Program-made: the position numbers and the translations under genes
Origin: an uncultured Planctomycetaceae bacterium
Lineage (GTDB): Bacteria; Planctomycetota; Phycisphaerae; SM23-33
Length of the DNA stretch: 64,000 nucleotides
Direction of reading: 5' to 3'
NCBI GenBank assembly: GCA_964427875.1
Contig: CAYRVX010000021.1
Coordinates: forward strand, 629 to 64,628
Shown here: positions 1 to 64,000 of the stretch, in pieces
Numbering within the stretch: position 1 is the first letter of the stretch
How the letters are laid out: each line of letters opens with the position of its first letter
Notes under the pieces: generated by a model
Database searches by the model: none
Told to the model about the DNA's origin: nothing
Seen by the model: only the letters and a program-made list of their open reading frames with translations

Positions 1-1255
1 TCTTGATCAGTTCCGTACGCGCCGGCGCCGTCATCTCATGGACGGCGTCCCACATGGCCTCCTGGGCCTCGGACCACTGCCGGTCGCGGCGTGCCATGGC
101 CGTCCGGGCCGTCTCGTAGAGCTGGCCCTTACCGAACCCCTTCGTCACCACGCCCTTGAGGAACCACGCGAAGGACGGGATGAACTTCGGCAGCGGCGCG
201 CCCGTCGCCACGACCAGCGCCATCGCCCCGACGTACGAGCCGGTGTTCAGCCACGTGCCGATCGACGTCTTGACGTGATCGCCGATCAGCGAGCCGACCT
301 TCGTCGAGTGCGTGTCGATCGCCCGCCGCGACCCCAGCATGACCGAGACGCTGGAGTAGTCGTTCTTGAGGTCGCTGTTCGTCGTCAGCGCGCCGAGGTT
401 GACCCACTCGCCGACGTACGCGTGGCCGATGAAGCCGTCGTGATACTTGTTGGTGTAGCCCTGGATGATCGACTCCTCCACCTCCCCGCCGATCCGGCAC
501 ACCGGGCCGATCGAGTTGCCCTCGCGGCACTTCGCGCCCAGCAGCACCGTTTCGGGGCCGATGTAGCACGGACCCTCGATCCGCGTGAACGGGTGGACCT
601 TCGCGCCTCGGTCGATGTAGACCGGCCCGTGCTCGGCGTCGATGACGACCATGGGATGCACCAGGGCACCGGGGCCCACGTACACGTCGGCTTGGCCCCC
701 GCGGATGGCGCCGGGCTCCTCCACGGCCCCCTCGATGCCCGACTGCCCGGCCGCGGCGAAGTCCGCCGTGATCTCCTCGCCGTTGGCCAGCACCAGGTCC
801 CAGATGTACTGCCACGTGGGCAGCGACCTCGAGACGTTGGGCAGCTTCGCTCTGGCGGCGGCCATCAGTTCCGCGATGTCCCCCGTGGGCAGGCCGTCCA
901 GCTCGCCGCGGGCGATCCGGGCGTAGAGCACATTGCCCTCGGCATCGAGGCCGACCTCGCCAGGCCCCGCGGGCGGCACGTCGAAGCCGCCGGCCTTGAT
1001 CCGAGGGTCGACGATCAGCAGGTCGTCGCCGGCCAGGACCGACGCGTCGTTCACCGGCCGGTCCGTCGTCTCGCGGTACGCCTCGGCCATGTAGTCCGGC
1101 ACGAAGTATGCCACGTGCTCCGCCTGCACCTTCGCGAGGAGCTTCTCGCCCAGCGACCGGAAGCCGCAGCGAAGCTCCCAGATCGGCCGGCTCAGCGACA
1201 CCGGATAGAAGTTGCTGCGCACTGCCTCGGCACGGTCCAACAGAATCAGACGCAT
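1..1255 (-). CDS. Putative sugar nucleotidyltransferase-like protein with hexapeptide-repeat (GlmU-like) domain; 3' end runs off the window
   Basis: Not in the ORF track because there is no stop in the window. Manual translation from ATG at 1255: MRLILLDRAEAVRSNFYPVSLSRPIWELRCGF..., later GYTNKYHDGFIGHAYVGEWVNLGALTTNSDLKN, typical of the PVC/Bacteroidota GlmU-like family. Confidence 0.8.
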   Translation of the reverse strand, partial: MRLILLDRAEAVRSNFYPVSLSRPIWELRCGFRSLGEKLLAKVQAEHVAYFVPDYMAEAYRETTDRPVNDASVLAGDDLLIVDPRIKAGGFDVPPAGPGEVGLDAEGNVLYARIARGELDGLPTGDIAELMAAARAKLPNVSRSLPTWQYIWDLVLANGEEITADFAAAGQSGIEGAVEEPGAIRGGQADVYVGPGALVHPMVVIDAEHGPVYIDRGAKVHPFTRIEGPCYIGPETVLLGAKCREGNSIGPVCRIGGEVEESIIQGYTNKYHDGFIGHAYVGEWVNLGALTTNSDLKNDYSSVSVMLGSRRAIDTHSTKVGSLIGDHVKTSIGTWLNTGSYVGAMALVVATGAPLPKFIPSFAWFLKGVVTKGFGKGQLYETARTAMARRDRQWSEAQEAMWDAVHEMTAPARTELIK

Positions 1256-1448
1256 AACGCGAACCTCGTTCGTCGAACATGGTGGGCCACCTGCGTGCTT
1301 CCCTGCCGGATACGGCGGGATGCCCGCGCAGGCGATCGCGCAACTCCACTCGCCGGGCCCGAATCCGCCCGGCATTTCGCGAGCCGGCATTTTGACAGAA
1401 TTCCCCCCGGCGTGTCAACGATCAATCACGCAGTCCGAAAAGCGGGAG

Positions 1449-1474
1449 AGCCCAGCCATTGCAATGGCTGGGCT
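1449..1474. repeat. Perfect 26-bp palindrome (terminator or REP-like)
   Basis: AGCCCAGCCATTGCAATGGCTGGGCT equals its own reverse complement; 33 bp downstream of the amidohydrolase stop at 1508. Confidence 0.7.
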
Positions 1475-1507
1475 TCGGGACTCAGGCGCTCGGGCCCGCG
1501 GAGTGCC

Positions 1508-2311
1508 TCAGCACCCCGCCGGAAACACTTCGTCCGCCGTGCCCGACATGATCCGCTCCGTCGCCGCCTCATCCACGCGGAGCTTCTCGAAGATCGCCAG
1601 GTCGATCTCTATGTGCTCGGTCTGCTTGGCCAGACCGCCGGGCACGCGGCTGTCGGTGCCGAACATCAGGCGATCCGGCCCGCAGAAGCTGACGGCGTTG
1701 GCCAGGGCCTGCTCGCGGATGTGGGGCGGCGTGCCGCGAGTCAGGTCCACGTAGCTCTGCCAGCCGCTCCTGTCGTAGCCCACCGCCGCACGCATCCTGC
1801 CCATGACGGCCAGGCACTCCTCGCACCACGGCCAGGAAATGTGCGCCATCGCGAAGCGGATGTCGGGGTAGTGAAGCAGCTTCTCCAGCCACAGCGGCCG
1901 GCAGAACCGCGAGCCGTCCTCGTTGCCGTAGAGGATGCCCGTGTGGAACAGGATGCTCGCCCGCAGGTCGTGCATCGTCTTCCAGAACGGCTCGAGGCGC
2001 TCCTCGTAGGCGTACCAGTGGTCGGGTATGATCTTGATGCCGACGAAGCCCATCTCCTCCAGGGCCTCGCGCGCCAGGTCGCGGACGTGCGGTAGGGTCG
2101 GCTCGACCCACGCTAGGCCGCTGATGCGGTCCGGCGCCGCGTCGAAGAGCCTCTTCGTCACCAGCAGCTTCTGGCGCGTCGTCTCGAGCGAGGCCCGCTC
2201 CTGCGGCGAGCAGACGAGGATGCGATCGACGCCGTTGGCGTCCATGTCCCGCAGCACCTCGGCCGCATCGGCCTCGCCCCGCTGATGAACGTGACAATCG
2301 ACGATTCGCAT
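1508..2311 (-). CDS. Amidohydrolase family protein (Amidohydro_2)
   Basis: MRIVDCHVH (HxH metal motif), GFVGIKI, ILFHTG, AHISWPW, LMFGTD. Confidence 0.85.
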   Translation of the reverse strand: MRIVDCHVHQRGEADAAEVLRDMDANGVDRILVCSPQERASLETTRQKLLVTKRLFDAAPDRISGLAWVEPTLPHVRDLAREALEEMGFVGIKIIPDHWYAYEERLEPFWKTMHDLRASILFHTGILYGNEDGSRFCRPLWLEKLLHYPDIRFAMAHISWPWCEECLAVMGRMRAAVGYDRSGWQSYVDLTRGTPPHIREQALANAVSFCGPDRLMFGTDSRVPGGLAKQTEHIEIDLAIFEKLRVDEAATERIMSGTADEVFPAGC

Positions 2312-2385
2312 GACTTCGCCTCCCGCTGTGCCACCTCGCCAGCATACCGGCCGGCGGGGCAAAGCCAAGCGCCAAAGCCCCGCAC

Positions 2386-2414
2386 TTGACCGGCGCCGGG
2401 GGCGGCGCTAGGAT
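2386..2414 (+). promoter_or_regulatory. Sigma70-like promoter for the alanine/glycine symporter
   Basis: TTGACC-N17-TAGGAT, 30 bp upstream of ATG 2445. Confidence 0.5.
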
Positions 2415-2444
2415 CGCACCGCAACCGGGCCGCGGGAGAACCCA

Positions 2445-3917
2445 ATGATAGCGCAGACGACCGTGCCACCCGTGGAGGCCGAGTTTGGCTTCCGTGCCGT
2501 TCTCGACTGGCTCCTGGCCGTCAACACGCAGGTCAACGACTTCGTGTGGGGCCCGCCGATGCTCGTGCTGCTGATCGGGGCGGGCATCTACATCAGCATC
2601 CGGACAAAGTTCATCCAGTTCCGCAAGTTCGGCCTGATGAGCCGGGAGACGCTGGGGAAGATCTTTCGCCGCGGCCCGGCGGCCGAGGGCGACGTGACAC
2701 CCTTCCAGGCCATGACGGTGGCCATGGGCGGCACGGTCGGCGTGGGCAACATCGCCGGCGTGGCCACCGCCATCGCCGCCGGCGGGCCGGGCGCTATCTT
2801 CTGGATGCTCGTTTCCGGCCTCGTGGGCATGGCGACGAAGTTCGCCGAGGTCGTCCTCGGCCTGCACTACCGCCGGCGCGAGCCCGGCGGGCCGATGATG
2901 GGCGGGCCGATGACGTACATCACCCGCGGCCTGGGGCGGCGATGGAAGCCGCTGGCCGTCATTTTCTGCATCTTCGGCGCGCTGGCCGGGCTGGGCATCG
3001 GGAACATGACGCAGGCCCACTCCGTGGCCGACGGCGTTCAGCGGCTCCTCCAGCCGGACGCCGCGCCGGGAGAGCTCGAGAGCCTCGGCATCGTGCGATG
3101 GATCGTCGGGGGCGTCCTGATCGTCGCCGTGGGGCTGGTGACCGTCGGCGGCATCAGGCGGATCGCACACGTCGCCATGTTCTGCGTGCCGTTCATGTGC
3201 ACGCTGTACATGATCGCGGCGTTCGTCGTCATCGCGATGTACGCCCCTCAGATCCCCGGGGCGCTGTGGCTCATCCTCAAGCATGCCTTCACCCCGACGG
3301 CGGCCACGGGCGGCTTCGCGGGCGTCGGCGTGATGATGGCCGTGCGATACGGCATCGCCCGCGGCGTATTCAGCAACGAGGCCGGGCTCGGCAGCGCGCC
3401 CATGGCCCACGCCACTGCACAGACCGACCACCCCGCGCGCCAGGGGCTGTGGGGCATCTTCGAGGTCTTCTTCGACACGATCGTCATGTGCTCGGCCACG
3501 GCGCTGGTGATCATCCTGACCGGCGTCTGGACCGGCGGGGAGAAGGGCGCGAACCTGACGATCAGCGCGTTCTGCCAGCCGCTGGGGGACACGTTCGGGT
3601 GTGTGCTCGTGACCTTCTGCATGATCCTGACGGCGTACGATACGATCCTCGCGTGGTGCTTCTACGGCGAGACCTGCTGCTCGTTCATCTTCGGCCACGG
3701 GCACTTGGTCCGCATGACCTACCGCGTGATCTGGCTCCCGTTCATCCTGCTGGGGGCGCTCGGTCGCCTGGAGGCGATCTGGGCGGTCTCCGACACGCTA
3801 AACGGCCTGATGGCCATCCCCAACCTGATCGCCCTGATCGCCCTGGCCGGCGTGGTGGTCCGCCTGACCAAGGGCTTTCTCGCCGGCAAGCCCTACGAGC
3901 CGCCGGGGGATCACTGA
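2445..3917 (+). CDS. Sodium:alanine/glycine symporter (AGCS/AlsT family)
   Basis: TVGVGNIAGVATAIAAGGPGAIFWM, GGPMTYI, RGVFSNEAGLGSAP, NGLMAIPNLIAL. Confidence 0.93.
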   Translation: MIAQTTVPPVEAEFGFRAVLDWLLAVNTQVNDFVWGPPMLVLLIGAGIYISIRTKFIQFRKFGLMSRETLGKIFRRGPAAEGDVTPFQAMTVAMGGTVGVGNIAGVATAIAAGGPGAIFWMLVSGLVGMATKFAEVVLGLHYRRREPGGPMMGGPMTYITRGLGRRWKPLAVIFCIFGALAGLGIGNMTQAHSVADGVQRLLQPDAAPGELESLGIVRWIVGGVLIVAVGLVTVGGIRRIAHVAMFCVPFMCTLYMIAAFVVIAMYAPQIPGALWLILKHAFTPTAATGGFAGVGVMMAVRYGIARGVFSNEAGLGSAPMAHATAQTDHPARQGLWGIFEVFFDTIVMCSATALVIILTGVWTGGEKGANLTISAFCQPLGDTFGCVLVTFCMILTAYDTILAWCFYGETCCSFIFGHGHLVRMTYRVIWLPFILLGALGRLEAIWAVSDTLNGLMAIPNLIALIALAGVVVRLTKGFLAGKPYEPPGDH

Positions 3918-3993
3918 CCCCCGTGCGGCGCCGGCCCATCTTGCTTCCATTGAGCTTGCCCCGACCGTGATCCCGAGCGGCAGGAGGGAGGCG

Positions 3994-4944
3994 TCAGCGC
4001 GCGATGTCATGTCCGGTGACCTGCCCCTTCAGCCACTGGCGTGCCGACTGCTTCCGCCGGAGGGCCCGCGCAAGCGAGTGGCGGAGCCGCTTTGTCCTCT
4101 TCCAACTGTGATCGGGCGCTCCGAGAGGGAAACCACCGAATGCGGCGAGAGGCCCCAGCCTCATCTCGGGAGAGTAGTACCTCGAGGGGATGATTCTCAG
4201 GGCGCACAATTCCGCCAACGGCCTGTCGGGATCGCACTCGGCGAACGGCAAGCCCCACAGGACGGCCATCATCTCACGCAGCATCCCTTCGAGTGGCTCG
4301 TACTCCGCCCTACCGGGCTCGGCGGTCCAGCCCATCACCTCCGCGAGCTTCGGGGCATCGTTGACATCGCCGGCCCCTCCGCCGGCAATGAACACAGCCC
4401 GGCCGATGTCAAGCACCGGGAACTCGGCCACCATCCCCTTGTCTGTGATGTCTCTCTTCGTTATGTGCTCCAGTTCCATGACGACCTCAGCCAGATCGAG
4501 GCCGTCCGCCCTCCTGGAGTACCGTGTGTTCGCCAACTCGCTCTGGCGAAGCAGCGCCGGGCATCTCCAGTCATCTCCATACTCGCAGTCTGCGGGCTTT
4601 CTCGGCCACCAGAAACAGAAGGACCAGCCGCTGCGGTCTGCCTTGATGATCTGCTCGCGGAGATGGTCCTGCACGATCGTGAAGCAGTCGGGGAGCGATT
4701 CGCCCCGGGCGTTTCTTCTTTCGGCGACGGACCTGATTGCTCGGACGACTTCGGTCACCGCTACCGCGCCCGGAGGAACGGTGATTCTCGCCACCAGCGC
4801 GTAGCTTAGCCGCTTGGCCACCCATTGTGCCGCTTGCTGGCTCAACTCCTCTGCGTCGCTCACGCGAGCCTTGCCCATGGGCGGAAGCAGGCCGCCGTAG
4901 GGCACGTCCAGTTGGATCAGTTCCCTGACGAGTTGTTCCAGCAT
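3994..4944 (-). CDS. Hypothetical protein (no recognised family)
   Basis: 316-aa ORF with protein-like composition filling the gap between two genes; no motif recognised. Confidence 0.55.
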   Translation of the reverse strand: MLEQLVRELIQLDVPYGGLLPPMGKARVSDAEELSQQAAQWVAKRLSYALVARITVPPGAVAVTEVVRAIRSVAERRNARGESLPDCFTIVQDHLREQIIKADRSGWSFCFWWPRKPADCEYGDDWRCPALLRQSELANTRYSRRADGLDLAEVVMELEHITKRDITDKGMVAEFPVLDIGRAVFIAGGGAGDVNDAPKLAEVMGWTAEPGRAEYEPLEGMLREMMAVLWGLPFAECDPDRPLAELCALRIIPSRYYSPEMRLGPLAAFGGFPLGAPDHSWKRTKRLRHSLARALRRKQSARQWLKGQVTGHDIAR

Positions 4945-5026
4945 CCCGCTTTGCCCCTTCCGGTGCCCCGCGTCCGTCGCATGGCCACCCCGCGGGCTTC
5001 GGCTATGGACATGCCCGACGGCCGGG

Positions 5027-7276
5027 TCATCTCGATCCCTCGGTCACGTTGATGGTGATAGTGAGCGGCTTGCTCCGGGCGCCGCCGGGCCCATCCGCGA
5101 CAGCGGTTATCTTGTGCGTGCCGATTGACGGCGTCCAGGCGTTGAAGTCGCCGGCGGTGTCGCCGGCGAGGACGTAGGGGGCGGTCCTCTCGTTCCTGCC
5201 GGCCTTGCCGTCCACGGAGAAGCGAACGGCGGTCACGTCGCCCCCGGTGCGGGCAATGACGCTGAGGTTTCGCGTCGGCAGCTTGGCCAGGTCGAGCGTC
5301 GCGCCGTCCTCGAGCGCCTCGTAGCCCTTGATGACCTTGTCGGTGTCGGCGTTGACCAGCGCGAGGGACTTCACGGCCGGCGGCTTGCCCGTTCGGGCGG
5401 GCGCGGCGGCGCGGGGCGGCGGGACCTCGCCGGCCCCGAACGGCGGCGGGTCGGCGTCGGGGCTGACCATCAGCTCGCCCGGCAGCTTAACCAGGGCGAC
5501 CCAGTCCCTGCCCTTCTCGGCCGGGGGCTCGCCGATGGAAGGGCTCCCGGGGCCGGTCACGCTCGCGACCGATCCATCCAGCAGGCCGCCTCCGGTTCGC
5601 GGGTTGTACCACTTCACGACGAACTTGCCCTTCGGCAACTTCAGCGTCGTCGGGCCGCCGGCGGGCAGGTAGATCGCGTAGACCTTGCCCTCGGCGTAGA
5701 AGCAGTAGTCATCGCCGGCCGAGGTCAGGTTGTCGCCGTGGCGCATCGCCCAGAACGGCAGGTGCCTCTGGAAGAACTCGATCGCGTGACGCGTCTGGTC
5801 CCACATCTTGGAGCGGCTGCGCCAGTCCTCGCAGTTCAGGTCGTTGTGTGCGTACTTGTATCCGAAGTACCACTCGCAGCCGGCCCCGCCGGCCATCAGG
5901 TTGCCCCACAGGGCGTGGCGGCGAACGCCGTCGTGGCCGGGGTCGTCCTTGTCGGGCTTGACGCCGGTGTGTGCCGGGCCGATCTCATCGAGGCTGACGA
6001 ACCACCGCCGGCCGCTGTTGGCCGAGCGGACGACCCACTTGATCGTCTCGGCGTGCGTGCCGCGCATGTTGCCCATCTGGAGGCTCGGGCCCTCGAAGTC
6101 CTCAAAGCCCAGCAGCGGCGTGTACACCTTGTCGTACCGCCCCGGGAACGTGTGCACGACGACCGGATGGTCGTACGGGTCCAGCCTGTGGATCCAGGCG
6201 GCGAAGGCCTTCCGCTGGGCGTCGGTGTTGGTGTTCTCCTCGCCGAGGTTCCACGTGATCGCAAGGTGGTGGGCGAAGCGGGCGATCAGCTCGCGGTAGT
6301 AGAGCTTGCGCTGCGGGCCGAGCGCGCCGCCGTCGAGCCCCTGATCGTTCTCCGTCTCCTGCGTGATCACGTGCAGCATCAGCCCGAGGCGATCCATGTG
6401 CGAGAAGACGATCTCCCACTGGTCGAGCTTGGAGCAGTCGAAGCGGAATCGCTCCTTGGGCGAGGTCCACGGCCAGGTGTCCTTGCCGTCGCCGCCGTCG
6501 ATGTTGTAGGGGATGAAGTACACGCTGTTCATGCCCACAGAGGCGAGGTAGTTCATGGCCCCGATCAGTCCCCTGCCCTTTCCGCCTCGCCACTGGGGGT
6601 CGCCCGGCCGCCAGTCCTTCACGTGCGGGGCGTACTTGTGGAGGCGCCCGCCGGCGGCCTCGCCCCGCCTCTTGCCTTTGCCCGTGTCGAACGTGCCGTC
6701 GAAGTCGGCGTAGCCGAGCAGGTTCTCGGGGCTGTCGGCCCCGCCCTTGATGAAGTACTCGGCGCTGCCGGCGAACCGCAGGTAGTGCTTGCCGACGTAG
6801 CGCAGGAGGCCCTTGCCGCGGAAGTCCCTTCCCTTCTTGTCCGTCGGGCCGATATCGAGCTCGCCGGATGCACCGTCGAACGCGGCGGGCTTGCCCGCGC
6901 CCGCGCCGGGAGCGGTCGCCACGCCCGCTCCCGTTCGGAACGAAGCGGCGTAGCTCCACCGACCGGCAGAGTCCGGCACGAAGTGCACTCGCCACTTGCC
7001 GCCCTTGTCCCCCCCGGTGAAGCCCGCCCGGCCATCCGCGGCGTAATAGCCCTGCACCGCGATGCGCCGCAGGCCCTGGCTGAACGTCACGGTCAGCCGG
7101 TAGTCCGTGAACGGGTTCGGCGCGGCGTCTTCGCTCGTCTCAGGCCCGTCGAACGTGATCGTCACGTTGTGCCACTTCTTCAGCTCGCCCGTGACAGTCG
7201 GCTTTTCGGCACCGAAGGCCGCCCCGGATGCCACCGCGACAGCCACTCCAAGACCTATCCACCTGCTGCATTGCAT
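5027..7276 (-). CDS. Secreted DUF5060-domain putative glycoside hydrolase with C-terminal collagen-binding-like and Ig-like modules
   Basis: Signal peptide (MQCSRWIGLGVAVAVASGAAFGA), ELKKWHNVTITFDGP...NPFTDYRLTVTF, GADSPEN, WNLGEEN, VKWYNPRTGG, Pro/Ala linker and ERTAPYVLAGD module. Confidence 0.75.
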   Translation of the reverse strand: MQCSRWIGLGVAVAVASGAAFGAEKPTVTGELKKWHNVTITFDGPETSEDAAPNPFTDYRLTVTFSQGLRRIAVQGYYAADGRAGFTGGDKGGKWRVHFVPDSAGRWSYAASFRTGAGVATAPGAGAGKPAAFDGASGELDIGPTDKKGRDFRGKGLLRYVGKHYLRFAGSAEYFIKGGADSPENLLGYADFDGTFDTGKGKRRGEAAGGRLHKYAPHVKDWRPGDPQWRGGKGRGLIGAMNYLASVGMNSVYFIPYNIDGGDGKDTWPWTSPKERFRFDCSKLDQWEIVFSHMDRLGLMLHVITQETENDQGLDGGALGPQRKLYYRELIARFAHHLAITWNLGEENTNTDAQRKAFAAWIHRLDPYDHPVVVHTFPGRYDKVYTPLLGFEDFEGPSLQMGNMRGTHAETIKWVVRSANSGRRWFVSLDEIGPAHTGVKPDKDDPGHDGVRRHALWGNLMAGGAGCEWYFGYKYAHNDLNCEDWRSRSKMWDQTRHAIEFFQRHLPFWAMRHGDNLTSAGDDYCFYAEGKVYAIYLPAGGPTTLKLPKGKFVVKWYNPRTGGGLLDGSVASVTGPGSPSIGEPPAEKGRDWVALVKLPGELMVSPDADPPPFGAGEVPPPRAAAPARTGKPPAVKSLALVNADTDKVIKGYEALEDGATLDLAKLPTRNLSVIARTGGDVTAVRFSVDGKAGRNERTAPYVLAGDTAGDFNAWTPSIGTHKITAVADGPGGARSKPLTITINVTEGSR

Positions 7277-7329
7277 TTGGATTCTCCAGCATGACCAAGA
7301 CGGCGTCGTTCTGCGTACGCGGCAAACAG

Positions 7330-7438
7330 CACGGCGGCGACACGCCGCCGCTCCGCCCGAATGCACACAGGGCATCGAGTGTCAGCCCAACGGCGCACTC
7401 TCGCGAACGCGAGGGAGCCGCGGCGTGTCGCCGCGGTG
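7330..7438. repeat. REP-like inverted doublet (BIME-like)
   Basis: CACGGCGGCGACACGCCGCCGCTCC (7330-7354) and GGAGCCGCGGCGTGTCGCCGCGGTG (7414-7438) are near reverse complements; each is itself a hairpin with a GGAG foot. Confidence 0.7.
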
Positions 7439-7453
7439 CCGTTTCTTTCCGCC

Positions 7454-9340
7454 CTATTCCAGCTCCGGCTTCACGTCCACCCAGCCGCCGGCGTTGTCGT
7501 AGGCCGAGCGGTACATCGCATCGAGGATGGCCTGCGTTCGCCGCCCGTCTCGCCCGGTGCAGGTCAGCTCCGCCCCGCTGCGGACGGCCGCGGCGAAGTT
7601 GTCCACGGCGTTGAGCCACTCGGCCTCGACCCTCTCCGGCGGACCGTCCCGCCACGCCCCGTCGAGGTAGTACCGGCAGACGGGCTCGCCGACCGGGCCG
7701 CCCTCGGCCTGGTAGTACGCGCCCTGCGTGCCCACCAGCTCCCAGTGCACGTACCACGTCGGCTGCGGGTAGCACGTCGTGCCGTGGAAGGTCATGACCG
7801 GGCCGTCGTCGTACACCCAGACGGCCAGGCCGAGGTCCTCCGCCTCGATATCGTGGTCCTGCGTCCAGATGCTGCATCGCACCCTCGCCGGGACGCCCAC
7901 GCAGAAGGCGATCTCGTCTATGTGATGGATCGACTGGTTGCTCAGCACGCCGCCGCCGTCGAGCTTCCGCGTGCCTCGCCAGCCGCCATTCTCCCGGAAG
8001 TACTCCATCGTCCGCAGGACCTTGAGCGAGCAGTTGCCGCTGAGCAGCCGGCCGAGCCGCCTGCCGGCCACCGCCGCCTTCAGCGACAGCATCGCCGTCG
8101 TGTACCGCCGCCCGAAGTCCACCCCCAGCAGCAGGCCCTTCTCCTCGGCCAGCCGGATCATCTCGTCGCAGGCGTCCAGCGACGCCTCCATCGGCTTGGT
8201 GGTCAGCACGTGCCTGCCCGCCCTCAGGGCCTCCAGGGCCACCGCCGCGTGGTTGCCCGTCTCCGTAAGGACGTAGACGGCCTCGACCTCGTCGCTGTCC
8301 AGCCACGGCCTCAGATCGCTCGTATAGGGGACGTCGTATTCTTCCCCCGTCCGCCTGGCCCGCTCGGGGTTGATGTCGCACACGCCGACCAGCCGCGTAC
8401 CGGGGTTCTCCGCGACGTTTCGGCTGCGGCTGTGGCCCATGCCCAGGCCGACGACCACGAAGCCCACCGGGTCGTCGGCCCAGGGGCGCTCGATCCCCTC
8501 GGCCGACTTGCGCTCATCGAACAGCCCCCCGGGCGCGGCGCTCGGCCAGGCCCGCCGGACCACCTCCACGACCCGGCGGGACATCTCGGCGTTCGAGACC
8601 GAGCGGTCAGGGTTGTGCGTCTCGACGCTGACCGGCCCGGGCACCCCCGCGTTGTGGCAGGCCTCCAGCACGTCGCGGTAGGGGATCGTCTCGTCCGACA
8701 GCCCCTCGACCGCGCCGCGGGCCTTGACGTGCAGGAGCTTCGTCCGCTGGGCCATGCGGAGCAGGAACGCTCGCGGGTCCTTTCGCCGCTCGTCACAGTC
8801 CCAGCCGTTGTGGACGTCCCACGCCAGGCCCCAGTTCGCCACGCCGAGCGCATCGACGACCGTGAAGACCTCGTCGGGCGTGACGCCGCAGTTCTCGAAG
8901 GCCAGGACCAGCCCGGCGGCCTTCGCCCGCTCGGCCAGCGGGGCGAACAGGTCCAGGACCTTCTGCTGCTCGTCCGGCCGGACGGCCAGCTCGCCCGCCA
9001 GCTCCTTCGGCGGCTGCCAGTAGAAGAACGCCCGCACGAGGCGGCAGTCGAGGGCGTCGGCGGCGCGGAGGATGCCCTCGAGCTTCTCGGCCTCCGCCTT
9101 CCGGCGGTCCGCGTCCGGCAGGTGGACCTTGGCCAGCGAAGACTGGAGGCAGCCGATCTTCATCCCGTGATCGTCGATGAGCTTTCGCAGCTCGCCCAGC
9201 CGCTCGGCCGGCAGCGCCTCGGCAGCGCAGCCGAAGACCCGCCCGCGCAGGTCCACGTGGTCCAGGCCCCAGCCCTTGATGACGCCGAGGGCCTCCGTGA
9301 CGTCCATCGCCAACTCGTCGCTGAAGATCGACAGAAACAT
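7454..9340 (-). CDS. Fusion: sugar-phosphate isomerase/epimerase TIM barrel (AP_endonuc_2) + Gfo/Idh/MocA oxidoreductase
   Basis: N-half: SIFSDE, LAFENC, AWDVHN, LHVKA, SVETH. C-half: VVVGLGMG, GRHVLTTKPM, WRGTRKLDGGGVLSNQSIHHID. Confidence 0.85.
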   Translation of the reverse strand: MFLSIFSDELAMDVTEALGVIKGWGLDHVDLRGRVFGCAAEALPAERLGELRKLIDDHGMKIGCLQSSLAKVHLPDADRRKAEAEKLEGILRAADALDCRLVRAFFYWQPPKELAGELAVRPDEQQKVLDLFAPLAERAKAAGLVLAFENCGVTPDEVFTVVDALGVANWGLAWDVHNGWDCDERRKDPRAFLLRMAQRTKLLHVKARGAVEGLSDETIPYRDVLEACHNAGVPGPVSVETHNPDRSVSNAEMSRRVVEVVRRAWPSAAPGGLFDERKSAEGIERPWADDPVGFVVVGLGMGHSRSRNVAENPGTRLVGVCDINPERARRTGEEYDVPYTSDLRPWLDSDEVEAVYVLTETGNHAAVALEALRAGRHVLTTKPMEASLDACDEMIRLAEEKGLLLGVDFGRRYTTAMLSLKAAVAGRRLGRLLSGNCSLKVLRTMEYFRENGGWRGTRKLDGGGVLSNQSIHHIDEIAFCVGVPARVRCSIWTQDHDIEAEDLGLAVWVYDDGPVMTFHGTTCYPQPTWYVHWELVGTQGAYYQAEGGPVGEPVCRYYLDGAWRDGPPERVEAEWLNAVDNFAAAVRSGAELTCTGRDGRRTQAILDAMYRSAYDNAGGWVDVKPELE

Positions 9341-9442
9341 GGGTTCTCCTCTGATCCGCACTGATGAGTGAACGAGAAGATATGCGATCGGGCCCCGGCC
9401 TTCAACAGGCCGCATCCGCCGCGCCGCGACGGGCAATACCCT

Positions 9443-11692
9443 CTACGGCGCCGGGGCAACGGGCCCCCTGTAGACCGAGCCGCCGAAGGTCGTGACGACG
9501 ATGTGCTGCCTGTCGGCGGCGAGGAAGTGCACGCGCTGGATGTTCGAGAACGGCAAACGCCCAAACGGCTGCCACGTCTTGCCGTCGTCCCTGCTGAGCC
9601 ACAGGCCGCACTCGCGAGCGCCCTCGGTCAGCGTCATGTAGATCCAGCCGCCCCTGGCGGGGTGGTAGAACGCCCCGAAGTGCTCCGGGCCCTTCTGGAC
9701 GAGCTTCTTCCATGTCTGCCCGCCGTCGGTGGTGCGATAGAGTCCGCCCTCCTCGCGTCCCCGCAGGTTGGCGGCCGACAGGAGAATGGTCCGGCTGTCG
9801 GTCGGCTTGACGGTGAAGTCCTTCGGCCAGCGAAGCGGCAGCGACCGGTTGATCTTCGTCCAGCTCTCGGCGCGGTCGTCGGAGCGGTACAGGCCGACAC
9901 CGTCGAGCGTGCAGTCCCCGCTGGGCAGGCGCTTGGCCGTGATGAGGACGAACAGCGCCCCGTCGACGTGGAGCTGGAGCTTGCAGCAGCGCATGTTGCT
10001 CGGGTGGCCGAGCCCGCTGCTCTTCTGCGCCCACGTCGCGCCGCCGTCGTCGCTGCGGTAGACACCCTTCTCGAACAGCGACGCGTACAGCCGCCGGCGG
10101 GCCTTCGGCGAGGTCGGGTCCAGCACGACCGACAGCGCCGGCGCCGGGGGGAGCTTGACGGCCTGCCACGTGCGCCCGAAGTCGTCGCTTCGCGCGACCC
10201 CGCCGGCCATGTGCACGCGGTGCCGGCCGGAAATCACGTTCCAGTTCGGGATGTCGTGCGTGTTCGACAGCGCCGCCCAGATCCGCCCCCGAACGGCCGG
10301 GTCGAACGCCAGCTCGTACGTCGTGTTCCGCCACGGCAGGCTCGGCCCGGCCCAGATCCAGCTCCGCCCGCCGTCCAGGCTGCGTGCGAAGCCGATGTCC
10401 GTGTAGCAGATGTAGTGGCGTCTCGGCTCGTGCGGGTCGGCGTAGTAGTTCCACGTGGTCGTCACGACCAGGCCGTTGTTCAGCCAGGCCGTCTCCTTTC
10501 CCCTTCCTCCGGCCCTCGGGCCGCAGTGGACGGTCCGCCACGTCCTGCCGCCGTCGTCGGTGCGCAAGGCCTGGCCGGCGCTGGCCGCCATCACCACGTC
10601 CGGATCGCCCGGATTGACCGCGAAGCTCAGCGGCACCTCCTGGTAGCGCTGCCCGATCGTGCTGCTGAGGTAGTCGTCCGTGACGTTGCACCGCTTGAAG
10701 CGCGGGTCGGAGAACAGCACCGCCCGCCAGTGGGCCCCGGCGTCGTCCGTTCGATAGACCGTGGCATGGTTCGGCGGAAAGTAGCTCGTGCCGGCGTCGT
10801 AGACGTAGGCCCGGCCGGGCGCCTCGTCCGTCGTCCGAACGTACCTGTACTCCGGCACGTCGCCGTGGGCCCACTTGCTCGACCGCTTCGTCTGCACGTT
10901 GAGATCGGGGTTCATGCATCTCCGCCACGCCCGGCCGTGGTCCCGCGAGACGTACACCCCCCCGGTCAGCCTGCCGCCGACCGCCTTGCACGGCACGGTC
11001 GCGTACAGGTGCGTGACCTTCCCGTTGGAGCCGACGGCGAAGCTCAGCAGCTTCCCGTCCGGCAGGCCGGTGCCGAACCTCTCGAACGTCCGCCCGCCGT
11101 CGCCCGAGCAGAACACGCCATCGGTCGTTCCGACGTAGTATGAGCAAACGCCGACGATGTCCCTGCGGTCGACTCCGATGCCGAGCGGCCGGCCGCGAAT
11201 GCCCGTACACTTCGTCCAGCTCCTGCCGTCGTCGTCGGTCTTGTACAGCCCGTCGGCCAATCCGGCGAACAGCCGCGTCGCCCGGCGGATCGGGTCGACC
11301 CACAGCAGCACGCACCCGCTGCGCCACGGCGGCCTCCCGCCGTACTCCTTCCACGTCTCGCCGTAGTCGTCGCTGGCGCGCAGGCGGCCGCTCCAGCCGC
11401 CGGCGCCGTAGACCCGCCCGGCAAGGCTCGGGTGGAAGACGGGCGAGCACGAGGTGCAGCCCCGAAGCTGGCGGTGATGGATCATCCGCCAAGTCCTGCC
11501 GGCGTCGCGGGAGACGTACGCCCCGCTCATATCGCAGGAGAGCATCATGACGTTGGGGTCGATCGGGCAGCCGGCGAGGCTGAACATCGCGCCGCCGCCG
11601 CCGAGCCCAAGCGGCTGCCAGGGCTCAGCCGCCGGTGAGACGCACACCAAGCCCGCGAGCAGGGCCACGCCGCCGGCAGCGCGCGTATTCAT
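9443..11692 (-). CDS. Secreted BNR/Asp-box beta-propeller protein (GH74/sialidase-like)
   Basis: Signal peptide; WQPLGLGGGG, CDMSGAYVSRDAGRTW and more than 10 S/T-x-D-x-G-x-T/S-W Asp-box repeats. Confidence 0.8.
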   Translation of the reverse strand: MNTRAAGGVALLAGLVCVSPAAEPWQPLGLGGGGAMFSLAGCPIDPNVMMLSCDMSGAYVSRDAGRTWRMIHHRQLRGCTSCSPVFHPSLAGRVYGAGGWSGRLRASDDYGETWKEYGGRPPWRSGCVLLWVDPIRRATRLFAGLADGLYKTDDDGRSWTKCTGIRGRPLGIGVDRRDIVGVCSYYVGTTDGVFCSGDGGRTFERFGTGLPDGKLLSFAVGSNGKVTHLYATVPCKAVGGRLTGGVYVSRDHGRAWRRCMNPDLNVQTKRSSKWAHGDVPEYRYVRTTDEAPGRAYVYDAGTSYFPPNHATVYRTDDAGAHWRAVLFSDPRFKRCNVTDDYLSSTIGQRYQEVPLSFAVNPGDPDVVMAASAGQALRTDDGGRTWRTVHCGPRAGGRGKETAWLNNGLVVTTTWNYYADPHEPRRHYICYTDIGFARSLDGGRSWIWAGPSLPWRNTTYELAFDPAVRGRIWAALSNTHDIPNWNVISGRHRVHMAGGVARSDDFGRTWQAVKLPPAPALSVVLDPTSPKARRRLYASLFEKGVYRSDDGGATWAQKSSGLGHPSNMRCCKLQLHVDGALFVLITAKRLPSGDCTLDGVGLYRSDDRAESWTKINRSLPLRWPKDFTVKPTDSRTILLSAANLRGREEGGLYRTTDGGQTWKKLVQKGPEHFGAFYHPARGGWIYMTLTEGARECGLWLSRDDGKTWQPFGRLPFSNIQRVHFLAADRQHIVVTTFGGSVYRGPVAPAP

Positions 11693-11707
11693 GCCTCCCA
11701 TCCCCCG

Positions 11708-12445
11708 TCACTTGTGAAACAGCACCAGCTTGCCGTCCTTGTCCTTGAGCCGAACGGCGTCCGAGAAGGTCTTCACTTCCCAGGCGCCGCTGGCCATGAT
11801 GAACCCGCATCGGCCCGCCACCATTTTGGCCTTCCGGTCGTATTTCGCCATGTGGCCCCTGGGCCAGAAGTCGGCCGACTGGCCCTCGCCGGAGGTCTTA
11901 AGGACCATCTCCTCCCAAATGGCGGGTTCTCGCTCTTCGCCGACGGTATAGTCGCTGCAATGGCCGATGATGGCCGTCCTCTCCGTGTCCTCGATTTCGT
12001 GGACCGTCCTGACCCCATCTCCCCCCCCCGCGGCCGGATCGGTGAGCGTGTTGTTGAAGCCGTACCCGCACTGGACGGGATCCTCGTCGCTGGCCCGACC
12101 GGGGTCGCTCGGGCAGATGTAGATGTCCGCCCGCATGACGCCGTACGCATAGACCTTGTTGCACCACCATTTCTTCGTGGAGTCCTGCCCGGGCAGGAGG
12201 TAGTGTTCTTCGACCTCCGGGTACGTGGCGGTCTCCGAGTCGTTCTTCGGAAGCAGGTCCCTGTTGTCCAGCAGGTAGGCCTTGACGGCCTGGCTGAGCA
12301 GTTTGAGGTTGTTCAGGCAGGTCGTCTCTCGGGCCAGGTCGCTCACCGCGACGAATGAAGGCATCAGGATGCTCACGAGCATCCCGATAATGCCGATCAC
12401 GACCAGCAGCTCAATCAGCGTAAAGGCTCGCGCCGTGCGGTTCAT
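11708..12445 (-). CDS. Prepilin-type N-terminal cleavage/methylation domain protein (planctomycete DUF1559-like)
   Basis: MNRTARAFTLIELLVVIGIIGMLVSILMPS...CLNNLK, YICPSD, YGFN. Confidence 0.85.
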   Translation of the reverse strand: MNRTARAFTLIELLVVIGIIGMLVSILMPSFVAVSDLARETTCLNNLKLLSQAVKAYLLDNRDLLPKNDSETATYPEVEEHYLLPGQDSTKKWWCNKVYAYGVMRADIYICPSDPGRASDEDPVQCGYGFNNTLTDPAAGGGDGVRTVHEIEDTERTAIIGHCSDYTVGEEREPAIWEEMVLKTSGEGQSADFWPRGHMAKYDRKAKMVAGRCGFIMASGAWEVKTFSDAVRLKDKDGKLVLFHK

Positions 12446-12630
12446 GAATGCGTCCTCCGCATTGTCGTCACACCAGCAAAGGCAGCACAGAAGGCACAGA
12501 GACCATTCTACCACACGGGGGGCGGGGCAGTCCACAGCAGATCGAGTCGCCCGAGGCGACGCGCGCCGACAGGCGATTGGGGTCGAAACTCCTCTGGGAA
12601 TGCCGCCGGAGGCGCGCCGCGAAACGGCGC

Positions 12631-12948
12631 TCACGCCACGATCCTGGTTATGCGAACCCGGATGTACTTCTGGCGGTGGCCGATCTTGCGCTGCGAGCCC
12701 TTGCGGCGGCGCCAGTGGTAGACGTGGATCTTCGGGCCCTTCGCCTCGCCCGAAATCACCTCGGCAGCGACCTTCGCGCCTTCCACGAAGGGCGTGCCCA
12801 CGGACACGTTGCCGTCTCCGCTCACCAGCAGGACGCGGTCGAACTCGATTTCCTTTGCATCCTCGGCCAGCTCGCGCAGGTCGATGTTCAGCACGTCGCC
12901 CTCGCAAACGCGAAACTGCTGGCCGCTGTCTTCTATCACTGCGTACAC
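12631..12948 (-). CDS. rplU: 50S ribosomal protein L21
   Basis: GTG start with AAGGAG RBS; MYAVIEDSGQQFRV...GTPFVEGAKVAAEV...RRRKGSQRKIGHRQKY. Confidence 0.96.
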   Translation of the reverse strand: MYAVIEDSGQQFRVCEGDVLNIDLRELAEDAKEIEFDRVLLVSGDGNVSVGTPFVEGAKVAAEVISGEAKGPKIHVYHWRRRKGSQRKIGHRQKYIRVRITRIVA

Positions 12949-12980
12949 TTTGGTCTCCTTGGCCGGAGGCGAAGCTCGGC

Positions 12981-13009
12981 ATTATGCCGATTCGGCCGGT
13001 GCGTGTCAA
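12981..13009 (-). promoter_or_regulatory. Sigma70 promoter of rplU
   Basis: Minus strand TTGACA-N17-CATAAT. Confidence 0.65.
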
Positions 13010-13060
13010 GCACCCGAACCAAACGACAAGTCTTCCCGCCGGTTTGCGGCGCCGCGCCTT

Positions 13061-14443
13061 TCAGGAAGACGCCGGCCGCGGCCGGCGAAGGTTGTCCATG
13101 AACGCCGCCGCCATGACCGCGCCGCCGGCGAACTGCGCCAGGCGGAATCGCTCGTTGGGGCTGTGGATGTTGTCGTCGGGCAGGCCCAGCCCCAGCAGCA
13201 CCGCGTCCAGGCCCAGGAGGCGCTGGATGAGCTCCGTGATCGGGACCGACGCGCCGCAGCGAATCATCACCGGCGGGCGGCCGAACGCCTCGGCCATCGC
13301 CGAGCGCCCCGCGTCCATCGCCGCCGACCCGCGCCCCAGCAGCACGGGCCGGGCGTCGGCGTTGACCTTGACCTCGGCGGTGATGCCGGCCGGGGTTCCG
13401 GCCGCGACGAACCGCTTGAAAGCCGCGACGATCCTGGCGGGGTCCTGCTGCGGCACGAGACGCATGGAGACCTTCGCGCTCGCCGCCGCCGGGATGATCG
13501 TCTTGGCGCCTTCGCCGGTGTATCCGCCCACGACGCCGTTGCAGTCCAGCGTCGGCCGGCCCCAGCGGCGCTCCAGCGCACTGTAGCCGCGCTCCCCCCC
13601 GCCGAGGGCCTCCAGGCCGAGCGACGCGGCGTAGTCGGCCTCGCCGGCCGGCAGCTTCCGCCACTGGCGGCGCTCCTCGTCCGACAGCGGCGCGACGTCG
13701 TCGTAGAACCCGTCGATGGTGACCCGCCCGCCGTCATCGTGCATGGCCGCGACGAGCCGGGCCAGGGCGTTGATCGGGTTCGTCACCGCCCCGCCGTGCA
13801 GGCCGCTGTGAATGTCTGCCCGCGGGCCCCGCAGCGTCACCTCCACGTACGCCAGGCCGCGAAGGGCGTACGTGATGCTCGGCAGGCCGTCGGCGAAGAA
13901 CTCGCCGTCGCTGATAACGGCCGCGTCGGCGGCCAGCTCCCCGGCATGCTCGGCCAGGAAGGCCTCCATGTGCGGCGAGCCGATCTCCTCGGCGCCCTCG
14001 ATGATGACCTTGAGGTTCACGGGCAGCCCGCCGCCGGCCCGCCGCCAGGCGTCGATCGCCGCGAGGTGCGCGAAGAGCTGTCCCTTGTCGTCGCTTGCCC
14101 CTCGCCCGAGCAGGTATCCGTCGCGAACGACGGGATCGAACGGCTCCGTCCGCCACTCTTCCAGCGGGTCCGGCGGCTGGACGTCGTAGTGCCCGTACAC
14201 CAGCAGCGTCGGCGCGTCGTCCGCCGCGTGCAGCGAGGCAATCACGTTGGGCGGGCCTTGCGACTCAGCCAGGCTCGCCGTCAGCCCCAACTGCTCCAGG
14301 TAATCGGCCAGCCATTCGGCGCAGGCCCTGCACTCCTCCGGCTGCGTGTTGGCGACGCTCCGGAAGCGCATCAGCTCCATCAGCTTCGCCAGGTGCTCGT
14401 CGCGATGAGACTGGAGGTGCTCTTTCACGCACTCAGGCAGCAT
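13061..14443 (-). CDS. M20/M25/M40 family metallo-dipeptidase
   Basis: YGHYDVQPPDP, GRGASDDKGQ, EGAEEIGS, DIHSGLHGG, NIHSPNERF. Confidence 0.92.
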   Translation of the reverse strand: MLPECVKEHLQSHRDEHLAKLMELMRFRSVANTQPEECRACAEWLADYLEQLGLTASLAESQGPPNVIASLHAADDAPTLLVYGHYDVQPPDPLEEWRTEPFDPVVRDGYLLGRGASDDKGQLFAHLAAIDAWRRAGGGLPVNLKVIIEGAEEIGSPHMEAFLAEHAGELAADAAVISDGEFFADGLPSITYALRGLAYVEVTLRGPRADIHSGLHGGAVTNPINALARLVAAMHDDGGRVTIDGFYDDVAPLSDEERRQWRKLPAGEADYAASLGLEALGGGERGYSALERRWGRPTLDCNGVVGGYTGEGAKTIIPAAASAKVSMRLVPQQDPARIVAAFKRFVAAGTPAGITAEVKVNADARPVLLGRGSAAMDAGRSAMAEAFGRPPVMIRCGASVPITELIQRLLGLDAVLLGLGLPDDNIHSPNERFRLAQFAGGAVMAAAFMDNLRRPRPASS

Positions 14444-14562
14444 GGCCGTCTCCACCGGAAAACAGCGATGATATGGCTCGTCGCCCGGGTGCGTCAAGCG
14501 AGGCGTTTCGGCACGGAAGCCGCCCTCCAGCCCGGCCGCCCGATGGGCCGATATTCGGATAT

Positions 14563-15099
14563 GTGCTTCGAGTCATCCTCAACGACGATCATCTGCCGGC
14601 CGTGCTGGGTGAGGCGCTGCGCTGCTGCCGCCACCGGCTGTTCATCGCGACGGCCGACGTGAAGGACCTCCACGTGCCCTCGGCGAAGCGTCCCGGCGGC
14701 AGGGCGGCACGGAGCATCCTGGCGGTCTTCGAGGAGCTTTCCCGCCGGAGCGTCGAGGTCCGCCTGCTCCACAGCGGCGTGCCGAGCGGCCCGTTCCTGG
14801 ACCGGCTCAAGCGGAGCGTCCCGGCGACGCTGACCATGCGCCGCTGCCCGCGGGCGCACATCAAGGCCGTCATCGCCGACGGGCGATGGATGTACCTCGG
14901 CTCGGCCAACCTCACCGGGGCCGGACTCGGCGCCAAGAGCCCCCGCCGGCGGAACTTCGAGGGCGGGATCTGGACCGACGAGATGGGCCTCATCGATCCG
15001 GTCGTCGACATGATCGATGCGATCTGGGAAGGCAGCGAATGCGGCAACTGCGGCCGAAGAGACCACTGCCCCGTCCCGCTGGAAGAGCCGCAGTTGTAA
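14563..15099 (+). CDS. Single-HKD phospholipase D/Nuc-like protein with Cys-rich tail (start uncertain)
   Basis: CPRAHIKAVIADG (HxKxxxxD), GSANLTGAG, RNFEGG, C-terminal CGNCGRRDHCPVP; GTG start chosen from composition. Confidence 0.75.
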   Translation: MLRVILNDDHLPAVLGEALRCCRHRLFIATADVKDLHVPSAKRPGGRAARSILAVFEELSRRSVEVRLLHSGVPSGPFLDRLKRSVPATLTMRRCPRAHIKAVIADGRWMYLGSANLTGAGLGAKSPRRRNFEGGIWTDEMGLIDPVVDMIDAIWEGSECGNCGRRDHCPVPLEEPQL

Positions 15100-15134
15100 G
15101 ACCCGAAGCTCCGGGAGAAAAGGTGTCGGGGTCC

Positions 15135-16577
15135 TCAGGCCTTGCGCTTGGCGGGTTTCTTGCGTCTCTCGCGGAGGGGCCAGTGCTTTGACTCGGTGCG
15201 GGCGCGGGCGAGGTACGCCTCGATCTTCCTGACCACGTCGGCATGGTCGGCGGCGACGTTCTTCTCCTCGCCGATGTCCGCGGCAAGGTCATACAACTCC
15301 AGCGGGCCGGTCGGGCTCTTCCGCAGGCCCTTCCACTTGCCCATGCGCACGGCCTGGGACGATGCGCCCCCCTCGTGGAACTCCCAGTACATGAACTCGT
15401 GCCTGGGCTGCTTGCCACCGAGCATCTCCGGGAGGAAGCTGACGCCGTCGATGTTCCCCGGCGGCTGGACGCCGGCGGCCTCGCAGACCGTGGGCAGAAA
15501 GTCCCAGAACGCCCAGGGATGGCTGCTGACGGTCCCCGCCTTGATGCGCCCCGGCCAGCGGGCGATGCCCGGCACGCGGATCCCGCCCTCGTACAGGTCG
15601 CGCTTGATGCCCTTCAGCGGGCCGTTCGAGTCGAAGAAGTTGGGGTCCGCCCCGCCCTCGCGATGCGGGCCGTTGTCGCTCGAGAACACCACCAGCGTCT
15701 TCTCGTCGATGCCGAGCTTCTTCAGCAGCGCCATCAGCCTGCCGACGTCGCGGTCCATTCGCGTGATCATGGCGGCGTGGCCCTTCTGGGCGTCGGGCCA
15801 GTCCTTATCGGCGTACGGCTCGTAGCTGGGCACCTCCATCCCCTTGTTCCGCGCCTCGTTGTTCGCGTGGGGGATCGTGAGGGCGAAATACAGGAAGAAC
15901 GGCCGGTCCTTGTTCCTTTCGACCCACTTCAGGGCCTCGGCCGCCAGCAGGTCGTGGCTGTACTCGACCTTCTCGCTGGCCACGCCCCGGCCGTACTTGC
16001 CCGTCCCCGGCACGACGTTCTTGAGCCGGACCTCCTCCTCGTTGCGCCACAGGAACGCCGGGTAGTAGTTGTGCGCGTGGTGCTGGTTGAGGTAGCCGAA
16101 GAAGTAGTCGAAGCCCTGTCTCGTCGGGATGCCCGTGCTGGCCTCCTCGCCGAGGCCCCACTTGCCGATGAGCGCGGTGGCATAGCCGGCCTGCTTGAGC
16201 GGCTCGGCGACGGTGACGTCCTCCGGCCGCAGGGGGACCCGCCCGTTGCCGCGAATGATCGCGTGGCCGCAGTGCTGGCCGAGCATCAGGCAGCATCGCG
16301 ACGGCGCGCAGACGGTCGATCCGGCGTAGCAGTCGGTGAACTTCATGCCCTCGGCGGCGAGCTTGTCGATGTTGGGGGTCCGGACCTGCTTCTGCCCGTA
16401 GCAGCCGAGATCGCCGTAGCCGAGGTCGTCCACGAGGACGAAGATGATGTTGCACTTGCCCTTGGTCCGCTGTGGAAGGACCCGTGCCGCCGTGCTCGCC
16501 AGCGCCGCGCCGCCCGCGGCAACGGCACCGGTCCAGTGCAGGAACTCCCGCCGACTCAACGATTCTCGCTTGGACAT
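15135..16577 (-). CDS. Tat-exported arylsulfatase (formylglycine-dependent, family S1)
   Basis: SRREFL twin-arginine signal, NIIFVLVDDLGYGD, CAPSR, GKWGLG, SSDNG, GIKRDLYEGGIRVP. Confidence 0.93.
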   Translation of the reverse strand: MSKRESLSRREFLHWTGAVAAGGAALASTAARVLPQRTKGKCNIIFVLVDDLGYGDLGCYGQKQVRTPNIDKLAAEGMKFTDCYAGSTVCAPSRCCLMLGQHCGHAIIRGNGRVPLRPEDVTVAEPLKQAGYATALIGKWGLGEEASTGIPTRQGFDYFFGYLNQHHAHNYYPAFLWRNEEEVRLKNVVPGTGKYGRGVASEKVEYSHDLLAAEALKWVERNKDRPFFLYFALTIPHANNEARNKGMEVPSYEPYADKDWPDAQKGHAAMITRMDRDVGRLMALLKKLGIDEKTLVVFSSDNGPHREGGADPNFFDSNGPLKGIKRDLYEGGIRVPGIARWPGRIKAGTVSSHPWAFWDFLPTVCEAAGVQPPGNIDGVSFLPEMLGGKQPRHEFMYWEFHEGGASSQAVRMGKWKGLRKSPTGPLELYDLAADIGEEKNVAADHADVVRKIEAYLARARTESKHWPLRERRKKPAKRKA

Positions 16578-16802
16578 TCTCATTCTCCTGTCGGTTCGAC
16601 GCCGCCGAGGGCGCCTCGCCCTGATCGTAAGTAAAAGCCGCAACAGGCCAAGTCCTTTCTGGAACACCCGCGCGCGGCATGAAGTAGCGGTTTGCATTGG
16701 CCGCTGCACTGGCGTATCTTCGCGGCCGGCGGCGACGGCGTGATCGTCGTGCCGCAGCCCGCTCCACCGAACAACCCGTATCCGAACCGAAGGAACGAAA
16801 CC

Positions 16803-17249
16803 ATGAACGTCATGTCATCGACAGGAGGCACCGAGCTGATCGCCCTGGGCATCCAGCCGGGCGAGATGCTGCTGGAGAGCATCCAGGCCGCCTGCGCGGA
16901 CCGCGACGTCCGAAACGGCGTCGTGGTCAGCGGCATCGGCACACTCAAGACGTGCCACATGCACTACATCGAGCACACCGACTTCCCGCCCACGGACCGC
17001 TTCTACCGGCTGGAGAAGCCGCTGGAGCTGCTCAGCGTCAGCGGGATCATCGCCGACGGCCGGCCGCACCTGCACATCGTCGTCTCCTGCGGCGACAGCG
17101 AGGTCTACGCCGGACACCTCGAGCCGGAAAGCGAAGTGGCCTACCTGGCGGAGATCGCCGTCCTCAAGTGCAACGACCTGACCATGACCCGCCGGCTCGA
17201 CGGCGAGAGAGGGATCAAGCTGCTCGGGCCGAAGGACCAACCGGAGTAG
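16803..17249 (+). CDS. PPC-domain (DUF296) protein
   Basis: VVSGIGTL, LELLSVSGII, PHLHIVVS...AGHL zinc-binding motif. Confidence 0.85.
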   Translation: MNVMSSTGGTELIALGIQPGEMLLESIQAACADRDVRNGVVVSGIGTLKTCHMHYIEHTDFPPTDRFYRLEKPLELLSVSGIIADGRPHLHIVVSCGDSEVYAGHLEPESEVAYLAEIAVLKCNDLTMTRRLDGERGIKLLGPKDQPE

Positions 17250-17253
17250 CCCC

Positions 17254-19125
17254 ATGTTCGTCCACCGCCGCAGCTTCGTCTGCCTTATGCTGGGCCTTTG
17301 CGCCGTGACCGCCGTTCCGTCGGCCCAAGGTGAGGAACCTGACATGACAGCACGCCCCGCGTCGGGCCCCGGGAAGATCCACGTCTGGGAGAAGCTCGAG
17401 ATCACGCTGACCGCCTCGCGGGATTACGACAATCCCTACACCGACGTCGAAGTCTGGGTGGACCTCGCCGGCCCGAGCTTCAAGAGGCGCTGCTACGGCT
17501 TCTGGGACGGCGGGCGGACGTTCCGCGTGCGCGTCCTGGCCGTCGCGCCGGGGAAGTGGACGTGGCGCAGCGGCTCCCGTCCCCGCGATTCGCACCTGGG
17601 CGGCGTGGGCGGCAGCTTCACCGCCGCGGCCTGGAGCGAGGCCCAGAAGGCGGCCAACCCATGCCGGCGCGGCATGGTCCGCCCGTCGGCGAACGGGCAC
17701 GCCTTCCAGTACGCCGACGGGACGCCGTTCTTCCTGGTGGGCGACACGTGGTGGGCGACGCCCACGTTCCGCTATCCATGGCACGACGACGACAGGCCCC
17801 GGGCCCTCGGTCCCGACGCCGGCTTCAGGGACTATGTGAGGCTCCGCCTGAAGCAGGAGTTCAACTGCATCGCCATGATCGCCGCCTTCCCCAACTGGGC
17901 CAACGACGGCAGGCCGGCGAGGATGAAAATGGAGGACGGCACGGTGCTGCGGGCGGCCTGGCGGCAGGCCGGAACGAAGTCCGCAAAGGACATGCACGAC
18001 GAGGCCGGCAACCGTCCCTTCCACTTCCCCGGCAAGGTGCCGGGCTTCGAGAAGGTCATCCCCGACCTCGAACGGATCAACCCGGCCTACTTCTGCGGCA
18101 TGGACAGGAAGATCGACTACCTCAACGCCCACGGCGTGATCCCGTTCATCGAGGTGGCCCGCCGCGACATCGGCCAGGCGTGGAAGAAGTACTACCCGTG
18201 GCCCCAGTCGTACACGCGATACATTCAGTACGTCTGGAGCCGCTACCAGGCCAACGTCTGCCTGCTGAGCCCCATCCACTCGGACACGCCGGCGCTGAGC
18301 ATCCCGCTGAAGGACTGGAACGCGGCGGCCAACCGGGTGATCGAGAAGTACGGCCCGCCCCCGTTCGGCACGCTGGCGGGCACGAACTCCAACCCGTCGT
18401 CGCTGGAGAACTGGGGGCACGTGGAGAAGGCCAGGTGGCTGGGCTTCCACCAGGTGGGAAACCGGCGCACCCACGACCTCTACGCGTACCTGACGGAGAT
18501 CTTCCACGCCTCGCCGCCCGTGCCCGGCATCAATGGCGAGCCCTACTATGACGGCATGGAAGATGCCCAGGGCGGGTCGGAAAGGGCCGCGCTCTACTGC
18601 CGCTCGGCCATGTACGGCAGCGTGTTGTCCGGCGGCCTGGGCGGGCACATCTACGGCGCCGGCGGATGGCAGGGCGGCATGTGGAGCGGCGAGGTCGAGC
18701 CGGCCAGCAAGTACCCCATCTGGAAGGTGATCCAGTGGCCGTCCGCCGACCAGATGCGGCACCTGAAGCGCTTCGTCCTCTCGGAGGGCGCGAAGTACCA
18801 GCGGCTCGTGCCGTCCACGAAGCTGCTCTCGCCGAACCGATCGGGCAAGCCGAAGAGCAACGTCGGCTGGGCGTACTGCGCCCACACCGGCGAGAAGGAC
18901 CTGTTCCTGCTCTATTTCGAGAAGGACTGTCCGCAGGCCGCGCTATCCGGCGCCGCGGCCGGCGCGGCGTACGCCGCCCAGTGGTTCAACCCCCGCACCG
19001 GCCGGTGGAGGCCCGTCAAGGCGCCCCTGGCCGCCGACGCCAAGGGTAAGATCGCCCTGCCGAAGTTCCCCGGCGGCAAGGACCGCTCCGCCAACGACTG
19101 GGCGATGAAGCTCCTGCGCCATTAA
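17254..19125 (+). CDS. Secreted DUF5060/DUF4038 (apiosidase-like) putative glycoside hydrolase
   Basis: Signal peptide; YDNPYTDVEVWV, GFWDGG, ADGTPFFLVGDTWW, INGEPYYDG, AQWFNPRTG. Confidence 0.8.
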   Translation: MFVHRRSFVCLMLGLCAVTAVPSAQGEEPDMTARPASGPGKIHVWEKLEITLTASRDYDNPYTDVEVWVDLAGPSFKRRCYGFWDGGRTFRVRVLAVAPGKWTWRSGSRPRDSHLGGVGGSFTAAAWSEAQKAANPCRRGMVRPSANGHAFQYADGTPFFLVGDTWWATPTFRYPWHDDDRPRALGPDAGFRDYVRLRLKQEFNCIAMIAAFPNWANDGRPARMKMEDGTVLRAAWRQAGTKSAKDMHDEAGNRPFHFPGKVPGFEKVIPDLERINPAYFCGMDRKIDYLNAHGVIPFIEVARRDIGQAWKKYYPWPQSYTRYIQYVWSRYQANVCLLSPIHSDTPALSIPLKDWNAAANRVIEKYGPPPFGTLAGTNSNPSSLENWGHVEKARWLGFHQVGNRRTHDLYAYLTEIFHASPPVPGINGEPYYDGMEDAQGGSERAALYCRSAMYGSVLSGGLGGHIYGAGGWQGGMWSGEVEPASKYPIWKVIQWPSADQMRHLKRFVLSEGAKYQRLVPSTKLLSPNRSGKPKSNVGWAYCAHTGEKDLFLLYFEKDCPQAALSGAAAGAAYAAQWFNPRTGRWRPVKAPLAADAKGKIALPKFPGGKDRSANDWAMKLLRH

Positions 19126-19129
19126 CCTG

Positions 19130-19172
19130 GGGACGGTAACCGGGTTTATTGGCAAAACATGGTTAGCGTCCC
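19130..19172. repeat. Intergenic inverted-repeat element, copy 1 of 3
   Basis: GGGACGGTAACC-N19-GGTTAGCGTCCC (11/12 paired), starting 5 bp after the stop at 19125. Confidence 0.85.
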
Positions 19173-19193
19173 TATGTTTAGGAGAACGATCCG

Positions 19194-20309
19194 ATGTCTG
19201 ATACGAGAGTATCGATCCGAGAGCCCCTCAGGGCGAGATCGGCGAATGCGATGGGCCGTAGAGAACTCCTCGCCGGCCTGGGCCTCGGGTCCCTGCTGGG
19301 CGCGATCTCACGGCCTTCGGAATGCCATGCGGCGGAGAAGGCGGATGCGGCCGACCAGCCCACCATCGCCACGAAGGCCGACCTGCGGGAGTGCGAGAGG
19401 CTCAAGAAGCTGGACCTGAACGACCCGGAGGTGGTTGCCCGGCGGAAAAAGATGCCGGCCGGAAAGATCGGCAACCTCTCCGTCGGCCGGCTCATCTGCG
19501 GCAGCAACCTGATCAGCATGAACATGCACGCGCGGGACCTGGACTACGTACGCGCGCTGGCGACCCACTACAACACGGAGGAGCGGGTTTTCATGACGCT
19601 GAAGAAATGCGAGGAGCTCGGCGTCAACACGATCGTGCTGAAGAACCACAACTTCAAGCGATTCCGGCTGTCGAGGTACTGGGACGAATGGGGCGGCAGG
19701 ATGCAGTGGATCGCCGACGTGATCACCACGGACATCAACCGGTACGAAAGGCTGCTGGTGGAGCACCTGGAGCTGGGGGCGGCGGCGGCCTACCTGTGGG
19801 GCGGGGCGAGCGACACCTGGTACGGGCAGAAGAAGCAGGGCAACATCGTCAAGGCCATGGAGATCATGAGGAAGCACGGGATCCCCGCGGGGGTATGTGC
19901 CCACCACCTGGAGCCCATCAAGTTCTGTGAAAAGGAGGGACTCAAGCCGGACTTCTACATGAAGACGCTGCACCACGACCGGTACTGGTCGGCACATCCG
20001 AAGGCCAACAGGCGGTACATGGAGATGTACCAGAGGAACTCGCCCAATCATGCCGAGTACCACGACAACCTGTTCTGCCGCGATCACGAGGAGACCGTGG
20101 CGTTCATGCAGGACGTCAAGGCCCCGTGGATCGCCTTCAAGGTGCTGGCCGCCGGGGCCATCCCGCCGAGGGACGGCTTCAAGTATGCCTTTGACGGCGG
20201 CGCCGACTTCATCTGCGTGGGCATGTTCGACTTCCAGGTCGAGGCCGATGCCAGGCTGACCCAAACGACCGTCGCAAAGGCCAAAGGCCGCAAGCGCCCG
20301 TGGGCATGA
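19194..20309 (+). CDS. Conserved hypothetical Tat-exported protein, distant aldo/keto-reductase-like TIM barrel
   Basis: AGGAG RBS; GRRELLAGLGLG signal; GNLSVGRLICGSN, PWIAFKVLAAGAI, GADFICVGMFDFQV. Confidence 0.7.
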   Translation: MSDTRVSIREPLRARSANAMGRRELLAGLGLGSLLGAISRPSECHAAEKADAADQPTIATKADLRECERLKKLDLNDPEVVARRKKMPAGKIGNLSVGRLICGSNLISMNMHARDLDYVRALATHYNTEERVFMTLKKCEELGVNTIVLKNHNFKRFRLSRYWDEWGGRMQWIADVITTDINRYERLLVEHLELGAAAAYLWGGASDTWYGQKKQGNIVKAMEIMRKHGIPAGVCAHHLEPIKFCEKEGLKPDFYMKTLHHDRYWSAHPKANRRYMEMYQRNSPNHAEYHDNLFCRDHEETVAFMQDVKAPWIAFKVLAAGAIPPRDGFKYAFDGGADFICVGMFDFQVEADARLTQTTVAKAKGRKRPWA

Positions 20310-20350
20310 GCACAAAGAGCGCCGCCTTCAAACACAGTACGCCCTAAACC

Positions 20351-20397
20351 TGGGGACGCTAACCAGGTTTATAGATGAAAAACGGTTAGCGTCCCCA
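20351..20397. repeat. Intergenic inverted-repeat element, copy 2 of 3
   Basis: TGGGGACGCTAACC-N19-GGTTAGCGTCCCCA, perfect 14-bp arms. Confidence 0.88.
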
Positions 20398-20414
20398 TAT
20401 TAAGAGGCCACGCC

Positions 20415-22073
20415 ATGACGGCACATACAGACGAGGGGAGATGGACGCGGCGAGACTTCTTTACGCGCGTGGCCGCCGGCGCGGGGGCACTGGGGTGGTC
20501 TCTCGCCCGCGGCGCGGCGGGCGGCGAGGCGGGCGCGGGCCGGCGCAGGCCGAACTTCCTCGTGGTCGTCGCCGACGACATGGGGTTCTCGGATGCCGGC
20601 TGCTACGGCGGGGAGATTGACACGCCGAACCTGGACCGCCTGGCGGCCGGCGGGCTGCGGTTCACGCAGATGTACTCCACGGGCCGATGCTGGCCGTCGC
20701 GGGCGTGCATCCTGACCGGCTACTACGCCCAGCAGGTCCGCATGGACCCGCCGAAGGGACGCCTTCCGGCCTGGTGCCGCCTGGGGCCGCACTTCCTCAA
20801 GCCGCTGGGCTACCGCTGCTACCACTCCGGCAAGTGGCACATCCGCGGGGCGCCGAAGCCCGTCGCCGACGGGGGCTTCGACCGTTCCTACCACCTGGCC
20901 GACCAGGACCGATTCTTCTCGCCCCGGCGGCACTGGGAGGACGACCGGCCCCTGCCGCCGGTCTCCCCCGACAGCGGGTACTACGCCACCACGGCGATCG
21001 CCGACCGGGCGATCGGGCACCTGACCGAGCACGCGCGGAAGCACGCGGGCCGGCCGTTCTTCCACTACCTGGCCTTCACCTCGCCCCACTTCCCGCTGCA
21101 CGCCCTGCAGGAGGACATCGCCTGCTATCGGGCCCGCTACGCCAAGGGGTGGGACGCCGCCCGCAAGGCCCGCTGGCAGCGGATGCGCGACGCGGGCCTG
21201 ATCGACTGCGACCTGTCGCGGCCCGAGCCCGACATCAAGCCTGGCTGGAACCTGCCGGCAGAGCAGTTGCACAAGCGCATCGGGCCCGGCGAGGTGGCCC
21301 GGGCCGTCCCGTGGACCGACCTGACCGACCGGCAGAAGGCGTTCCAGGCGACCAAGATGGCGATTCACGCGGCCATGATCGACCGCATGGACCGCGAGAT
21401 CGGCCGGGTCCTCGACCAACTGAGGAAGATGGGGGCCTGGGAGAACACCGTCGTCCTCTTCGTGTCCGACAACGGCGCCAGCGCGGAGCAGATCATCCGT
21501 GGCGACAAGCACGATCCGTCGGCCCAGCCGGGGTCGCGGCGGTCGTACCTCTGCCTCGGGCCCGGCTGGTCCACGGCGGCGAACACCCCGCTGCGGCTCC
21601 ACAAGTCGTGGGTGCACGAGGGGGGCATCGCCTCGCCCTTCATCGTGCACTGGCCGGCGGGCCTGCGGGCGCGAGGCGAGCTGCGCCACAACCCGGGGCA
21701 CTTCGTCGATCTGCTGCCGACTATCATCGAGCTGGCCGGCGGGCGGGCCTCGGGGAGGTGGAAGGGCATGTCCGTCCCACCCATGGCCGGGCGGAGCCTG
21801 GCGCCGGCGCTGACGAAGGATGGCAGCGTCCCCCACGACTTCCTGTTCTTCCATCACTCCGGCAACCGGGCGATCCGGGTCGGCGACTGGAAGCTGGTGT
21901 CGGCCGGGCGGGCAGGGCCCTGGGAGCTGTACAACCTGCGAGCCGACCGGTGCGAATCGAAGGACCTCGCGGCGAGCCATCCGGAGAAGGTCCGCGAGTT
22001 GTCGAAGGCGTGGCAGCGGCACGAGACTGCGTTCCGCCGCCTGGCCGACGCAGCCCCCAGCGGCAAGCGTTAG
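20415..22073 (+). CDS. Tat-exported arylsulfatase (family S1)
   Basis: TRRDFF signal, RPNFLVVVADDMGFSD, CWPSR, GKWH, VSDNG, HKSWVHEGGI. Confidence 0.93.
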   Translation: MTAHTDEGRWTRRDFFTRVAAGAGALGWSLARGAAGGEAGAGRRRPNFLVVVADDMGFSDAGCYGGEIDTPNLDRLAAGGLRFTQMYSTGRCWPSRACILTGYYAQQVRMDPPKGRLPAWCRLGPHFLKPLGYRCYHSGKWHIRGAPKPVADGGFDRSYHLADQDRFFSPRRHWEDDRPLPPVSPDSGYYATTAIADRAIGHLTEHARKHAGRPFFHYLAFTSPHFPLHALQEDIACYRARYAKGWDAARKARWQRMRDAGLIDCDLSRPEPDIKPGWNLPAEQLHKRIGPGEVARAVPWTDLTDRQKAFQATKMAIHAAMIDRMDREIGRVLDQLRKMGAWENTVVLFVSDNGASAEQIIRGDKHDPSAQPGSRRSYLCLGPGWSTAANTPLRLHKSWVHEGGIASPFIVHWPAGLRARGELRHNPGHFVDLLPTIIELAGGRASGRWKGMSVPPMAGRSLAPALTKDGSVPHDFLFFHHSGNRAIRVGDWKLVSAGRAGPWELYNLRADRCESKDLAASHPEKVRELSKAWQRHETAFRRLADAAPSGKR

Positions 22074-22151
22074 CCCGCGCCCTGCCTCGCGCCGAGGCCG
22101 CCGCTCACCCCAGAGCCTCTGGACCGGCAGAGCCTGTGAAACCCAGAAACC

Positions 22152-22198
22152 CAGGGACGCTAACCGGGTTTCTCGCTGAAAAACGGTTAGCGTCCCTG
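22152..22198. repeat. Intergenic inverted-repeat element, copy 3 of 3
   Basis: CAGGGACGCTAACC-N19-GGTTAGCGTCCCTG, perfect 14-bp arms, preceded by a GAAACCCA-GAAACCCA duplication. Confidence 0.88.
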
Positions 22199-22209
22199 TT
22201 TTATGGAGT

Positions 22210-23199
22210 TCATTCCGTGCATATTGGCTTGACGTAGGCGGCGTAGCGCTCGGCGACCTTGCCGGCCTTGACGTCGCCGGTGTGGACGAGGATGCCGACC
22301 CGCTGGAGGAGGGACCGGCCCTTGGCGAGCGTGAACTTCTTGCCGCTGCGGGCGTCGACGCGCCGCGGGCCGAACGTGCCGTAGTTGCGCGTCAGCCACC
22401 TGCGGGGCTCCTTCTGTTCGCTGTGGACCAGGACGGCCAGGCCCTCCGCGACGCCGTCGATCGTGTTGGTGTAGTCCACCCACCGCGCCATCTTGCCGTG
22501 GGTGCCCTTCTGGTTCACGCCGCCCTCGGAGTTGGTCATCGTGCCGCCCTTCTGCACGGAGAAGGCCGGCGTCATGCGGACGTACGGCCAGGCGTAGTGC
22601 GTGGCGTCGGAGACGAAGGCCACGTCCCCGTAGGCGGCCGTCAGGGTGAACGTCAGGTCCAGGAGGTACTCCCCGCCGCCGAGCGGCGTGAGGCGCATCC
22701 GCCGATGCTCGTCCAGCACGGGTGTGTTCCGGTCCATCTCCCACAGCAGCTTCGCGGTGATCGTGGCGGAACCATCCCCGATGCTCGGCGGGAAGAGCTT
22801 CAGAAGCCTCACGCGGTTGCGGAAGGGCGAGTTCGGGTCCTTCTTGTCCACGCGGCTGTAGAGGGCGTTGTAGAAGCTCACCTTCGCCTTGCCGGCGAGC
22901 TGGACGGTGTCGGCGAACCACAGCGACCGGTGGTGCGGATACGGGTTGGTCTGCACGACCGTCATCGCCTTGCCCGAGGGGCTTCGCGGCACGATGTACG
23001 GCAGGTCCAGGTCGGCGGAGTAGTAGAAGCTGAACGCCTCCTTCCCGTCGATCATCGCCCGGAGCCGCCCGGCCTCATCGTCGCGCTTCAACTCGATGCG
23101 CGGGGAGCTGGCCTTCTGCTGAGCTGCCAGCGGGCAGACAGGCATCATCGCAAGCAGCGCGGCAACGCAACAGTGTCCGAAAAGCGAATTCCTCATCAT
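22210..23199 (-). CDS. Secreted DUF6807-like protein (so-called PmoA-family label; not a methane monooxygenase)
   Basis: Signal peptide; YPHHRSLWFA, NSEGG, ARWVDY, WLTRNYG. Confidence 0.7.
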   Translation of the reverse strand: MMRNSLFGHCCVAALLAMMPVCPLAAQQKASSPRIELKRDDEAGRLRAMIDGKEAFSFYYSADLDLPYIVPRSPSGKAMTVVQTNPYPHHRSLWFADTVQLAGKAKVSFYNALYSRVDKKDPNSPFRNRVRLLKLFPPSIGDGSATITAKLLWEMDRNTPVLDEHRRMRLTPLGGGEYLLDLTFTLTAAYGDVAFVSDATHYAWPYVRMTPAFSVQKGGTMTNSEGGVNQKGTHGKMARWVDYTNTIDGVAEGLAVLVHSEQKEPRRWLTRNYGTFGPRRVDARSGKKFTLAKGRSLLQRVGILVHTGDVKAGKVAERYAAYVKPICTE

Positions 23200-23215
23200 C
23201 TTCTCCCCAAATCCC

Positions 23216-23260
23216 TTCGTGTAATTCGTGTAACCCGCCTGCCGCCAGGCAGGTTCGTGG
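23216..23260. repeat. 9-mer tandem repeat (TTCGTGTAA) interrupted by a 20-nt near-palindrome
   Basis: TTCGTGTAA TTCGTGTAA [CCCGCCTGCCGCCAGGCAGG] TTCGTGG. Confidence 0.75.
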
Positions 23261-23285
23261 ACTCCCGGCGCTTGTCCTCTGGGCC

Positions 23286-24470
23286 TCAGAACGCCTTGAC
23301 CGGCACTTCCGCCCCGCCCTTCTCGGCCGAGACGTAGGCGCTGTAGATCGTCGAGATCGCATCGGCGGCCAGCCGGCTGTCGCTCTCCAGCGGCTCGTCG
23401 TAGGCGACCGTCCGGTAGAACGCCTCCATCTCCTGGGGATAGCCCGTGAAGTGGTCCTCGTCCACCGACGGCTGGGTCCAGCCCTGCTTCGTGCCGATCT
23501 TCTCGACCACGTAGATGTCCTGGAAGTACCCCTCGACGGGGTTGTAGGTCTCCATGGCGTTGTTGGGGTTGATGCGGCAGACGGTGCGGTGGTTGTTGGC
23601 GGCGACCTCGAGCCAGTTGTGGATGCCGCCGAGGATGATCTCGGAGGCGTACACGTCTCCGATGGTGCCGTCCTCGAAGACCACGTGGGTCAGGGAGAAG
23701 TCCTCGATGTCCACGTAGTCGGCGCGGAGGTGGCCCGCGTCCCGGAAGCCGTCGATTCGCGTCAGCGCGTGCGTGCGGCAGGAGACGGCCTTCGGGCGGA
23801 TGGGCTTGCCGTTCCGCGCCCGGCCCTCGACGCACTTGAGGTACAGCGCCGCCGTGAGCGGGTGGCAGCCCTTGCCGATCAGCGACCCGCCGCCGGAGAA
23901 CTTCCAGTAGGCGTACGTGGCGGCGTGCGAGCCGCTGTGGGCCTCCTCGCCGTGCATCCAGAGGACCTGCGCGCCGGTCTTCTCGATGATCTCCCGCTCC
24001 TTCTGGATGGAGGGGGCGTAGACCCAGTTCTCGGCGTAGAGGATCCTGCCGGCCCCGGCGGCCTCGGCGGCGCGCATCCGCTCGATGCTCGCAAGGGCCG
24101 CCTCCAGCGCGTCGGCCTTGCCGAAGGCGTCCCCGTTGAAGTCGTCCGACCCGTCGCCGAAGTAGCCGGTCAGGGGCTTCTCGACGATGGCGGACCTGCC
24201 GGCCTCCAGGGCCGCCACGGCGATCTCCTCGTGGACGACCGGCGGCGTGCAGACGTGGACGACGTCGGCCGCCTCGATGAGCGCCTCGAGGCTGTCGAAG
24301 CTGCGGATGCCTCTCTGTGCGGCGTACTCGGCCGCCTGCTCGCGGTCGATGGCGAAGACGCCGACGACCTCGACGTTCGCCCCGTGGACCCTCTGGAGGC
24401 AGTTGTAATGAAACGTGGCCGCGAAGCCCGCGCCGACCAGCCCGGTTCGAACCGTCTTCTTCTCATCCAT
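23286..24470 (-). CDS. Gfo/Idh/MocA family oxidoreductase
   Basis: GLVGAGFAA, AIVEKPL, YAENWVYAP, SGGGSLIGKGCHP. Confidence 0.9.
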   Translation of the reverse strand: MDEKKTVRTGLVGAGFAATFHYNCLQRVHGANVEVVGVFAIDREQAAEYAAQRGIRSFDSLEALIEAADVVHVCTPPVVHEEIAVAALEAGRSAIVEKPLTGYFGDGSDDFNGDAFGKADALEAALASIERMRAAEAAGAGRILYAENWVYAPSIQKEREIIEKTGAQVLWMHGEEAHSGSHAATYAYWKFSGGGSLIGKGCHPLTAALYLKCVEGRARNGKPIRPKAVSCRTHALTRIDGFRDAGHLRADYVDIEDFSLTHVVFEDGTIGDVYASEIILGGIHNWLEVAANNHRTVCRINPNNAMETYNPVEGYFQDIYVVEKIGTKQGWTQPSVDEDHFTGYPQEMEAFYRTVAYDEPLESDSRLAADAISTIYSAYVSAEKGGAEVPVKAF

Positions 24471-24569
24471 GGGGCGCCTCCTCTTCTCGGGTTCGCCTTG
24501 GGGGATCATACCAGCAAAGCGGACGCAGCGACACCCTCTCGGGAAACTGAAGCAGCGGCGCCAGGCGCC

Positions 24570-27500
24570 TCACCGGGCCGCCCGCGCGGCCCGCTCGCAC
24601 GCCCGCAGGAGCACGCGCCTCGTGGTCACTTCCGGGTAGTCGCCGGCGAGCTTCCGCATCTCCTCGAGTCGCGCCGGATCGGCGAGCATGGCCAGCGCCC
24701 CGGCGGCTGCGTGGCGGACGTCCATCGCGTTGTCGAAGTCGCGCACGGCCGCCAGCAGCGCCCCGGCGGCCCGGCGGTCGCCGATCCGCCCGAGCGCGTC
24801 GGCGGCCGCGGCCCGATAGCACGGCGTCATGGCGTTGTGAAGGAACACGTTCGGCGGGTCGGGCCGGCCGAAACTCGCCTCCGTCGGGTCCTCCGTCAGC
24901 GAGGCGATCAGCGGGCCCACGGAGCCGCGGTCGCGGAGCTTGCCCAGCGCCCGGGCCAGCATGAAGCAGGTCCAACTGCGCTTTCGCGAGGGCCTCGCGG
25001 CGCGGTGGCGCTGGTAGGCCGCCCGGATCCGCGGGGCGAAGGAGCGGTCGCGGCAGATGACCGACAGGACGTGCGCCGCTCGCGATTCCGGGCACAGCAC
25101 GCCGGTCGAGCTGGCCGGCGGCGAGGCCGTCACCGCCGAACGCCATCGTTTCGCCTCGCCGGCCTGCTCGTCGCCCAGGACCGCCAGGCACGCCTCGATC
25201 ACCTCGTTCGCGGCGCCGCTGCGGGCGATCACCCGCGCCGTGACGTTCTCGTACGCGTCGTTCTCGAACAGCAGCCCGCGGTCCGAGTCGATGGGGACGG
25301 CCTTGAGCATCGCCTTGGCGATCTTCGCGGCCCCCGCCGAGCCGATCGCGTCCAGCGCCTCGATAATCCGATAGTGCACGATCGACGAGTGGCAGCCCAT
25401 CAGCCAACTGTGGTCGCCCACCCGGTGGGTGTATCGCCAGAAGTCGCCCAGGTCGACGAAGGCGCCCAGCAGGATCGCCTCCGCCTCCGCCGTGGCGATC
25501 CAGCCGAGGGCCTCGGCGGCCGTCGCGGCCACGTACGCCGGGCGCTGGTGGCGGCCCAACTCGTCGTGGGCCCCCTTCCGGCAGGCCTGGGCGCCCTGAC
25601 GGAGCAGCTCGCCCAGCAGGCCGACGGCCTTGGCGTCCTTCAGCCGGCCGAGCGCGCGCATGGCCTCCAGGGTCGCGCGGAGATTGTCCGGCTTGCCCGT
25701 CCGCAGAAATCCTCGCAGCGCCGCGGCCGCCGCGTTGGAGCCCACGTGCGACAGCGCGACGATGGCCTTGTGCCGCATGGCCGCGTCCGTATCCGAAAGC
25801 CGCCCGATCAGCTCCTGCTCGATGCGTGGCCAGTCGTTGGCCCGAATCCACCGCCTCCACGCTTCGTCCCCGCGGCCGCCGAGAGGCGCGTAGCCGTCAA
25901 ACGGCTCGGCGTGGCCGGTGAGGTTCTCCAGCGCCAGGTGGGCCGCCTGGGCCACGGCAGGGTCGCGATCGAGCAGTGCCTTCAGGAGCGGCGCAATCGC
26001 CCGCCGGTCTCCACAGGCGGACAAGGCGAGGGCCGCGGCGATCCGCAGCTCCCGGGGCCCGTCGGCCAGCGGCCCCGCCAGCGCCTGGACGGCCGCCCGG
26101 TCGCGGAAGATCGCCAGCCGCCGCGCCGCGGAGATCCCGAGCGCCTCGTCGGGGCCGCGAAGCTGCTCCATCAACGCCTGGACTTCCCCTCTTCGCCCAA
26201 GGCCGTACAGGTCGATCGACGCCACCTCGCGGAAGCGGTCCAGTTGGAGGTTCAGCACGCCGCCGTTGGCGGCGTTGTTGCCGCGGAAGCGATGCGGGCG
26301 CCCCTGGCCGAGCAGCCGGACCGGCCGGGCCTGCATGGCCAGCAGGCCGCCGGCGGCGTTCGGCGCCGACGGGCGGGCGCCGTGACAGCCCACGCACGAG
26401 CGCCGCTCGCCGGGGCGGACGTAGATCCACGTCATCTCGTTGACGACGCTGCGGCCCTCGGCGTCCACCGCCTGGAGCGCCAGCGCCCGGTCGGCGGGAA
26501 CCTCGAGGCAGAACGACCCGTCCGGCGCCAGCGGGGCCGTGCCCAGCTCCACCGCCTCCACGCCGATGTGATCGTAGGAATGCCTCGCCGAGCGGTTCGT
26601 CAGCGGCCGGCCCTCGTAGACGCGGATCGCCCGCACGCGGGAGAGTTCGGCCTGCGTCTGCTTGCCCGCCAAGACGTTCTGGCAGATCAGGAAGCCCGTC
26701 CTGCCGATCCCGCCGGCCGCGTCGTCGGGCACGGAGGAGGAGATCGCCGGCGGCCGGGGGCGCGGGCCGAGATACACCGGCGAGTGCACGTCATAGGTGT
26801 CCCGCCCGTGAAGGCGAACGATGCCGCCGGTCTGGAGGTCCAGTAAGCCGATCGCCGCCATGCCGGCGGTCGTGCAGAGCAGCCGACCGTCGGGCATGGG
26901 CGAGATGTCGAACAGGCCCATACCCGAGCTGATCACGATCGGCGGGTCCACGCCGCCGGCCGAGATCACCAGCCCGTGCTGCGAGAGGCACGCCACCCGC
27001 CCGTCGGGCAGCGGGGCCGGGCTGCCGTAGCCGTAGCGGCGCAGCCAACTGGCGTTCTGTTCGGCGGCCGTCGAGGCGTCGTAGCCGATCGCGTACCGGT
27101 CGGCCCCCAGCAGGACCTGCCCGGCCGTGCCGTCCGGACGCGTCACGTGGATCTGTGTCTCGACCTTCGCCCGCTCCAGGAAGTTGTCGCAACGGATGAA
27201 GGCGATCAGCCCGTCCGCCGTGATCCGCGGCTCGTTGTCGCCCACGATGTGATAGGTGATCGGCCGGATGTCCCCCCCGTCGGCCCCCATGACGAACAGG
27301 CTCCTGGCGGGGTTTCCGTGGTACTCCTCGCGGCTGCCGAGCCGCGTGGAGCTGAAGAGGATGCGTCCGTCGGGCATCTCGGCGGGGTCGAAGTCGTGGA
27401 ACGCCCCTGCAGTGAGGCGCTGCGGCTCGCCGCCGCCGGCGGGCAGGCGCCAGACGTGGAAGAACTTCTCGCCGTCGCGCGCCATGGCGAAGTAGATCGT

Positions 27501-28400
27501 CCGGCCGTCGTAGGAGACGCTGGGCGAGCCGATGACGCCGCTGCCGGCGGTGAGGAGCATGCGCGGTGCCGCGTCCGGGCGGGCGGGCGAGAGAACGTGA
27601 AGCTGCCGCCCCAGCACGCTCGGCCCGGGCTTGTCCATCTCGAGGTAGGCTCGCGACCCGCGGATGCGCCAGACGCACTGCGGCAGGCGCGTCGAGCTCT
27701 CGGGGACCCGCCCGGTCAGGAAGACGACGCCCGCCGGCCAGCGGAAACCCTCGGGCGGCTCGGCGAACCGTACGGCCAGGCGGCGCCGGCCCCGCGCCGG
27801 CGAGGGCGGCCCGGGATACGTCACCGTGCCCCAGATCCCCTTGCCCATGGCCGCCAGCTCGACGGCGGGGGGCCACTTGGAGCCGTCGAACTCGTTGTGC
27901 GTCCAGCCCGTCTGGGGGCCCACCGAGAACGCCCACGTCCGGTCGGTGTGCAGTTCGATCGGCGCGCGATCCTTGAAGTCCATGCGCAAGGCCGCGACCA
28001 GCCCCGCCGGGCCGCCGAGGTTGATCCCGCGAATGGCGATCACGTTCCCCCCGGGCGTCAGGAGATGGGCGACGTCGTACTTCTCCACGGACCGCCAGTA
28101 GCCCGAGTCGTACCCCGTCTCGCCGCCGACGAGCGATCCGTTGACGAAGACCTCGTAGCCGTTGTCGGCGGTGACCAGCACGGCCGCCGAGGTCGGCCTG
28201 GCCGGCAGGTCGACCGTCCTGCGGAAGTAGCAGGAGACGACGCCTTCCCGCAGGGCGTCCCTGGCGTTCCAGATCCAGAACGCCTTGCCCAGGGCGGGCA
28301 GAGTAGCGGCCGGCGGCCTCTCGAGCTCCGCCGAGGGCGCCGCCGAAGTCACAAGGGCTGACAGGATCGTCGCCACACGCAACGTGACAAGAAGCTCCAC
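24570..28400 (-). CDS. Secreted multidomain protein: rhamnosidase-N-like beta-sandwich, TolB-like propeller, hydrazine-synthase-alpha middle-domain-like region with heme c motif, HEAT repeats
   Basis: GTG start after AAGGA; WIW...YFRR...VTADNGYEVFVNG; HDFDPAEMPDGRILFSSTR; DGSFCLEVPADRALALQAVD...PGERRSCVGCH; C-terminal AAxALGxIGD repeats. Confidence 0.78.
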   Translation of the reverse strand: MELLVTLRVATILSALVTSAAPSAELERPPAATLPALGKAFWIWNARDALREGVVSCYFRRTVDLPARPTSAAVLVTADNGYEVFVNGSLVGGETGYDSGYWRSVEKYDVAHLLTPGGNVIAIRGINLGGPAGLVAALRMDFKDRAPIELHTDRTWAFSVGPQTGWTHNEFDGSKWPPAVELAAMGKGIWGTVTYPGPPSPARGRRRLAVRFAEPPEGFRWPAGVVFLTGRVPESSTRLPQCVWRIRGSRAYLEMDKPGPSVLGRQLHVLSPARPDAAPRMLLTAGSGVIGSPSVSYDGRTIYFAMARDGEKFFHVWRLPAGGGEPQRLTAGAFHDFDPAEMPDGRILFSSTRLGSREEYHGNPARSLFVMGADGGDIRPITYHIVGDNEPRITADGLIAFIRCDNFLERAKVETQIHVTRPDGTAGQVLLGADRYAIGYDASTAAEQNASWLRRYGYGSPAPLPDGRVACLSQHGLVISAGGVDPPIVISSGMGLFDISPMPDGRLLCTTAGMAAIGLLDLQTGGIVRLHGRDTYDVHSPVYLGPRPRPPAISSSVPDDAAGGIGRTGFLICQNVLAGKQTQAELSRVRAIRVYEGRPLTNRSARHSYDHIGVEAVELGTAPLAPDGSFCLEVPADRALALQAVDAEGRSVVNEMTWIYVRPGERRSCVGCHGARPSAPNAAGGLLAMQARPVRLLGQGRPHRFRGNNAANGGVLNLQLDRFREVASIDLYGLGRRGEVQALMEQLRGPDEALGISAARRLAIFRDRAAVQALAGPLADGPRELRIAAALALSACGDRRAIAPLLKALLDRDPAVAQAAHLALENLTGHAEPFDGYAPLGGRGDEAWRRWIRANDWPRIEQELIGRLSDTDAAMRHKAIVALSHVGSNAAAAALRGFLRTGKPDNLRATLEAMRALGRLKDAKAVGLLGELLRQGAQACRKGAHDELGRHQRPAYVAATAAEALGWIATAEAEAILLGAFVDLGDFWRYTHRVGDHSWLMGCHSSIVHYRIIEALDAIGSAGAAKIAKAMLKAVPIDSDRGLLFENDAYENVTARVIARSGAANEVIEACLAVLGDEQAGEAKRWRSAVTASPPASSTGVLCPESRAAHVLSVICRDRSFAPRIRAAYQRHRAARPSRKRSWTCFMLARALGKLRDRGSVGPLIASLTEDPTEASFGRPDPPNVFLHNAMTPCYRAAAADALGRIGDRRAAGALLAAVRDFDNAMDVRHAAAGALAMLADPARLEEMRKLAGDYPEVTTRRVLLRACERAARAAR

Positions 28401-28477
28401 ACGGGGTCCTTTCCTTGGCGGCTCGGGCCGCCCGCTCCCTGCCGGTCGCGGCTCAGGGCGTGGTGGTGCGCGGTGGC

Positions 28478-29068
28478 CTACTTTTCCCAGAACTTCCACC
28501 ACGGATGGGGCCCGTCGCGCTGCGCCGACGGCGTGGGCGCGGGATGATGTGCCGGTGCGGGCAGCATGGCCTGGAGGTCGCGGAGCCTGGTGCGGGCGAA
28601 ATTGGCGGGGTTCTGGCGAAAGGCCGCCACGGAGGCCTCGCGGAAGAACGCCGATTCCGGCGGCAGCTCCTCGCCGCGATAGAACTTCAGCGCTTCGGAC
28701 AGACACAGCGACGCCTGGCGGGCCGATGTCCTCGCATCGACCGGCGAGCCCTCCGACGCGGCCGACTCCGAAAAGAGATAGTACAGGCTGACCCATTGAG
28801 ACAGGTCGATGATGCGGCTGGGCTGCCTGGACGGGTTGATGCAGTCGGCGTCGTCGGTGTCGGCGGGCACGTCGTGCTCCCAGTGGAAGCGGAAGGCCAC
28901 TTCGAAGCCGCATCGCTTGCACCGCGCCCGGACGGTCGCCTCGCCGCCGGCGACGGGCAGATCGGTCTCTTCCGGGACGAGCGGGCCGCGCCCGCAGTGG
29001 GCGCAGGAGGTCACCATCAGGTAGTAGTGCAGCTCGTTCGATGTGTGTGCCCGCAGAGGCTCGTTCAT
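28478..29068 (-). CDS. Hypothetical protein with CxxC...CxxC zinc ribbon
   Basis: CAHCG and CKRCG; PSRIIDLSQW; EALKFY; C-terminal PWWKFW. Confidence 0.75.
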   Translation of the reverse strand: MNEPLRAHTSNELHYYLMVTSCAHCGRGPLVPEETDLPVAGGEATVRARCKRCGFEVAFRFHWEHDVPADTDDADCINPSRQPSRIIDLSQWVSLYYLFSESAASEGSPVDARTSARQASLCLSEALKFYRGEELPPESAFFREASVAAFRQNPANFARTRLRDLQAMLPAPAHHPAPTPSAQRDGPHPWWKFWEK

Positions 29069-29132
29069 GCTGCGCTCCTGGGCTTTGAACCACGCATCGA
29101 ATGTGAGGTGACGGCCGCAGCCGCAGGTGAGA

Positions 29133-30014
29133 CTAAGGTGTCCCGCCGGCTGCGGAGCCGCCGGCTGCGGCCCCCGCGCCTCCCATGGCGCCGGTCAGCT
29201 TGTCCATGGCCGGCTTGACCAGTTCCTCGAATAACTGCATGGCCTTCTGGTCGATGTTGTCCTTGGTGACCCCGGCGTCCCGGATGCCGTCCGTGAGCGT
29301 CTTCACGAAGCGCATCTGCGCCTTGGCCAGCTCCCCCAGGGCTGCGTAGATGCCCTTGTCGGCACTGCTGAACTGGATCTGCCAGCCGTCGGCGCCCTTC
29401 GTGAACCGCAACGGCGAGTTGCCCCCGCTGACGGTGACGGAGTTCCCGTCGAGCTCGTAATTCAGCGCATCTGTCGCCAGGTCGCCGAGCGTGGCCAGCA
29501 CGGGCCCGCCGCCGGGGCCCTTGGCGAGCGCCTGATTGAGGAAAGCGGGCACCTCCTTCATTGCGAGGTCCTCCCGGACCGCCTTGTCGAAGGCGGCGGC
29601 GGCCGGGGCCAGCTCGGACAGGGCTGAGATCGTCCCCTTCATCGCGCCGCTGTCGGCGGGGCCGATGTACGGCAGGACCGCCGAGAGCTGGCCGGTCTTG
29701 CCGGCCTCGATCATCTGGCCCATGATCTGCCTGATCTCCTTGACGAGCGGGTCTTCCGCGGTCGCGCCGGCGCCGCCCGCCCCGGGGGCTCCCGAGCCCC
29801 TGACCGCCTCGGCCGCCTTCCTGTCGCGAGCGGCGATCAGGGCCTGGTCGGCCAGGAGATTCCGGTCCGCGCGGACCACGAGATTGGACGGCGGCGCGTC
29901 GATCTCGGGATCGTAGTCCGCGGTCTCCTCCGGCGGGCTGTCGCCTTCACAGCCGACCAGCAGGCCCATCGTCCCCGCGCCAAGGATCATCCATGCAATC
30001 GCCCAGTACCTCAT
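29133..30014 (-). CDS. Putative lipoprotein
   Basis: GGAG RBS; MRYWAIAWMILGAGTMGLLVGC lipobox (LVGC), acidic/Pro linker, Ala/Gly-rich tail. Confidence 0.7.
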   Translation of the reverse strand: MRYWAIAWMILGAGTMGLLVGCEGDSPPEETADYDPEIDAPPSNLVVRADRNLLADQALIAARDRKAAEAVRGSGAPGAGGAGATAEDPLVKEIRQIMGQMIEAGKTGQLSAVLPYIGPADSGAMKGTISALSELAPAAAAFDKAVREDLAMKEVPAFLNQALAKGPGGGPVLATLGDLATDALNYELDGNSVTVSGGNSPLRFTKGADGWQIQFSSADKGIYAALGELAKAQMRFVKTLTDGIRDAGVTKDNIDQKAMQLFEELVKPAMDKLTGAMGGAGAAAGGSAAGGTP

Positions 30015-30113
30015 CTCAGACTCCTTCGAGCCAGGTGGCCTGGCCGTCTCGTGCCCATACGCTACCACGGAAGCCGCCGCCCGTCCATCCCGCGCCGGCC
30101 GGCGGCGCGGACG

Positions 30114-31010
30114 TCAGACCTCTTCGGCTTCCTCCTCATCCTCGGCCTCTTCGGCCGGCGTCTCTCCGGCCCAGGCGATCCCCAACGCCCCGAGGGCGTC
30201 GCGCTCGACCATGCCGCGCAGGGCCTCGCGGGGCACGGACGGCAGGTTCGTGCCCTGCGTCACCTCGTGCATGCTGTAGACGCACTTGATGGCCTCGGCC
30301 GCGCAAGAATAGGGAAAATCGCTGCCGAACAGCACCTTGTCCATCACGTTGAACTGGTGGGCCAGCACGAGCGCGTTGTACGCCTGCCACGGGCGATGGA
30401 TCAGCCCGGAGATGTCCCCGTACACCCGCGGATGCTTGCCCAGCAGCGCGATCCCCTCCTCGATCCACGGATGACCCAGCGACGAGATCACGATCACCAG
30501 GTCGGGGAAGTCCGTGGCGATCTCGTCCAGCAGCGACGGGCGGGCGTACTCCATCCGGCCGGTCGTCGGGAAATGCGTGCTCTGGCAGAAGAACACCGGC
30601 ACGGCACGGCTGCCGGCCAGCTCGTACAGGCCCATCGCCCGGCTGTCGGCCGGGTGGAGATTCTGCATCGCCGGGCTGAGCGTCAGGCCGCGGAACTCGG
30701 CCTGCTTCAGGAGCGCCTCGGCCCGCTCGACGGCGCCGTCCTCGGCGGGGTCCACCGCCGCGATGCCGATCATCTTGTCCCGATGCCGCGAGACGTAGTC
30801 GGCGACGAACTCGTTGGGGACCTCCGCTTCCAGATCGACGCTGCGGACAGCCAGCACGAGGCACTTGTCAACGCACTCAGCCGCGAGCGCATGGTCGGCG
30901 GGCCCGGCCGACACCCGGTCGCGACCCGTCTGCCTGCGGATGAACTCCTCGCCGCCGCGGCCGAGCTGCTCGGCGCTGGACCATATGTGTGTATGACAGT
31001 CGACGATCAT
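30114..31010 (-). CDS. Amidohydrolase family protein (Amidohydro_2)
   Basis: MIVDCHTHIW, NEFVADYV, LGHPW, KVLFGSDFP. Confidence 0.88.
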   Translation of the reverse strand: MIVDCHTHIWSSAEQLGRGGEEFIRRQTGRDRVSAGPADHALAAECVDKCLVLAVRSVDLEAEVPNEFVADYVSRHRDKMIGIAAVDPAEDGAVERAEALLKQAEFRGLTLSPAMQNLHPADSRAMGLYELAGSRAVPVFFCQSTHFPTTGRMEYARPSLLDEIATDFPDLVIVISSLGHPWIEEGIALLGKHPRVYGDISGLIHRPWQAYNALVLAHQFNVMDKVLFGSDFPYSCAAEAIKCVYSMHEVTQGTNLPSVPREALRGMVERDALGALGIAWAGETPAEEAEDEEEAEEV

Positions 31011-31061
31011 CCGGACCTTCCATCCCCGCCGGCCACGCCGACGAGCGGACGTCACGACGGT

Positions 31062-31090
31062 ATTCTAGGGCCAACGCCTCCTGCACGCAA
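31062..31090 (-). promoter_or_regulatory. Sigma70-like promoter for the amidohydrolase-lipoprotein unit
   Basis: Minus strand TTGCGT-N17-TAGAAT. Confidence 0.45.
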
Positions 31091-31196
31091 CCGTGTAAGC
31101 CGCCCAAATGCGCGCCCCCCCCCCGCCGGGGCCGGGTCCGCGGGAACGCACAATGCTTCCGGGAGCCGGCCGGTCACCGGCGCAGGCGCGGCTGAG

Positions 31197-34100
31197 TCAT
31201 CGAACGGCGTAGACCTTGCCGTCGTCGCAGCCGACGTAGACGGCCCCGTCAGCCGGCCAGGGCGACGAGACGACCGCGCCGGCGGTCTTGACCTTCCACT
31301 TCAACGCGCCCGTGCGGGCGTTGAGGGCGTAGAGGTGTCCGTCGTGGCAGCCGAAGTAGACCGTCGCATCCCTTGCGGAGATCGAGGGATCCGAGCGGAT
31401 GGGGCCGGCGGTGCCGAACGCCCAGAGTTCCTTGCCCGTTAGCTCCAGGGCCATCAGCCGCCCGCCGTCGAACCCCAGGTACACCTTGCCCTCCCACACG
31501 GCGGGCGAGCACAGCAGGACCTTGCGCTCGTTGACGCTCTGGCCGGGCAGGACAATATCCTTCTGCCATTTCACTCGGCCGGTGGTCACGTCGAGGACCC
31601 GCACGTGGGGCAGGTTGACCGCCCCGCCGATGCCGCTGTTGGTCGTGACCAGCAGGTTGCCGACGACGGCGTCGCAGTTCTGCCCCGCCCACGGATCGCC
31701 GCGCCCGACGGCGTACCGCGCGGTGGCGATGTCCAGCACGGAGCCGTAGTGGTAGATCGACCCGCTGCGAAGGGCGAGGCTGCTCTTTCGGCCGTCGTTG
31801 GGGCTGTACATGGCACGGCTGGCGGTCTGCCAAACGCAGCGGCCGCCCGCAGCCTCGAAGCCCCAGCAGCCCTCGACGAACACCACGCCAAAGGCCACGG
31901 CCGGCGAGGTGGCCATGGCCCCGCGGCCGGCGGCCTTCCAGCGGACCTGTCCCGTCGCGGCATCCACGGCGTAAAGCCGTCCGTCATTGCCGCCGAAGTA
32001 CACCGCCCCGCCGCTCAAGCAGGCCGAGCCGGTCACCCCGCCGCGGACGGGCAGCCGCCACTGCTCGGCCCCCGTCGCGGCGTCGATGGCGTGGAAGTGC
32101 CCGCCGTCGGAGCCGACGTACACGACGCCCTTGACCATCACCGGCGACGATCGCACGCGCCCGCCGGTATCAAACGCCCACTTGACGCCGGGCGCCCTCG
32201 CCGGCCCGCGCGTCTCGTGAACGCCCGTCCGCAGCAGGCTGCCCCGGTAGGCCGCTCCTTCCAGCCGGTCGTACCCGGCGGGGTCGATCTTGAGCACGAC
32301 CGGCCGGTCTTCCATCTTCTCCAGCCCGTCGCGCGGGTGCGTGCCGGCCTTGCAGCGCACCACGCGGAAGCTCAGGTCGGCGTAGCAGAAAGCCGTGTTG
32401 ACGATGTTCTGGCTGCTGACGGCCACGCCGTGCGGACCGTTCACGTTGAAGCCCCCGCACAGCCAGGAGCCGCCGGCAATCAGGGCGGAGCTGAGCCGCG
32501 AGTAGACCTCCTTGGGCTGTTTGTACGCCCAGTAGGGGCTGGCCTTGGGGTTCTTCGTGTCCAGCTCGTGCGGCCGCGTCCTGACGCGCTTGCGGTCGCA
32601 ACTGAACAGCCAGTGGAACGCGTTGCCCTGGACGTCATACAGGCCGAAGGGGTTGGGCTTCTTCAGGCCGACCTCGTGCGTCCGGCCGCCGGCGTTGCCG
32701 ATGTGCCAGACGTGGGCACCCCTGGCCGCCTCGTCCCCGCCCCAGAAGTACGGCGTGTCCGTCCCGCCTCGCAGGGCGTACTCGAACTCCGCCTCGGTCG
32801 CCAGCCGGTAGCCGTCGGCGTCCCAGCGCGTGAAGATCCACGGCTGCGGAAGAAGGTGGCTGTACTTGCTGTACCGGTGCGGCCGGGCGGAAACGAGCTG
32901 GGGGCCGGAGACCTTCAGCGGGCGGTAGGCGAACGCCTCGCGGTAGACTTCCGTGCAGGCCTCGTCGGTGTAGTGGCACGGCCGGCGCCCCTCCATCTCC
33001 GAGAGGGCGTTGCACCACACGAGCATGTCGTGCCAGGTCACGTTGGTGACCGGCTCGTTCGGCGAGTGGCGGTGCTCGAAGTAGTACATGCTGCCCATAT
33101 CGCCGGTCCTGCTGAAGGAGTACCCCTTCGCGTCGGCCCACTGGAGCACGCGCTTCCACTGGTCGTACGTGGTATGCGTTCGGGCGATGGCCAGCGGCGA
33201 GACGGTGATCTTCGTCATGTCCCGGCGGCGCGTGAAGGACCCTCCGGGCAGCTCGACCATGTCCAGCAGGGGTTCGGCGGCACGGGCGGGTCTGCCGCGG
33301 GCGGCGGAACGATCGCCCTTGCGGAACGCCCAGGCGGGGACAGGCCCGATCATGGAGAAGCCGGAGCGTTTCGGCGCTGGCCCGGTCTTCGGCGCGCCGA
33401 GCCCCGCATCCCGACAGACCAGCCGCAGGCCGATCGCGCCGCTGCCCTCGTACGGCCGATCGCCATAGGGCGAGGCGGCGCTTTCCGGGGCGGTCGGGTC
33501 CGTCGGGTTAAGGAAGCTCCCGCCCATCGCCAGGTGGACGGGATTACTGTTGGGGTCGTACACTTCGCCGAATGGCCAGCACAGCTCCCAGACGTTGCCG
33601 ATCATGTCATACACGCCCAGCGCGTTGGCTTTCCGGATGCCCACCGGGTGCGTCCTGCCCCCGCTGTTGGCGGCCGTCCATGCCTCGTCGGCTCCTGCGC
33701 CCTGCCGGGAGAGCTCGTGGGCGGCCAGCCACTCCGCCGGCGTCGGCAGGCGATGGCCGTCGGCGCCCCACTTCACGTGGATCCGGGGCGGTGGGACGGT
33801 CTGGAAGGTGGGGTTGTCGACGTTGCGGCGCTCGTACCGCGGCGCGATCGCGCGGGTGGCGACGTGCAGGTTGCGGAAGACCTCGCGAAACTCGCCGTCC
33901 ACGTAATAGCACGGCGTCTTGCCCTCCATCTCCGAAAGCGTGTTGCAGATCGCCAGCGCGTCATACCACGTCAAGTTCGTCGCGGGCTCGTCGGGGCCGT
34001 GGGCGCCGCGGCCGAAGAGCATGCTGCCCATGTCCCCGTCCTTGCGGTAGACGTACCGGGGCTCGAGCGTGTGGAACGGCGCGTCGCCATAGCGGTAGAT

Positions 34101-35270
34101 GTCCTTCCACTTGGCATACGGCAGCTCGCAGGCGGCCAGCCGGAAGCGCGGCACGCCCTCGCAGGCGGGCACTTCCACCATGCCGACGTTCACGCTGCCC
34201 GAGACCGGGCGGCGCACGATCGCGTCGGCCTCGAAGCCGTACCACTTCAGATGGCTCTGCTTGCCCTTCAGCGTGTTCTTGGCCAGGTACCAGCCGACGG
34301 CGCGGACGTCGCGGAAGTCGCGCTTGGCGAACCGCGCTCTATCGGCGTCGAAGTGGATGAATTGGCCGCGGGGCTCGTATTTCGCCCACGTCGCCTCGGT
34401 CGGCCGCAGAAGGAACACCCGACCCCGCGCGGGCTTGTAGCCTGACGTGGGGATGTCGAACTGCTTGTTGTCGGAGATGTAGAGCTGCCCTGCCCCTTCC
34501 GAGTCGCCGCCGGGGCCCTCCAGGACGACCATCCGCACGTCGTCGTAGCCGAGCCAGTAATCCCGCGCGGTAATCGACGCCAGCCGGCTCGTCTCGTCGA
34601 ACGTGACGCGCCCCCTGTCGCCGCCGTTGAGGAAGTCGTCCTTCCTCCAGAGGATGGCCCAGTAGTGCCGGTGGAAGCTGTCGGCCTTCTTCTCGTTGGC
34701 CTGGCCCTGGAGGGGATGGTCCTCGGCTCGCCCGTCGTACCACGGCGGGCTGTGATCGGGGTTGTAGCCCATCTCGACCCAGAAGCGCGACTGCTTCGGC
34801 GTGGAGTTGCTCACGTACCAGCTCACCCCGCCGTAGAAGCGGCTGCTGCGCCGCTGTGGGAAGGCCATGTGCATCGGCCAGTCCGGGTTGCTCAGCGGCT
34901 CCGTCAGGCTGAACGGCAGCGACGCGACGTAGTCGTCGTCCGTCCGCCCGTCGCCGTCGACGTCCAGGACGTGGGACACGTGGAACAGCCCGTCGCGGTC
35001 CCTCCGCGGCGCCAGCGGCCCGTTCGGGTACCGCCAGGCCATGTAGTTCCCCAGGCCGTGCCGCGTCCACTTGCCCGCGTAGCTGACGATCCGGCAGCGA
35101 TATGCCCGCGTCTTCGCGCCCGCAGTCGCGGGCCTGGGCTGCCAGGGCTTGCGACCCCCGGCCGCCGGGACGGGCGCCGTCAACAGAGCCAACATGCCCG
35201 CAACGGCCGCCGCGCGGCCTCGGATAAGCCGGATGCGGCTGCGCAACAACGACCCAGACGTGCGGTCCAT
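31197..35270 (-). CDS. Secreted protein with two SUMF1/FGE-sulfatase (CLec-fold) domains and a C-terminal PQQ-type beta-propeller
   Basis: RLPTPAEW...ANALGVYDMIGNVWE and RLATEAEFEYA...PNPFGLYDVQGN; propeller repeats such as VYVGSDGGHFHAIDAATGAEQW. Confidence 0.82.
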   Translation of the reverse strand: MDRTSGSLLRSRIRLIRGRAAAVAGMLALLTAPVPAAGGRKPWQPRPATAGAKTRAYRCRIVSYAGKWTRHGLGNYMAWRYPNGPLAPRRDRDGLFHVSHVLDVDGDGRTDDDYVASLPFSLTEPLSNPDWPMHMAFPQRRSSRFYGGVSWYVSNSTPKQSRFWVEMGYNPDHSPPWYDGRAEDHPLQGQANEKKADSFHRHYWAILWRKDDFLNGGDRGRVTFDETSRLASITARDYWLGYDDVRMVVLEGPGGDSEGAGQLYISDNKQFDIPTSGYKPARGRVFLLRPTEATWAKYEPRGQFIHFDADRARFAKRDFRDVRAVGWYLAKNTLKGKQSHLKWYGFEADAIVRRPVSGSVNVGMVEVPACEGVPRFRLAACELPYAKWKDIYRYGDAPFHTLEPRYVYRKDGDMGSMLFGRGAHGPDEPATNLTWYDALAICNTLSEMEGKTPCYYVDGEFREVFRNLHVATRAIAPRYERRNVDNPTFQTVPPPRIHVKWGADGHRLPTPAEWLAAHELSRQGAGADEAWTAANSGGRTHPVGIRKANALGVYDMIGNVWELCWPFGEVYDPNSNPVHLAMGGSFLNPTDPTAPESAASPYGDRPYEGSGAIGLRLVCRDAGLGAPKTGPAPKRSGFSMIGPVPAWAFRKGDRSAARGRPARAAEPLLDMVELPGGSFTRRRDMTKITVSPLAIARTHTTYDQWKRVLQWADAKGYSFSRTGDMGSMYYFEHRHSPNEPVTNVTWHDMLVWCNALSEMEGRRPCHYTDEACTEVYREAFAYRPLKVSGPQLVSARPHRYSKYSHLLPQPWIFTRWDADGYRLATEAEFEYALRGGTDTPYFWGGDEAARGAHVWHIGNAGGRTHEVGLKKPNPFGLYDVQGNAFHWLFSCDRKRVRTRPHELDTKNPKASPYWAYKQPKEVYSRLSSALIAGGSWLCGGFNVNGPHGVAVSSQNIVNTAFCYADLSFRVVRCKAGTHPRDGLEKMEDRPVVLKIDPAGYDRLEGAAYRGSLLRTGVHETRGPARAPGVKWAFDTGGRVRSSPVMVKGVVYVGSDGGHFHAIDAATGAEQWRLPVRGGVTGSACLSGGAVYFGGNDGRLYAVDAATGQVRWKAAGRGAMATSPAVAFGVVFVEGCWGFEAAGGRCVWQTASRAMYSPNDGRKSSLALRSGSIYHYGSVLDIATARYAVGRGDPWAGQNCDAVVGNLLVTTNSGIGGAVNLPHVRVLDVTTGRVKWQKDIVLPGQSVNERKVLLCSPAVWEGKVYLGFDGGRLMALELTGKELWAFGTAGPIRSDPSISARDATVYFGCHDGHLYALNARTGALKWKVKTAGAVVSSPWPADGAVYVGCDDGKVYAVR

Positions 35271-35366
35271 CTCCGCTTCCTCTCCTGTGGCGGCCACACG
35301 GAGGCCCTGGCGATCCACGGGCCTTACAGCGTGAAACACCGGGCCGCCGAACGACTCCCGCCGGCT

Positions 35367-36260
35367 CTAGGGGAGCATCTCACGCAGCGCCTGCTCCAGT
35401 TCGGGATGGCGGAAGACGAAGCCGGCCTGAAGCAGCTTGCGCGGCTCGGCCCGCGCGCTGGCCAGCAGCAGCTCCCCGGCCATCTGCCCCAGCAGAAGGC
35501 GTGCCGCGAAGCCCGGCACGGGGAAGATGGCCGGGCGGCGGAGGACGCGCCCGAGCGTCTTGCTGAACCGGCGGTTGGTCACCGCCGTCGGGGCGACCAC
35601 GTTGACCGCCCCGCGCAGCGGCTCGTTCTCCAGCGCGTGGACGATCACCGAGACCGCGTCGGCCAGCGAGATCCAGCTCCAGTACTGTCGGCCGCTGCCC
35701 AGGCGCCCGCCGAAGCCGAGGCGGAAAGGCGAGAGCATGCGTCTCAAGGCGCCACCGCGGGGGCTGAGCACGACGCCGAACCGCAAGTGGACGACGCGGA
35801 TGCCGCGTTCGACGGCGGGCGCGGCCGCGGCCTCCCAGTCGCGGCAGACCCCGGCAAGAAAGCCGCTGCCCGCCGGGGAGGCCTCCGAGAGGACCTCATC
35901 GGCCCGGTCGCCGTAGTAACCGACCGCCGACGCGCAGGCGACGACCGCCGGCGGGTCGGCCAGGTGAGCCAGGGCCCGGCAGAGAAGAGACGTGGCCCCC
36001 ACGCGGCTGTCACGGATGGACGCCTTCTTCGAGGCCGTCCATCGCCCCATGATGCTCTCGCCGGCCAGGTGCACGACGGCGTCGGTGCCGGCCAGGGCGG
36101 CCTCGTCGATCCGCCCGCCGGCGGGGTCCCAACGCACGTCGGGCGCGGCGCAGCTCGCCGGCGGCCGCACCAGGCGGCGGACTACGTGCCCGGCGCTTCC
36201 GAGCCGATCGGCCAACGCCGAGCCGATCAGGCCTGTCGATCCGGAGATGAGTACGTTCAT
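35367..36260 (-). CDS. TIGR01777-family NAD-dependent epimerase/oxidoreductase (YfcH-like)
   Basis: ISGSTGLIG, VHLAGESI, ASAVGYYG, GGRLGSGRQYWSWI, GFVFRHPEL. Confidence 0.92.
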   Translation of the reverse strand: MNVLISGSTGLIGSALADRLGSAGHVVRRLVRPPASCAAPDVRWDPAGGRIDEAALAGTDAVVHLAGESIMGRWTASKKASIRDSRVGATSLLCRALAHLADPPAVVACASAVGYYGDRADEVLSEASPAGSGFLAGVCRDWEAAAAPAVERGIRVVHLRFGVVLSPRGGALRRMLSPFRLGFGGRLGSGRQYWSWISLADAVSVIVHALENEPLRGAVNVVAPTAVTNRRFSKTLGRVLRRPAIFPVPGFAARLLLGQMAGELLLASARAEPRKLLQAGFVFRHPELEQALREMLP

Positions 36261-36722
36261 GGCCTACGCAGCCGGGGCGTCTCGCCGCGGCCTTACTGCC
36301 CTTCGCCCGCCAGGGCCCTCGCCGGGCGCGGGCCCGCAGGCGATTGGCCTGCGGATCGCCGATGAACTCCTCGCCCGTCTCCTGCGAGCCGGCATTTCCC
36401 GGCTGATGCGCTCCAGCCCACGGCCATCGCGGGCATTGAAGGCGATCCTATCCTCTCGGCAGGCTCATACAAGCCGCTTCTGCCCCTCCAAGGGGCCGGG
36501 GCGGATGCGGTCCTGTCAGGCCGGCGCCCAAGCCGGATACAGGGAGGCGCGAAACGCCCGTGGCCCCGTTGCGATGACAACCAACGCGGCCAGCAAGCCG
36601 GCCCGCTATGAAGGCAGCCTTTCATGAGAGTAAACGGCGGGCGGAGCGCGATGCACCCGGTGTTATGGATGCGAAGCGTTTAGCGGCGGGCCTTGGCCCG
36701 CGCGCTCTTCACCGCCGCGCGA

Positions 36723-37781
36723 CTATCTCCGCGAGAGTTCCTCGTAGACCTCGTTGTAGTACAGGCAGTTTTCCACGGGCGTGTTGGCGGGGATGTGGTT
36801 GCCGACGGCCAGGAAGTAGCCCGCACACCCCTTGCCGATCGCCATGCAGCGCTCGACCTCGGCGCGGATCTCGGCCTTGCTCCCCAGCAGCAGGATGCGC
36901 GTGTCGGCGTTCCCGACGAAGGCGTGCGTGCGGCCGTACTTCTCGGCGATGTACGCCATGTCCGTCATCGGCTCCAGGACGAAGCCGTGCACGCCCGTCG
37001 CGGCGATGTCGTCGATGAACTCCGTGTAGTTGCCGTCGGAGGTGTACATGATCTTCTTGCCGCCGTCGATAAGCGGCCGGTAGAACCGCCGGTAGTTGGG
37101 GAAGACGTACCGGCGGTACCATTCCGGCGGCAGGAAGGGACCCTGGGTCCAGACGATGTCGTCGTGGCTCATGACGACGGGCACGTCGGCGGCGGCGAGG
37201 GCCTCGTAGTACTGGCCGATCCACGACGAATAGCGGTTGGTCAGCTCGCCGAAGCGCTCGCGGTCGGTGCCTGCGGCCAGCAGCAGCATCTCCCAGCCGA
37301 AAAGGTCGATCAGCCCCGAGAGGCAGGTGATGTAGATGCCCGTCATGTTGACCATGTCGAGGTGCCTGCGGCAGTTGGCCCGGTAGTGCTCCTCGAAGCG
37401 GGCAGTCGTTGCGGGCTGGTCAACGGGGCCGAACGCCTCCCAGGGGTCGAACGCCAGCACCTCCTCGGGCTCGGAGAACGGGCAGGAGCGTTCCTCGTCG
37501 AAGTCCGCCCCGCCGTCGGCGTAGACGCAGTGGCCCATCCGGGTGCGCATCTCCTTGAACTCGCCGCGGCCGATCAGCGTGGCCCAGGCGAAGTCGAAGT
37601 TCCACGCCTTCATGAAGGCCGCACCGGCGCGGGACCGCAGCTCCGCCGGGCTGTCGTGGCGGACCTCGATCCCGGTGACCTCGCTGACCAGCTCCCAGTG
37701 CCCGGTCGCCGAGTACTCCGTCCGCGGCACTCGCGGGGGCATCTCCAGGTTGATCGCGGCCATGCCGTCTTCGTAGGACAC
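36723..37781 (-). CDS. Uroporphyrinogen decarboxylase/MtbA-like family protein
   Basis: GTG start; HDDIVW, YTSDGN, GFVLEP, FVGNADT, AVGNHIPANTPVEN. Confidence 0.82.
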   Translation of the reverse strand: MSYEDGMAAINLEMPPRVPRTEYSATGHWELVSEVTGIEVRHDSPAELRSRAGAAFMKAWNFDFAWATLIGRGEFKEMRTRMGHCVYADGGADFDEERSCPFSEPEEVLAFDPWEAFGPVDQPATTARFEEHYRANCRRHLDMVNMTGIYITCLSGLIDLFGWEMLLLAAGTDRERFGELTNRYSSWIGQYYEALAAADVPVVMSHDDIVWTQGPFLPPEWYRRYVFPNYRRFYRPLIDGGKKIMYTSDGNYTEFIDDIAATGVHGFVLEPMTDMAYIAEKYGRTHAFVGNADTRILLLGSKAEIRAEVERCMAIGKGCAGYFLAVGNHIPANTPVENCLYYNEVYEELSRR

Positions 37782-37982
37782 GCTGCTCTCCTCTGTCGCC
37801 GGCAGTATAGCGATTCGTTTGAATGAGTCACAATTGACGTTGACAGATTTGCGGCATCGGTTACATCGGCGGCGAAGGGCGATGAAGCGGATCAGCGGGC
37901 GTGGCGCTCGCCCGAGGTGCGGCGCGAGGCGCGCAGCCCCGGCGCTTGGCGGGGCGGGCGTTTTGCTGTATCCTCACTGATC

Positions 37983-38879
37983 ATGGCGATGCCCGTCGGA
38001 AAGCCCGAGCTCGACAACCTCCAGCGCCTGCTGGCCCTTGCCAAGGCCGAAGACCTGGGCGGCGGCGACGTGACGAGCCAGTTGCTGCCGGCGGAGCTTC
38101 GGGCGGCCGGACGGTTCCTCGCGCGCGAAGAGCTGGTCTTCTGCGGAGGGCCCTTCCTGCACCTGATCGCCGAGGCGTATGACGCGGAGATCCGGACCGA
38201 CGTAGGGGTCCCCGACGGGTGGAAGGCCGCGGCGGGGGCCGTGCTGGCCACCTGGGAAGGCCCCGCCAGGGCCATGCTGTCAGCCGAGCGCGTGGCGCTT
38301 AACTTCCTCCAGCACCTCAGCGGGATCGCCACCGTGACGAGGCGATACGCCGAGGCCGTCGCGGGCACCGGCGCGGTCATCGTGGACACGCGGAAGACGA
38401 CGCCCGGCTGGCGGGACCTGGCCAAGTACGCCGTCCGCGCGGGCGGGGGGACAAATCACCGCAGAGGGCTCCATGACGCCGTCCTGGTCAAGGACAATCA
38501 CCTCGGCGTGCTGGCCGCTGCGGGGGCCGCCGATCCGATCGGCGAGATCGCCGGCCGATTCGACGAGGCCCGCAGGCGCCTCGGCCCCGGCGGCTTCATC
38601 GAGATCGAGGTGGACACGCTTGATCAGCTCGACAGGGCGCTGAAGCTGCCCGTGGACATGATTCTCCTGGACAACATGACGGTCGAGGAGCTCCGCGAGG
38701 CGGTGGCGAGACGTGACGCGGCGGGTCTGCGCGGCCGGATCGCCCTGGAGGCCTCGGGCGGCGTGACGCTGGCAAACGCCCGCGGGATCGCCGAGACGGG
38801 CGTCGAGCGGATCTCCGTCGGCGCGCTGACGCACTCCGTGCAGGTAGTGGACATCGCCCTGGATGTGGACCTCGGGTAG
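37983..38879 (+). CDS. nadC: Nicotinate-nucleotide pyrophosphorylase (carboxylating), QPRTase
   Basis: AEDLGGGDVTS, ERVALNFLQHLSGIAT, DTRKTTPG, NHRRGL, KDNH, EIEVD, LLDNM, EASGG, ISVGALTHS. Confidence 0.96.
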   Translation: MAMPVGKPELDNLQRLLALAKAEDLGGGDVTSQLLPAELRAAGRFLAREELVFCGGPFLHLIAEAYDAEIRTDVGVPDGWKAAAGAVLATWEGPARAMLSAERVALNFLQHLSGIATVTRRYAEAVAGTGAVIVDTRKTTPGWRDLAKYAVRAGGGTNHRRGLHDAVLVKDNHLGVLAAAGAADPIGEIAGRFDEARRRLGPGGFIEIEVDTLDQLDRALKLPVDMILLDNMTVEELREAVARRDAAGLRGRIALEASGGVTLANARGIAETGVERISVGALTHSVQVVDIALDVDLG

Positions 38880-38883
38880 GGCG

Positions 38884-39870
38884 ATGAGCACGATCGACCA
38901 AGTCCTGGCACTGCTGTACGACCGCGGGGAGGGGTTCATGGGTCTGGACGAGCTCGCCCGCGCCGCCGGGCAGGACCGCGCCGCCGTGGATGACGTGCTG
39001 GCCCAGTTGCGGCAGCGCGGGCAGCGGCTGGAGTTCTCTCCCTCCAACGGCGTCCGGCTCCTCCGGCCGATCCGGCTGACGGGAGCCCTGATCGAGCGCA
39101 AGTTGCCGGTTCGGCGCGTCGGCCGCAGCGTGATCTGCTTCGACGAGGTGGACTCGACCAACGACGTGGCCCTGAAGGCGATTCGCCAGGACGATGCGGA
39201 CGGGCTGGTCGTGCTCGCCGAGTCGCAGCGCCGCGGGCGGGGGCGACAGGGGCGGCAGTGGGTCAGCCCGGCGGGGCGGAACCTCCTTCTCAGCGCGCTG
39301 CTGGTGGAGCCGGCGGCGCGCGGGGCATTGCGGCACGACGCGCTGACGATCGCCGCCGGCCTGGCGGTGGCGGAGGCCGTCGAGGACTCCACGCGCCTGG
39401 TCTGCGACCTGAAATGGCCGAACGACGTGCTGCTGGCCGGTGCGAAAGTGGCGGGCGTTCTGGTAGAGACGCGTCGGGAGGCCGCGGCGCTCGGCGTCGT
39501 CGTGGGCGTCGGCCTCAACGTCAACGCCGCGCCGCCCCCGGAGGCGGTCGATCGGCCCGCGACCTGCCTGGCCGACCACCTCGCGCACCCGGTCGAGCGG
39601 ACCGAGATCGCACGGTCGCTGCTCGTGCGGCTGGACAGGTGGGTCGAGCGGATCGAGAACGGGCAAGTGGAGAAGCTGCACGACGGCTTCCTCGCCCGGT
39701 GCCGGATGATCAACGAGCGGATCACTGTCCTTTGCCAGGGGCGGCACCACACCGGGCGGGTGCTGGACGTCGATCCCCTGGCGGGACTGATCCTCGCCCG
39801 GGACGACGGCGGGACCAGCCGCCTGGCCGCCGTCAGCACTACCGTGGTAGACCACCCGCTGGAGTCATGA
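38884..39870 (+). CDS. birA: Biotin--[acetyl-CoA-carboxylase] ligase with N-terminal HTH
   Basis: EVDSTND, AESQRRGRGRQGRQWVSP, LKWPNDV, KVAGVLVE, GVGLNVN. Confidence 0.93.
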   Translation: MSTIDQVLALLYDRGEGFMGLDELARAAGQDRAAVDDVLAQLRQRGQRLEFSPSNGVRLLRPIRLTGALIERKLPVRRVGRSVICFDEVDSTNDVALKAIRQDDADGLVVLAESQRRGRGRQGRQWVSPAGRNLLLSALLVEPAARGALRHDALTIAAGLAVAEAVEDSTRLVCDLKWPNDVLLAGAKVAGVLVETRREAAALGVVVGVGLNVNAAPPPEAVDRPATCLADHLAHPVERTEIARSLLVRLDRWVERIENGQVEKLHDGFLARCRMINERITVLCQGRHHTGRVLDVDPLAGLILARDDGGTSRLAAVSTTVVDHPLES

Positions 39871-42005
39871 GACCGATACTGGCCGACAGGCTGTTCGTGA
39901 TCTGGATCGCCGCGGCGCTGACGCTGTGGTGCGGGATGCTCGTGATCCTCTGGGGAGAGAGCTTCGATCCGTCGGGGACCAGCGCGTTGGCGACGTTGGC
40001 GGCGCTGATGCTGGCGATCGGGGCGGCGTCGGGCATGCCCGCTCGGGCCGCGGGGGCGCTTCAGCGGCTCCTGACGGCGCTGAGGCTCCAGGACAGCCTG
40101 GCGATGGAGCTGGCCCGGGCGGAGAGCGTCCCTGCCGGGCGGCGCGGCGTGAGGGCCATGATGCGCCTCCTCGCGGCGGGGGCGGTCTTTGCCGCCATCG
40201 GCGGGCTGGTCAGCACGGCGATGGTGTATCTGGTCTCGACGCCCGCCGAGCCGCACGCGCAGGGGCCCTTCCTCTGGGGCCCGAGCGCCTGGGCCGCGAT
40301 CAAGCTGCTGATTCAGTTCCTCGCCATGCTTCCGATGGCGTTGGGCATCAGTGTGACGTTCCTGGTGACGGCGTTGATCCGCGGCGGGTCGGGCCGGGAC
40401 GTCTACGCGTCGGTCTTCCGCGAGTGGCTTGTCGGCGTCGCCGCGGGCCTGGCGGCGGCGGCCGCGACGTGGCGGATCGCAGCCGACATCCTCGGCGTGG
40501 CACTCGTGGCCTGCGTGGCGCTCGGGGCCGCGGCGGCGGTCCTCCTTCTGCGGGCGAAGCTGGCCATCCGTCCGCGGCGCTCGATGCGCCCGGTCGAATC
40601 GGCCCCGCGGCGCGGCGGGCAGGTCGCCATCGCGACGGGGGCCGGGGCCCTGAGCCTGGCGCTGCTCGTACAGATGCGCCTCCTGAGGGACGTCGCCCGT
40701 GTCGGCCTGTCCGGCCGGGTGTTCTGGGCGGGCGCGTCGCTGGGGCTGCTGGTGTGGTTCCTGCGGAGGGCCGATCGCAGGTCCCGGCCGCCGGGCGCCA
40801 CACAGGCGCTGGCGGCGACGATCGGTTTGCTCGGCGGGCTCCTGCTTCAGCTCAGCCTGGCCGTTCGGTGCCTGGTGGGCGGCGCGGCGGCGGTCGGGTG
40901 CGGCGTGATGGCGGCGGGAGCCCAGGTGCCGTTGGCGGCCCTGGGGGCGATCATCGTTTCCCGTCAGCGGCGGCTGTTTGCCGTCGGCGGCGGGAGGGCG
41001 AGGAAATACCTCGGGAGCGTCTGCGCCGGCGTGGGCGCCGGGCTGCTTGCATACCTCGCGGCGGGGGCGACGTCGCTCGCCCCGGCGACCGGACTGGCCG
41101 TCTGCCTCGTGGGGATGGTCGCGGTGGTGGTGAAGGGCGCATCGACGGCGCGGCGGCCCGCCAGACGGCTCCGTTGGACGGTGCCGGGAGTGGTGCTGGT
41201 TTGCGCGGCCGGGGCGGCACCCCTGGCGGCGGTGCACGGCCTGCCGCCCATGAGAGCCGGCGTATGGCTGACGACGGCATCGGCGGTTCGCGGCCGGGGG
41301 CACGAGGTCCTGCCGCTGGATGGTGGCATCGGGCCGGCGCGGAGGCGGTCCGAGGCCGTGACGGCCGCCGTGGCGGCGGTCCTGGAGGCCCACCCCGGCC
41401 GGTGGTGGATGGTCTTAGCGGCGGCGGCGGACGTGCCGGCGGCCTTGCCGGCGACGGTGAGTCCCTGGCGGTCGCACCCGGACCCGACGGCGTCGCCCGG
41501 CGTGGACCTGCTCGGCCGGGGCCAACGGGCATGGGGCGATTTCCTCTACGAAGTGGCGAAGGACCCTCGCCGCTTCGACGGGGCGATCCTGGCGCCGATG
41601 CCGGCCGACCATCCGGACGCGTGGCAGTGTTACGCCCCGGCCGTGCTTCGCCGATGCAGACGGAAGCTCCACGAGCCGGCCGTCATGGTCCTTCGAACCC
41701 AGGCGGGCCCGAGGGCGATCGACGACGGACTGGCGGTCGCGCGGGCGTTCGAGGACGTACTTGAGGGCGGCTGGGCCGTCGTGGCGCTGATCGAAGGGCA
41801 TCTGGACGTGCTGTTGATCGGCGCCGCGGGCGCCGTCCCGCGGCCGGAGGCACGCCCAGGGGTGTTTGTCGTCCCACTCGGACGGCTTTGCCCGGAGGGT
41901 ACGCCGCGGGGGTGGCTGGGCGGCCGCGGACCGCTGCTGCGCGGAACGACCGGCCCGCAGGAGCTGCGCCGGCACCTGGAGCGCGTGCGTCTTTCCGCTG
42001 AATGA
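39867..42005 (+). CDS. Polytopic membrane protein with a degenerate spermidine-synthase-like C-terminal domain
   Basis: ATGA overlap with birA; many Ala/Leu/Gly TM segments; C-terminal GDFLYEVAKDPRRFDGAILAP...YAPAVLRRCRRKLHEPAVMV resembles the SpeE-like motif order. Confidence 0.55.
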   Translation: MRPILADRLFVIWIAAALTLWCGMLVILWGESFDPSGTSALATLAALMLAIGAASGMPARAAGALQRLLTALRLQDSLAMELARAESVPAGRRGVRAMMRLLAAGAVFAAIGGLVSTAMVYLVSTPAEPHAQGPFLWGPSAWAAIKLLIQFLAMLPMALGISVTFLVTALIRGGSGRDVYASVFREWLVGVAAGLAAAAATWRIAADILGVALVACVALGAAAAVLLLRAKLAIRPRRSMRPVESAPRRGGQVAIATGAGALSLALLVQMRLLRDVARVGLSGRVFWAGASLGLLVWFLRRADRRSRPPGATQALAATIGLLGGLLLQLSLAVRCLVGGAAAVGCGVMAAGAQVPLAALGAIIVSRQRRLFAVGGGRARKYLGSVCAGVGAGLLAYLAAGATSLAPATGLAVCLVGMVAVVVKGASTARRPARRLRWTVPGVVLVCAAGAAPLAAVHGLPPMRAGVWLTTASAVRGRGHEVLPLDGGIGPARRRSEAVTAAVAAVLEAHPGRWWMVLAAAADVPAALPATVSPWRSHPDPTASPGVDLLGRGQRAWGDFLYEVAKDPRRFDGAILAPMPADHPDAWQCYAPAVLRRCRRKLHEPAVMVLRTQAGPRAIDDGLAVARAFEDVLEGGWAVVALIEGHLDVLLIGAAGAVPRPEARPGVFVVPLGRLCPEGTPRGWLGGRGPLLRGTTGPQELRRHLERVRLSAE

Positions 42006-42132
42006 GGGAGATTCGACATTTGTGGGGAACCCTGCTGTCGGCGGAGCGACTAAACGGCTTAATGTGTGTCTGCGCGCGGCGGACAGTGCCGTGACGGACG
42101 GAAAAGTATTCGGCCAGGACGAGTAACCGGCG

Positions 42133-42138
42133 TATAAT
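42133..42138 (+). promoter_or_regulatory. -10 element upstream of the MoxR/vWA cluster
   Basis: Perfect TATAAT in a relatively AT-rich gap about 84 bp before ATG 42222; the -35 is weak. Confidence 0.4.
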
Positions 42139-42221
42139 CGAACCTGCGTGGGTTGGAACGGTAGAACTTACGATTGCGTTTCGCGGGACCGGCCGGTCGG
42201 CCCAGGCTGGCGGAATGCGCG

Positions 42222-45200
42222 ATGAGAATGACAACGGGACGTCCCAGACGGGCAAGGTGGGGGCGCACGGGCCTGGTGTGCCGGCTTGCCGGCGCGTTGG
42301 CCGGCCTGCTCTGCGCGGCCGCACCGGCTGCGGGCCAGGCGGGGGCGCGCGTGAACGCGGCGGCCATCCTCCCGATCCTGCGGCCGGACGGGGAAGGGGC
42401 ACCCGGTACCGGCACCACCCCGCCGCCTCTGATGCACGTGGACGAGGAGCTGGGCGGCTACCTTGTCCAGGCCGAGCGGCTGATCCAGAAGGGCGAGTGC
42501 GACCAGGCGATTCAGATCCTCCAGGCCCTGATCCAACGAGAGGAGAGCGGCTTCTATGCCGAGGGCGACAACCGCTTCGTGTCGATGCGGCTGAAGGCCA
42601 ACGAGCTGCTCGGGCGGATGGGCGCGAAGGGCCTGAAGCTCTACCGCGCGCTGTACGATCCGCAGGCGCATCAGCTCTACACGGAGGCCCTGGCCTCCGT
42701 GCGCCCCGGGGCGCTGCTTCGGAAACTTTCGGAGCGATACCTGCACACGTCGTACGGGCCGAGGTCCCTGGAGACGCTGGGGGCGCTGTATTTCGACCGC
42801 GCGCGGTTCTCGCAGGCGGCCACGTGCTGGCGTCAACTGCTCGCGGCGACCACGGCGAGCGCCCACAAGGCGACGCTGCTGGCGAAGATCGCGGCGGCAC
42901 ACCACTTGGCCGGCGAGCAGGTCGCCGCCGATCGCGCGGCGGACGAGCTGCGACGGAAGTACCCCGATGCCTCTGCCGTGCTCGGTGGACGCAGCCAGAA
43001 GCTGGCCGACTTCCTCGCGCGGATCCGGCAGTTGCCGCCGGCGCGTGCCGCCCGGGGGCCGCAGCGCCCGTCCTCCGGCTGGCCCGGGTTGGGCGGCACG
43101 CCGGACGGCATCGCGACGATGAGCGACTGCGACGTGGTGCTCACCCCGCAATGGCGACTGGCGAGCGACGGGGTCGCGGCGGGCGAGAACCTGCTGTCGA
43201 AGCTTCTGGCCGGGGGGTCGATGTACCTGAGCAACGTATACTACAGCCGGTCGTCCAGCGGGCGCAGCATCCGGTACGCCGTGGGGCTCAGCAACGGGCA
43301 CGTGTGTCTTCGCAGCACGGCTTCCGGGAGCGCCCGCGGCCAGGTCGTGCTGCCGGCGATCGTCCACCCGGTGGTGGCGGGCGATCGGGTGATCGTTCGG
43401 CTGGAGGACAAGATCGCAGCCCACGACCTGCTTACCGGGGAATTCAGATGGGACAGCTTCGTCTCCCTGCCGATGGTGCGAAAGATCACCGTCTCCGGCA
43501 GCGTGAGCATGCATTACCCCGGCGCATACCAGTACATCGGCGACGGCGGCCACTACACGCTCACGGTCGGCGGCGGCATGGTCTACACGGTGTGCGATTT
43601 CCTTCCGGTCAGCAGCAGCCTCGCGTACCTGCGGCGGCGAAATCAGAACGTGACGGGCCTGGACAACGGGTCTGTCCTGGCGGCCCTCTCCGTGGCGAAC
43701 GAAGGGCGGCTGGAGTGGCGCATCGGCCGCGGGCGAGGGAGCCACGAGGTCGTCCGCAACGGCAGGTTCCTTTCGGCCCCGACGTACCGCGCCGGGCGGC
43801 TGTACGTGCTGGTCCTCTACCTGGAGCGGTATCACCTGCTGTGCCTTGACGCCGCTAACGGGGCGCTGATATGGCACGTGCCCATCGCGCAGGCCCCGGC
43901 GTTGATGCGGCGATACGGGTATTCCTTCGGCACCGATCCTCGCCTGGCCATGGGTTCGGCGCCGGCCGTCAGCGACGGCCGAATCTACGTGACGACCAAT
44001 TCCGGCGTCATCGCCGCCTTCGAGGAGGAGACAGGCGAGCCGCTGTGGGGGTACCAATACGCCAGCAGAATCAACAACGCCGCGGGCATGATCGTGCGGC
44101 CGCGTTACGGGGCCTACCAGGCGGCGGCACACCCTCCCGCCAACCCGATGATCGTGACCGGGCCGCGCGTGATCTGCCTGCCTGCTGACAGCGAGTATCT
44201 CCTCGCGCTGGATACCGCCACCGGCGCGGTTCGGTGGTCGAAGAGCCGGCGGAACCAGCTCGATCTCAGCGCCATCGACCGCGATCGCGTCCTCCTGAGC
44301 GGCGGGGGGCTGTTCGTCCTGCGAACCCTCGACGGCGCGGATCTCAACAGCGGGGAGGAGAACCTCGGCATTCACGGTCGTCCGGCTGTCTCCAACCGCC
44401 GTGTGTTTGCCAGCGCCGAGGGGAAGATCGAGGTGATGGACCTGAAGACGTACGGCCGAAGCGCGATGCCGCTGGCCGCGGCGGACGGCTTCCTGGGCAA
44501 CCTCGTCTGTGCTGACGGCAAGCTGATTGCGGCCAGCATGTTGGGCGTCTGTGCCTACTTCGGTTACGACGTCGCCCGGATGGAGCTGACCCGGCGGGTG
44601 GACCGGGCCGCCCCGGCGGACCGGCCGGGCCTGCTGAGACAGCGCGCCCAGTTGGCCTTTGACGCGAAACGGTTCGACTCGGCCCTGGCCGACCTGAAGG
44701 CCTGCCTTGCCGCCGCCAAGGCCCGGAACGACACGGATACGGCCAATCAGCTCCTCCAGCCCTTCTACCGCACCTACGTGGCGCTGGGCAATTGTGCCCG
44801 CAGCGACGAGACGATGCACCGGATGTTCCTCGAGGCCCTCTCCCATGCCGCAACGGACCAGGACAAGGCCCACATGAAGTTCCGCCTGGCCAAGTACCAC
44901 GAGAAAGTGGGCCGCTACGCCGAGGCCGCGGAACTGGCCCAGGAGATCGCCGAGAAATACGCCAAGGAGGATCTCGCCGAGGTCGAGATCGGCCCGGCCG
45001 CCGACATGTCCGTGCGAATCGATCCTAGGCAGCGGACCCTCCCGGCAGACAGGCTTGCGGGGGACTACATCCGGGGCCTGTTGCAGCAGCACGGGCGAGC
45101 GTGCTATGCGAAGTTCGACGCGCTGGCCAAGAAGGCCCTGGACGCGGCCCTGGACGCGGGCGACCCCGCGGCCATGCTCGCGGTGGCCGAGCGCTGGCCG

Positions 45201-46886
45201 AACAGCGAGTCTCGCGACGATGCGCTGTTCCGGGCCTCCGAGACCTATTATCTGATGGCCGCCGGCGACCCGACGAAGGCCGACGAGTGCCTGGCGGAGG
45301 CTCGAAGACATCTCTACCGGGTGGCCCGGATGGACGACAGCCCGCTGCGCTTTTCCGCCAGCGTGGCCCTGGCGACGATTTACGCGCGCGGCGGATGGGT
45401 CACCTCGGCCCGGAAGGAGTGCGAGGGCCTGCGCGAGCTGCCCGGCGATACGCAGGTCGCCTTTGCCGACGTCCGCGGGAGGCTCCGCGACGTGCTGAAG
45501 CTGATTGAGGGCGGCAAGCTGGCCAAGGGGCCCCGGCGCATGAGGCTCATCGCCAGGATCTCCCCGCCCCTGGCCGAGCTGTTCAGCATAAAGGACCAGC
45601 ACGTCCGGGTCCTTCGGGACCAGGAATACCGGCCGATCCGTCTGGGCGGGAAGATCGCCGTCGTCAAGGGCGCCGATGCGTACCTGTTGGACACGACCTC
45701 CCGGGGGGCCGAAGAGGCCCTGTCCGCCTGGAAGGGCCTGGCCGACATCGACACCGACGAGGTGCACAAGTACTCGTACTACCCGCCGGGAATGCGCCTG
45801 ATCGGGGAGATGAGCAGAGACCGGAAGGTCCTGGCGGTCGCCGACCGCAAGACGATCCGCGGGCTGGACCTCGTTTCGGCAAAGGTCCTCTGGCAGCAGA
45901 AGATGGACCGGATCGGCATCCAGACGTTCTACAGCATGGGCGTCGGCTGCGGGGTGCTGGTCGTCGCCGACCGAAGCGGGACGGTCAGTTGCCTGGACAT
46001 CGCGCGAGGGAAGCTTCTCTGGCAGAACACCCTCGTGGGCGGCACGCGGTACCCGGTCGCCCCGCCGCGGATTGCCGGCCAGATGGTCGTCTTGCGCCAT
46101 AACGGCGGCAAGACCGTCACGTGCCTCAGCCTCACCCGGGACGGGCGCGTCGTCGGGAAGTGGCAGGCAAACCAGTGGGCCGAGTGCGAGCTGACCGAAG
46201 ACGGGCTGCTGTTGATGATGATCGATGGGGAGCTGACGGTTCGCGAGGCGGCCAAGATCGACAAGCCGCTCTGGCGGTGCAAGTACGATCTCACAAGGCA
46301 GCCGACGATGCTGGGCGTTTCGTCCGACATGATCGCCGTCTCGCCGGGCAACACGTCCGGCCCGGTGGAGGTCCTGTCCATTGCGGGCGGCCGAAAGGTC
46401 GCCACGCTTGACATCGCCACCGTGGCCGGCATGCCCGGCGTGCCGTTCGGCGCGCAATTCGACGGGCCGAACGTCTATGTCCTCTGCGGGGCCGGAGTGA
46501 GCGGACGCAGAAAGGGCGTCTACGGGCGACTCAGCAACAGCCGGGGGATCGGGCTGCAAAAGTTCAGCCTGCCCGACGGCAAGCGGCAGTGGAGCCGCAG
46601 CCTGGAAGACAACACGGGCATGTATTATCCGGGCGTCCTGCCGCTGGTGATCGGCAAGGACCACGTGGTCGTCACGGCGAGACATTACCAGGTGGGCATG
46701 CCCTACTTCGCCTACGTGGTGAACCTGCACACCGGCCGGATCGCCCAGAAGATCGACCTCCAGGGCAAGGGCGCCGGGCCGAAAGACGAAAACCGCCGCC
46801 GCCAGGGCATCGGCCAGCCGGTCATGACCAACGGGCGGCTGTGTGTGGAGACTTCCGAAGGGGTTTCGGTCTATGGTGAACGATAA
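42222..46886 (+). CDS. Large exported TPR + PQQ-type beta-propeller protein
   Basis: Signal/TM segment; TPR-like helices; propeller blades (CLDAANGALIWH, ALDTATGAVRWS, CLDIARGKLLWQ); second TPR block and second propeller. Confidence 0.8.
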   Translation: MRMTTGRPRRARWGRTGLVCRLAGALAGLLCAAAPAAGQAGARVNAAAILPILRPDGEGAPGTGTTPPPLMHVDEELGGYLVQAERLIQKGECDQAIQILQALIQREESGFYAEGDNRFVSMRLKANELLGRMGAKGLKLYRALYDPQAHQLYTEALASVRPGALLRKLSERYLHTSYGPRSLETLGALYFDRARFSQAATCWRQLLAATTASAHKATLLAKIAAAHHLAGEQVAADRAADELRRKYPDASAVLGGRSQKLADFLARIRQLPPARAARGPQRPSSGWPGLGGTPDGIATMSDCDVVLTPQWRLASDGVAAGENLLSKLLAGGSMYLSNVYYSRSSSGRSIRYAVGLSNGHVCLRSTASGSARGQVVLPAIVHPVVAGDRVIVRLEDKIAAHDLLTGEFRWDSFVSLPMVRKITVSGSVSMHYPGAYQYIGDGGHYTLTVGGGMVYTVCDFLPVSSSLAYLRRRNQNVTGLDNGSVLAALSVANEGRLEWRIGRGRGSHEVVRNGRFLSAPTYRAGRLYVLVLYLERYHLLCLDAANGALIWHVPIAQAPALMRRYGYSFGTDPRLAMGSAPAVSDGRIYVTTNSGVIAAFEEETGEPLWGYQYASRINNAAGMIVRPRYGAYQAAAHPPANPMIVTGPRVICLPADSEYLLALDTATGAVRWSKSRRNQLDLSAIDRDRVLLSGGGLFVLRTLDGADLNSGEENLGIHGRPAVSNRRVFASAEGKIEVMDLKTYGRSAMPLAAADGFLGNLVCADGKLIAASMLGVCAYFGYDVARMELTRRVDRAAPADRPGLLRQRAQLAFDAKRFDSALADLKACLAAAKARNDTDTANQLLQPFYRTYVALGNCARSDETMHRMFLEALSHAATDQDKAHMKFRLAKYHEKVGRYAEAAELAQEIAEKYAKEDLAEVEIGPAADMSVRIDPRQRTLPADRLAGDYIRGLLQQHGRACYAKFDALAKKALDAALDAGDPAAMLAVAERWPNSESRDDALFRASETYYLMAAGDPTKADECLAEARRHLYRVARMDDSPLRFSASVALATIYARGGWVTSARKECEGLRELPGDTQVAFADVRGRLRDVLKLIEGGKLAKGPRRMRLIARISPPLAELFSIKDQHVRVLRDQEYRPIRLGGKIAVVKGADAYLLDTTSRGAEEALSAWKGLADIDTDEVHKYSYYPPGMRLIGEMSRDRKVLAVADRKTIRGLDLVSAKVLWQQKMDRIGIQTFYSMGVGCGVLVVADRSGTVSCLDIARGKLLWQNTLVGGTRYPVAPPRIAGQMVVLRHNGGKTVTCLSLTRDGRVVGKWQANQWAECELTEDGLLLMMIDGELTVREAAKIDKPLWRCKYDLTRQPTMLGVSSDMIAVSPGNTSGPVEVLSIAGGRKVATLDIATVAGMPGVPFGAQFDGPNVYVLCGAGVSGRRKGVYGRLSNSRGIGLQKFSLPDGKRQWSRSLEDNTGMYYPGVLPLVIGKDHVVVTARHYQVGMPYFAYVVNLHTGRIAQKIDLQGKGAGPKDENRRRQGIGQPVMTNGRLCVETSEGVSVYGER

Positions 46887-48066
46887 CGCGCGATGTCGTC
46901 GGGACGGCTGCGGCGCACGGCGGACAAGCAGGCCGAGGCGAGCGGCGCGCGGAAGGGTGCCTTGCGTGTTCCCGGCGCTGCCGGCCGCCTTCCTCGTCGT
47001 CCTCCATGCGTGCGGCCCCATCGCCCGCGCCGAGGCGCCCAGCTCGATCCTGCCGGACATGGTCACGCGAAAGACCGTCAAGGCCGTCGATCGCGGGCTG
47101 CACTACCTCGCCAACACCCAGCGTCCCAACGGGGGCTGGCTCAACAGCGGCGGCTACGGGACATACCCCTGCGCGATGACGGCGCTTGGAGGGCTGGCGA
47201 TGATGGCCGGCGGCTCGACGCCGGAAACCGGGCCATACTCGCGAAACGTCACGCGGGCCATGAGCTACCTGATCCGGGTCGCCAAGAGCCAGTCGGACGG
47301 CCTGATCGCCAGCTCGGGCAGCGAGAGCCGCAGCATGTACGGGCACGGCTTCTCCATGTTGTTCCTGGCCCAGTGCTACGGCACGGAGATCAACCGGGAG
47401 TACGAAAAGAACCTTCGGGAGGTGCTCACCAAGGCCGTCGCCCTGACGGCGACGGCCCAGTCCGACCTGGGCTCCCAGCTCAAACACGCCGGCGGCTGGA
47501 TCTATACCCCCAGCGGCAACGGGGACGAGGGCTCCGTGACGGTCACGCAGCTCCAGGCGCTGCGGGCCTGCCGGAACGTCGGGATCAAGGTCCCCCGCAG
47601 CACGATCGACCGGGCGGTGGCGTACCTGAAGTACTGCCAGATGGCCGACGGGGGCATCTGCTACTCGGCCCGGAGCCGCAGCTCCTCGCGCCCGGCCATC
47701 TCCGCCGCCGCGATCGCGTGCTTCTATGCCGCAGGCGTGTATGACCGCCAGACCGGCGGGAAAGGCTCGGAAGCCGAAATGGTCGAGAAGCTCGTCCGAT
47801 ACGTCCAGGGGCGAGTGGGCGTCACCCGCGGAGGAGCCTGGGGCGGGCACTACTTCTACACGCACTTTTACCTGGCCCAGGCCTGGTACCAGCGCGGTGG
47901 AAAGGACTGGAAGACATACTATCCGCAGATTCGCGACCGAATGTTGCAGTCGCAGAGCCCCGACGGAAGCTGGAACGGAGACAGCGTCGGCACGACGTAC
48001 GGCACCGCCCTCGCCACGATCATCCTCCAGTTGCCCTACGGCTACCTGCCGATCTGCCAGAAGTAG
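46873..48066 (+). CDS. Prenyltransferase/squalene-oxidase-repeat (alpha/alpha)6 barrel protein, exported
   Basis: QW-like repeats GLHYLANTQRPNGGW, YLKYCQMADGG, MLQSQSPDGSW; MYGHGF; GGWIY; C-terminal YLPICQK. Confidence 0.85.
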   Translation: MVNDNARCRRDGCGARRTSRPRRAARGRVPCVFPALPAAFLVVLHACGPIARAEAPSSILPDMVTRKTVKAVDRGLHYLANTQRPNGGWLNSGGYGTYPCAMTALGGLAMMAGGSTPETGPYSRNVTRAMSYLIRVAKSQSDGLIASSGSESRSMYGHGFSMLFLAQCYGTEINREYEKNLREVLTKAVALTATAQSDLGSQLKHAGGWIYTPSGNGDEGSVTVTQLQALRACRNVGIKVPRSTIDRAVAYLKYCQMADGGICYSARSRSSSRPAISAAAIACFYAAGVYDRQTGGKGSEAEMVEKLVRYVQGRVGVTRGGAWGGHYFYTHFYLAQAWYQRGGKDWKTYYPQIRDRMLQSQSPDGSWNGDSVGTTYGTALATIILQLPYGYLPICQK

Positions 48067-48091
48067 CTGATAGCCGAAAGCTGATAGCTGA
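48064..48091 (+). repeat. Heptamer tandem array (WAGCYGA x4)
   Basis: TAGCTGA TAGCCGA AAGCTGA TAGCTGA, from the upstream stop codon to the moxR RBS (CAGGAG). Confidence 0.8.
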
Positions 48092-48103
48092 CAGGAGACC
48101 GAC

Positions 48104-49183
<1,080 letters not shown>

Positions 49184-49311
49184 GCAAGCCCCGCCGCCAG
49201 ACGCCCCGCGTGCACGAGACCAAATGAAGCCTTCGAAAGTCATTCCGTTCAGCGGGCGAGCCTGCTTGCCGCGTTTCGCCCAGGTCCGCACCGACAACTG
49301 ACGGGCAAAAC

Positions 49312-50250
49312 ATGGCAAAGACCACTGCACAGGAATTGCAGGAGTATCTGGACCCGAAGGTCCTGGCGAAGATCACGCGGCTGGACCTCCAGGCCCGCCT
49401 GGTGGTCGAGGGGTTTATCTCGGGCCTGCACCGCAGCCCGTTCCACGGGTTCAGCGTGGAGTTCGCCTCGCACCGCAAGTACGCCCCCGGCGACGACATC
49501 AAGCACATCGACTGGAAGGTCCTCGGGCGGACCGACCGCTACTACATCAAGCAGTACGAAGAGGAGACGAACCTCAAGGCCACCTTCCTCGTGGACGGCA
49601 GCGAGTCGATGCTGTACGGCACCAGCCGCAAGGAGGGCATGACGAAGTATCACTACTCGGCGGCGGTGGCGGCGTCCCTGGCGTTTCTGCTGCTCCAGCA
49701 GCAGGACGCGGTGGGCCTGGCCGTCTTCGACGAGGACCTGCGGACGTACCTGCCGGCCTCTTCGAACCCCAACCAGATCAAGTCGCTCGTCCACGCGATG
49801 GACGGCATCGACCCGAAGGCCAAGACGTCGCTGGAGCCCATCTGCCACTCGGTCGCCGAGAAGATCCCCCGCCGTGGCCTGGTGTGCCTCGTGAGCGACC
49901 TGTTCGTGGACGTCGACGGCGTGATCCGGGGCTTGCAGCACTTCCGCCACTACGACCACGAGGTCATCGTGCTGCACGTGATGGACGAGGACGAACTGAC
50001 CTTTCCCTTCCAGGGCAACACGATGTTCCGGGGCCTGGAGGAGACGGGGAACCTCACGATCGAGCCGCGAGCCCTCCGCCAGGGGTATATCGAGGCCGTG
50101 GAACGCTTCTGCACGGAAGTCAAACGGAAGTGCATCGCCAGCCGCATCGACTACAAGCTGATCTCCACGGCCGACCACCTGGACGCGGCCTTGCTGGCGT
50201 TCCTGGCCGCCCGCGCCGCCGCGACCCGCAAAGCAGGCTCCAAGCGCTAG
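49312..50250 (+). CDS. DUF58 domain (vWA-like) protein
   Basis: GLHRSPFHGFSVEFASHRKYAPGDDIKHIDWK, KQYEEET, VDGSESM, VSDL. Confidence 0.93.
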   Translation: MAKTTAQELQEYLDPKVLAKITRLDLQARLVVEGFISGLHRSPFHGFSVEFASHRKYAPGDDIKHIDWKVLGRTDRYYIKQYEEETNLKATFLVDGSESMLYGTSRKEGMTKYHYSAAVAASLAFLLLQQQDAVGLAVFDEDLRTYLPASSNPNQIKSLVHAMDGIDPKAKTSLEPICHSVAEKIPRRGLVCLVSDLFVDVDGVIRGLQHFRHYDHEVIVLHVMDEDELTFPFQGNTMFRGLEETGNLTIEPRALRQGYIEAVERFCTEVKRKCIASRIDYKLISTADHLDAALLAFLAARAAATRKAGSKR

Positions 50251-50764
50251 CCACAGAGGCACCGAGGCTCAGAGAGATCAGCAGAATGGATCGACATGAA
50301 GCTGCCCGACGGTGTGACGGAGATTCGAGGACAGAACTTCAGCGGAAGGAAGTACCCGCACAGGGAGCTCACCGAGAAGATCATCGGTTGTGCGATCGCC
50401 GTGCACAGGGAGCTTCAAGGCGGCTATGTGGAAGCCATCTACGAGAACGCGTTGGCCCACGAACTGAGGAAGGCAGGGCTGCTCGTTGAGCGGCAGGTCA
50501 AGTTCCCGGTGTACTACGACGGCGTTCCGGTCGGCGAGCACCGCGCCGATTTGATCGTGGAAAGGAAAGTGGTGGTGGAGCTGAAGGCCGTCGCCGACCT
50601 CGGCGATCAGCACGTTTCCCAGGTGATGAGCACGCTGCGGGCTGCCGGCATAAACGTAGGATTGCTGCTGAATTTCAACGAGGCGCGCCTGGTCGACGGC
50701 CTTCGCCGAATCGTCATGTAGGACCTTACATAGAATTGCCTCTGAGGCTCTGGGCCTCTGTGGC
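50250..50764. mobile_element. Candidate GxxExxY cassette bounded by 25-bp imperfect inverted repeats
   Basis: Left GCCACAGAGGCACCGAGGCTCAGAG (50250-50274) versus reverse complement of right arm (50740-50764) GCCACAGAGGCCCAGAGCCTCAGAG: 22/25 identical. Confidence 0.65.
50296..50721 (+). CDS. GxxExxY protein (PD-(D/E)XK nuclease-like)
   Basis: ELTEKIIGCAIAVHRELQGGYVEAIYENAL (GxxExxY), RADLIVERKVVVELKAV, GLLLNF. Confidence 0.93.
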   Translation: MKLPDGVTEIRGQNFSGRKYPHRELTEKIIGCAIAVHRELQGGYVEAIYENALAHELRKAGLLVERQVKFPVYYDGVPVGEHRADLIVERKVVVELKAVADLGDQHVSQVMSTLRAAGINVGLLLNFNEARLVDGLRRIVM

Positions 50765-50774
50765 AAACACCAAA

Positions 50775-53096
50775 ATGCCATTTTTACATCCCATCGTGTT
50801 CTGGACGGGGCTGGCGGCGGTTTCGGTGCCGATCCTGATCCATCTGCTGAACCGCAGGCGGTTCCGCATGATGAACTGGGCCGCCATGCAGTTCCTGTGG
50901 GACTCCGTCCGCAAAAACCGCCGCCGCCTGCGGATCGAGGAGCTCATCCTCCTGGCGCTTCGCTGCCTCCTGCTGGTGATGCTGGCGACGGCGCTGGCGA
51001 GGTTCACCGGGTGCAAGGCCATGCAGGCCCTGCCCGGCGGCACGGAGAGCCAGACCGCCGTCTTCCTCCTCGACGACAGCTACTCCATGGGCCAGCGCGT
51101 CGGCGGGGGGACGATCTTCTCGGCCGCGACGACCGACGTGGCCGAGCAGCTCAAAAAGCTCTCCCAGACCGACAAGGTGGCGATCCTCCGGACCTCGGGC
51201 GCCGACGGCGGCGAGCCGTTCTTCAAGCTCACTCACGTGGCCGACGCCGAGCTCGAGGAGTTGTCGGCGCGCCTGGCCGGGCTGACGCCGTCGGACGGGC
51301 GCGCCCGGCTCGACCGGGCGCTGGCAGCCGCAGGGAAGGTCTTCCAGGGCGACAAGTCCGTCGTACGGCGGCTGTACGTCTACAGCGACTTCCGGCGCGT
51401 GGACCTGGCCGCGGCCGGCGAGCCCGACGCGATCCGCGACGAGTTCGAGAACCTCCGGAAACTGAACGTGGACGTCGTCGCCATGGACTTCGGCCGCAAG
51501 CCCAAGGACAACCTCACGATCGAGTCCGTGGGGATGATCGAGAAGTTCGCCATCAGCGGCGTGCCGGTCCGGGTCCGGGTGGAGGTCCGCAACCACGGGC
51601 GGGCCGCGGCCAGGGACGTCGAGCTCCGGCTGACGGCGAGGGTCAGCACGGCCGAAGGCCTCCGCGAGGTCGAGCTGCCCACCGCAGCCATCGATTCCCT
51701 CGAACCTCGCAGCATCGGGCGGGTCGAGTTCCAGGTGACGTGCTCGCACCCCGGGCCCGCGGTCATCACGGCCGGCCTGCCTCCCGACGAGCTGGCCGCC
51801 GACGACCTCGCACACCTGGCCCTCGACGTGCGCCAGGCGATCAACGTGCTGGCCGTGGACGGGCGGCCGGACATATCCGACCCCACCGAGAGCGAGTCCT
51901 TCTTCTTCGTCCACGCGATCGACCCGGACCGCAACGGCAGCGAAGGCGCGAAGGTCGAGATCGTCTCCCCCAGCGCGATGGGCGAGAGTCCGCTGGCGAA
52001 CTACGACCTGGTGGCGCTGCTGAACGTCGGCGAGCTGCCGATCATGCTGGACGCCAACGGCGCCGCGCACTACCCCCAGCTCGATGCCCTGACGGAGTTC
52101 GTCCGTTCCGGCGGCGGGCTGGTGATCTTCACCGGCGAGGAGGTCAACCTGACGTTCTACAACGACGCCCTCTACGCCAACGGGTCGGGGCTCAGCCCGT
52201 ACCGCCTCGCGCCGCGGCTGGGCGACCCGGCGAAGCGAGACCGCTTCTTCCGCCTCGACCCCAAGAGCATCGCCTCCGAGGGCGTGCTGAAGGTCTTCAG
52301 GGATTTCCTCGCCGCCGGCGTGGACCCGACGCGGTTCATCCGCTTCTACGCCTTCCACGGCACGAGCCCCATGGGCCCGCCGCCCTCGTCGCCGGAGGTC
52401 AAGCCGCCGCGGGTGCTGGCGAGATTCGCCGACGAGGACAACTCTCCGGCCATCGTCGCGCGGCAGGTCGGCCGGGGCACGGTCCTGATGTTCTACACGT
52501 CGGCGACGATGGCCTGGAACGACTGGCCCGCCGACGAGAACGGCACGTACGTCGCCGTGCTGAACGACATGCTGGCGTACCTGGGGCGCCCGCAGGACCC
52601 GGGCCTCTCGGGACACGTCGGCGAGCCCGTCGTCTTCAGCCTGCCCCACGAGCTGCGCGACGCGACGGCCACGCTCAAGACGCCGCTGCATCCGACCCAG
52701 CCGGTGGTCCCCCTCGTGCCCGTCCGGAAGATGGACCGCCCCGACCGCCAGCCGGAGCAACTGCTGCGATACAAACGGGCGGACCACGCGGGCGCCTACA
52801 GCCTGGAGCTGGCCCTGCCGGACGAGACGACCCGGCAGGTCCTCTTCGCCCGGAACGTGGACCCGGCCGAGGGCGACCTGACGTGCGGGCGCGAAGCGGC
52901 ATTGGCCGCGGCGCTGGCAAGCGAGGAGTTCACCTACATGGACCGCACCGCCGCCCGACCCGGGCGGGTCGAGAAGCCCCAGGTGCACAAGGAGTACTGG
53001 ACGTGGGCGCTGGGAATCCTTGCCTTGCTGCTCGCCGTCGAGACCTTCCTCGCCCAGCGCTTCGGCCACTATGCGCCCACCGGAAAAGACCGATGA
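50775..53096 (+). CDS. BatA-domain / vWA / glutamine-amidotransferase-like membrane protein
   Basis: PILIHLLNRRR...WAAMQFL...LLALRCLL (BatA N-terminus), LLDDSYSM MIDAS, YSDF, FVRSGGGLVIF, C-terminal TM LLAVETFLA. Confidence 0.88.
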   Translation: MPFLHPIVFWTGLAAVSVPILIHLLNRRRFRMMNWAAMQFLWDSVRKNRRRLRIEELILLALRCLLLVMLATALARFTGCKAMQALPGGTESQTAVFLLDDSYSMGQRVGGGTIFSAATTDVAEQLKKLSQTDKVAILRTSGADGGEPFFKLTHVADAELEELSARLAGLTPSDGRARLDRALAAAGKVFQGDKSVVRRLYVYSDFRRVDLAAAGEPDAIRDEFENLRKLNVDVVAMDFGRKPKDNLTIESVGMIEKFAISGVPVRVRVEVRNHGRAAARDVELRLTARVSTAEGLREVELPTAAIDSLEPRSIGRVEFQVTCSHPGPAVITAGLPPDELAADDLAHLALDVRQAINVLAVDGRPDISDPTESESFFFVHAIDPDRNGSEGAKVEIVSPSAMGESPLANYDLVALLNVGELPIMLDANGAAHYPQLDALTEFVRSGGGLVIFTGEEVNLTFYNDALYANGSGLSPYRLAPRLGDPAKRDRFFRLDPKSIASEGVLKVFRDFLAAGVDPTRFIRFYAFHGTSPMGPPPSSPEVKPPRVLARFADEDNSPAIVARQVGRGTVLMFYTSATMAWNDWPADENGTYVAVLNDMLAYLGRPQDPGLSGHVGEPVVFSLPHELRDATATLKTPLHPTQPVVPLVPVRKMDRPDRQPEQLLRYKRADHAGAYSLELALPDETTRQVLFARNVDPAEGDLTCGREAALAAALASEEFTYMDRTAARPGRVEKPQVHKEYWTWALGILALLLAVETFLAQRFGHYAPTGKDR

Positions 53097-53118
53097 TAAC
53101 GGATTCGATCGTGCGGAA

Positions 53119-55713
53119 ATGAACAAGATCGTCACATGGCTGCTAGGCTCCGATCCGGCCCGGCTTTTCGGCGAGGGTAACTGGCGATTCGGCTTCGTGG
53201 CCGAATACGGCAACTACGTCAACCTCGCGCTGATGGCCCTGTTCGCGGCGATGGTGTACCTGATCGTCCGCAGCTACCGCCGGGAAGGGGACAACCCCGT
53301 CGGCGCAAAGGCCTTCCTGGCCGGCGTGCGGATCGCGATCTGCCTGCTGGTCCTGGCGGTGCTCTTCCGCCCGGCCATCGTGCTGCGGTTCACCCGCACC
53401 CTCTACTCGACCGTGCTCGTGCTGATCGACGACAGCCGGTCCATGTCGTTCACCGATCACTACGCCGATGCGAACGCGCAGGCGAAGATGGCCAGGCACA
53501 TGGGCGTCCAGCCGGACGAGCTGGCCGACTTCTCGCGGCTGCGCATCGTCCGGAAGTCGCTGGGAGGCGATTCGGGGGTCCTGGCGCGGCTGGCGAGCGA
53601 CCACCCGCTGATGTTGATGCGGTTCTCGACGGACAAGCCGGGGCAGGAGTCCTACACGCGCCCGCTGGGCCGGCCGCTGGGGTCGCCCGACGCCCGGTCC
53701 TCCGGGGGCGGCTCGGACGAGCAGCCGACCACGGCGCCGACGGGGCTGGTTGACGTACTGGGCCGCCTGACGGCCGGCGGCTACGAGACCAACCTTTCCG
53801 CGGCCCTTCGCGACGCCATCGAGAGCGTGGTGGGGCGGCGCGTGGCGGGGATCGTCCTCATCAGCGACGGGCAGATGACCACGGCGGGCGCCCGCGGGCG
53901 TCTGGCCGACGCGGTCGCCTACGCGAACCAGCAGGGACTGCGGCTGTATCCGGTGATGGTGGGCGACCCGACCCCGCCGAAGAACGTGGCCGTCACGGGC
54001 CTCCAGGCGCCGCGCGAGGTCCGCCGCGGGGCCAGCACCGAGTTCACCGTCGTGCTGGCCCACCGCAACCTGTCCGGCAGGAGCGTTGCGGTCAAGCTGC
54101 TGCGACGTCCCAGAGACTCCCAGAGCTGGACGCCGACGGGGATCAGCAAGACGGTGGTGCTCAACGGGGAGACGAAGGCGCCGCTGGCGGCGGGCGGGGG
54201 GATCGGGAGAACCAAGGGCGTCCAGACCATCGAGCTCCAGGTGGAGCCGGACAAGATCGGCCAGTTCGTCTACCGCGCGATCATCGACCCGATCCCCGAG
54301 GAGAGGAACCGCGCGGACAACGCCGCCGAGGCGGAGGTGAAGGTCTCCGACGAGAAGATCAAGGTGCTGCTCATCAGCGGCGACGCCGGCTGGGAGCTCC
54401 AGTACGTCCGCAACTTCCTGCTCCGCCAGCCGGAGCTCTATCGCCTGAGCACCTGGCAGCAGAACGCCGACAAGGAGCTGAACCAGTCGGCCTCGACGGG
54501 CATGAAGCTCGACCGCCTGCCAAGGACGCTCGGCGAGCTGGCCGGCTCGCCCGGGGGCAAGCCCCATCCCGGCTACGACGTGGTCATCCTGTACGATCCC
54601 CAGCCGACGGTGGACGGTTTCGACGGGGAGTTCGTCAAGAACCTCCGCATCTTCGTCGAGCGACACGGCGGCGGACTGTGTTACATCGTGGGCAACAAGT
54701 ACTCGGCCCCGGTCCTTCGCAGCAGAGGCCCGTACGAGGAGCTGGCGGGGATGCTCCCGGTGGTGCTGGGGCCGAACACGAGCGACATCGTGGAGCGCAT
54801 CGGCCGGCGCCGGCCACAGGCGTGGGGCGTCCAGATCACCACGTACGGCGCCGACCACCCGGTAACGCGTTTCGCCGGGACGGCCAAGGAGAGCGTGAAC
54901 GTCTGGCAGGCGCTGCCGGGCATCTACTGGTCGCACCCGATCCTGAAGACCAAGCCGCTGGCCCGCACGCTGGCGGTCAGCTCGAACCCGCTGCGGCGGA
55001 CCGCGGGCAGGAACGAGCCGGAGCCGCTGCTGGTCGCCCAGCCGTTCGGCATGGGGCGGGTGCTGTACCTCGGCTTCGACGGCACGTGGCGGTGGCGGTT
55101 CCTTCGCGACGGGTACTACCACCGCCTGTTCTGGTCGAACGTGGTGCGCTACCTCGCGACGCTCCGCGCGCGGCACGTGGTGATCACGGCGGGGGGCGAC
55201 CGGTTTTCGGCCGGCGAGCGGATCACCATCGAGGCCGAGGCCTACGACGAGAACTTCAGCCCGCTCAAGGCCGCCACGCTCGAGGTCGAGATGATCGACC
55301 TGGCCACGCAGAAGACCGAGACGATCGTCCTGAAGGCGGTCGCGGACAAGCCCGGGCGCTACAAGGCCACCATCCGGGCGGCCCGCACGGGCACCTTCGA
55401 GCTGACGGCCCTGAAGGGCGACCCGATGGCCAGGGAGAAGGTGCAGTCGAAGACAATCCGCATCGAGCTCCCCAAGGCCGAGTCGATCCGGACCGAAGCC
55501 GACCGGGCCACCATGGAGAACATCGCGTCGCGGCGGGAGAACTTCCTCGAGATCCACCAGATCGACCGGCTCGCGGGGCTGATCCCGTCGGACCGCAAGA
55601 CCGCCGTGCGCAAGGTGCCCTGGGAGCTGTGGGACTCCAACCTCATGCTGCTTCTGATCGCGCTGCTGCTGGCGGTGGAGTGGATATTCCGCAAGAAACA
55701 CAACATGGCGTGA
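53119..55713 (+). CDS. vWA + GATase-like membrane protein
   Basis: Two N-terminal TMs, LIDDSRSM MIDAS, VLISDG, GMGRVLYLGFDGTWRWR, C-terminal LAVEWIFRKK. Confidence 0.85.
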   Translation: MNKIVTWLLGSDPARLFGEGNWRFGFVAEYGNYVNLALMALFAAMVYLIVRSYRREGDNPVGAKAFLAGVRIAICLLVLAVLFRPAIVLRFTRTLYSTVLVLIDDSRSMSFTDHYADANAQAKMARHMGVQPDELADFSRLRIVRKSLGGDSGVLARLASDHPLMLMRFSTDKPGQESYTRPLGRPLGSPDARSSGGGSDEQPTTAPTGLVDVLGRLTAGGYETNLSAALRDAIESVVGRRVAGIVLISDGQMTTAGARGRLADAVAYANQQGLRLYPVMVGDPTPPKNVAVTGLQAPREVRRGASTEFTVVLAHRNLSGRSVAVKLLRRPRDSQSWTPTGISKTVVLNGETKAPLAAGGGIGRTKGVQTIELQVEPDKIGQFVYRAIIDPIPEERNRADNAAEAEVKVSDEKIKVLLISGDAGWELQYVRNFLLRQPELYRLSTWQQNADKELNQSASTGMKLDRLPRTLGELAGSPGGKPHPGYDVVILYDPQPTVDGFDGEFVKNLRIFVERHGGGLCYIVGNKYSAPVLRSRGPYEELAGMLPVVLGPNTSDIVERIGRRRPQAWGVQITTYGADHPVTRFAGTAKESVNVWQALPGIYWSHPILKTKPLARTLAVSSNPLRRTAGRNEPEPLLVAQPFGMGRVLYLGFDGTWRWRFLRDGYYHRLFWSNVVRYLATLRARHVVITAGGDRFSAGERITIEAEAYDENFSPLKAATLEVEMIDLATQKTETIVLKAVADKPGRYKATIRAARTGTFELTALKGDPMAREKVQSKTIRIELPKAESIRTEADRATMENIASRRENFLEIHQIDRLAGLIPSDRKTAVRKVPWELWDSNLMLLLIALLLAVEWIFRKKHNMA

Positions 55714-55714
55714 G

Positions 55715-57934
55715 ATGAACCCTACGGAACGAACCGAACTTGTGCGGGCGGAGATACGAGGCAAGCTCAGCGCCTTGCGGCTGGCGATCTCGACGCGGCT
55801 GGCGATGGAGGGCGTGGCGTGGACGGTGGCGGCCCTGGTCGCCCTGGTGTTCGTGACGCTGGCGTTCGACTACCTCCTGCGCCTGGAGCGCCCGCTGAGG
55901 GCGCTGATCATGGTCCTCGCCGTCGCAGGCGTGCTGGCGGTCGTCTGGCGGCACCTGGTGGTTCCGCTTCGCGTGCCGATGGGCGCGGCGGCCCTGGCGC
56001 TGCTGGTCGAGAGGCGCTTCAGGCAGTTGGGCGACCGGCTGATCAGTGCCATCCAGTTCAGCCAGTCGGCGGACGCCGAGGCGATGGGCATCAGCGCCGC
56101 GATGATCGCCCGGACGGCCGCCGAGGCGAACGACCTCGCCGAGCCGCTTCGCTTCAACGAGGTCGTCGAACGGCGGGGCATCTTTCGAACGTGGTCCGTC
56201 GCCGGCTGCGCGCTTGGGCTGCTGGTCGGCTTCGGCATCTGGCAGCCGGACATCCTCGGCCGGTGGTTCAGCCGGAACGTGCTCTTCGCCGAGACCCCCT
56301 GGCCGCAGAAGACGTACCTGTCGGTCCGCGGCGACCCGGCGAACTTCACGGTCCTTCGCGGCGACGACCTGACGGTGATCGTGGAGGTCGAGCCGCGAAG
56401 CAGCGTCGTGCCGGACCACGTCACGCTCCACGCGCAGTACGCGGCCATCGGCAGGACGGAAGAGCGGATCGACGCCGACCGCGACAACCCGCGCAGGTTC
56501 GTGAAGGTCTTCCCCGCCGTGCCGGAGGAGTTCGAGTTCTACGTCACCGGCGGCGACGACCGCCGCGACGCCCGCAACCCGCATCGGGTGGTCCTGATCG
56601 AGCCCCCCGCCCTGCGAAAGGTCCGCTTCACCGTGAGGTACCCGAGCTACATGAAGCGCGCCCGCCCGGAGGAAGTGCCCGGCAGCTCCGGCGCGCTGCC
56701 CGTGCCGATCGGGGCCGAGGTGACCATCAGGGCCGAGTCGAACAAGCCGCTGCGCTCGGCGGCGATCCTGCTCGACGGGAAGGTCGTCAGCCAGATGCGG
56801 CGAGAGGTCCGCGGGGACGGCACGGCCGACACAACGGGCAAACGGCACGTCGGCTCATTCGAGGTGACCGGCGCCAACAAGCCCGCGACGAAAATCCTGC
56901 GGTTCGCCTTGACGGACCTGGACGGCCACTCCAGCCGGCGCGGGGCAAAGTACATGGTCCAGCTCCAGCCGGACCACCGGCCCACGGTGAACATGAAGAA
57001 GCTGCGGATCGGCGCGAGCATCTCGCCGCGGGCCATCATCCCGCTGCGGCTGCACGTCAAGGACGACCACGGGATCGCCGCGGCGGAGATCCTCGTCGGC
57101 AGGTCCGCCGACGCGACGGATGCCAATTCCCAGCCGGTCGGCCTGGGGGCGGACGTCGGGCGAGAACTCCAGACGCGCCACGAGCTGGACATCGAGCCGC
57201 TGCACCTGAAGCCCGACAGCGCTATCCACGTGACGGCCCGGTCCACCGATACGCTCCCCGCCGCCTACGGGGGGCCCAACGTCGGCAGCAGCAGCGCGTT
57301 GAGCTTCAAGATCGTCAAACCGGAAGACCTGATGGAGGCCTTTGTCCAGAGGCAGAAGAAGATCCGGCTGGAGTTCCTCCAGGCGATGGCCCTCCAGGAC
57401 AGCGCGGCGGCCGAGACCGCCGCGGCGGTGGCCATCTTCGCCGCCGGCCGCGTCGATCCCGAGGCCCGGCGCCTGCTGGCCTCGTCGGCCGGCCAACAGC
57501 AGAACGTCGGCGCCGAGATCGCCAAGGCCGCCGACAGCCTCGACAACATCGTCGAGGAGATGAAAAACAACCGGATCGGGACCAAGACCTCGCGCGAACA
57601 AATCCGCGGCGGGATCGTCAAACCTCTCAGGCAGTTGGCCGAGCCCGTACGCAAGGTCACCGGCGCGATCAACGCCACCAAGGCGCTGCGCGACCCGGCC
57701 GAGCTGGGCCGGCAGGCCAACGCCATCGAGGAGATCCAACGGGACATACTCGCCCAGATGGACGACGTCCTCCAGCGAATGATCAAGCTGGAGAACAAGC
57801 AGGAATTGGCCAACAAGCTGCGACTGATCATCGGGTGGTCGGAAAAGCTGCTCCGGTCGATCAGGGAAAAGCAGGAGGCCGAGGTCGGAAACGTTTTCGA
57901 TTCGACCACCCAGCCCGGCAAGAAGCCGGACTGA
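55715..57934 (+). CDS. Membrane-anchored Ig-like/coiled-coil protein (DUF4175-like)
   Basis: N-terminal TMs, ALLVERRFRQLGDRLISAIQF, VRYPSYM, DDHGI, C-terminal coiled coil. Confidence 0.75.
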   Translation: MNPTERTELVRAEIRGKLSALRLAISTRLAMEGVAWTVAALVALVFVTLAFDYLLRLERPLRALIMVLAVAGVLAVVWRHLVVPLRVPMGAAALALLVERRFRQLGDRLISAIQFSQSADAEAMGISAAMIARTAAEANDLAEPLRFNEVVERRGIFRTWSVAGCALGLLVGFGIWQPDILGRWFSRNVLFAETPWPQKTYLSVRGDPANFTVLRGDDLTVIVEVEPRSSVVPDHVTLHAQYAAIGRTEERIDADRDNPRRFVKVFPAVPEEFEFYVTGGDDRRDARNPHRVVLIEPPALRKVRFTVRYPSYMKRARPEEVPGSSGALPVPIGAEVTIRAESNKPLRSAAILLDGKVVSQMRREVRGDGTADTTGKRHVGSFEVTGANKPATKILRFALTDLDGHSSRRGAKYMVQLQPDHRPTVNMKKLRIGASISPRAIIPLRLHVKDDHGIAAAEILVGRSADATDANSQPVGLGADVGRELQTRHELDIEPLHLKPDSAIHVTARSTDTLPAAYGGPNVGSSSALSFKIVKPEDLMEAFVQRQKKIRLEFLQAMALQDSAAAETAAAVAIFAAGRVDPEARRLLASSAGQQQNVGAEIAKAADSLDNIVEEMKNNRIGTKTSREQIRGGIVKPLRQLAEPVRKVTGAINATKALRDPAELGRQANAIEEIQRDILAQMDDVLQRMIKLENKQELANKLRLIIGWSEKLLRSIREKQEAEVGNVFDSTTQPGKKPD

Positions 57935-57970
57935 GCCGGGAACGGGAATCTCCACCATAAGGAGCGCATC

Positions 57971-60244
57971 ATGAACCGCGCGAACATGGCCGTCCGGGGC
58001 TGGCTGGTCGTGGTGGGGCTCATCACCTGCCCCCTGGCCGCACAGACCGACGAGGAGACCACCACGCGGCCGGCGACCAAGCACGCCGTGGATGTGGCCC
58101 AACAGCGGTGGACGAGGGTCCAGTTCACCGATCTCACCGCCAGAATGGTCAAATTGGCCGACCTCCTCGAGAAGGCCGAGCCGCAGACCGCCAAGGTCCT
58201 CAGAGAGGCCGTCAGCCAGGCCCAGAGGGCCTTCATCGCCGAAGACATGGAAAAGGTCGCCAAGTACCTCTCAGACGGCCTGGCCTCCGCGGCCGCAAGC
58301 ACCGAAACCGAGGTCATCGAGGAACTCAGAAAGGTTCTCCAGACCCTGCGACACGGCATCCTCGACCTCGACGAGCGGCTCGAACGCCTCAAGAGGTGGC
58401 AGGAGTTCCTCGGCAAGATCGACGAGCTGCTGGAAAAGCAGAAGCCGCTGGAGCGCCAGTCGAACCTGGCCGACAAGGCCGGCGAGTTCGGCAAGAAGAT
58501 GGACCAGCTCGCCGGGCAGCTCTCGGACATCGTCGCCGAGCAGAAGAAACTCCGGGCCCAGACGAGCAAGCTGCCTCAGCCGGAACCGGGCGTGCGGGAG
58601 CTGCTGGGCATCCGCAAGAAGATCCGCGAGATCATCGCGCGGCAGACGGCGCTTCAGGGCGCGACGAAGACCGCGCCCATCGACAAGCTGCCGATCACCG
58701 GGCAGCTCCAGAAGCAGCTCGCCGGCTCGACGGACGGCGTGGCCAAGCGGCTTTCCGCGGCGGCCGGCAACGCGAAGCTCGCCAAGGCACTCGGCGGCGG
58801 CGGGGCCGGCAAGAAGCTCGCCTCGGCGGCGGCCGGCGCCAAGGCCGCCGGCGGCGAGATGAAAAAGGCCGCCGACGCGCTGGGAAGGTCCGACCCCGCC
58901 AAGGCGGCCGATCCGCAAGAGCAGGCCCTCGTCGATCTCAAGAACGCCGCAAAGGCCATCGACGACGCCCTGGCCAAGGTGGCCGGACGCGGCGAGGCCC
59001 CCGGGCTCGCAAAAAGGCAGGATGAACTCTCCGGAAAGACAAGCGAACTGGCCCGGGCGATGGACGACCTGGCCAGAGAAGCCGGGATGAGCTCGCAGGG
59101 CAAGCCCGGCCCTTCCGGCAAGCCCGCCTCCGATGGAAAGTCGGGAAACCTGAACCGGGCGGCCGAGCACATGAAAAACGCCGCCGGGGAGTTGGGCGAC
59201 CGCGACCCCCCCAAGGCCGTGAAGCACCAGGATAAGGCCCTGGAGGAGCTGGAGGCCAAGGAGTACGAGATCGCCCGGTTGAAGCGGCGGATGATGGAAA
59301 AGGCCCGCCAGCCGATGGACAAGCAGGCCCAGGAACAGTCGCAGTTGGCCGAGAGGACCGACAAGCTCGACAAGCAGATGAAGGCCGAGGAGGACACGCC
59401 GGGGAACAAGCCGGTCGGCTCGGCCGCCAAGTCCATGGGCGGGGCGTCGAAGAAGCTCTCGCAGGGCCAGGCCGGCGGGGCAAACGTTGGCCAGAAGAAG
59501 GCCATCGACGAGCTGGAGAGGGCCCGTCAGGAGCTGGCCGAGGCGGTCCAGGAGGAGCAGGAGATCGCCCAGGCCGAGCAACTGGCCAAGATCGACCAGA
59601 TGCTCCAGAAGATTCTCGATCGGCAGGTGAAGATCTCCACGGAGACCAAGGTGGTCTACGGCAAGCGAGCCAAGGCCGACCCGCCCTACGCGCGAAGCGA
59701 GCAGATCAGGCTCAACGAGATGTCCAACGGTGAGGGGCGCCTCGCGGAAGAGACCAAGAAGGTCCGCGACATGCTCGTGAAGGAAGGCAACAGCGTCGTC
59801 TTCCCCGAGGTGCTCAAGGAGGTCCGGGGTGATCTCCAGGACGTGCAGAAACTCCTCGACGCCCGCGACGCCGGGCCGTTTACGCAGGGCGTGCAGAAGG
59901 AAATCGAGCGCAGCCTCCAGGACATGATCGACTCGATCCGCAAGGAGCTCGCCGATCGCCGCAGGAAGACCGGCGGGGGCGGAGGAGGCGGCGGAGGCGG
60001 AGGCGGCAAACAGCCCCTCGTTCCGCCCATCGCGGAGTGGAAGATGATCCGCATGCTCCAGTTGGCCGTCAACCGCCGGACGAGAGACCTGAACAAGCAG
60101 GTGGTCGACAAGAAGCTGGCCGACGAGAAGGCCACTATGGAACACAAGAAACTCGCTCGCCGGCAGGAGGCCGTTCGGAACATGGTCGGTAAGCTCAACA
60201 AGAAGATGGCCCGCCGGCGCCCGGCCCCCGGGGGCGGGATGTGA
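57971..60244 (+). CDS. Exported long coiled-coil protein (DUF4175-like helical repeats)
   Basis: AAGGAG RBS, signal peptide, repeated M..A...L.......A...Q..AL..L modules, Gly12 linker, PLVPPIAEWKMIR. Confidence 0.78.
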   Translation: MNRANMAVRGWLVVVGLITCPLAAQTDEETTTRPATKHAVDVAQQRWTRVQFTDLTARMVKLADLLEKAEPQTAKVLREAVSQAQRAFIAEDMEKVAKYLSDGLASAAASTETEVIEELRKVLQTLRHGILDLDERLERLKRWQEFLGKIDELLEKQKPLERQSNLADKAGEFGKKMDQLAGQLSDIVAEQKKLRAQTSKLPQPEPGVRELLGIRKKIREIIARQTALQGATKTAPIDKLPITGQLQKQLAGSTDGVAKRLSAAAGNAKLAKALGGGGAGKKLASAAAGAKAAGGEMKKAADALGRSDPAKAADPQEQALVDLKNAAKAIDDALAKVAGRGEAPGLAKRQDELSGKTSELARAMDDLAREAGMSSQGKPGPSGKPASDGKSGNLNRAAEHMKNAAGELGDRDPPKAVKHQDKALEELEAKEYEIARLKRRMMEKARQPMDKQAQEQSQLAERTDKLDKQMKAEEDTPGNKPVGSAAKSMGGASKKLSQGQAGGANVGQKKAIDELERARQELAEAVQEEQEIAQAEQLAKIDQMLQKILDRQVKISTETKVVYGKRAKADPPYARSEQIRLNEMSNGEGRLAEETKKVRDMLVKEGNSVVFPEVLKEVRGDLQDVQKLLDARDAGPFTQGVQKEIERSLQDMIDSIRKELADRRRKTGGGGGGGGGGGGKQPLVPPIAEWKMIRMLQLAVNRRTRDLNKQVVDKKLADEKATMEHKKLARRQEAVRNMVGKLNKKMARRRPAPGGGM

Positions 60245-60301
60245 GCGAAGGGAGAGCATCGCGCCGGGATTGCCGAACGCGCATGCATGATGCCAATCTG
60301 G

Positions 60302-60307
60302 TATAAT
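60302..60307 (+). promoter_or_regulatory. Possible internal extended -10 promoter
   Basis: TG-G-TATAAT 24 bp upstream of ATG 60332, followed by an AGGAG RBS. Confidence 0.4.
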
Positions 60308-60331
60308 GAACATCCTCTCAGGAGCCCGACG

Positions 60332-61603
60332 ATGAAAACCAGGCGACTGATCCTTCACGTGTTACTGCCGGCTGCCGTTGCCTTCGCCCTCGCGCCGACC
60401 CGGGCGGCCCGCGCCGATCAGGACGACCCCAACGTCGGCCTCGGCCGGCCGGGAGCACTCGAAGGCGGCTCGGACCAGGACCGCGCCGCCGAGGAGGCGA
60501 CCGACGATCTGGAGAAGCTCCTGGAGGGGCTTAGCCCCGAAGCCATCGAGGAGCTGATCAAGACGGCCGTGCAGTCGCGCCTGAAGGTCGAGCGACAGCA
60601 GGCGGCCGAGGAGATGAAGGAAGACCTCCTGCTGGACCCGGAGGACATCGACGAGGCCGTCAAGATCCTCAACGACAAGCCGAAGAACACTCAGAAGGAC
60701 AACATCGACCGGATCCTGCGGGCCTTCGCCAAGGTGGACCCGCGGTTCGGCAAGGCCTGCGAGCTTCTTGCGGCGAAGAAGTACGCCGAGGCTCAAAAGG
60801 CCATCGAGAAGGACCTCAACGTCCAGGAGGCGACCTACCGCAACGCCGGGCGCTACACGCTGTACGCCCGCGCGCTCGCCGCCCAGGGCAAGGGCTACGA
60901 CGCCGTCGACGCCTACCAGAAGATCCTCGTGGGCATGGCGGATCGGATCAGCTTCGCCGCCGCAGCCGCCCTGGACTCCGCACGCATATACGAAGAGCTC
61001 GATCGGTTCACCTACGCGGCGCAGATGTACAGCTATGCCGTGACGAACTACGGCCTGACGCTGGACGACGAGGCGCTGAAGCTGATCGACGGCAAGGTCA
61101 AGGAGTACTCGCAGTTCGGCGAGGATCCGCTCGGCTGGGCCGGCAACATGATGGGCGACGTCAAGGAGCGGCTGGACGAGTCCGACAGCGGCAAGGAAAC
61201 CCAGGCCAAGGAGGACAAGATCGTCGCGGTCATCACGGACCTGATCAAGACGGCCGAGGAGAAGCAGCGGTGCGGCCAGTGCTCCGGCCAGCAGCAGCGG
61301 CAGAGGGGCAAGAAGCCCGGCCAGGGCCAGGCCCAGGCCGTCGGCGGGCGGAAAGGCCCCCCCAAGGGCGTCAACCAGCCGTCGAACCCCGCGCAGGTCA
61401 GCGCCCTGGTGCCCGGCGCGGTGGCCCGCCCCACGAAACGCAGCGAGATCCGCAATACCTCCGAGATCGGCGACTGGGCCCACCTGCCCCCGCGCGAGCG
61501 GCAGAAGCTCCAGCAGCTCCGCAGAAAGGTGATGTCCGAACGCTACCGAGACATCATCAGCAAGTATCGCACGAGGATCTCGCAGCGGCGGCCCAACGAA
61601 TAG
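60332..61603 (+). CDS. Exported TPR-like helical protein with C-terminal W.HLPPRER...YRDIISKY motif
   Basis: AxA signal peptide, TPR-like helices, Gln/Gly linker, conserved-looking helical tail. Confidence 0.75.
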   Translation: MKTRRLILHVLLPAAVAFALAPTRAARADQDDPNVGLGRPGALEGGSDQDRAAEEATDDLEKLLEGLSPEAIEELIKTAVQSRLKVERQQAAEEMKEDLLLDPEDIDEAVKILNDKPKNTQKDNIDRILRAFAKVDPRFGKACELLAAKKYAEAQKAIEKDLNVQEATYRNAGRYTLYARALAAQGKGYDAVDAYQKILVGMADRISFAAAAALDSARIYEELDRFTYAAQMYSYAVTNYGLTLDDEALKLIDGKVKEYSQFGEDPLGWAGNMMGDVKERLDESDSGKETQAKEDKIVAVITDLIKTAEEKQRCGQCSGQQQRQRGKKPGQGQAQAVGGRKGPPKGVNQPSNPAQVSALVPGAVARPTKRSEIRNTSEIGDWAHLPPRERQKLQQLRRKVMSERYRDIISKYRTRISQRRPNE

Positions 61604-61616
61604 GGGGACCGGCGCC

Positions 61617-62807
61617 TTGAGGAACGTCCTTGTCGGCAGCGCGATTCTTCTGGCCGGCGCCGCGGCCGGCGCCGGCGGCCGCGTCGAGACCATCGACGCA
61701 CGCATCCTCGAAGGCCAGGTCCTCAGCATCTCCGCCGAGCAGGTCGTCGTGAAGACCGGCAAGGGCAAACAGGCCCCCCCGCTCGCGGAGGTGCTCGAGA
61801 TCACCTTCGCCGACGCAGCCGACGCAATGAGCACCGTCGCCCAGCGCGCCGTGACTACTTCCCTCGGCGACCTCCTCGCCGTCAGGGACCTCGCCTTTGA
61901 CGGAAAGAGCCTGCAAGTAACCGGCTCCCTCCTTGGCCGCGCAGAACTGCCCATGGAAGTCGTCAGAGTGCTCCACCTGCCCGCAACCGGGCAGAGCCCT
62001 CGGGACATGGCGGACCGCCTCCGCGAGATGAAGCTCCCGGCCGCCTCCGGCGACCGGATGATCGTCTCCAGAAAGCCCAAGCAGCCGCTCGCCGTCGACG
62101 GGGTCCTCGAAGCCGTCGGGCCCGACAAGATCACGTTCCGGTGGAAGGGCAGCTCGCGGACCATCCCGCGGGACAGCGTTCCCATGATTAGCCTGGCCGC
62201 AGTGAGCACGGAGAGGCCCGAGCGGAGGGGCGTTCTTCTCGGCCGGGACGGCTCCCGGCTCGGCTTTAGCGCCCTGACGCTCCAGGGCAAGTTGATTAGC
62301 CTCGACTCCGCCGGCGTCGGGAAACACCAGATCCCGCTGGATCGCGTCGCCGCCATTCGCTTCGCGTCGAGCAGCGTGGTGAAGCTGGCGGACCTGAAGC
62401 CCGATGCCGTGAAGGAGCATGGCTACTTCGATACGACGTTCCACTACCGGGTGAACCGGTCCGTGGCGGGCCGGCCCCTGCGCCTGGGCGGGCGGACTTA
62501 CCGCACCGGGCTCGGGCTGCACAGCTTCTGCGAACTGACCTACCGGCTCGACGGGCGATACTCCACCTTCGTGGCCACGGCCGGCATCGACGACGCCGTC
62601 CGCCCCAACGGCGACGCCGCGCTGAGCTTCCTCGGCGACGGCAAGCCGCTCGCCAAGCCCTTCCGGCTGACCGGCGGCGACCCGCCTCAGGCGGTGCGCA
62701 TCGACCTCACGGGCGTCAAGACGTTCGTCATCCGCGTGGAGTTCGGCCACGACGCGCTGGGGCTCTCGGACCACGTGGACCTCGCGGGGGCGAGGCTGAT
62801 CAAGTAG
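61617..62807 (+). CDS. Exported NPCBM/NEW2 domain protein
   Basis: TTG start, signal peptide; RSVAGRPLRLGGRTYRTGLGLHS, FVATAGIDD, DHVDLAGARLIK. Confidence 0.85.
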   Translation: MRNVLVGSAILLAGAAAGAGGRVETIDARILEGQVLSISAEQVVVKTGKGKQAPPLAEVLEITFADAADAMSTVAQRAVTTSLGDLLAVRDLAFDGKSLQVTGSLLGRAELPMEVVRVLHLPATGQSPRDMADRLREMKLPAASGDRMIVSRKPKQPLAVDGVLEAVGPDKITFRWKGSSRTIPRDSVPMISLAAVSTERPERRGVLLGRDGSRLGFSALTLQGKLISLDSAGVGKHQIPLDRVAAIRFASSSVVKLADLKPDAVKEHGYFDTTFHYRVNRSVAGRPLRLGGRTYRTGLGLHSFCELTYRLDGRYSTFVATAGIDDAVRPNGDAALSFLGDGKPLAKPFRLTGGDPPQAVRIDLTGVKTFVIRVEFGHDALGLSDHVDLAGARLIK

Positions 62808-62864
62808 GGCGGGAAGACTCGGCGGGCCTCTCCACGGGGCGGCCGGGGCCCTCGCGCGGGGCCT

Positions 62865-63437
62865 TCACCTTGGCCGATGCGACGCCCGCTCGCGCCGGTC
62901 GGGGAGCTTGCCAATGGGGCCGATCTTGAGCACGGGCTCTGCCTCGATCTCGCCGGCACCCAGGAGGCGCACCAGCCGCTCCAGCGAAGCCGCGGTCTGC
63001 TTCTGCTGCCGCTCGGAAAGCCGCCTCAATGCCCTTTGGAGGGAGTACTGCAACGGGTACGGCGCTTCGTCCACAAGCGCCCGGCCGGCATCGGTGGCAT
63101 TGACGTAGACGAGTCGGCGGTCCCTCGCGTCGCGGTGGCGCTCCACGAGCCCCTTGCCCTCGAGCCGATCCAGGATACCTACCATCGTGCTGGCGCTCAG
63201 ATGAACATGCCGGGCGATCCCCGTGGCGGTGAGGGGCCCTTTCTCCGCGATCGTGATCAGGGAGACCAGTTGAGGCCCGGTTATTCTGTGCTCGGTGGCC
63301 AGTTTCCGCGAGTCCATGTCAATGCGCCGGATGATCTGCCTGACCGCGTAAAGGATCCGAAGATCGTATCGGTCCTCGGAAACTCCCGGCCCTGCCGGCT
63401 GGCCGCCCGGCAGGGCTTCATTCGGGGTCTTTGCCAA
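62865..63437 (-). CDS. MarR family transcriptional regulator
   Basis: TTG start with AAGGAG RBS; VRQIIRRIDMDSRKL...ITGPQL, LSASTMVGILDRLEGKGLVER.RD.RDRR. Confidence 0.9.
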   Translation of the reverse strand: MAKTPNEALPGGQPAGPGVSEDRYDLRILYAVRQIIRRIDMDSRKLATEHRITGPQLVSLITIAEKGPLTATGIARHVHLSASTMVGILDRLEGKGLVERHRDARDRRLVYVNATDAGRALVDEAPYPLQYSLQRALRRLSERQQKQTAASLERLVRLLGAGEIEAEPVLKIGPIGKLPDRRERASHRPR

Positions 63438-63572
63438 CGGATGATCTCCTTATGTCACTACTGCTCGAACAACTTCCTGTCCCGGACAACGTCCTCACAG
63501 AGCGGCCATTACTGGCCGAAGTGTCTCCCGCAAGCAAACTTGTTCCAAAACGCGGCCCTTTCTGAATTCGCC

Positions 63573-63601
63573 TTGATATGTCCTACTATAAGCATTATAA
63601 T
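63573..63601 (+). promoter_or_regulatory. Near-consensus sigma70 promoter
   Basis: TTGATA-N17-TATAAT in an AT-rich gap divergent from marR. Confidence 0.75.
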
Positions 63602-63657
63602 TCAAAACTTTCTAGCCGCAAGTATTTTTGGCGGCTTTCGCGAGTACAGCAGGCGGT

Positions 63658-63855
63658 ATAGGCGTCAAAGTCAAGCCACGACACAACGAACCGATCGCGA
63701 AAGCCTTGAAGCGGCTCAAGAGGACGCTGCAGAAGGAAGGGCAGCAACGGGAACTGATGAGGCACCGGTACCACGAAACGGAGAGCGTACGGCGCCGGCA
63801 CCAGCGGGCCAAGAATGCCCGAAGGGCTCGCACAAGGGCCCGGCAGGTCGGCTAG
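63658..63855 (+). CDS. rpsU: Divergent 30S ribosomal protein S21-like protein (ATA at the expected start; alternative TTG at 63628)
   Basis: GVKVKPRHNEPIAKALKRLKRTLQKEGQQRELMRHRYHETESVRRR follows the S21 pattern. Confidence 0.7.
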   Translation: MGVKVKPRHNEPIAKALKRLKRTLQKEGQQRELMRHRYHETESVRRRHQRAKNARRARTRARQVG

Positions 63856-63973
63856 CGCGGAGCAAAGGGAGTTCTGACCGGGTGCCCCGCGGCCCTGGGG
63901 CAACCGATCGAGGCCGGCCGATTCGCACGGGCGTGCGTGTGCGCCGGCCAATTAGAAAGGAGAAGGAACGAGG

Positions 63974-64000
63974 ATGACCGTTGCGAAACATAAGCAATTA
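63974..64000 (+). CDS. 5' fragment of the next gene (unknown product)
   Basis: ATG ACC GTT GCG AAA... after a purine-rich AAGGAGAAGGAACGAGG stretch; runs off the window. Confidence 0.45.

What the first reader, a model, noticed from the sequence alone, without database searches (positions are those of the whole stretch)
50250..50764. GxxExxY nuclease-like gene packaged between 25-bp inverted repeats inside the DUF58-BatA junction: candidate minimal mobile or intervening element
Seen: the left arm begins on the last base of the DUF58 stop codon and the right arm ends 10 bp before the BatA ATG. The arms match at 22/25 and are built of 8-nt units (CACAGAGG-CACCGAGG-CTCAGAGA). No target-site duplication, transposase or integrase is visible. 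Known: DUF58 and BatA-type genes are usually adjacent in MoxR operons, and GxxExxY proteins have a PD-(D/E)XK nuclease-like fold and no established function. Inference: the 515-bp unit was inserted without disrupting either neighbour. In the operon mRNA the arms could pair into a long stem that loops out the nuclease gene and brings the DUF58 stop next to the BatA start. This would be a self-mobilising or self-processing nuclease-plus-repeat system.
Basis: partly seen in the sequence, partly recalled or inferred. Interest (0 to 1): 0.8.

Follow-up and report, generated by a model that had tools for sequence, protein, structure and literature searches.

The report
Nuclease gene inside a repeat-built hairpin
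A small nuclease gene of unknown function sits between two mirror-image arrays of an 8-base motif, and the same packaging recurs around this gene family in many bacterial phyla, which points to a so far undescribed nuclease-plus-hairpin-repeat system.

Summary
A 25-nt inverted repeat (22/25) of CACAGAGG-like 8-nt units brackets a 141-aa GxxExxY/PDDEXK_3 gene. It runs from the last base of the DUF58 stop to 10 nt before the BatA ATG.

It is not a local oddity. All 3 copies in this genome, 65 of 70 usable loci in 40 relatives and 56 of 77 loci from many phyla have such flanking repeats, against 0 of 140 shifted controls. The arms hold 2-3 units spaced 8-10 nt, mostly C-R-C-R-R-A. Arm class follows the protein tree across phyla. 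G, E, D, E and K of the nuclease motifs are invariant in 70 sequences.

Gene-less arrays of the same unit class are common only in genomes that carry the gene (at least 10 CACAGAG arrays in 17 of 30 against 0 of 11). The cassettes stay at fixed loci across genera, so this copy is old.

23S-rRNA-IVS-protein genes in these genomes have the same architecture with other units.

Best reading: an IVS-like, REPIN/RAYT-like nuclease-and-hairpin system. Mobilisation and cleavage are inferred, not shown. My searches of the held paper library found no description of it.

The parts
50250..50764 (+). Whole cassette (515 bp): left arm, GxxExxY gene, right arm
   Evidence: The same architecture occurs at 65 of 70 relatives' loci and 56 of 77 cross-phylum loci.
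50250..50274 (+). Left arm: three 8-nt units CACAGAGG, CACCGAGG, CTCAGAGA after GC. Its first base is the last base of the DUF58 stop codon.
   Evidence: A copy matching at 25 of 26 positions lies in gene-less hairpins of this genome at contigs C115:6802-6888 and C51:510-596.
50296..50721 (+). GxxExxY / PDDEXK_3 gene, 141 aa plus stop. G43-x-x-E46-x-x-Y49 and D85...E95-x-K97 are present.
   Evidence: Pfam PF13366 E 7.9e-38. TIGR04256 E 2.3e-39. G43, E46, D85, E95, K97 are invariant in 70 sequences. AlphaFold2 model pLDDT 93.1. Best Foldseek hits are lambda exonuclease and Cas4 SSO0001.
50740..50764 (+). Right arm, the reverse complement of the left arm at 22 of 25 positions. It ends 10 nt before the BatA ATG.
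49312..50250 (+). Context: DUF58 gene. Its stop codon overlaps the left arm by one base.
50775..53096 (+). Context: BatA-N-terminal plus VWA gene, counted from the ATG at 50775.
   Evidence: Orthologues aligned.
48104..49183 (+). Context: MoxR-type AAA_3 ATPase, first gene of the operon.

Best explanation
The 515-bp unit belongs to a widespread family of hairpin cassettes. In each, a roughly 115-aa PD-(D/E)XK nuclease gene (GxxExxY) lies in the loop between two inverted arrays. Each array holds 2-3 copies of an 8-10-nt unit, here CACAGAGG-like.

Gene and arms are inherited, and have crossed phyla, as one unit. Each nuclease clade keeps its own unit class. This copy has sat in the DUF58-BatA junction since before at least four genera split.

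The proposed mechanism is inferred. The nuclease, probably as a dimer, recognises the repeated unit or the hairpin/cruciform it forms, in its own arms and in the many gene-less hairpins of the same class in the genome. Cutting there, followed by host repair or template switching, keeps the two arms alike, expands or contracts the unit arrays, and spreads or maintains the gene-less copies. This would parallel the way RAYT transposases are thought to act on REPINs, but with a different enzyme fold.

The cassette is tolerated inside an operon because it interrupts no reading frame. In the transcript the arms can close into a stem, as in rRNA intervening sequences. Such a stem could be cut by RNase III or could hold the DUF58 stop near the BatA start.
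For: SHOWN
1. Flanking inverted repeats occur at 3 of 3 GxxExxY loci in this genome (scores 16, 16, 25, against a maximum of 15 in 1000 random placements). They occur at 65 of 70 usable loci from 40 relatives plus this genome. They occur at 56 of 77 usable loci from many phyla, against 0 of 140 shifted and 4 of 77 swapped-flank controls.
2. Arms are tandem units spaced 8 (49 cases), 9 (134) or 10 nt (40), usually 2-3 per arm. The commonest cores are CACAGAG, CGCAGAG, CACAGAT and CACAAAG.
3. Arm class follows the protein tree across phyla: 24 label changes against a shuffled mean of 47.5, and 0 of 200 shuffles as low. The CRCRGAG clade spans Planctomycetota, Acidobacteriota, Bacteroidota, Thermodesulfobacteriota and Verrucomicrobiota.
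4. G43, E46, D85, E95 and K97 are invariant in 70 sequences of 42-68% identity. The model is confident, and the best fold hits are PD-(D/E)XK nucleases.
5. The tandem pattern CACAGAG-N1-3-CRCAGAG occurs at least 10 times in 17 of 30 genomes with the gene (median 15, maximum 246). It reaches that in 0 of 11 without the gene (median 0, maximum 5). Backwards-read controls gave 0-4. Within the genus, this genome has 37 and G001, which lacks this cassette, has 0.
6. Gene-less hairpins of the class exist here: 22 besides one gene-bearing cassette, with loops of 8-385 nt. Two carry an arm matching the focal left arm at 25 of 26 positions.
7. The cassettes persist vertically at fixed loci: both flanks are shared across 4-5 genera in four clades.
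8. In the relatives, 23S_rRNA_IVP genes have the same architecture but other units. CRCRRA arms occur in 1 of 24 of those loci against 50 of 65 GxxExxY loci.
9. About 25 of the best 150 family representatives are 260-295 aa with two GxxExxY domains. That fits a dimeric working unit.
Against: - No cleavage, binding or movement has been shown.
- No empty site with exact boundaries was found, and no excision allele appeared in public contigs.
- PD-(D/E)XK nucleases hydrolyse but do not transfer strands, so any spread must lean on host repair. That step is speculative.
- Specificity between a gene and the gene-less copies holds only at the level of unit class. 14-mers from this genome's own three arm pairs are no commoner in this genome than 14-mers from foreign arms of the same class.
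- For the CGCGAAY pattern the gene/no-gene contrast is weak overall (Mann-Whitney p 0.33), though counts of 10 or more occur in 9 of 30 against 0 of 11. In 4 of the 9 high-count genomes I found no gene with matching arms.
- Several gene-less hairpins lie inside larger repeats of about 200 nt with shared flanks. Some other element may be copying them.
- Related genomes are not independent samples.
- The Coxiella IVS, which carries the other ORF family, has GACAGAT heptamers. The link between unit class and cargo is therefore not absolute.
- The cross-phylum sample holds only relatives of about 44-64% identity found through two peptide patterns. It does not represent the whole family.
Confidence: 0.5

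Rival explanations
1. A purely RNA-level intervening sequence. The arms matter only as a stem in the operon transcript. RNase III cuts it, as in 23S rRNA intervening sequences. The ORF is a passenger or is released for its own translation. The protein does not act on the arms.
For: The arms pair as the closing stem in the predicted minimum-energy and centroid RNA folds. The architecture of inverted tandem units plus a small ORF matches the Coxiella 23S IVS, where RNase III cuts at the start of the first heptamer (PMC4990558, passages). IVS-protein genes in this genome sit in the same kind of hairpin. Thirteen of 28 orthologous DUF58-BatA junctions hold such a hairpin against 0 of 69 controls, which suggests a role between cistrons.
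Against: Mismatches between arms show no sense-strand wobble bias (G.T 92 against A.C 85 in 121 arm pairs). RNase III needs no particular sequence, yet unit classes are conserved within nuclease clades across phyla. Catalytic residues of the 'passenger' are invariant. The fold z-score is only -2.0, and 3 of 100 shuffles fold as well. No RNA data could be laid on the locus.
Confidence: 0.2
2. A free-standing homing-type nuclease gene. Hairpins built of tandem units exist first. The nuclease cuts gene-less hairpins of its class, and repair from a gene-bearing copy moves the gene into their loops. The gene-less hairpins are targets, not products.
For: The gene always sits in the loop. Gene-less hairpins of the same class occur in the same genome. 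The DUF58-BatA junction was occupied at least twice by distant GxxExxY lineages: the G012 copy falls in another clade, and well-supported branches force at least 3 changes. Broken copies with stops or fragments exist, as expected of selfish genes.
Against: Copy number stays at 0-6 per genome while there are tens to hundreds of possible targets. Cassettes are stable at the same locus across genera. Genomes without the gene have almost no arrays, although targets should be able to exist without the gene.
Confidence: 0.15
3. Coincidence of a generic intergenic hairpin with an unrelated small gene. The hairpin would be a REP-like mRNA stabiliser, a terminator, or a by-product of replication slippage.
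For: This genome holds many hairpins of tandem 7-9-nt units of many unit types. Among tandem-repeat pairs within 2 kb whose units are reverse complements of each other, 82 of 93 had period 7-9. Eight orthologous junctions carry such hairpins without a GxxExxY gene.
Against: The enrichment around GxxExxY genes is far above controls. Arm motifs are specific to the cargo family in the relatives (1 of 24 against 50 of 65). Arm class follows the protein clade across phyla. The simple scan found no terminator-like site.
Confidence: 0.05
4. A classical insertion sequence or MITE-type transposon with terminal inverted repeats, in which GxxExxY is the transposase.
For: Inverted repeats lie at both ends. 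Distribution is patchy (30 of 41 genomes). Other PD-(D/E)XK families are annotated as putative transposases (the PDDEXK_2 row in the table of PMC3424549).
Against: I saw no target-site duplication. The three copies in this genome have different arms. Loci are stable across genera. Copy number is low. The family is nearly absent from plasmids (8 of 72,556 records, all typed non-mobilizable). There is no match in PHROGs.
Confidence: 0.03

Closest known systems
23S rRNA intervening sequences (IVS) with an S23p / 23S_rRNA_IVP ORF (Coxiella, Leptospira and others)
   Same: A small ORF sits in the loop of a long stem made of inverted repeats. Tandem heptamers lie in the arm and vary in number between strains. 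Distribution is sporadic. The element is called selfish, and its origin and mode of spread are unknown (PMC4990558, abstract and passages). In this genome 6 of 8 PF05635 loci sit in hairpins of tandem units.
   Different: The cassette lies in a protein-coding operon junction, not in helix 25 or 45 of 23S rRNA. Its cargo is a PD-(D/E)XK nuclease (PF13366), not the four-helix-bundle protein. RNase III excision is untested here. In the relatives the arm units of the two cargo families differ.
REPIN-RAYT systems
   Same: A low-copy, vertically inherited gene is flanked by its repeats in inverted orientation. Many gene-less hairpin copies are dispersed in the genome, and different repeat classes go with different gene clades. 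I took the REPIN/RAYT features from the abstracts listed (10.1101/2022.05.22.493013, PMC3116915, PMC3337134).
   Different: The enzyme is a roughly 115-aa PD-(D/E)XK nuclease, not an HUH tyrosine transposase. The repeats are arrays of 8-10-nt units rather than single REP palindromes. Gene-to-repeat matching is seen only at class level. Mobilisation is unproven.
Short tandem heptamer repeats of bacteria (cyanobacterial STRR, recalled; TAACTGA repeats of Beggiatoaceae)
   Same: Tandem arrays of 7-nt units in intergenic DNA, a sporadic phylogenetic distribution that suggests horizontal spread, and no known mechanism (PMC4679880, abstract and passages).
   Different: Those are described as direct repeats, mostly just upstream of start codons, with one inverted case reported. 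They are not paired inverted arrays around a nuclease gene. STRR is recalled from memory and comes from no call.
Homing endonuclease genes, including PD-(D/E)XK ones such as I-Ssp6803I (recalled)
   Same: A small selfish nuclease gene that sits in a site it may itself recognise, without disrupting host function.
   Different: There is no intron or intein context, no demonstrated empty target allele, and the locus is stable over long times. The I-Ssp6803I comparison is from memory, not from a call.

Membership tests
GxxExxY protein (TIGR04256) / PDDEXK_3 (PF13366) | Score above the curated cut-off of the family models | tested here: met
   PF13366 129.9 bits against cut-off 22. TIGR04256 134.4 bits against cut-off 35.
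GxxExxY protein (TIGR04256) / PDDEXK_3 (PF13366) | GxxExxY motif and the D...ExK catalytic motif of PD-(D/E)XK nucleases | tested here: met
   G43, E46, D85, E95 and K97 are invariant, and Y49 is conserved in at least 90% of the 70 aligned sequences.
PD-(D/E)XK nuclease fold | Structural similarity to solved PD-(D/E)XK nucleases | tested here: inconclusive
23S rRNA intervening sequence | Located in helix 25 or 45 of a 23S rRNA gene | tested here: not met
   It lies between DUF58 and BatA protein genes. No Rfam family matched in 49800-51200.
23S rRNA intervening sequence | Inverted-repeat stem, with tandem short units, enclosing a small ORF | tested here: met
   Compare the heptamers and inverted repeats in PMC4990558.
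23S rRNA intervening sequence | ORF of the S23p / PF05635 family | tested here: not met
   The ORF is PF13366 only.
23S rRNA intervening sequence | Excision from the transcript by RNase III | not testable with these tools
   All four runs laid were contigs. The one run filed as metatranscriptomic was flagged as probably DNA.
REPIN-RAYT system | HUH/Y1 (RAYT) transposase gene | tested here: not met
   The only family matched is PF13366.
REPIN-RAYT system | Gene flanked by its repeats in inverted orientation | tested here: met
REPIN-RAYT system | Dispersed gene-less hairpin copies of the same repeat whose presence depends on the gene | tested here: inconclusive
   A class-level association is seen (17 of 30 against 0 of 11 genomes with at least 10 CACAGAG arrays). 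Exact arm 14-mers are not genome-specific, and kin are not independent.
REPIN-RAYT system | Long vertical inheritance at a fixed locus | tested here: met
   Shared flanks across 4-5 genera in four clades.
IS / MITE with terminal inverted repeats | Target-site duplication, near-identical ends among copies, a transposase | tested here: not met
   I saw no duplication at the ends. The three copies have different arms. No transposase domain was found.
Homing endonuclease gene | Filled and empty alleles of the same site with exact boundaries | tested here: inconclusive
   Three relatives have 3-14-nt junctions, but they are too distant to define boundaries. The same-genus genome has 166 unrelated nt at the junction. 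Public contigs gave no clean empty allele.
Known anti-phage defence systems (PADLOC) | Match to a defence-system protein model | tested here: not met
   0 families at E <= 0.01.

The most novel reading that the evidence does not exclude
GxxExxY nucleases are the enzyme of a second REPIN-like system that does not use an HUH transposase. A minimal PD-(D/E)XK nuclease recognises arrays of its own 8-10-nt unit, or the hairpin they form. It thereby generates, homogenises and disperses hairpin repeats in genomes of many bacterial phyla. The classical 23S rRNA intervening sequences, with their four-helix-bundle ORF, would be the rRNA-resident branch of the same kind of hairpin cassette. This would give a function to a family of more than 16,000 sequence clusters and an origin to intervening sequences.
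Probability: 0.3. Interest if true: 0.9.

Novelty: new variant of a known kind. Interest (0 to 1): 0.78.

Why it matters
PDDEXK_3/GxxExxY is a large family. It has 16,551 clusters at 50% identity with E <= 0.001. The only survey of it that I found lists its function as unknown (PMC3424549, table row).

The family comes almost always packaged between inverted arrays of a clade-specific short unit. Gene-less arrays of that unit are abundant only where the gene is present. Together these facts give a concrete, testable hypothesis for what the protein acts on.

The finding also ties together three puzzles that have been treated separately:
- the sporadic short tandem repeats of bacterial genomes;
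- REP/REPIN-like hairpins;
- the origin of rRNA intervening sequences, whose ORF family shows the same packaging here.

If the nuclease is sequence- or structure-specific for an 8-10-nt unit, it could also be useful as a tool enzyme.

Tried and rejected
1. Empty site. I looked for a clean empty allele and found none.
- The same-genus genome G001 has 166 unrelated nt at the junction.
- G001's own two cassettes map to rearranged places in this genome. One is the orthologue of the C63 cassette.
- Public metagenome contigs gave one near-strain contig that contains the cassette (X5, 50139-51034, 37 differences in 896). More distant relatives had other junction contents.
- No exact excision joint appeared. 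Parts without cover prove nothing.

2. RNA wobble test. I expected an excess of G.U if the stem is selected in the sense transcript. There is none.

3. Fine gene-to-hairpin specificity by 14-mers was not found.

4. Clean REPIN-like families. The abundant GAATGAC and AACGAGTT hairpin families, and the hairpins closest to the focal arms, share flanks beyond the hairpin. They are parts of larger repeats, so their copy numbers cannot be credited to the hairpin alone.

5. Complex prediction, two copies with alignment A3, returned no answer. It is evidence neither way.

6. Nothing was found in: the Foldseek PDB search at E <= 0.001, the PDB sequence search apart from one chance-level row, Rfam, the promoter/terminator scan, PADLOC and PHROGs.

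7. Literature, searched in the held library only.
- 'GxxExxY': 3 papers hold the term and 2 were listed. I read one passage in PMC8934634, where it is only a domain next to a reverse transcriptase. PMC12085832 I saw only in the listing.
- 'PDDEXK_3': 1 paper.
- PF13366/TIGR04256/PF05635/TIGR02436: 3 papers, listing only.
- '23S rRNA-intervening sequence protein': 5 papers, listing only.
- IVS plus four helix bundle: 1 paper, listing only.
- Heptamer/STRR terms.
- None of these describes repeats around GxxExxY genes. Subscription journals and curators' notes on the family models are outside this library.
The supplements of PMC3424549 may hold genomic-context notes on PDDEXK_3.

8. Limits of the samples.
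- The cross-phylum set is the best 80 of 523 confirmed hits to two peptide patterns. Three were dropped for short flanks.
- The relatives' set had 72 loci, of which 2 were dropped for short flanks.
- The two sets overlap by at least two loci that look identical (L050 with L148, L038 with L139). The 121 arm pairs therefore include duplicates.
- PF13366 hits in the control genomes (Corynebacterium, Lactococcus, Sulfolobus) were not examined.
Full report
THE OBSERVATION

The window holds a MoxR operon. It comprises a MoxR-type AAA_3 ATPase (48104-49183), DUF58 (49312-50250) and a BatA-N-terminal/VWA protein (ATG at 50775, ending at 53096).

Between DUF58 and BatA lies a 141-aa ORF (50296-50721). 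It matches PF13366 PDDEXK_3 (E 7.9e-38) and TIGR04256 GxxExxY (E 2.3e-39).

The ORF is bracketed by a 25-nt inverted repeat, 50250-50274 and 50740-50764, matching at 22 of 25 positions with 465 nt between the arms. The left arm starts on the last base of the DUF58 stop codon. The right arm ends 10 nt before the BatA ATG. The arm reads as three 8-nt units.

The pair is beyond chance. The arm pattern with up to 3 mismatches hits the window only at the two arms, and 0 of 100 shuffles gave two hits. Its ungapped score of 16 exceeds the maximum of 15 seen in 1000 random placements of the same geometry in this genome.

THE PACKAGING IS A PROPERTY OF THE GENE FAMILY

The assembly has 7.13 Mb in 235 contigs and is 92% complete. 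It holds three PF13366 genes. All three are flanked by inverted repeats built of short tandem units, each with a different sequence:
- CACAGAGG-type at the focal locus;
- CACAAAGG/CACGAAGG-type on contig C63;
- GGATTACACGGATT-type on C38.
Their scores are 16, 16 and 25.

In 40 relatives (same genus up to same class) PF13366 was found in 29. Counting this genome that is 30 of 41, with 0-6 matches each, some carrying stops or present as fragments. Of 72 loci from these genomes, 70 had usable flanks. Of those, 65 had a flanking inverted repeat scoring at least 14.

A scan of one genome per species returned 80 loci. They came from Planctomycetota, Verrucomicrobiota, Bacteroidota, Acidobacteriota, Chloroflexota, Thermodesulfobacteriota, Pseudomonadota, candidate phyla and one archaeal bin. 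Of 77 usable loci, 56 scored at least 14. The controls gave 0 of 140 with the geometry shifted by 900 nt, and 4 of 77 with flanks swapped between loci. The swapped hits arise because different loci share arm motifs. Several loci below the threshold still show weak arms of the same motif (listing).

The two samples overlap by at least two loci. The cross-phylum one covers only relatives of about 44-64% identity.

ANATOMY OF THE ARMS

Over the 121 arm pairs that scored at least 14:
- the median arm is 30 nt long;
- arms hold mostly 2-3 units;
- successive C-R-C-R-R-A cores start 8 (49 cases), 9 (134) or 10 nt (40) apart;
- the commonest cores are CACAGAG (103), CGCAGAG (55), CACAGAT (35), CACAAAG (29), CGCAGAT (26), CACGGAT (26) and CACGGAG (24);
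- the outermost unit is usually preceded by GC or AC, which gives ends such as GCCAC...GTGGC.

A second group of arms uses CAGGAT, CAGGGAT or CATGATT units.

The arms are true inverted repeats and not merely arrays of one motif. 3494 of 3804 aligned positions are Watson-Crick, and this includes the variable spacers.

GENE AND ARMS EVOLVE AS ONE UNIT

In the cross-phylum tree the arm class follows the protein clade and not the host phylum. All 14 CRCRGAG-armed genes fall in one clade of 22 (support 95/88) that spans five phyla. The CAGGAT and CRCRGAT classes likewise form their own multi-phylum clades. Overall there are 24 label changes against a shuffled mean of 47.5, and 0 of 200 shuffles were as low.

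Among the relatives, protein clades also have their own arm classes: CGCGAA, CGACACAGAG, CACRAAG, CACGAATT.

These clades are mostly orthologous loci. Members from 4-5 different genera share both flanking genes, at 51-88% identity in six-frame translated alignments. The cassettes are therefore old, vertically kept residents.

At such distances neutral DNA should be randomised. Between the four orthologous junction cassettes the non-arm spacers look unalignable by eye. I ran no alignment of them. Yet the unit class and the terminal CCAC/CCGC are kept.

The protein is under purifying selection for catalysis. G43, E46, D85, E95 and K97 are invariant in 70 sequences. The AlphaFold2 model is confident (pLDDT 93.1). 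Its best, though weak, structural matches are lambda exonuclease, Cas4 SSO0001 and a related alkaline exonuclease.

THE FOCAL LOCUS IN EVOLUTION

Of 30 loci fetched with the DUF58 protein, 28 (27 relatives and this genome's own) show both DUF58 and BatA. The gap between the two genes varies widely.
- It is 3, 6 and 14 nt in three genomes, and 23 nt or overlapping in two more distant ones.
- Thirteen of 28 junctions hold an inverted repeat scoring at least 14, against 0 of 69 controls.
- Five of those carry a GxxExxY gene: this genome and G012, G015, G017 and G023.
- The other eight carry hairpins of other units (GATTGCG, AAATCTGA, AATTGCC, CATTCGG, GCCACCA, TCGAATG and others), with loops of 3-193 nt and no such gene.

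Four of the five junction genes, the focal one included, form one clade and share both flanks. This cassette was therefore in place before those genera split.

The G012 junction gene belongs to a distant clade. The well-supported branches force at least three changes of the label 'junction'. The junction has thus been occupied more than once.

The same-genus genome G001 lacks the cassette (166 unrelated nt).

Public metagenome contigs show a strain about 96% identical that has the cassette. More distant relatives have other junction contents. No exact excision allele appeared.

GENE-LESS COPIES

This genome has 22 gene-less hairpins with CRCRRAG-type arms, besides the C63 cassette, which the same scan also returned. 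Their loops run from 8 to 385 nt. A sub-family shares a conserved loop of about 140 nt.

Two hairpins (C115:6802-6888 and C51:510-596) have an arm matching the focal left arm at 25 of 26 positions, including its odd third unit CTCAGAG. They lie inside a larger repeat of about 200 nt.

Across the 41 genomes I counted the tandem pattern CACAGAG-N1-3-CRCAGAG.
- It occurs at least 10 times in 17 of 30 genomes with a PF13366 gene (median 15, maximum 246).
- It reaches that in 0 of 11 genomes without one. Their counts are 0, 5, 0, 0, 1, 2, 0, 0, 2, 1, 0.
- The backwards-read control gives 0-4.
- Mann-Whitney p is 2.7e-4, which overstates the case because kin are not independent.
- Within the genus the counts are 37 (this genome) and 0 (G001).

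For CGCGAAY arrays, counts of 10 or more occur in 9 of 30 against 0 of 11 genomes, but the overall contrast is not significant. In only 5 of the 9 high-count genomes did I find a gene with CGCGAA arms.

Exact arm 14-mers are not genome-specific. The link between gene and gene-less copies therefore holds at the level of unit class only.

A SECOND CARGO

A tandem-repeat scan of this genome found 93 pairs of short-unit arrays within 2 kb whose units are reverse complements of each other. Of these, 82 have period 7-9. The pairs with loops of about 490 nt enclose ORFs of PF05635, the 23S rRNA intervening-sequence protein (E 1.7e-38, 2.8e-31 and 2.3e-12).

Six of 8 PF05635 loci here, and 24 of 30 loci fetched with that family (29 from relatives plus this genome's C25 locus again), have flanking inverted repeats. 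Their units are different, mostly (T)AGGNNNN heptamers. CRCRRA arms occur in 1 of those 24, against 50 of 65 GxxExxY loci of the relatives' set.

The published Coxiella 23S IVS is called a selfish element of unknown origin. It has an inverted-repeat stem, 2-3 strain-variable GACAGAT heptamers ahead of the ORF, and RNase III cleavage at the start of the first heptamer (PMC4990558, abstract and passages).

The cassette in the window is thus built like an IVS. It lies in an mRNA operon instead of an rRNA and carries a nuclease as cargo.

HOW IT MOST LIKELY WORKS

Shown:
- the packaging;
- its near-universality in the samples;
- the co-variation of arm class with nuclease clade across phyla;
- conservation of the catalytic residues;
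- long vertical persistence;
- the restriction of abundant gene-less arrays to gene-bearing genomes.

Inferred:
- the nuclease recognises the repeated unit or the hairpin/cruciform it forms;
- it works as a dimer, since about 25 of the best 150 family representatives are two-domain fusions;
- its cuts, repaired by the host, keep the arms alike, change unit number and spread or maintain gene-less copies, in the manner proposed for RAYT and REPINs (abstracts).

The RNA side remains open. The arms close the predicted RNA fold, and RNase III processing is plausible by analogy with the IVS. However, there is no sense-strand wobble bias, and I could lay no RNA data.

I put 0.9 on 'gene plus arms are one conserved unit with clade-specific arms'. 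I put about 0.5 on the full statement that includes action of the nuclease on its repeats.

COMPARISON AND NOVELTY

The cassette fails defining features of each known kind:
- it is not in rRNA and lacks the S23p ORF, so it is not an IVS;
- it has no HUH transposase, so it is not REPIN-RAYT;
- it has no target duplication and no uniform ends, so it is not an IS or MITE;
- it has no match in PADLOC or PHROGs.

It works most like an IVS in architecture and most like REPIN-RAYT in population structure.

In the searchable library the term GxxExxY occurs in 3 papers and PDDEXK_3 in 1. None of them deals with repeats. I therefore rate it a new variant of a known kind, with a bolder reading that the evidence does not exclude (see the section on the most novel reading).

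Noticed in passing
Own genome, outside the window: C25:65824-66371, C89:27509-28170, C194:1-586, C47:44087-44621, C51:28186-28752: Genes of the 23S-rRNA-intervening-sequence-protein family (PF05635) sit in loops of hairpins whose arms are tandem 7-8-nt units (AGGTCGT, GAATGAC, CGGAACC, CGTTAACT, GAGGACGAC). The same holds for 24 of 30 loci fetched with that family, 29 of them from relatives.
   Followed up: partly
Relatives: G016:C61:31100-32427, G005:C71:7629-9106, G018:C151:963-2338, G003:C18:22820-24231, G009:C79:10563-11926: A PF05635 gene lies directly downstream of a DUF58 paralogue in five relatives. The 3' junction of DUF58 genes therefore seems a favoured seat for hairpin cassettes of both cargo types (coordinates).
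   Followed up: no
Loci L006, L007, L008, L011, L014, L017, L018, L029 (DUF58-BatA junctions of relatives): Orthologous junctions carry gene-less hairpins of quite different tandem units, such as GATTGCG x4, AAATCTGA x3, AATTGCC, CATTCGG, GCCACCA and TCGAATG. The hairpin seems conserved at this position while its sequence turns over.
   Followed up: partly
Own genome, e.g. C101:21418-21522, C112:15216-15320, C74:11396-11500 (GAATGAC type); C109:15344-15530, C59:37774-37960 (CGTTGACT/AACGAGTT type): Two hairpin families occur in about 14 and 19 copies. Subsets of each share flanking sequence beyond the hairpin, so they look like larger miniature elements of 160-250 nt. One copy is nested inside a CACAAAGG hairpin at C3:85364-85806.
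   Followed up: partly
Own genome: C46:47074-47270, C14:53036-53214, C142:8095-8273, C197:445-630 (less clearly C112:8109-8304): CACAGAG-armed hairpins share a conserved non-coding loop of about 140 nt, and the inverted repeat extends outward about 20 nt beyond GCCAC. This could be a small RNA or a non-autonomous element.
   Followed up: no
Proteins P0002-P0006, P0008, P0011-P0014 and others: Many family representatives are 260-295 aa with two GxxExxY domains in tandem. They look like covalent dimers.
   Followed up: no
G003:C12:42891-43238 (locus L134): A GxxExxY gene of the same clade as the focal one lies upstream of moxR in G003 rather than at the DUF58-BatA junction. That junction in G003 (L014) holds 479 nt without the gene, ending in an arm of the same type.
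   Followed up: partly
Locus L005 (G001, same genus), DUF58-BatA junction: The 166-nt junction contains CACGAGGAC CACGAAGAC, which looks like a degenerate single arm without a partner. It may be a remnant of a lost cassette.
   Followed up: no
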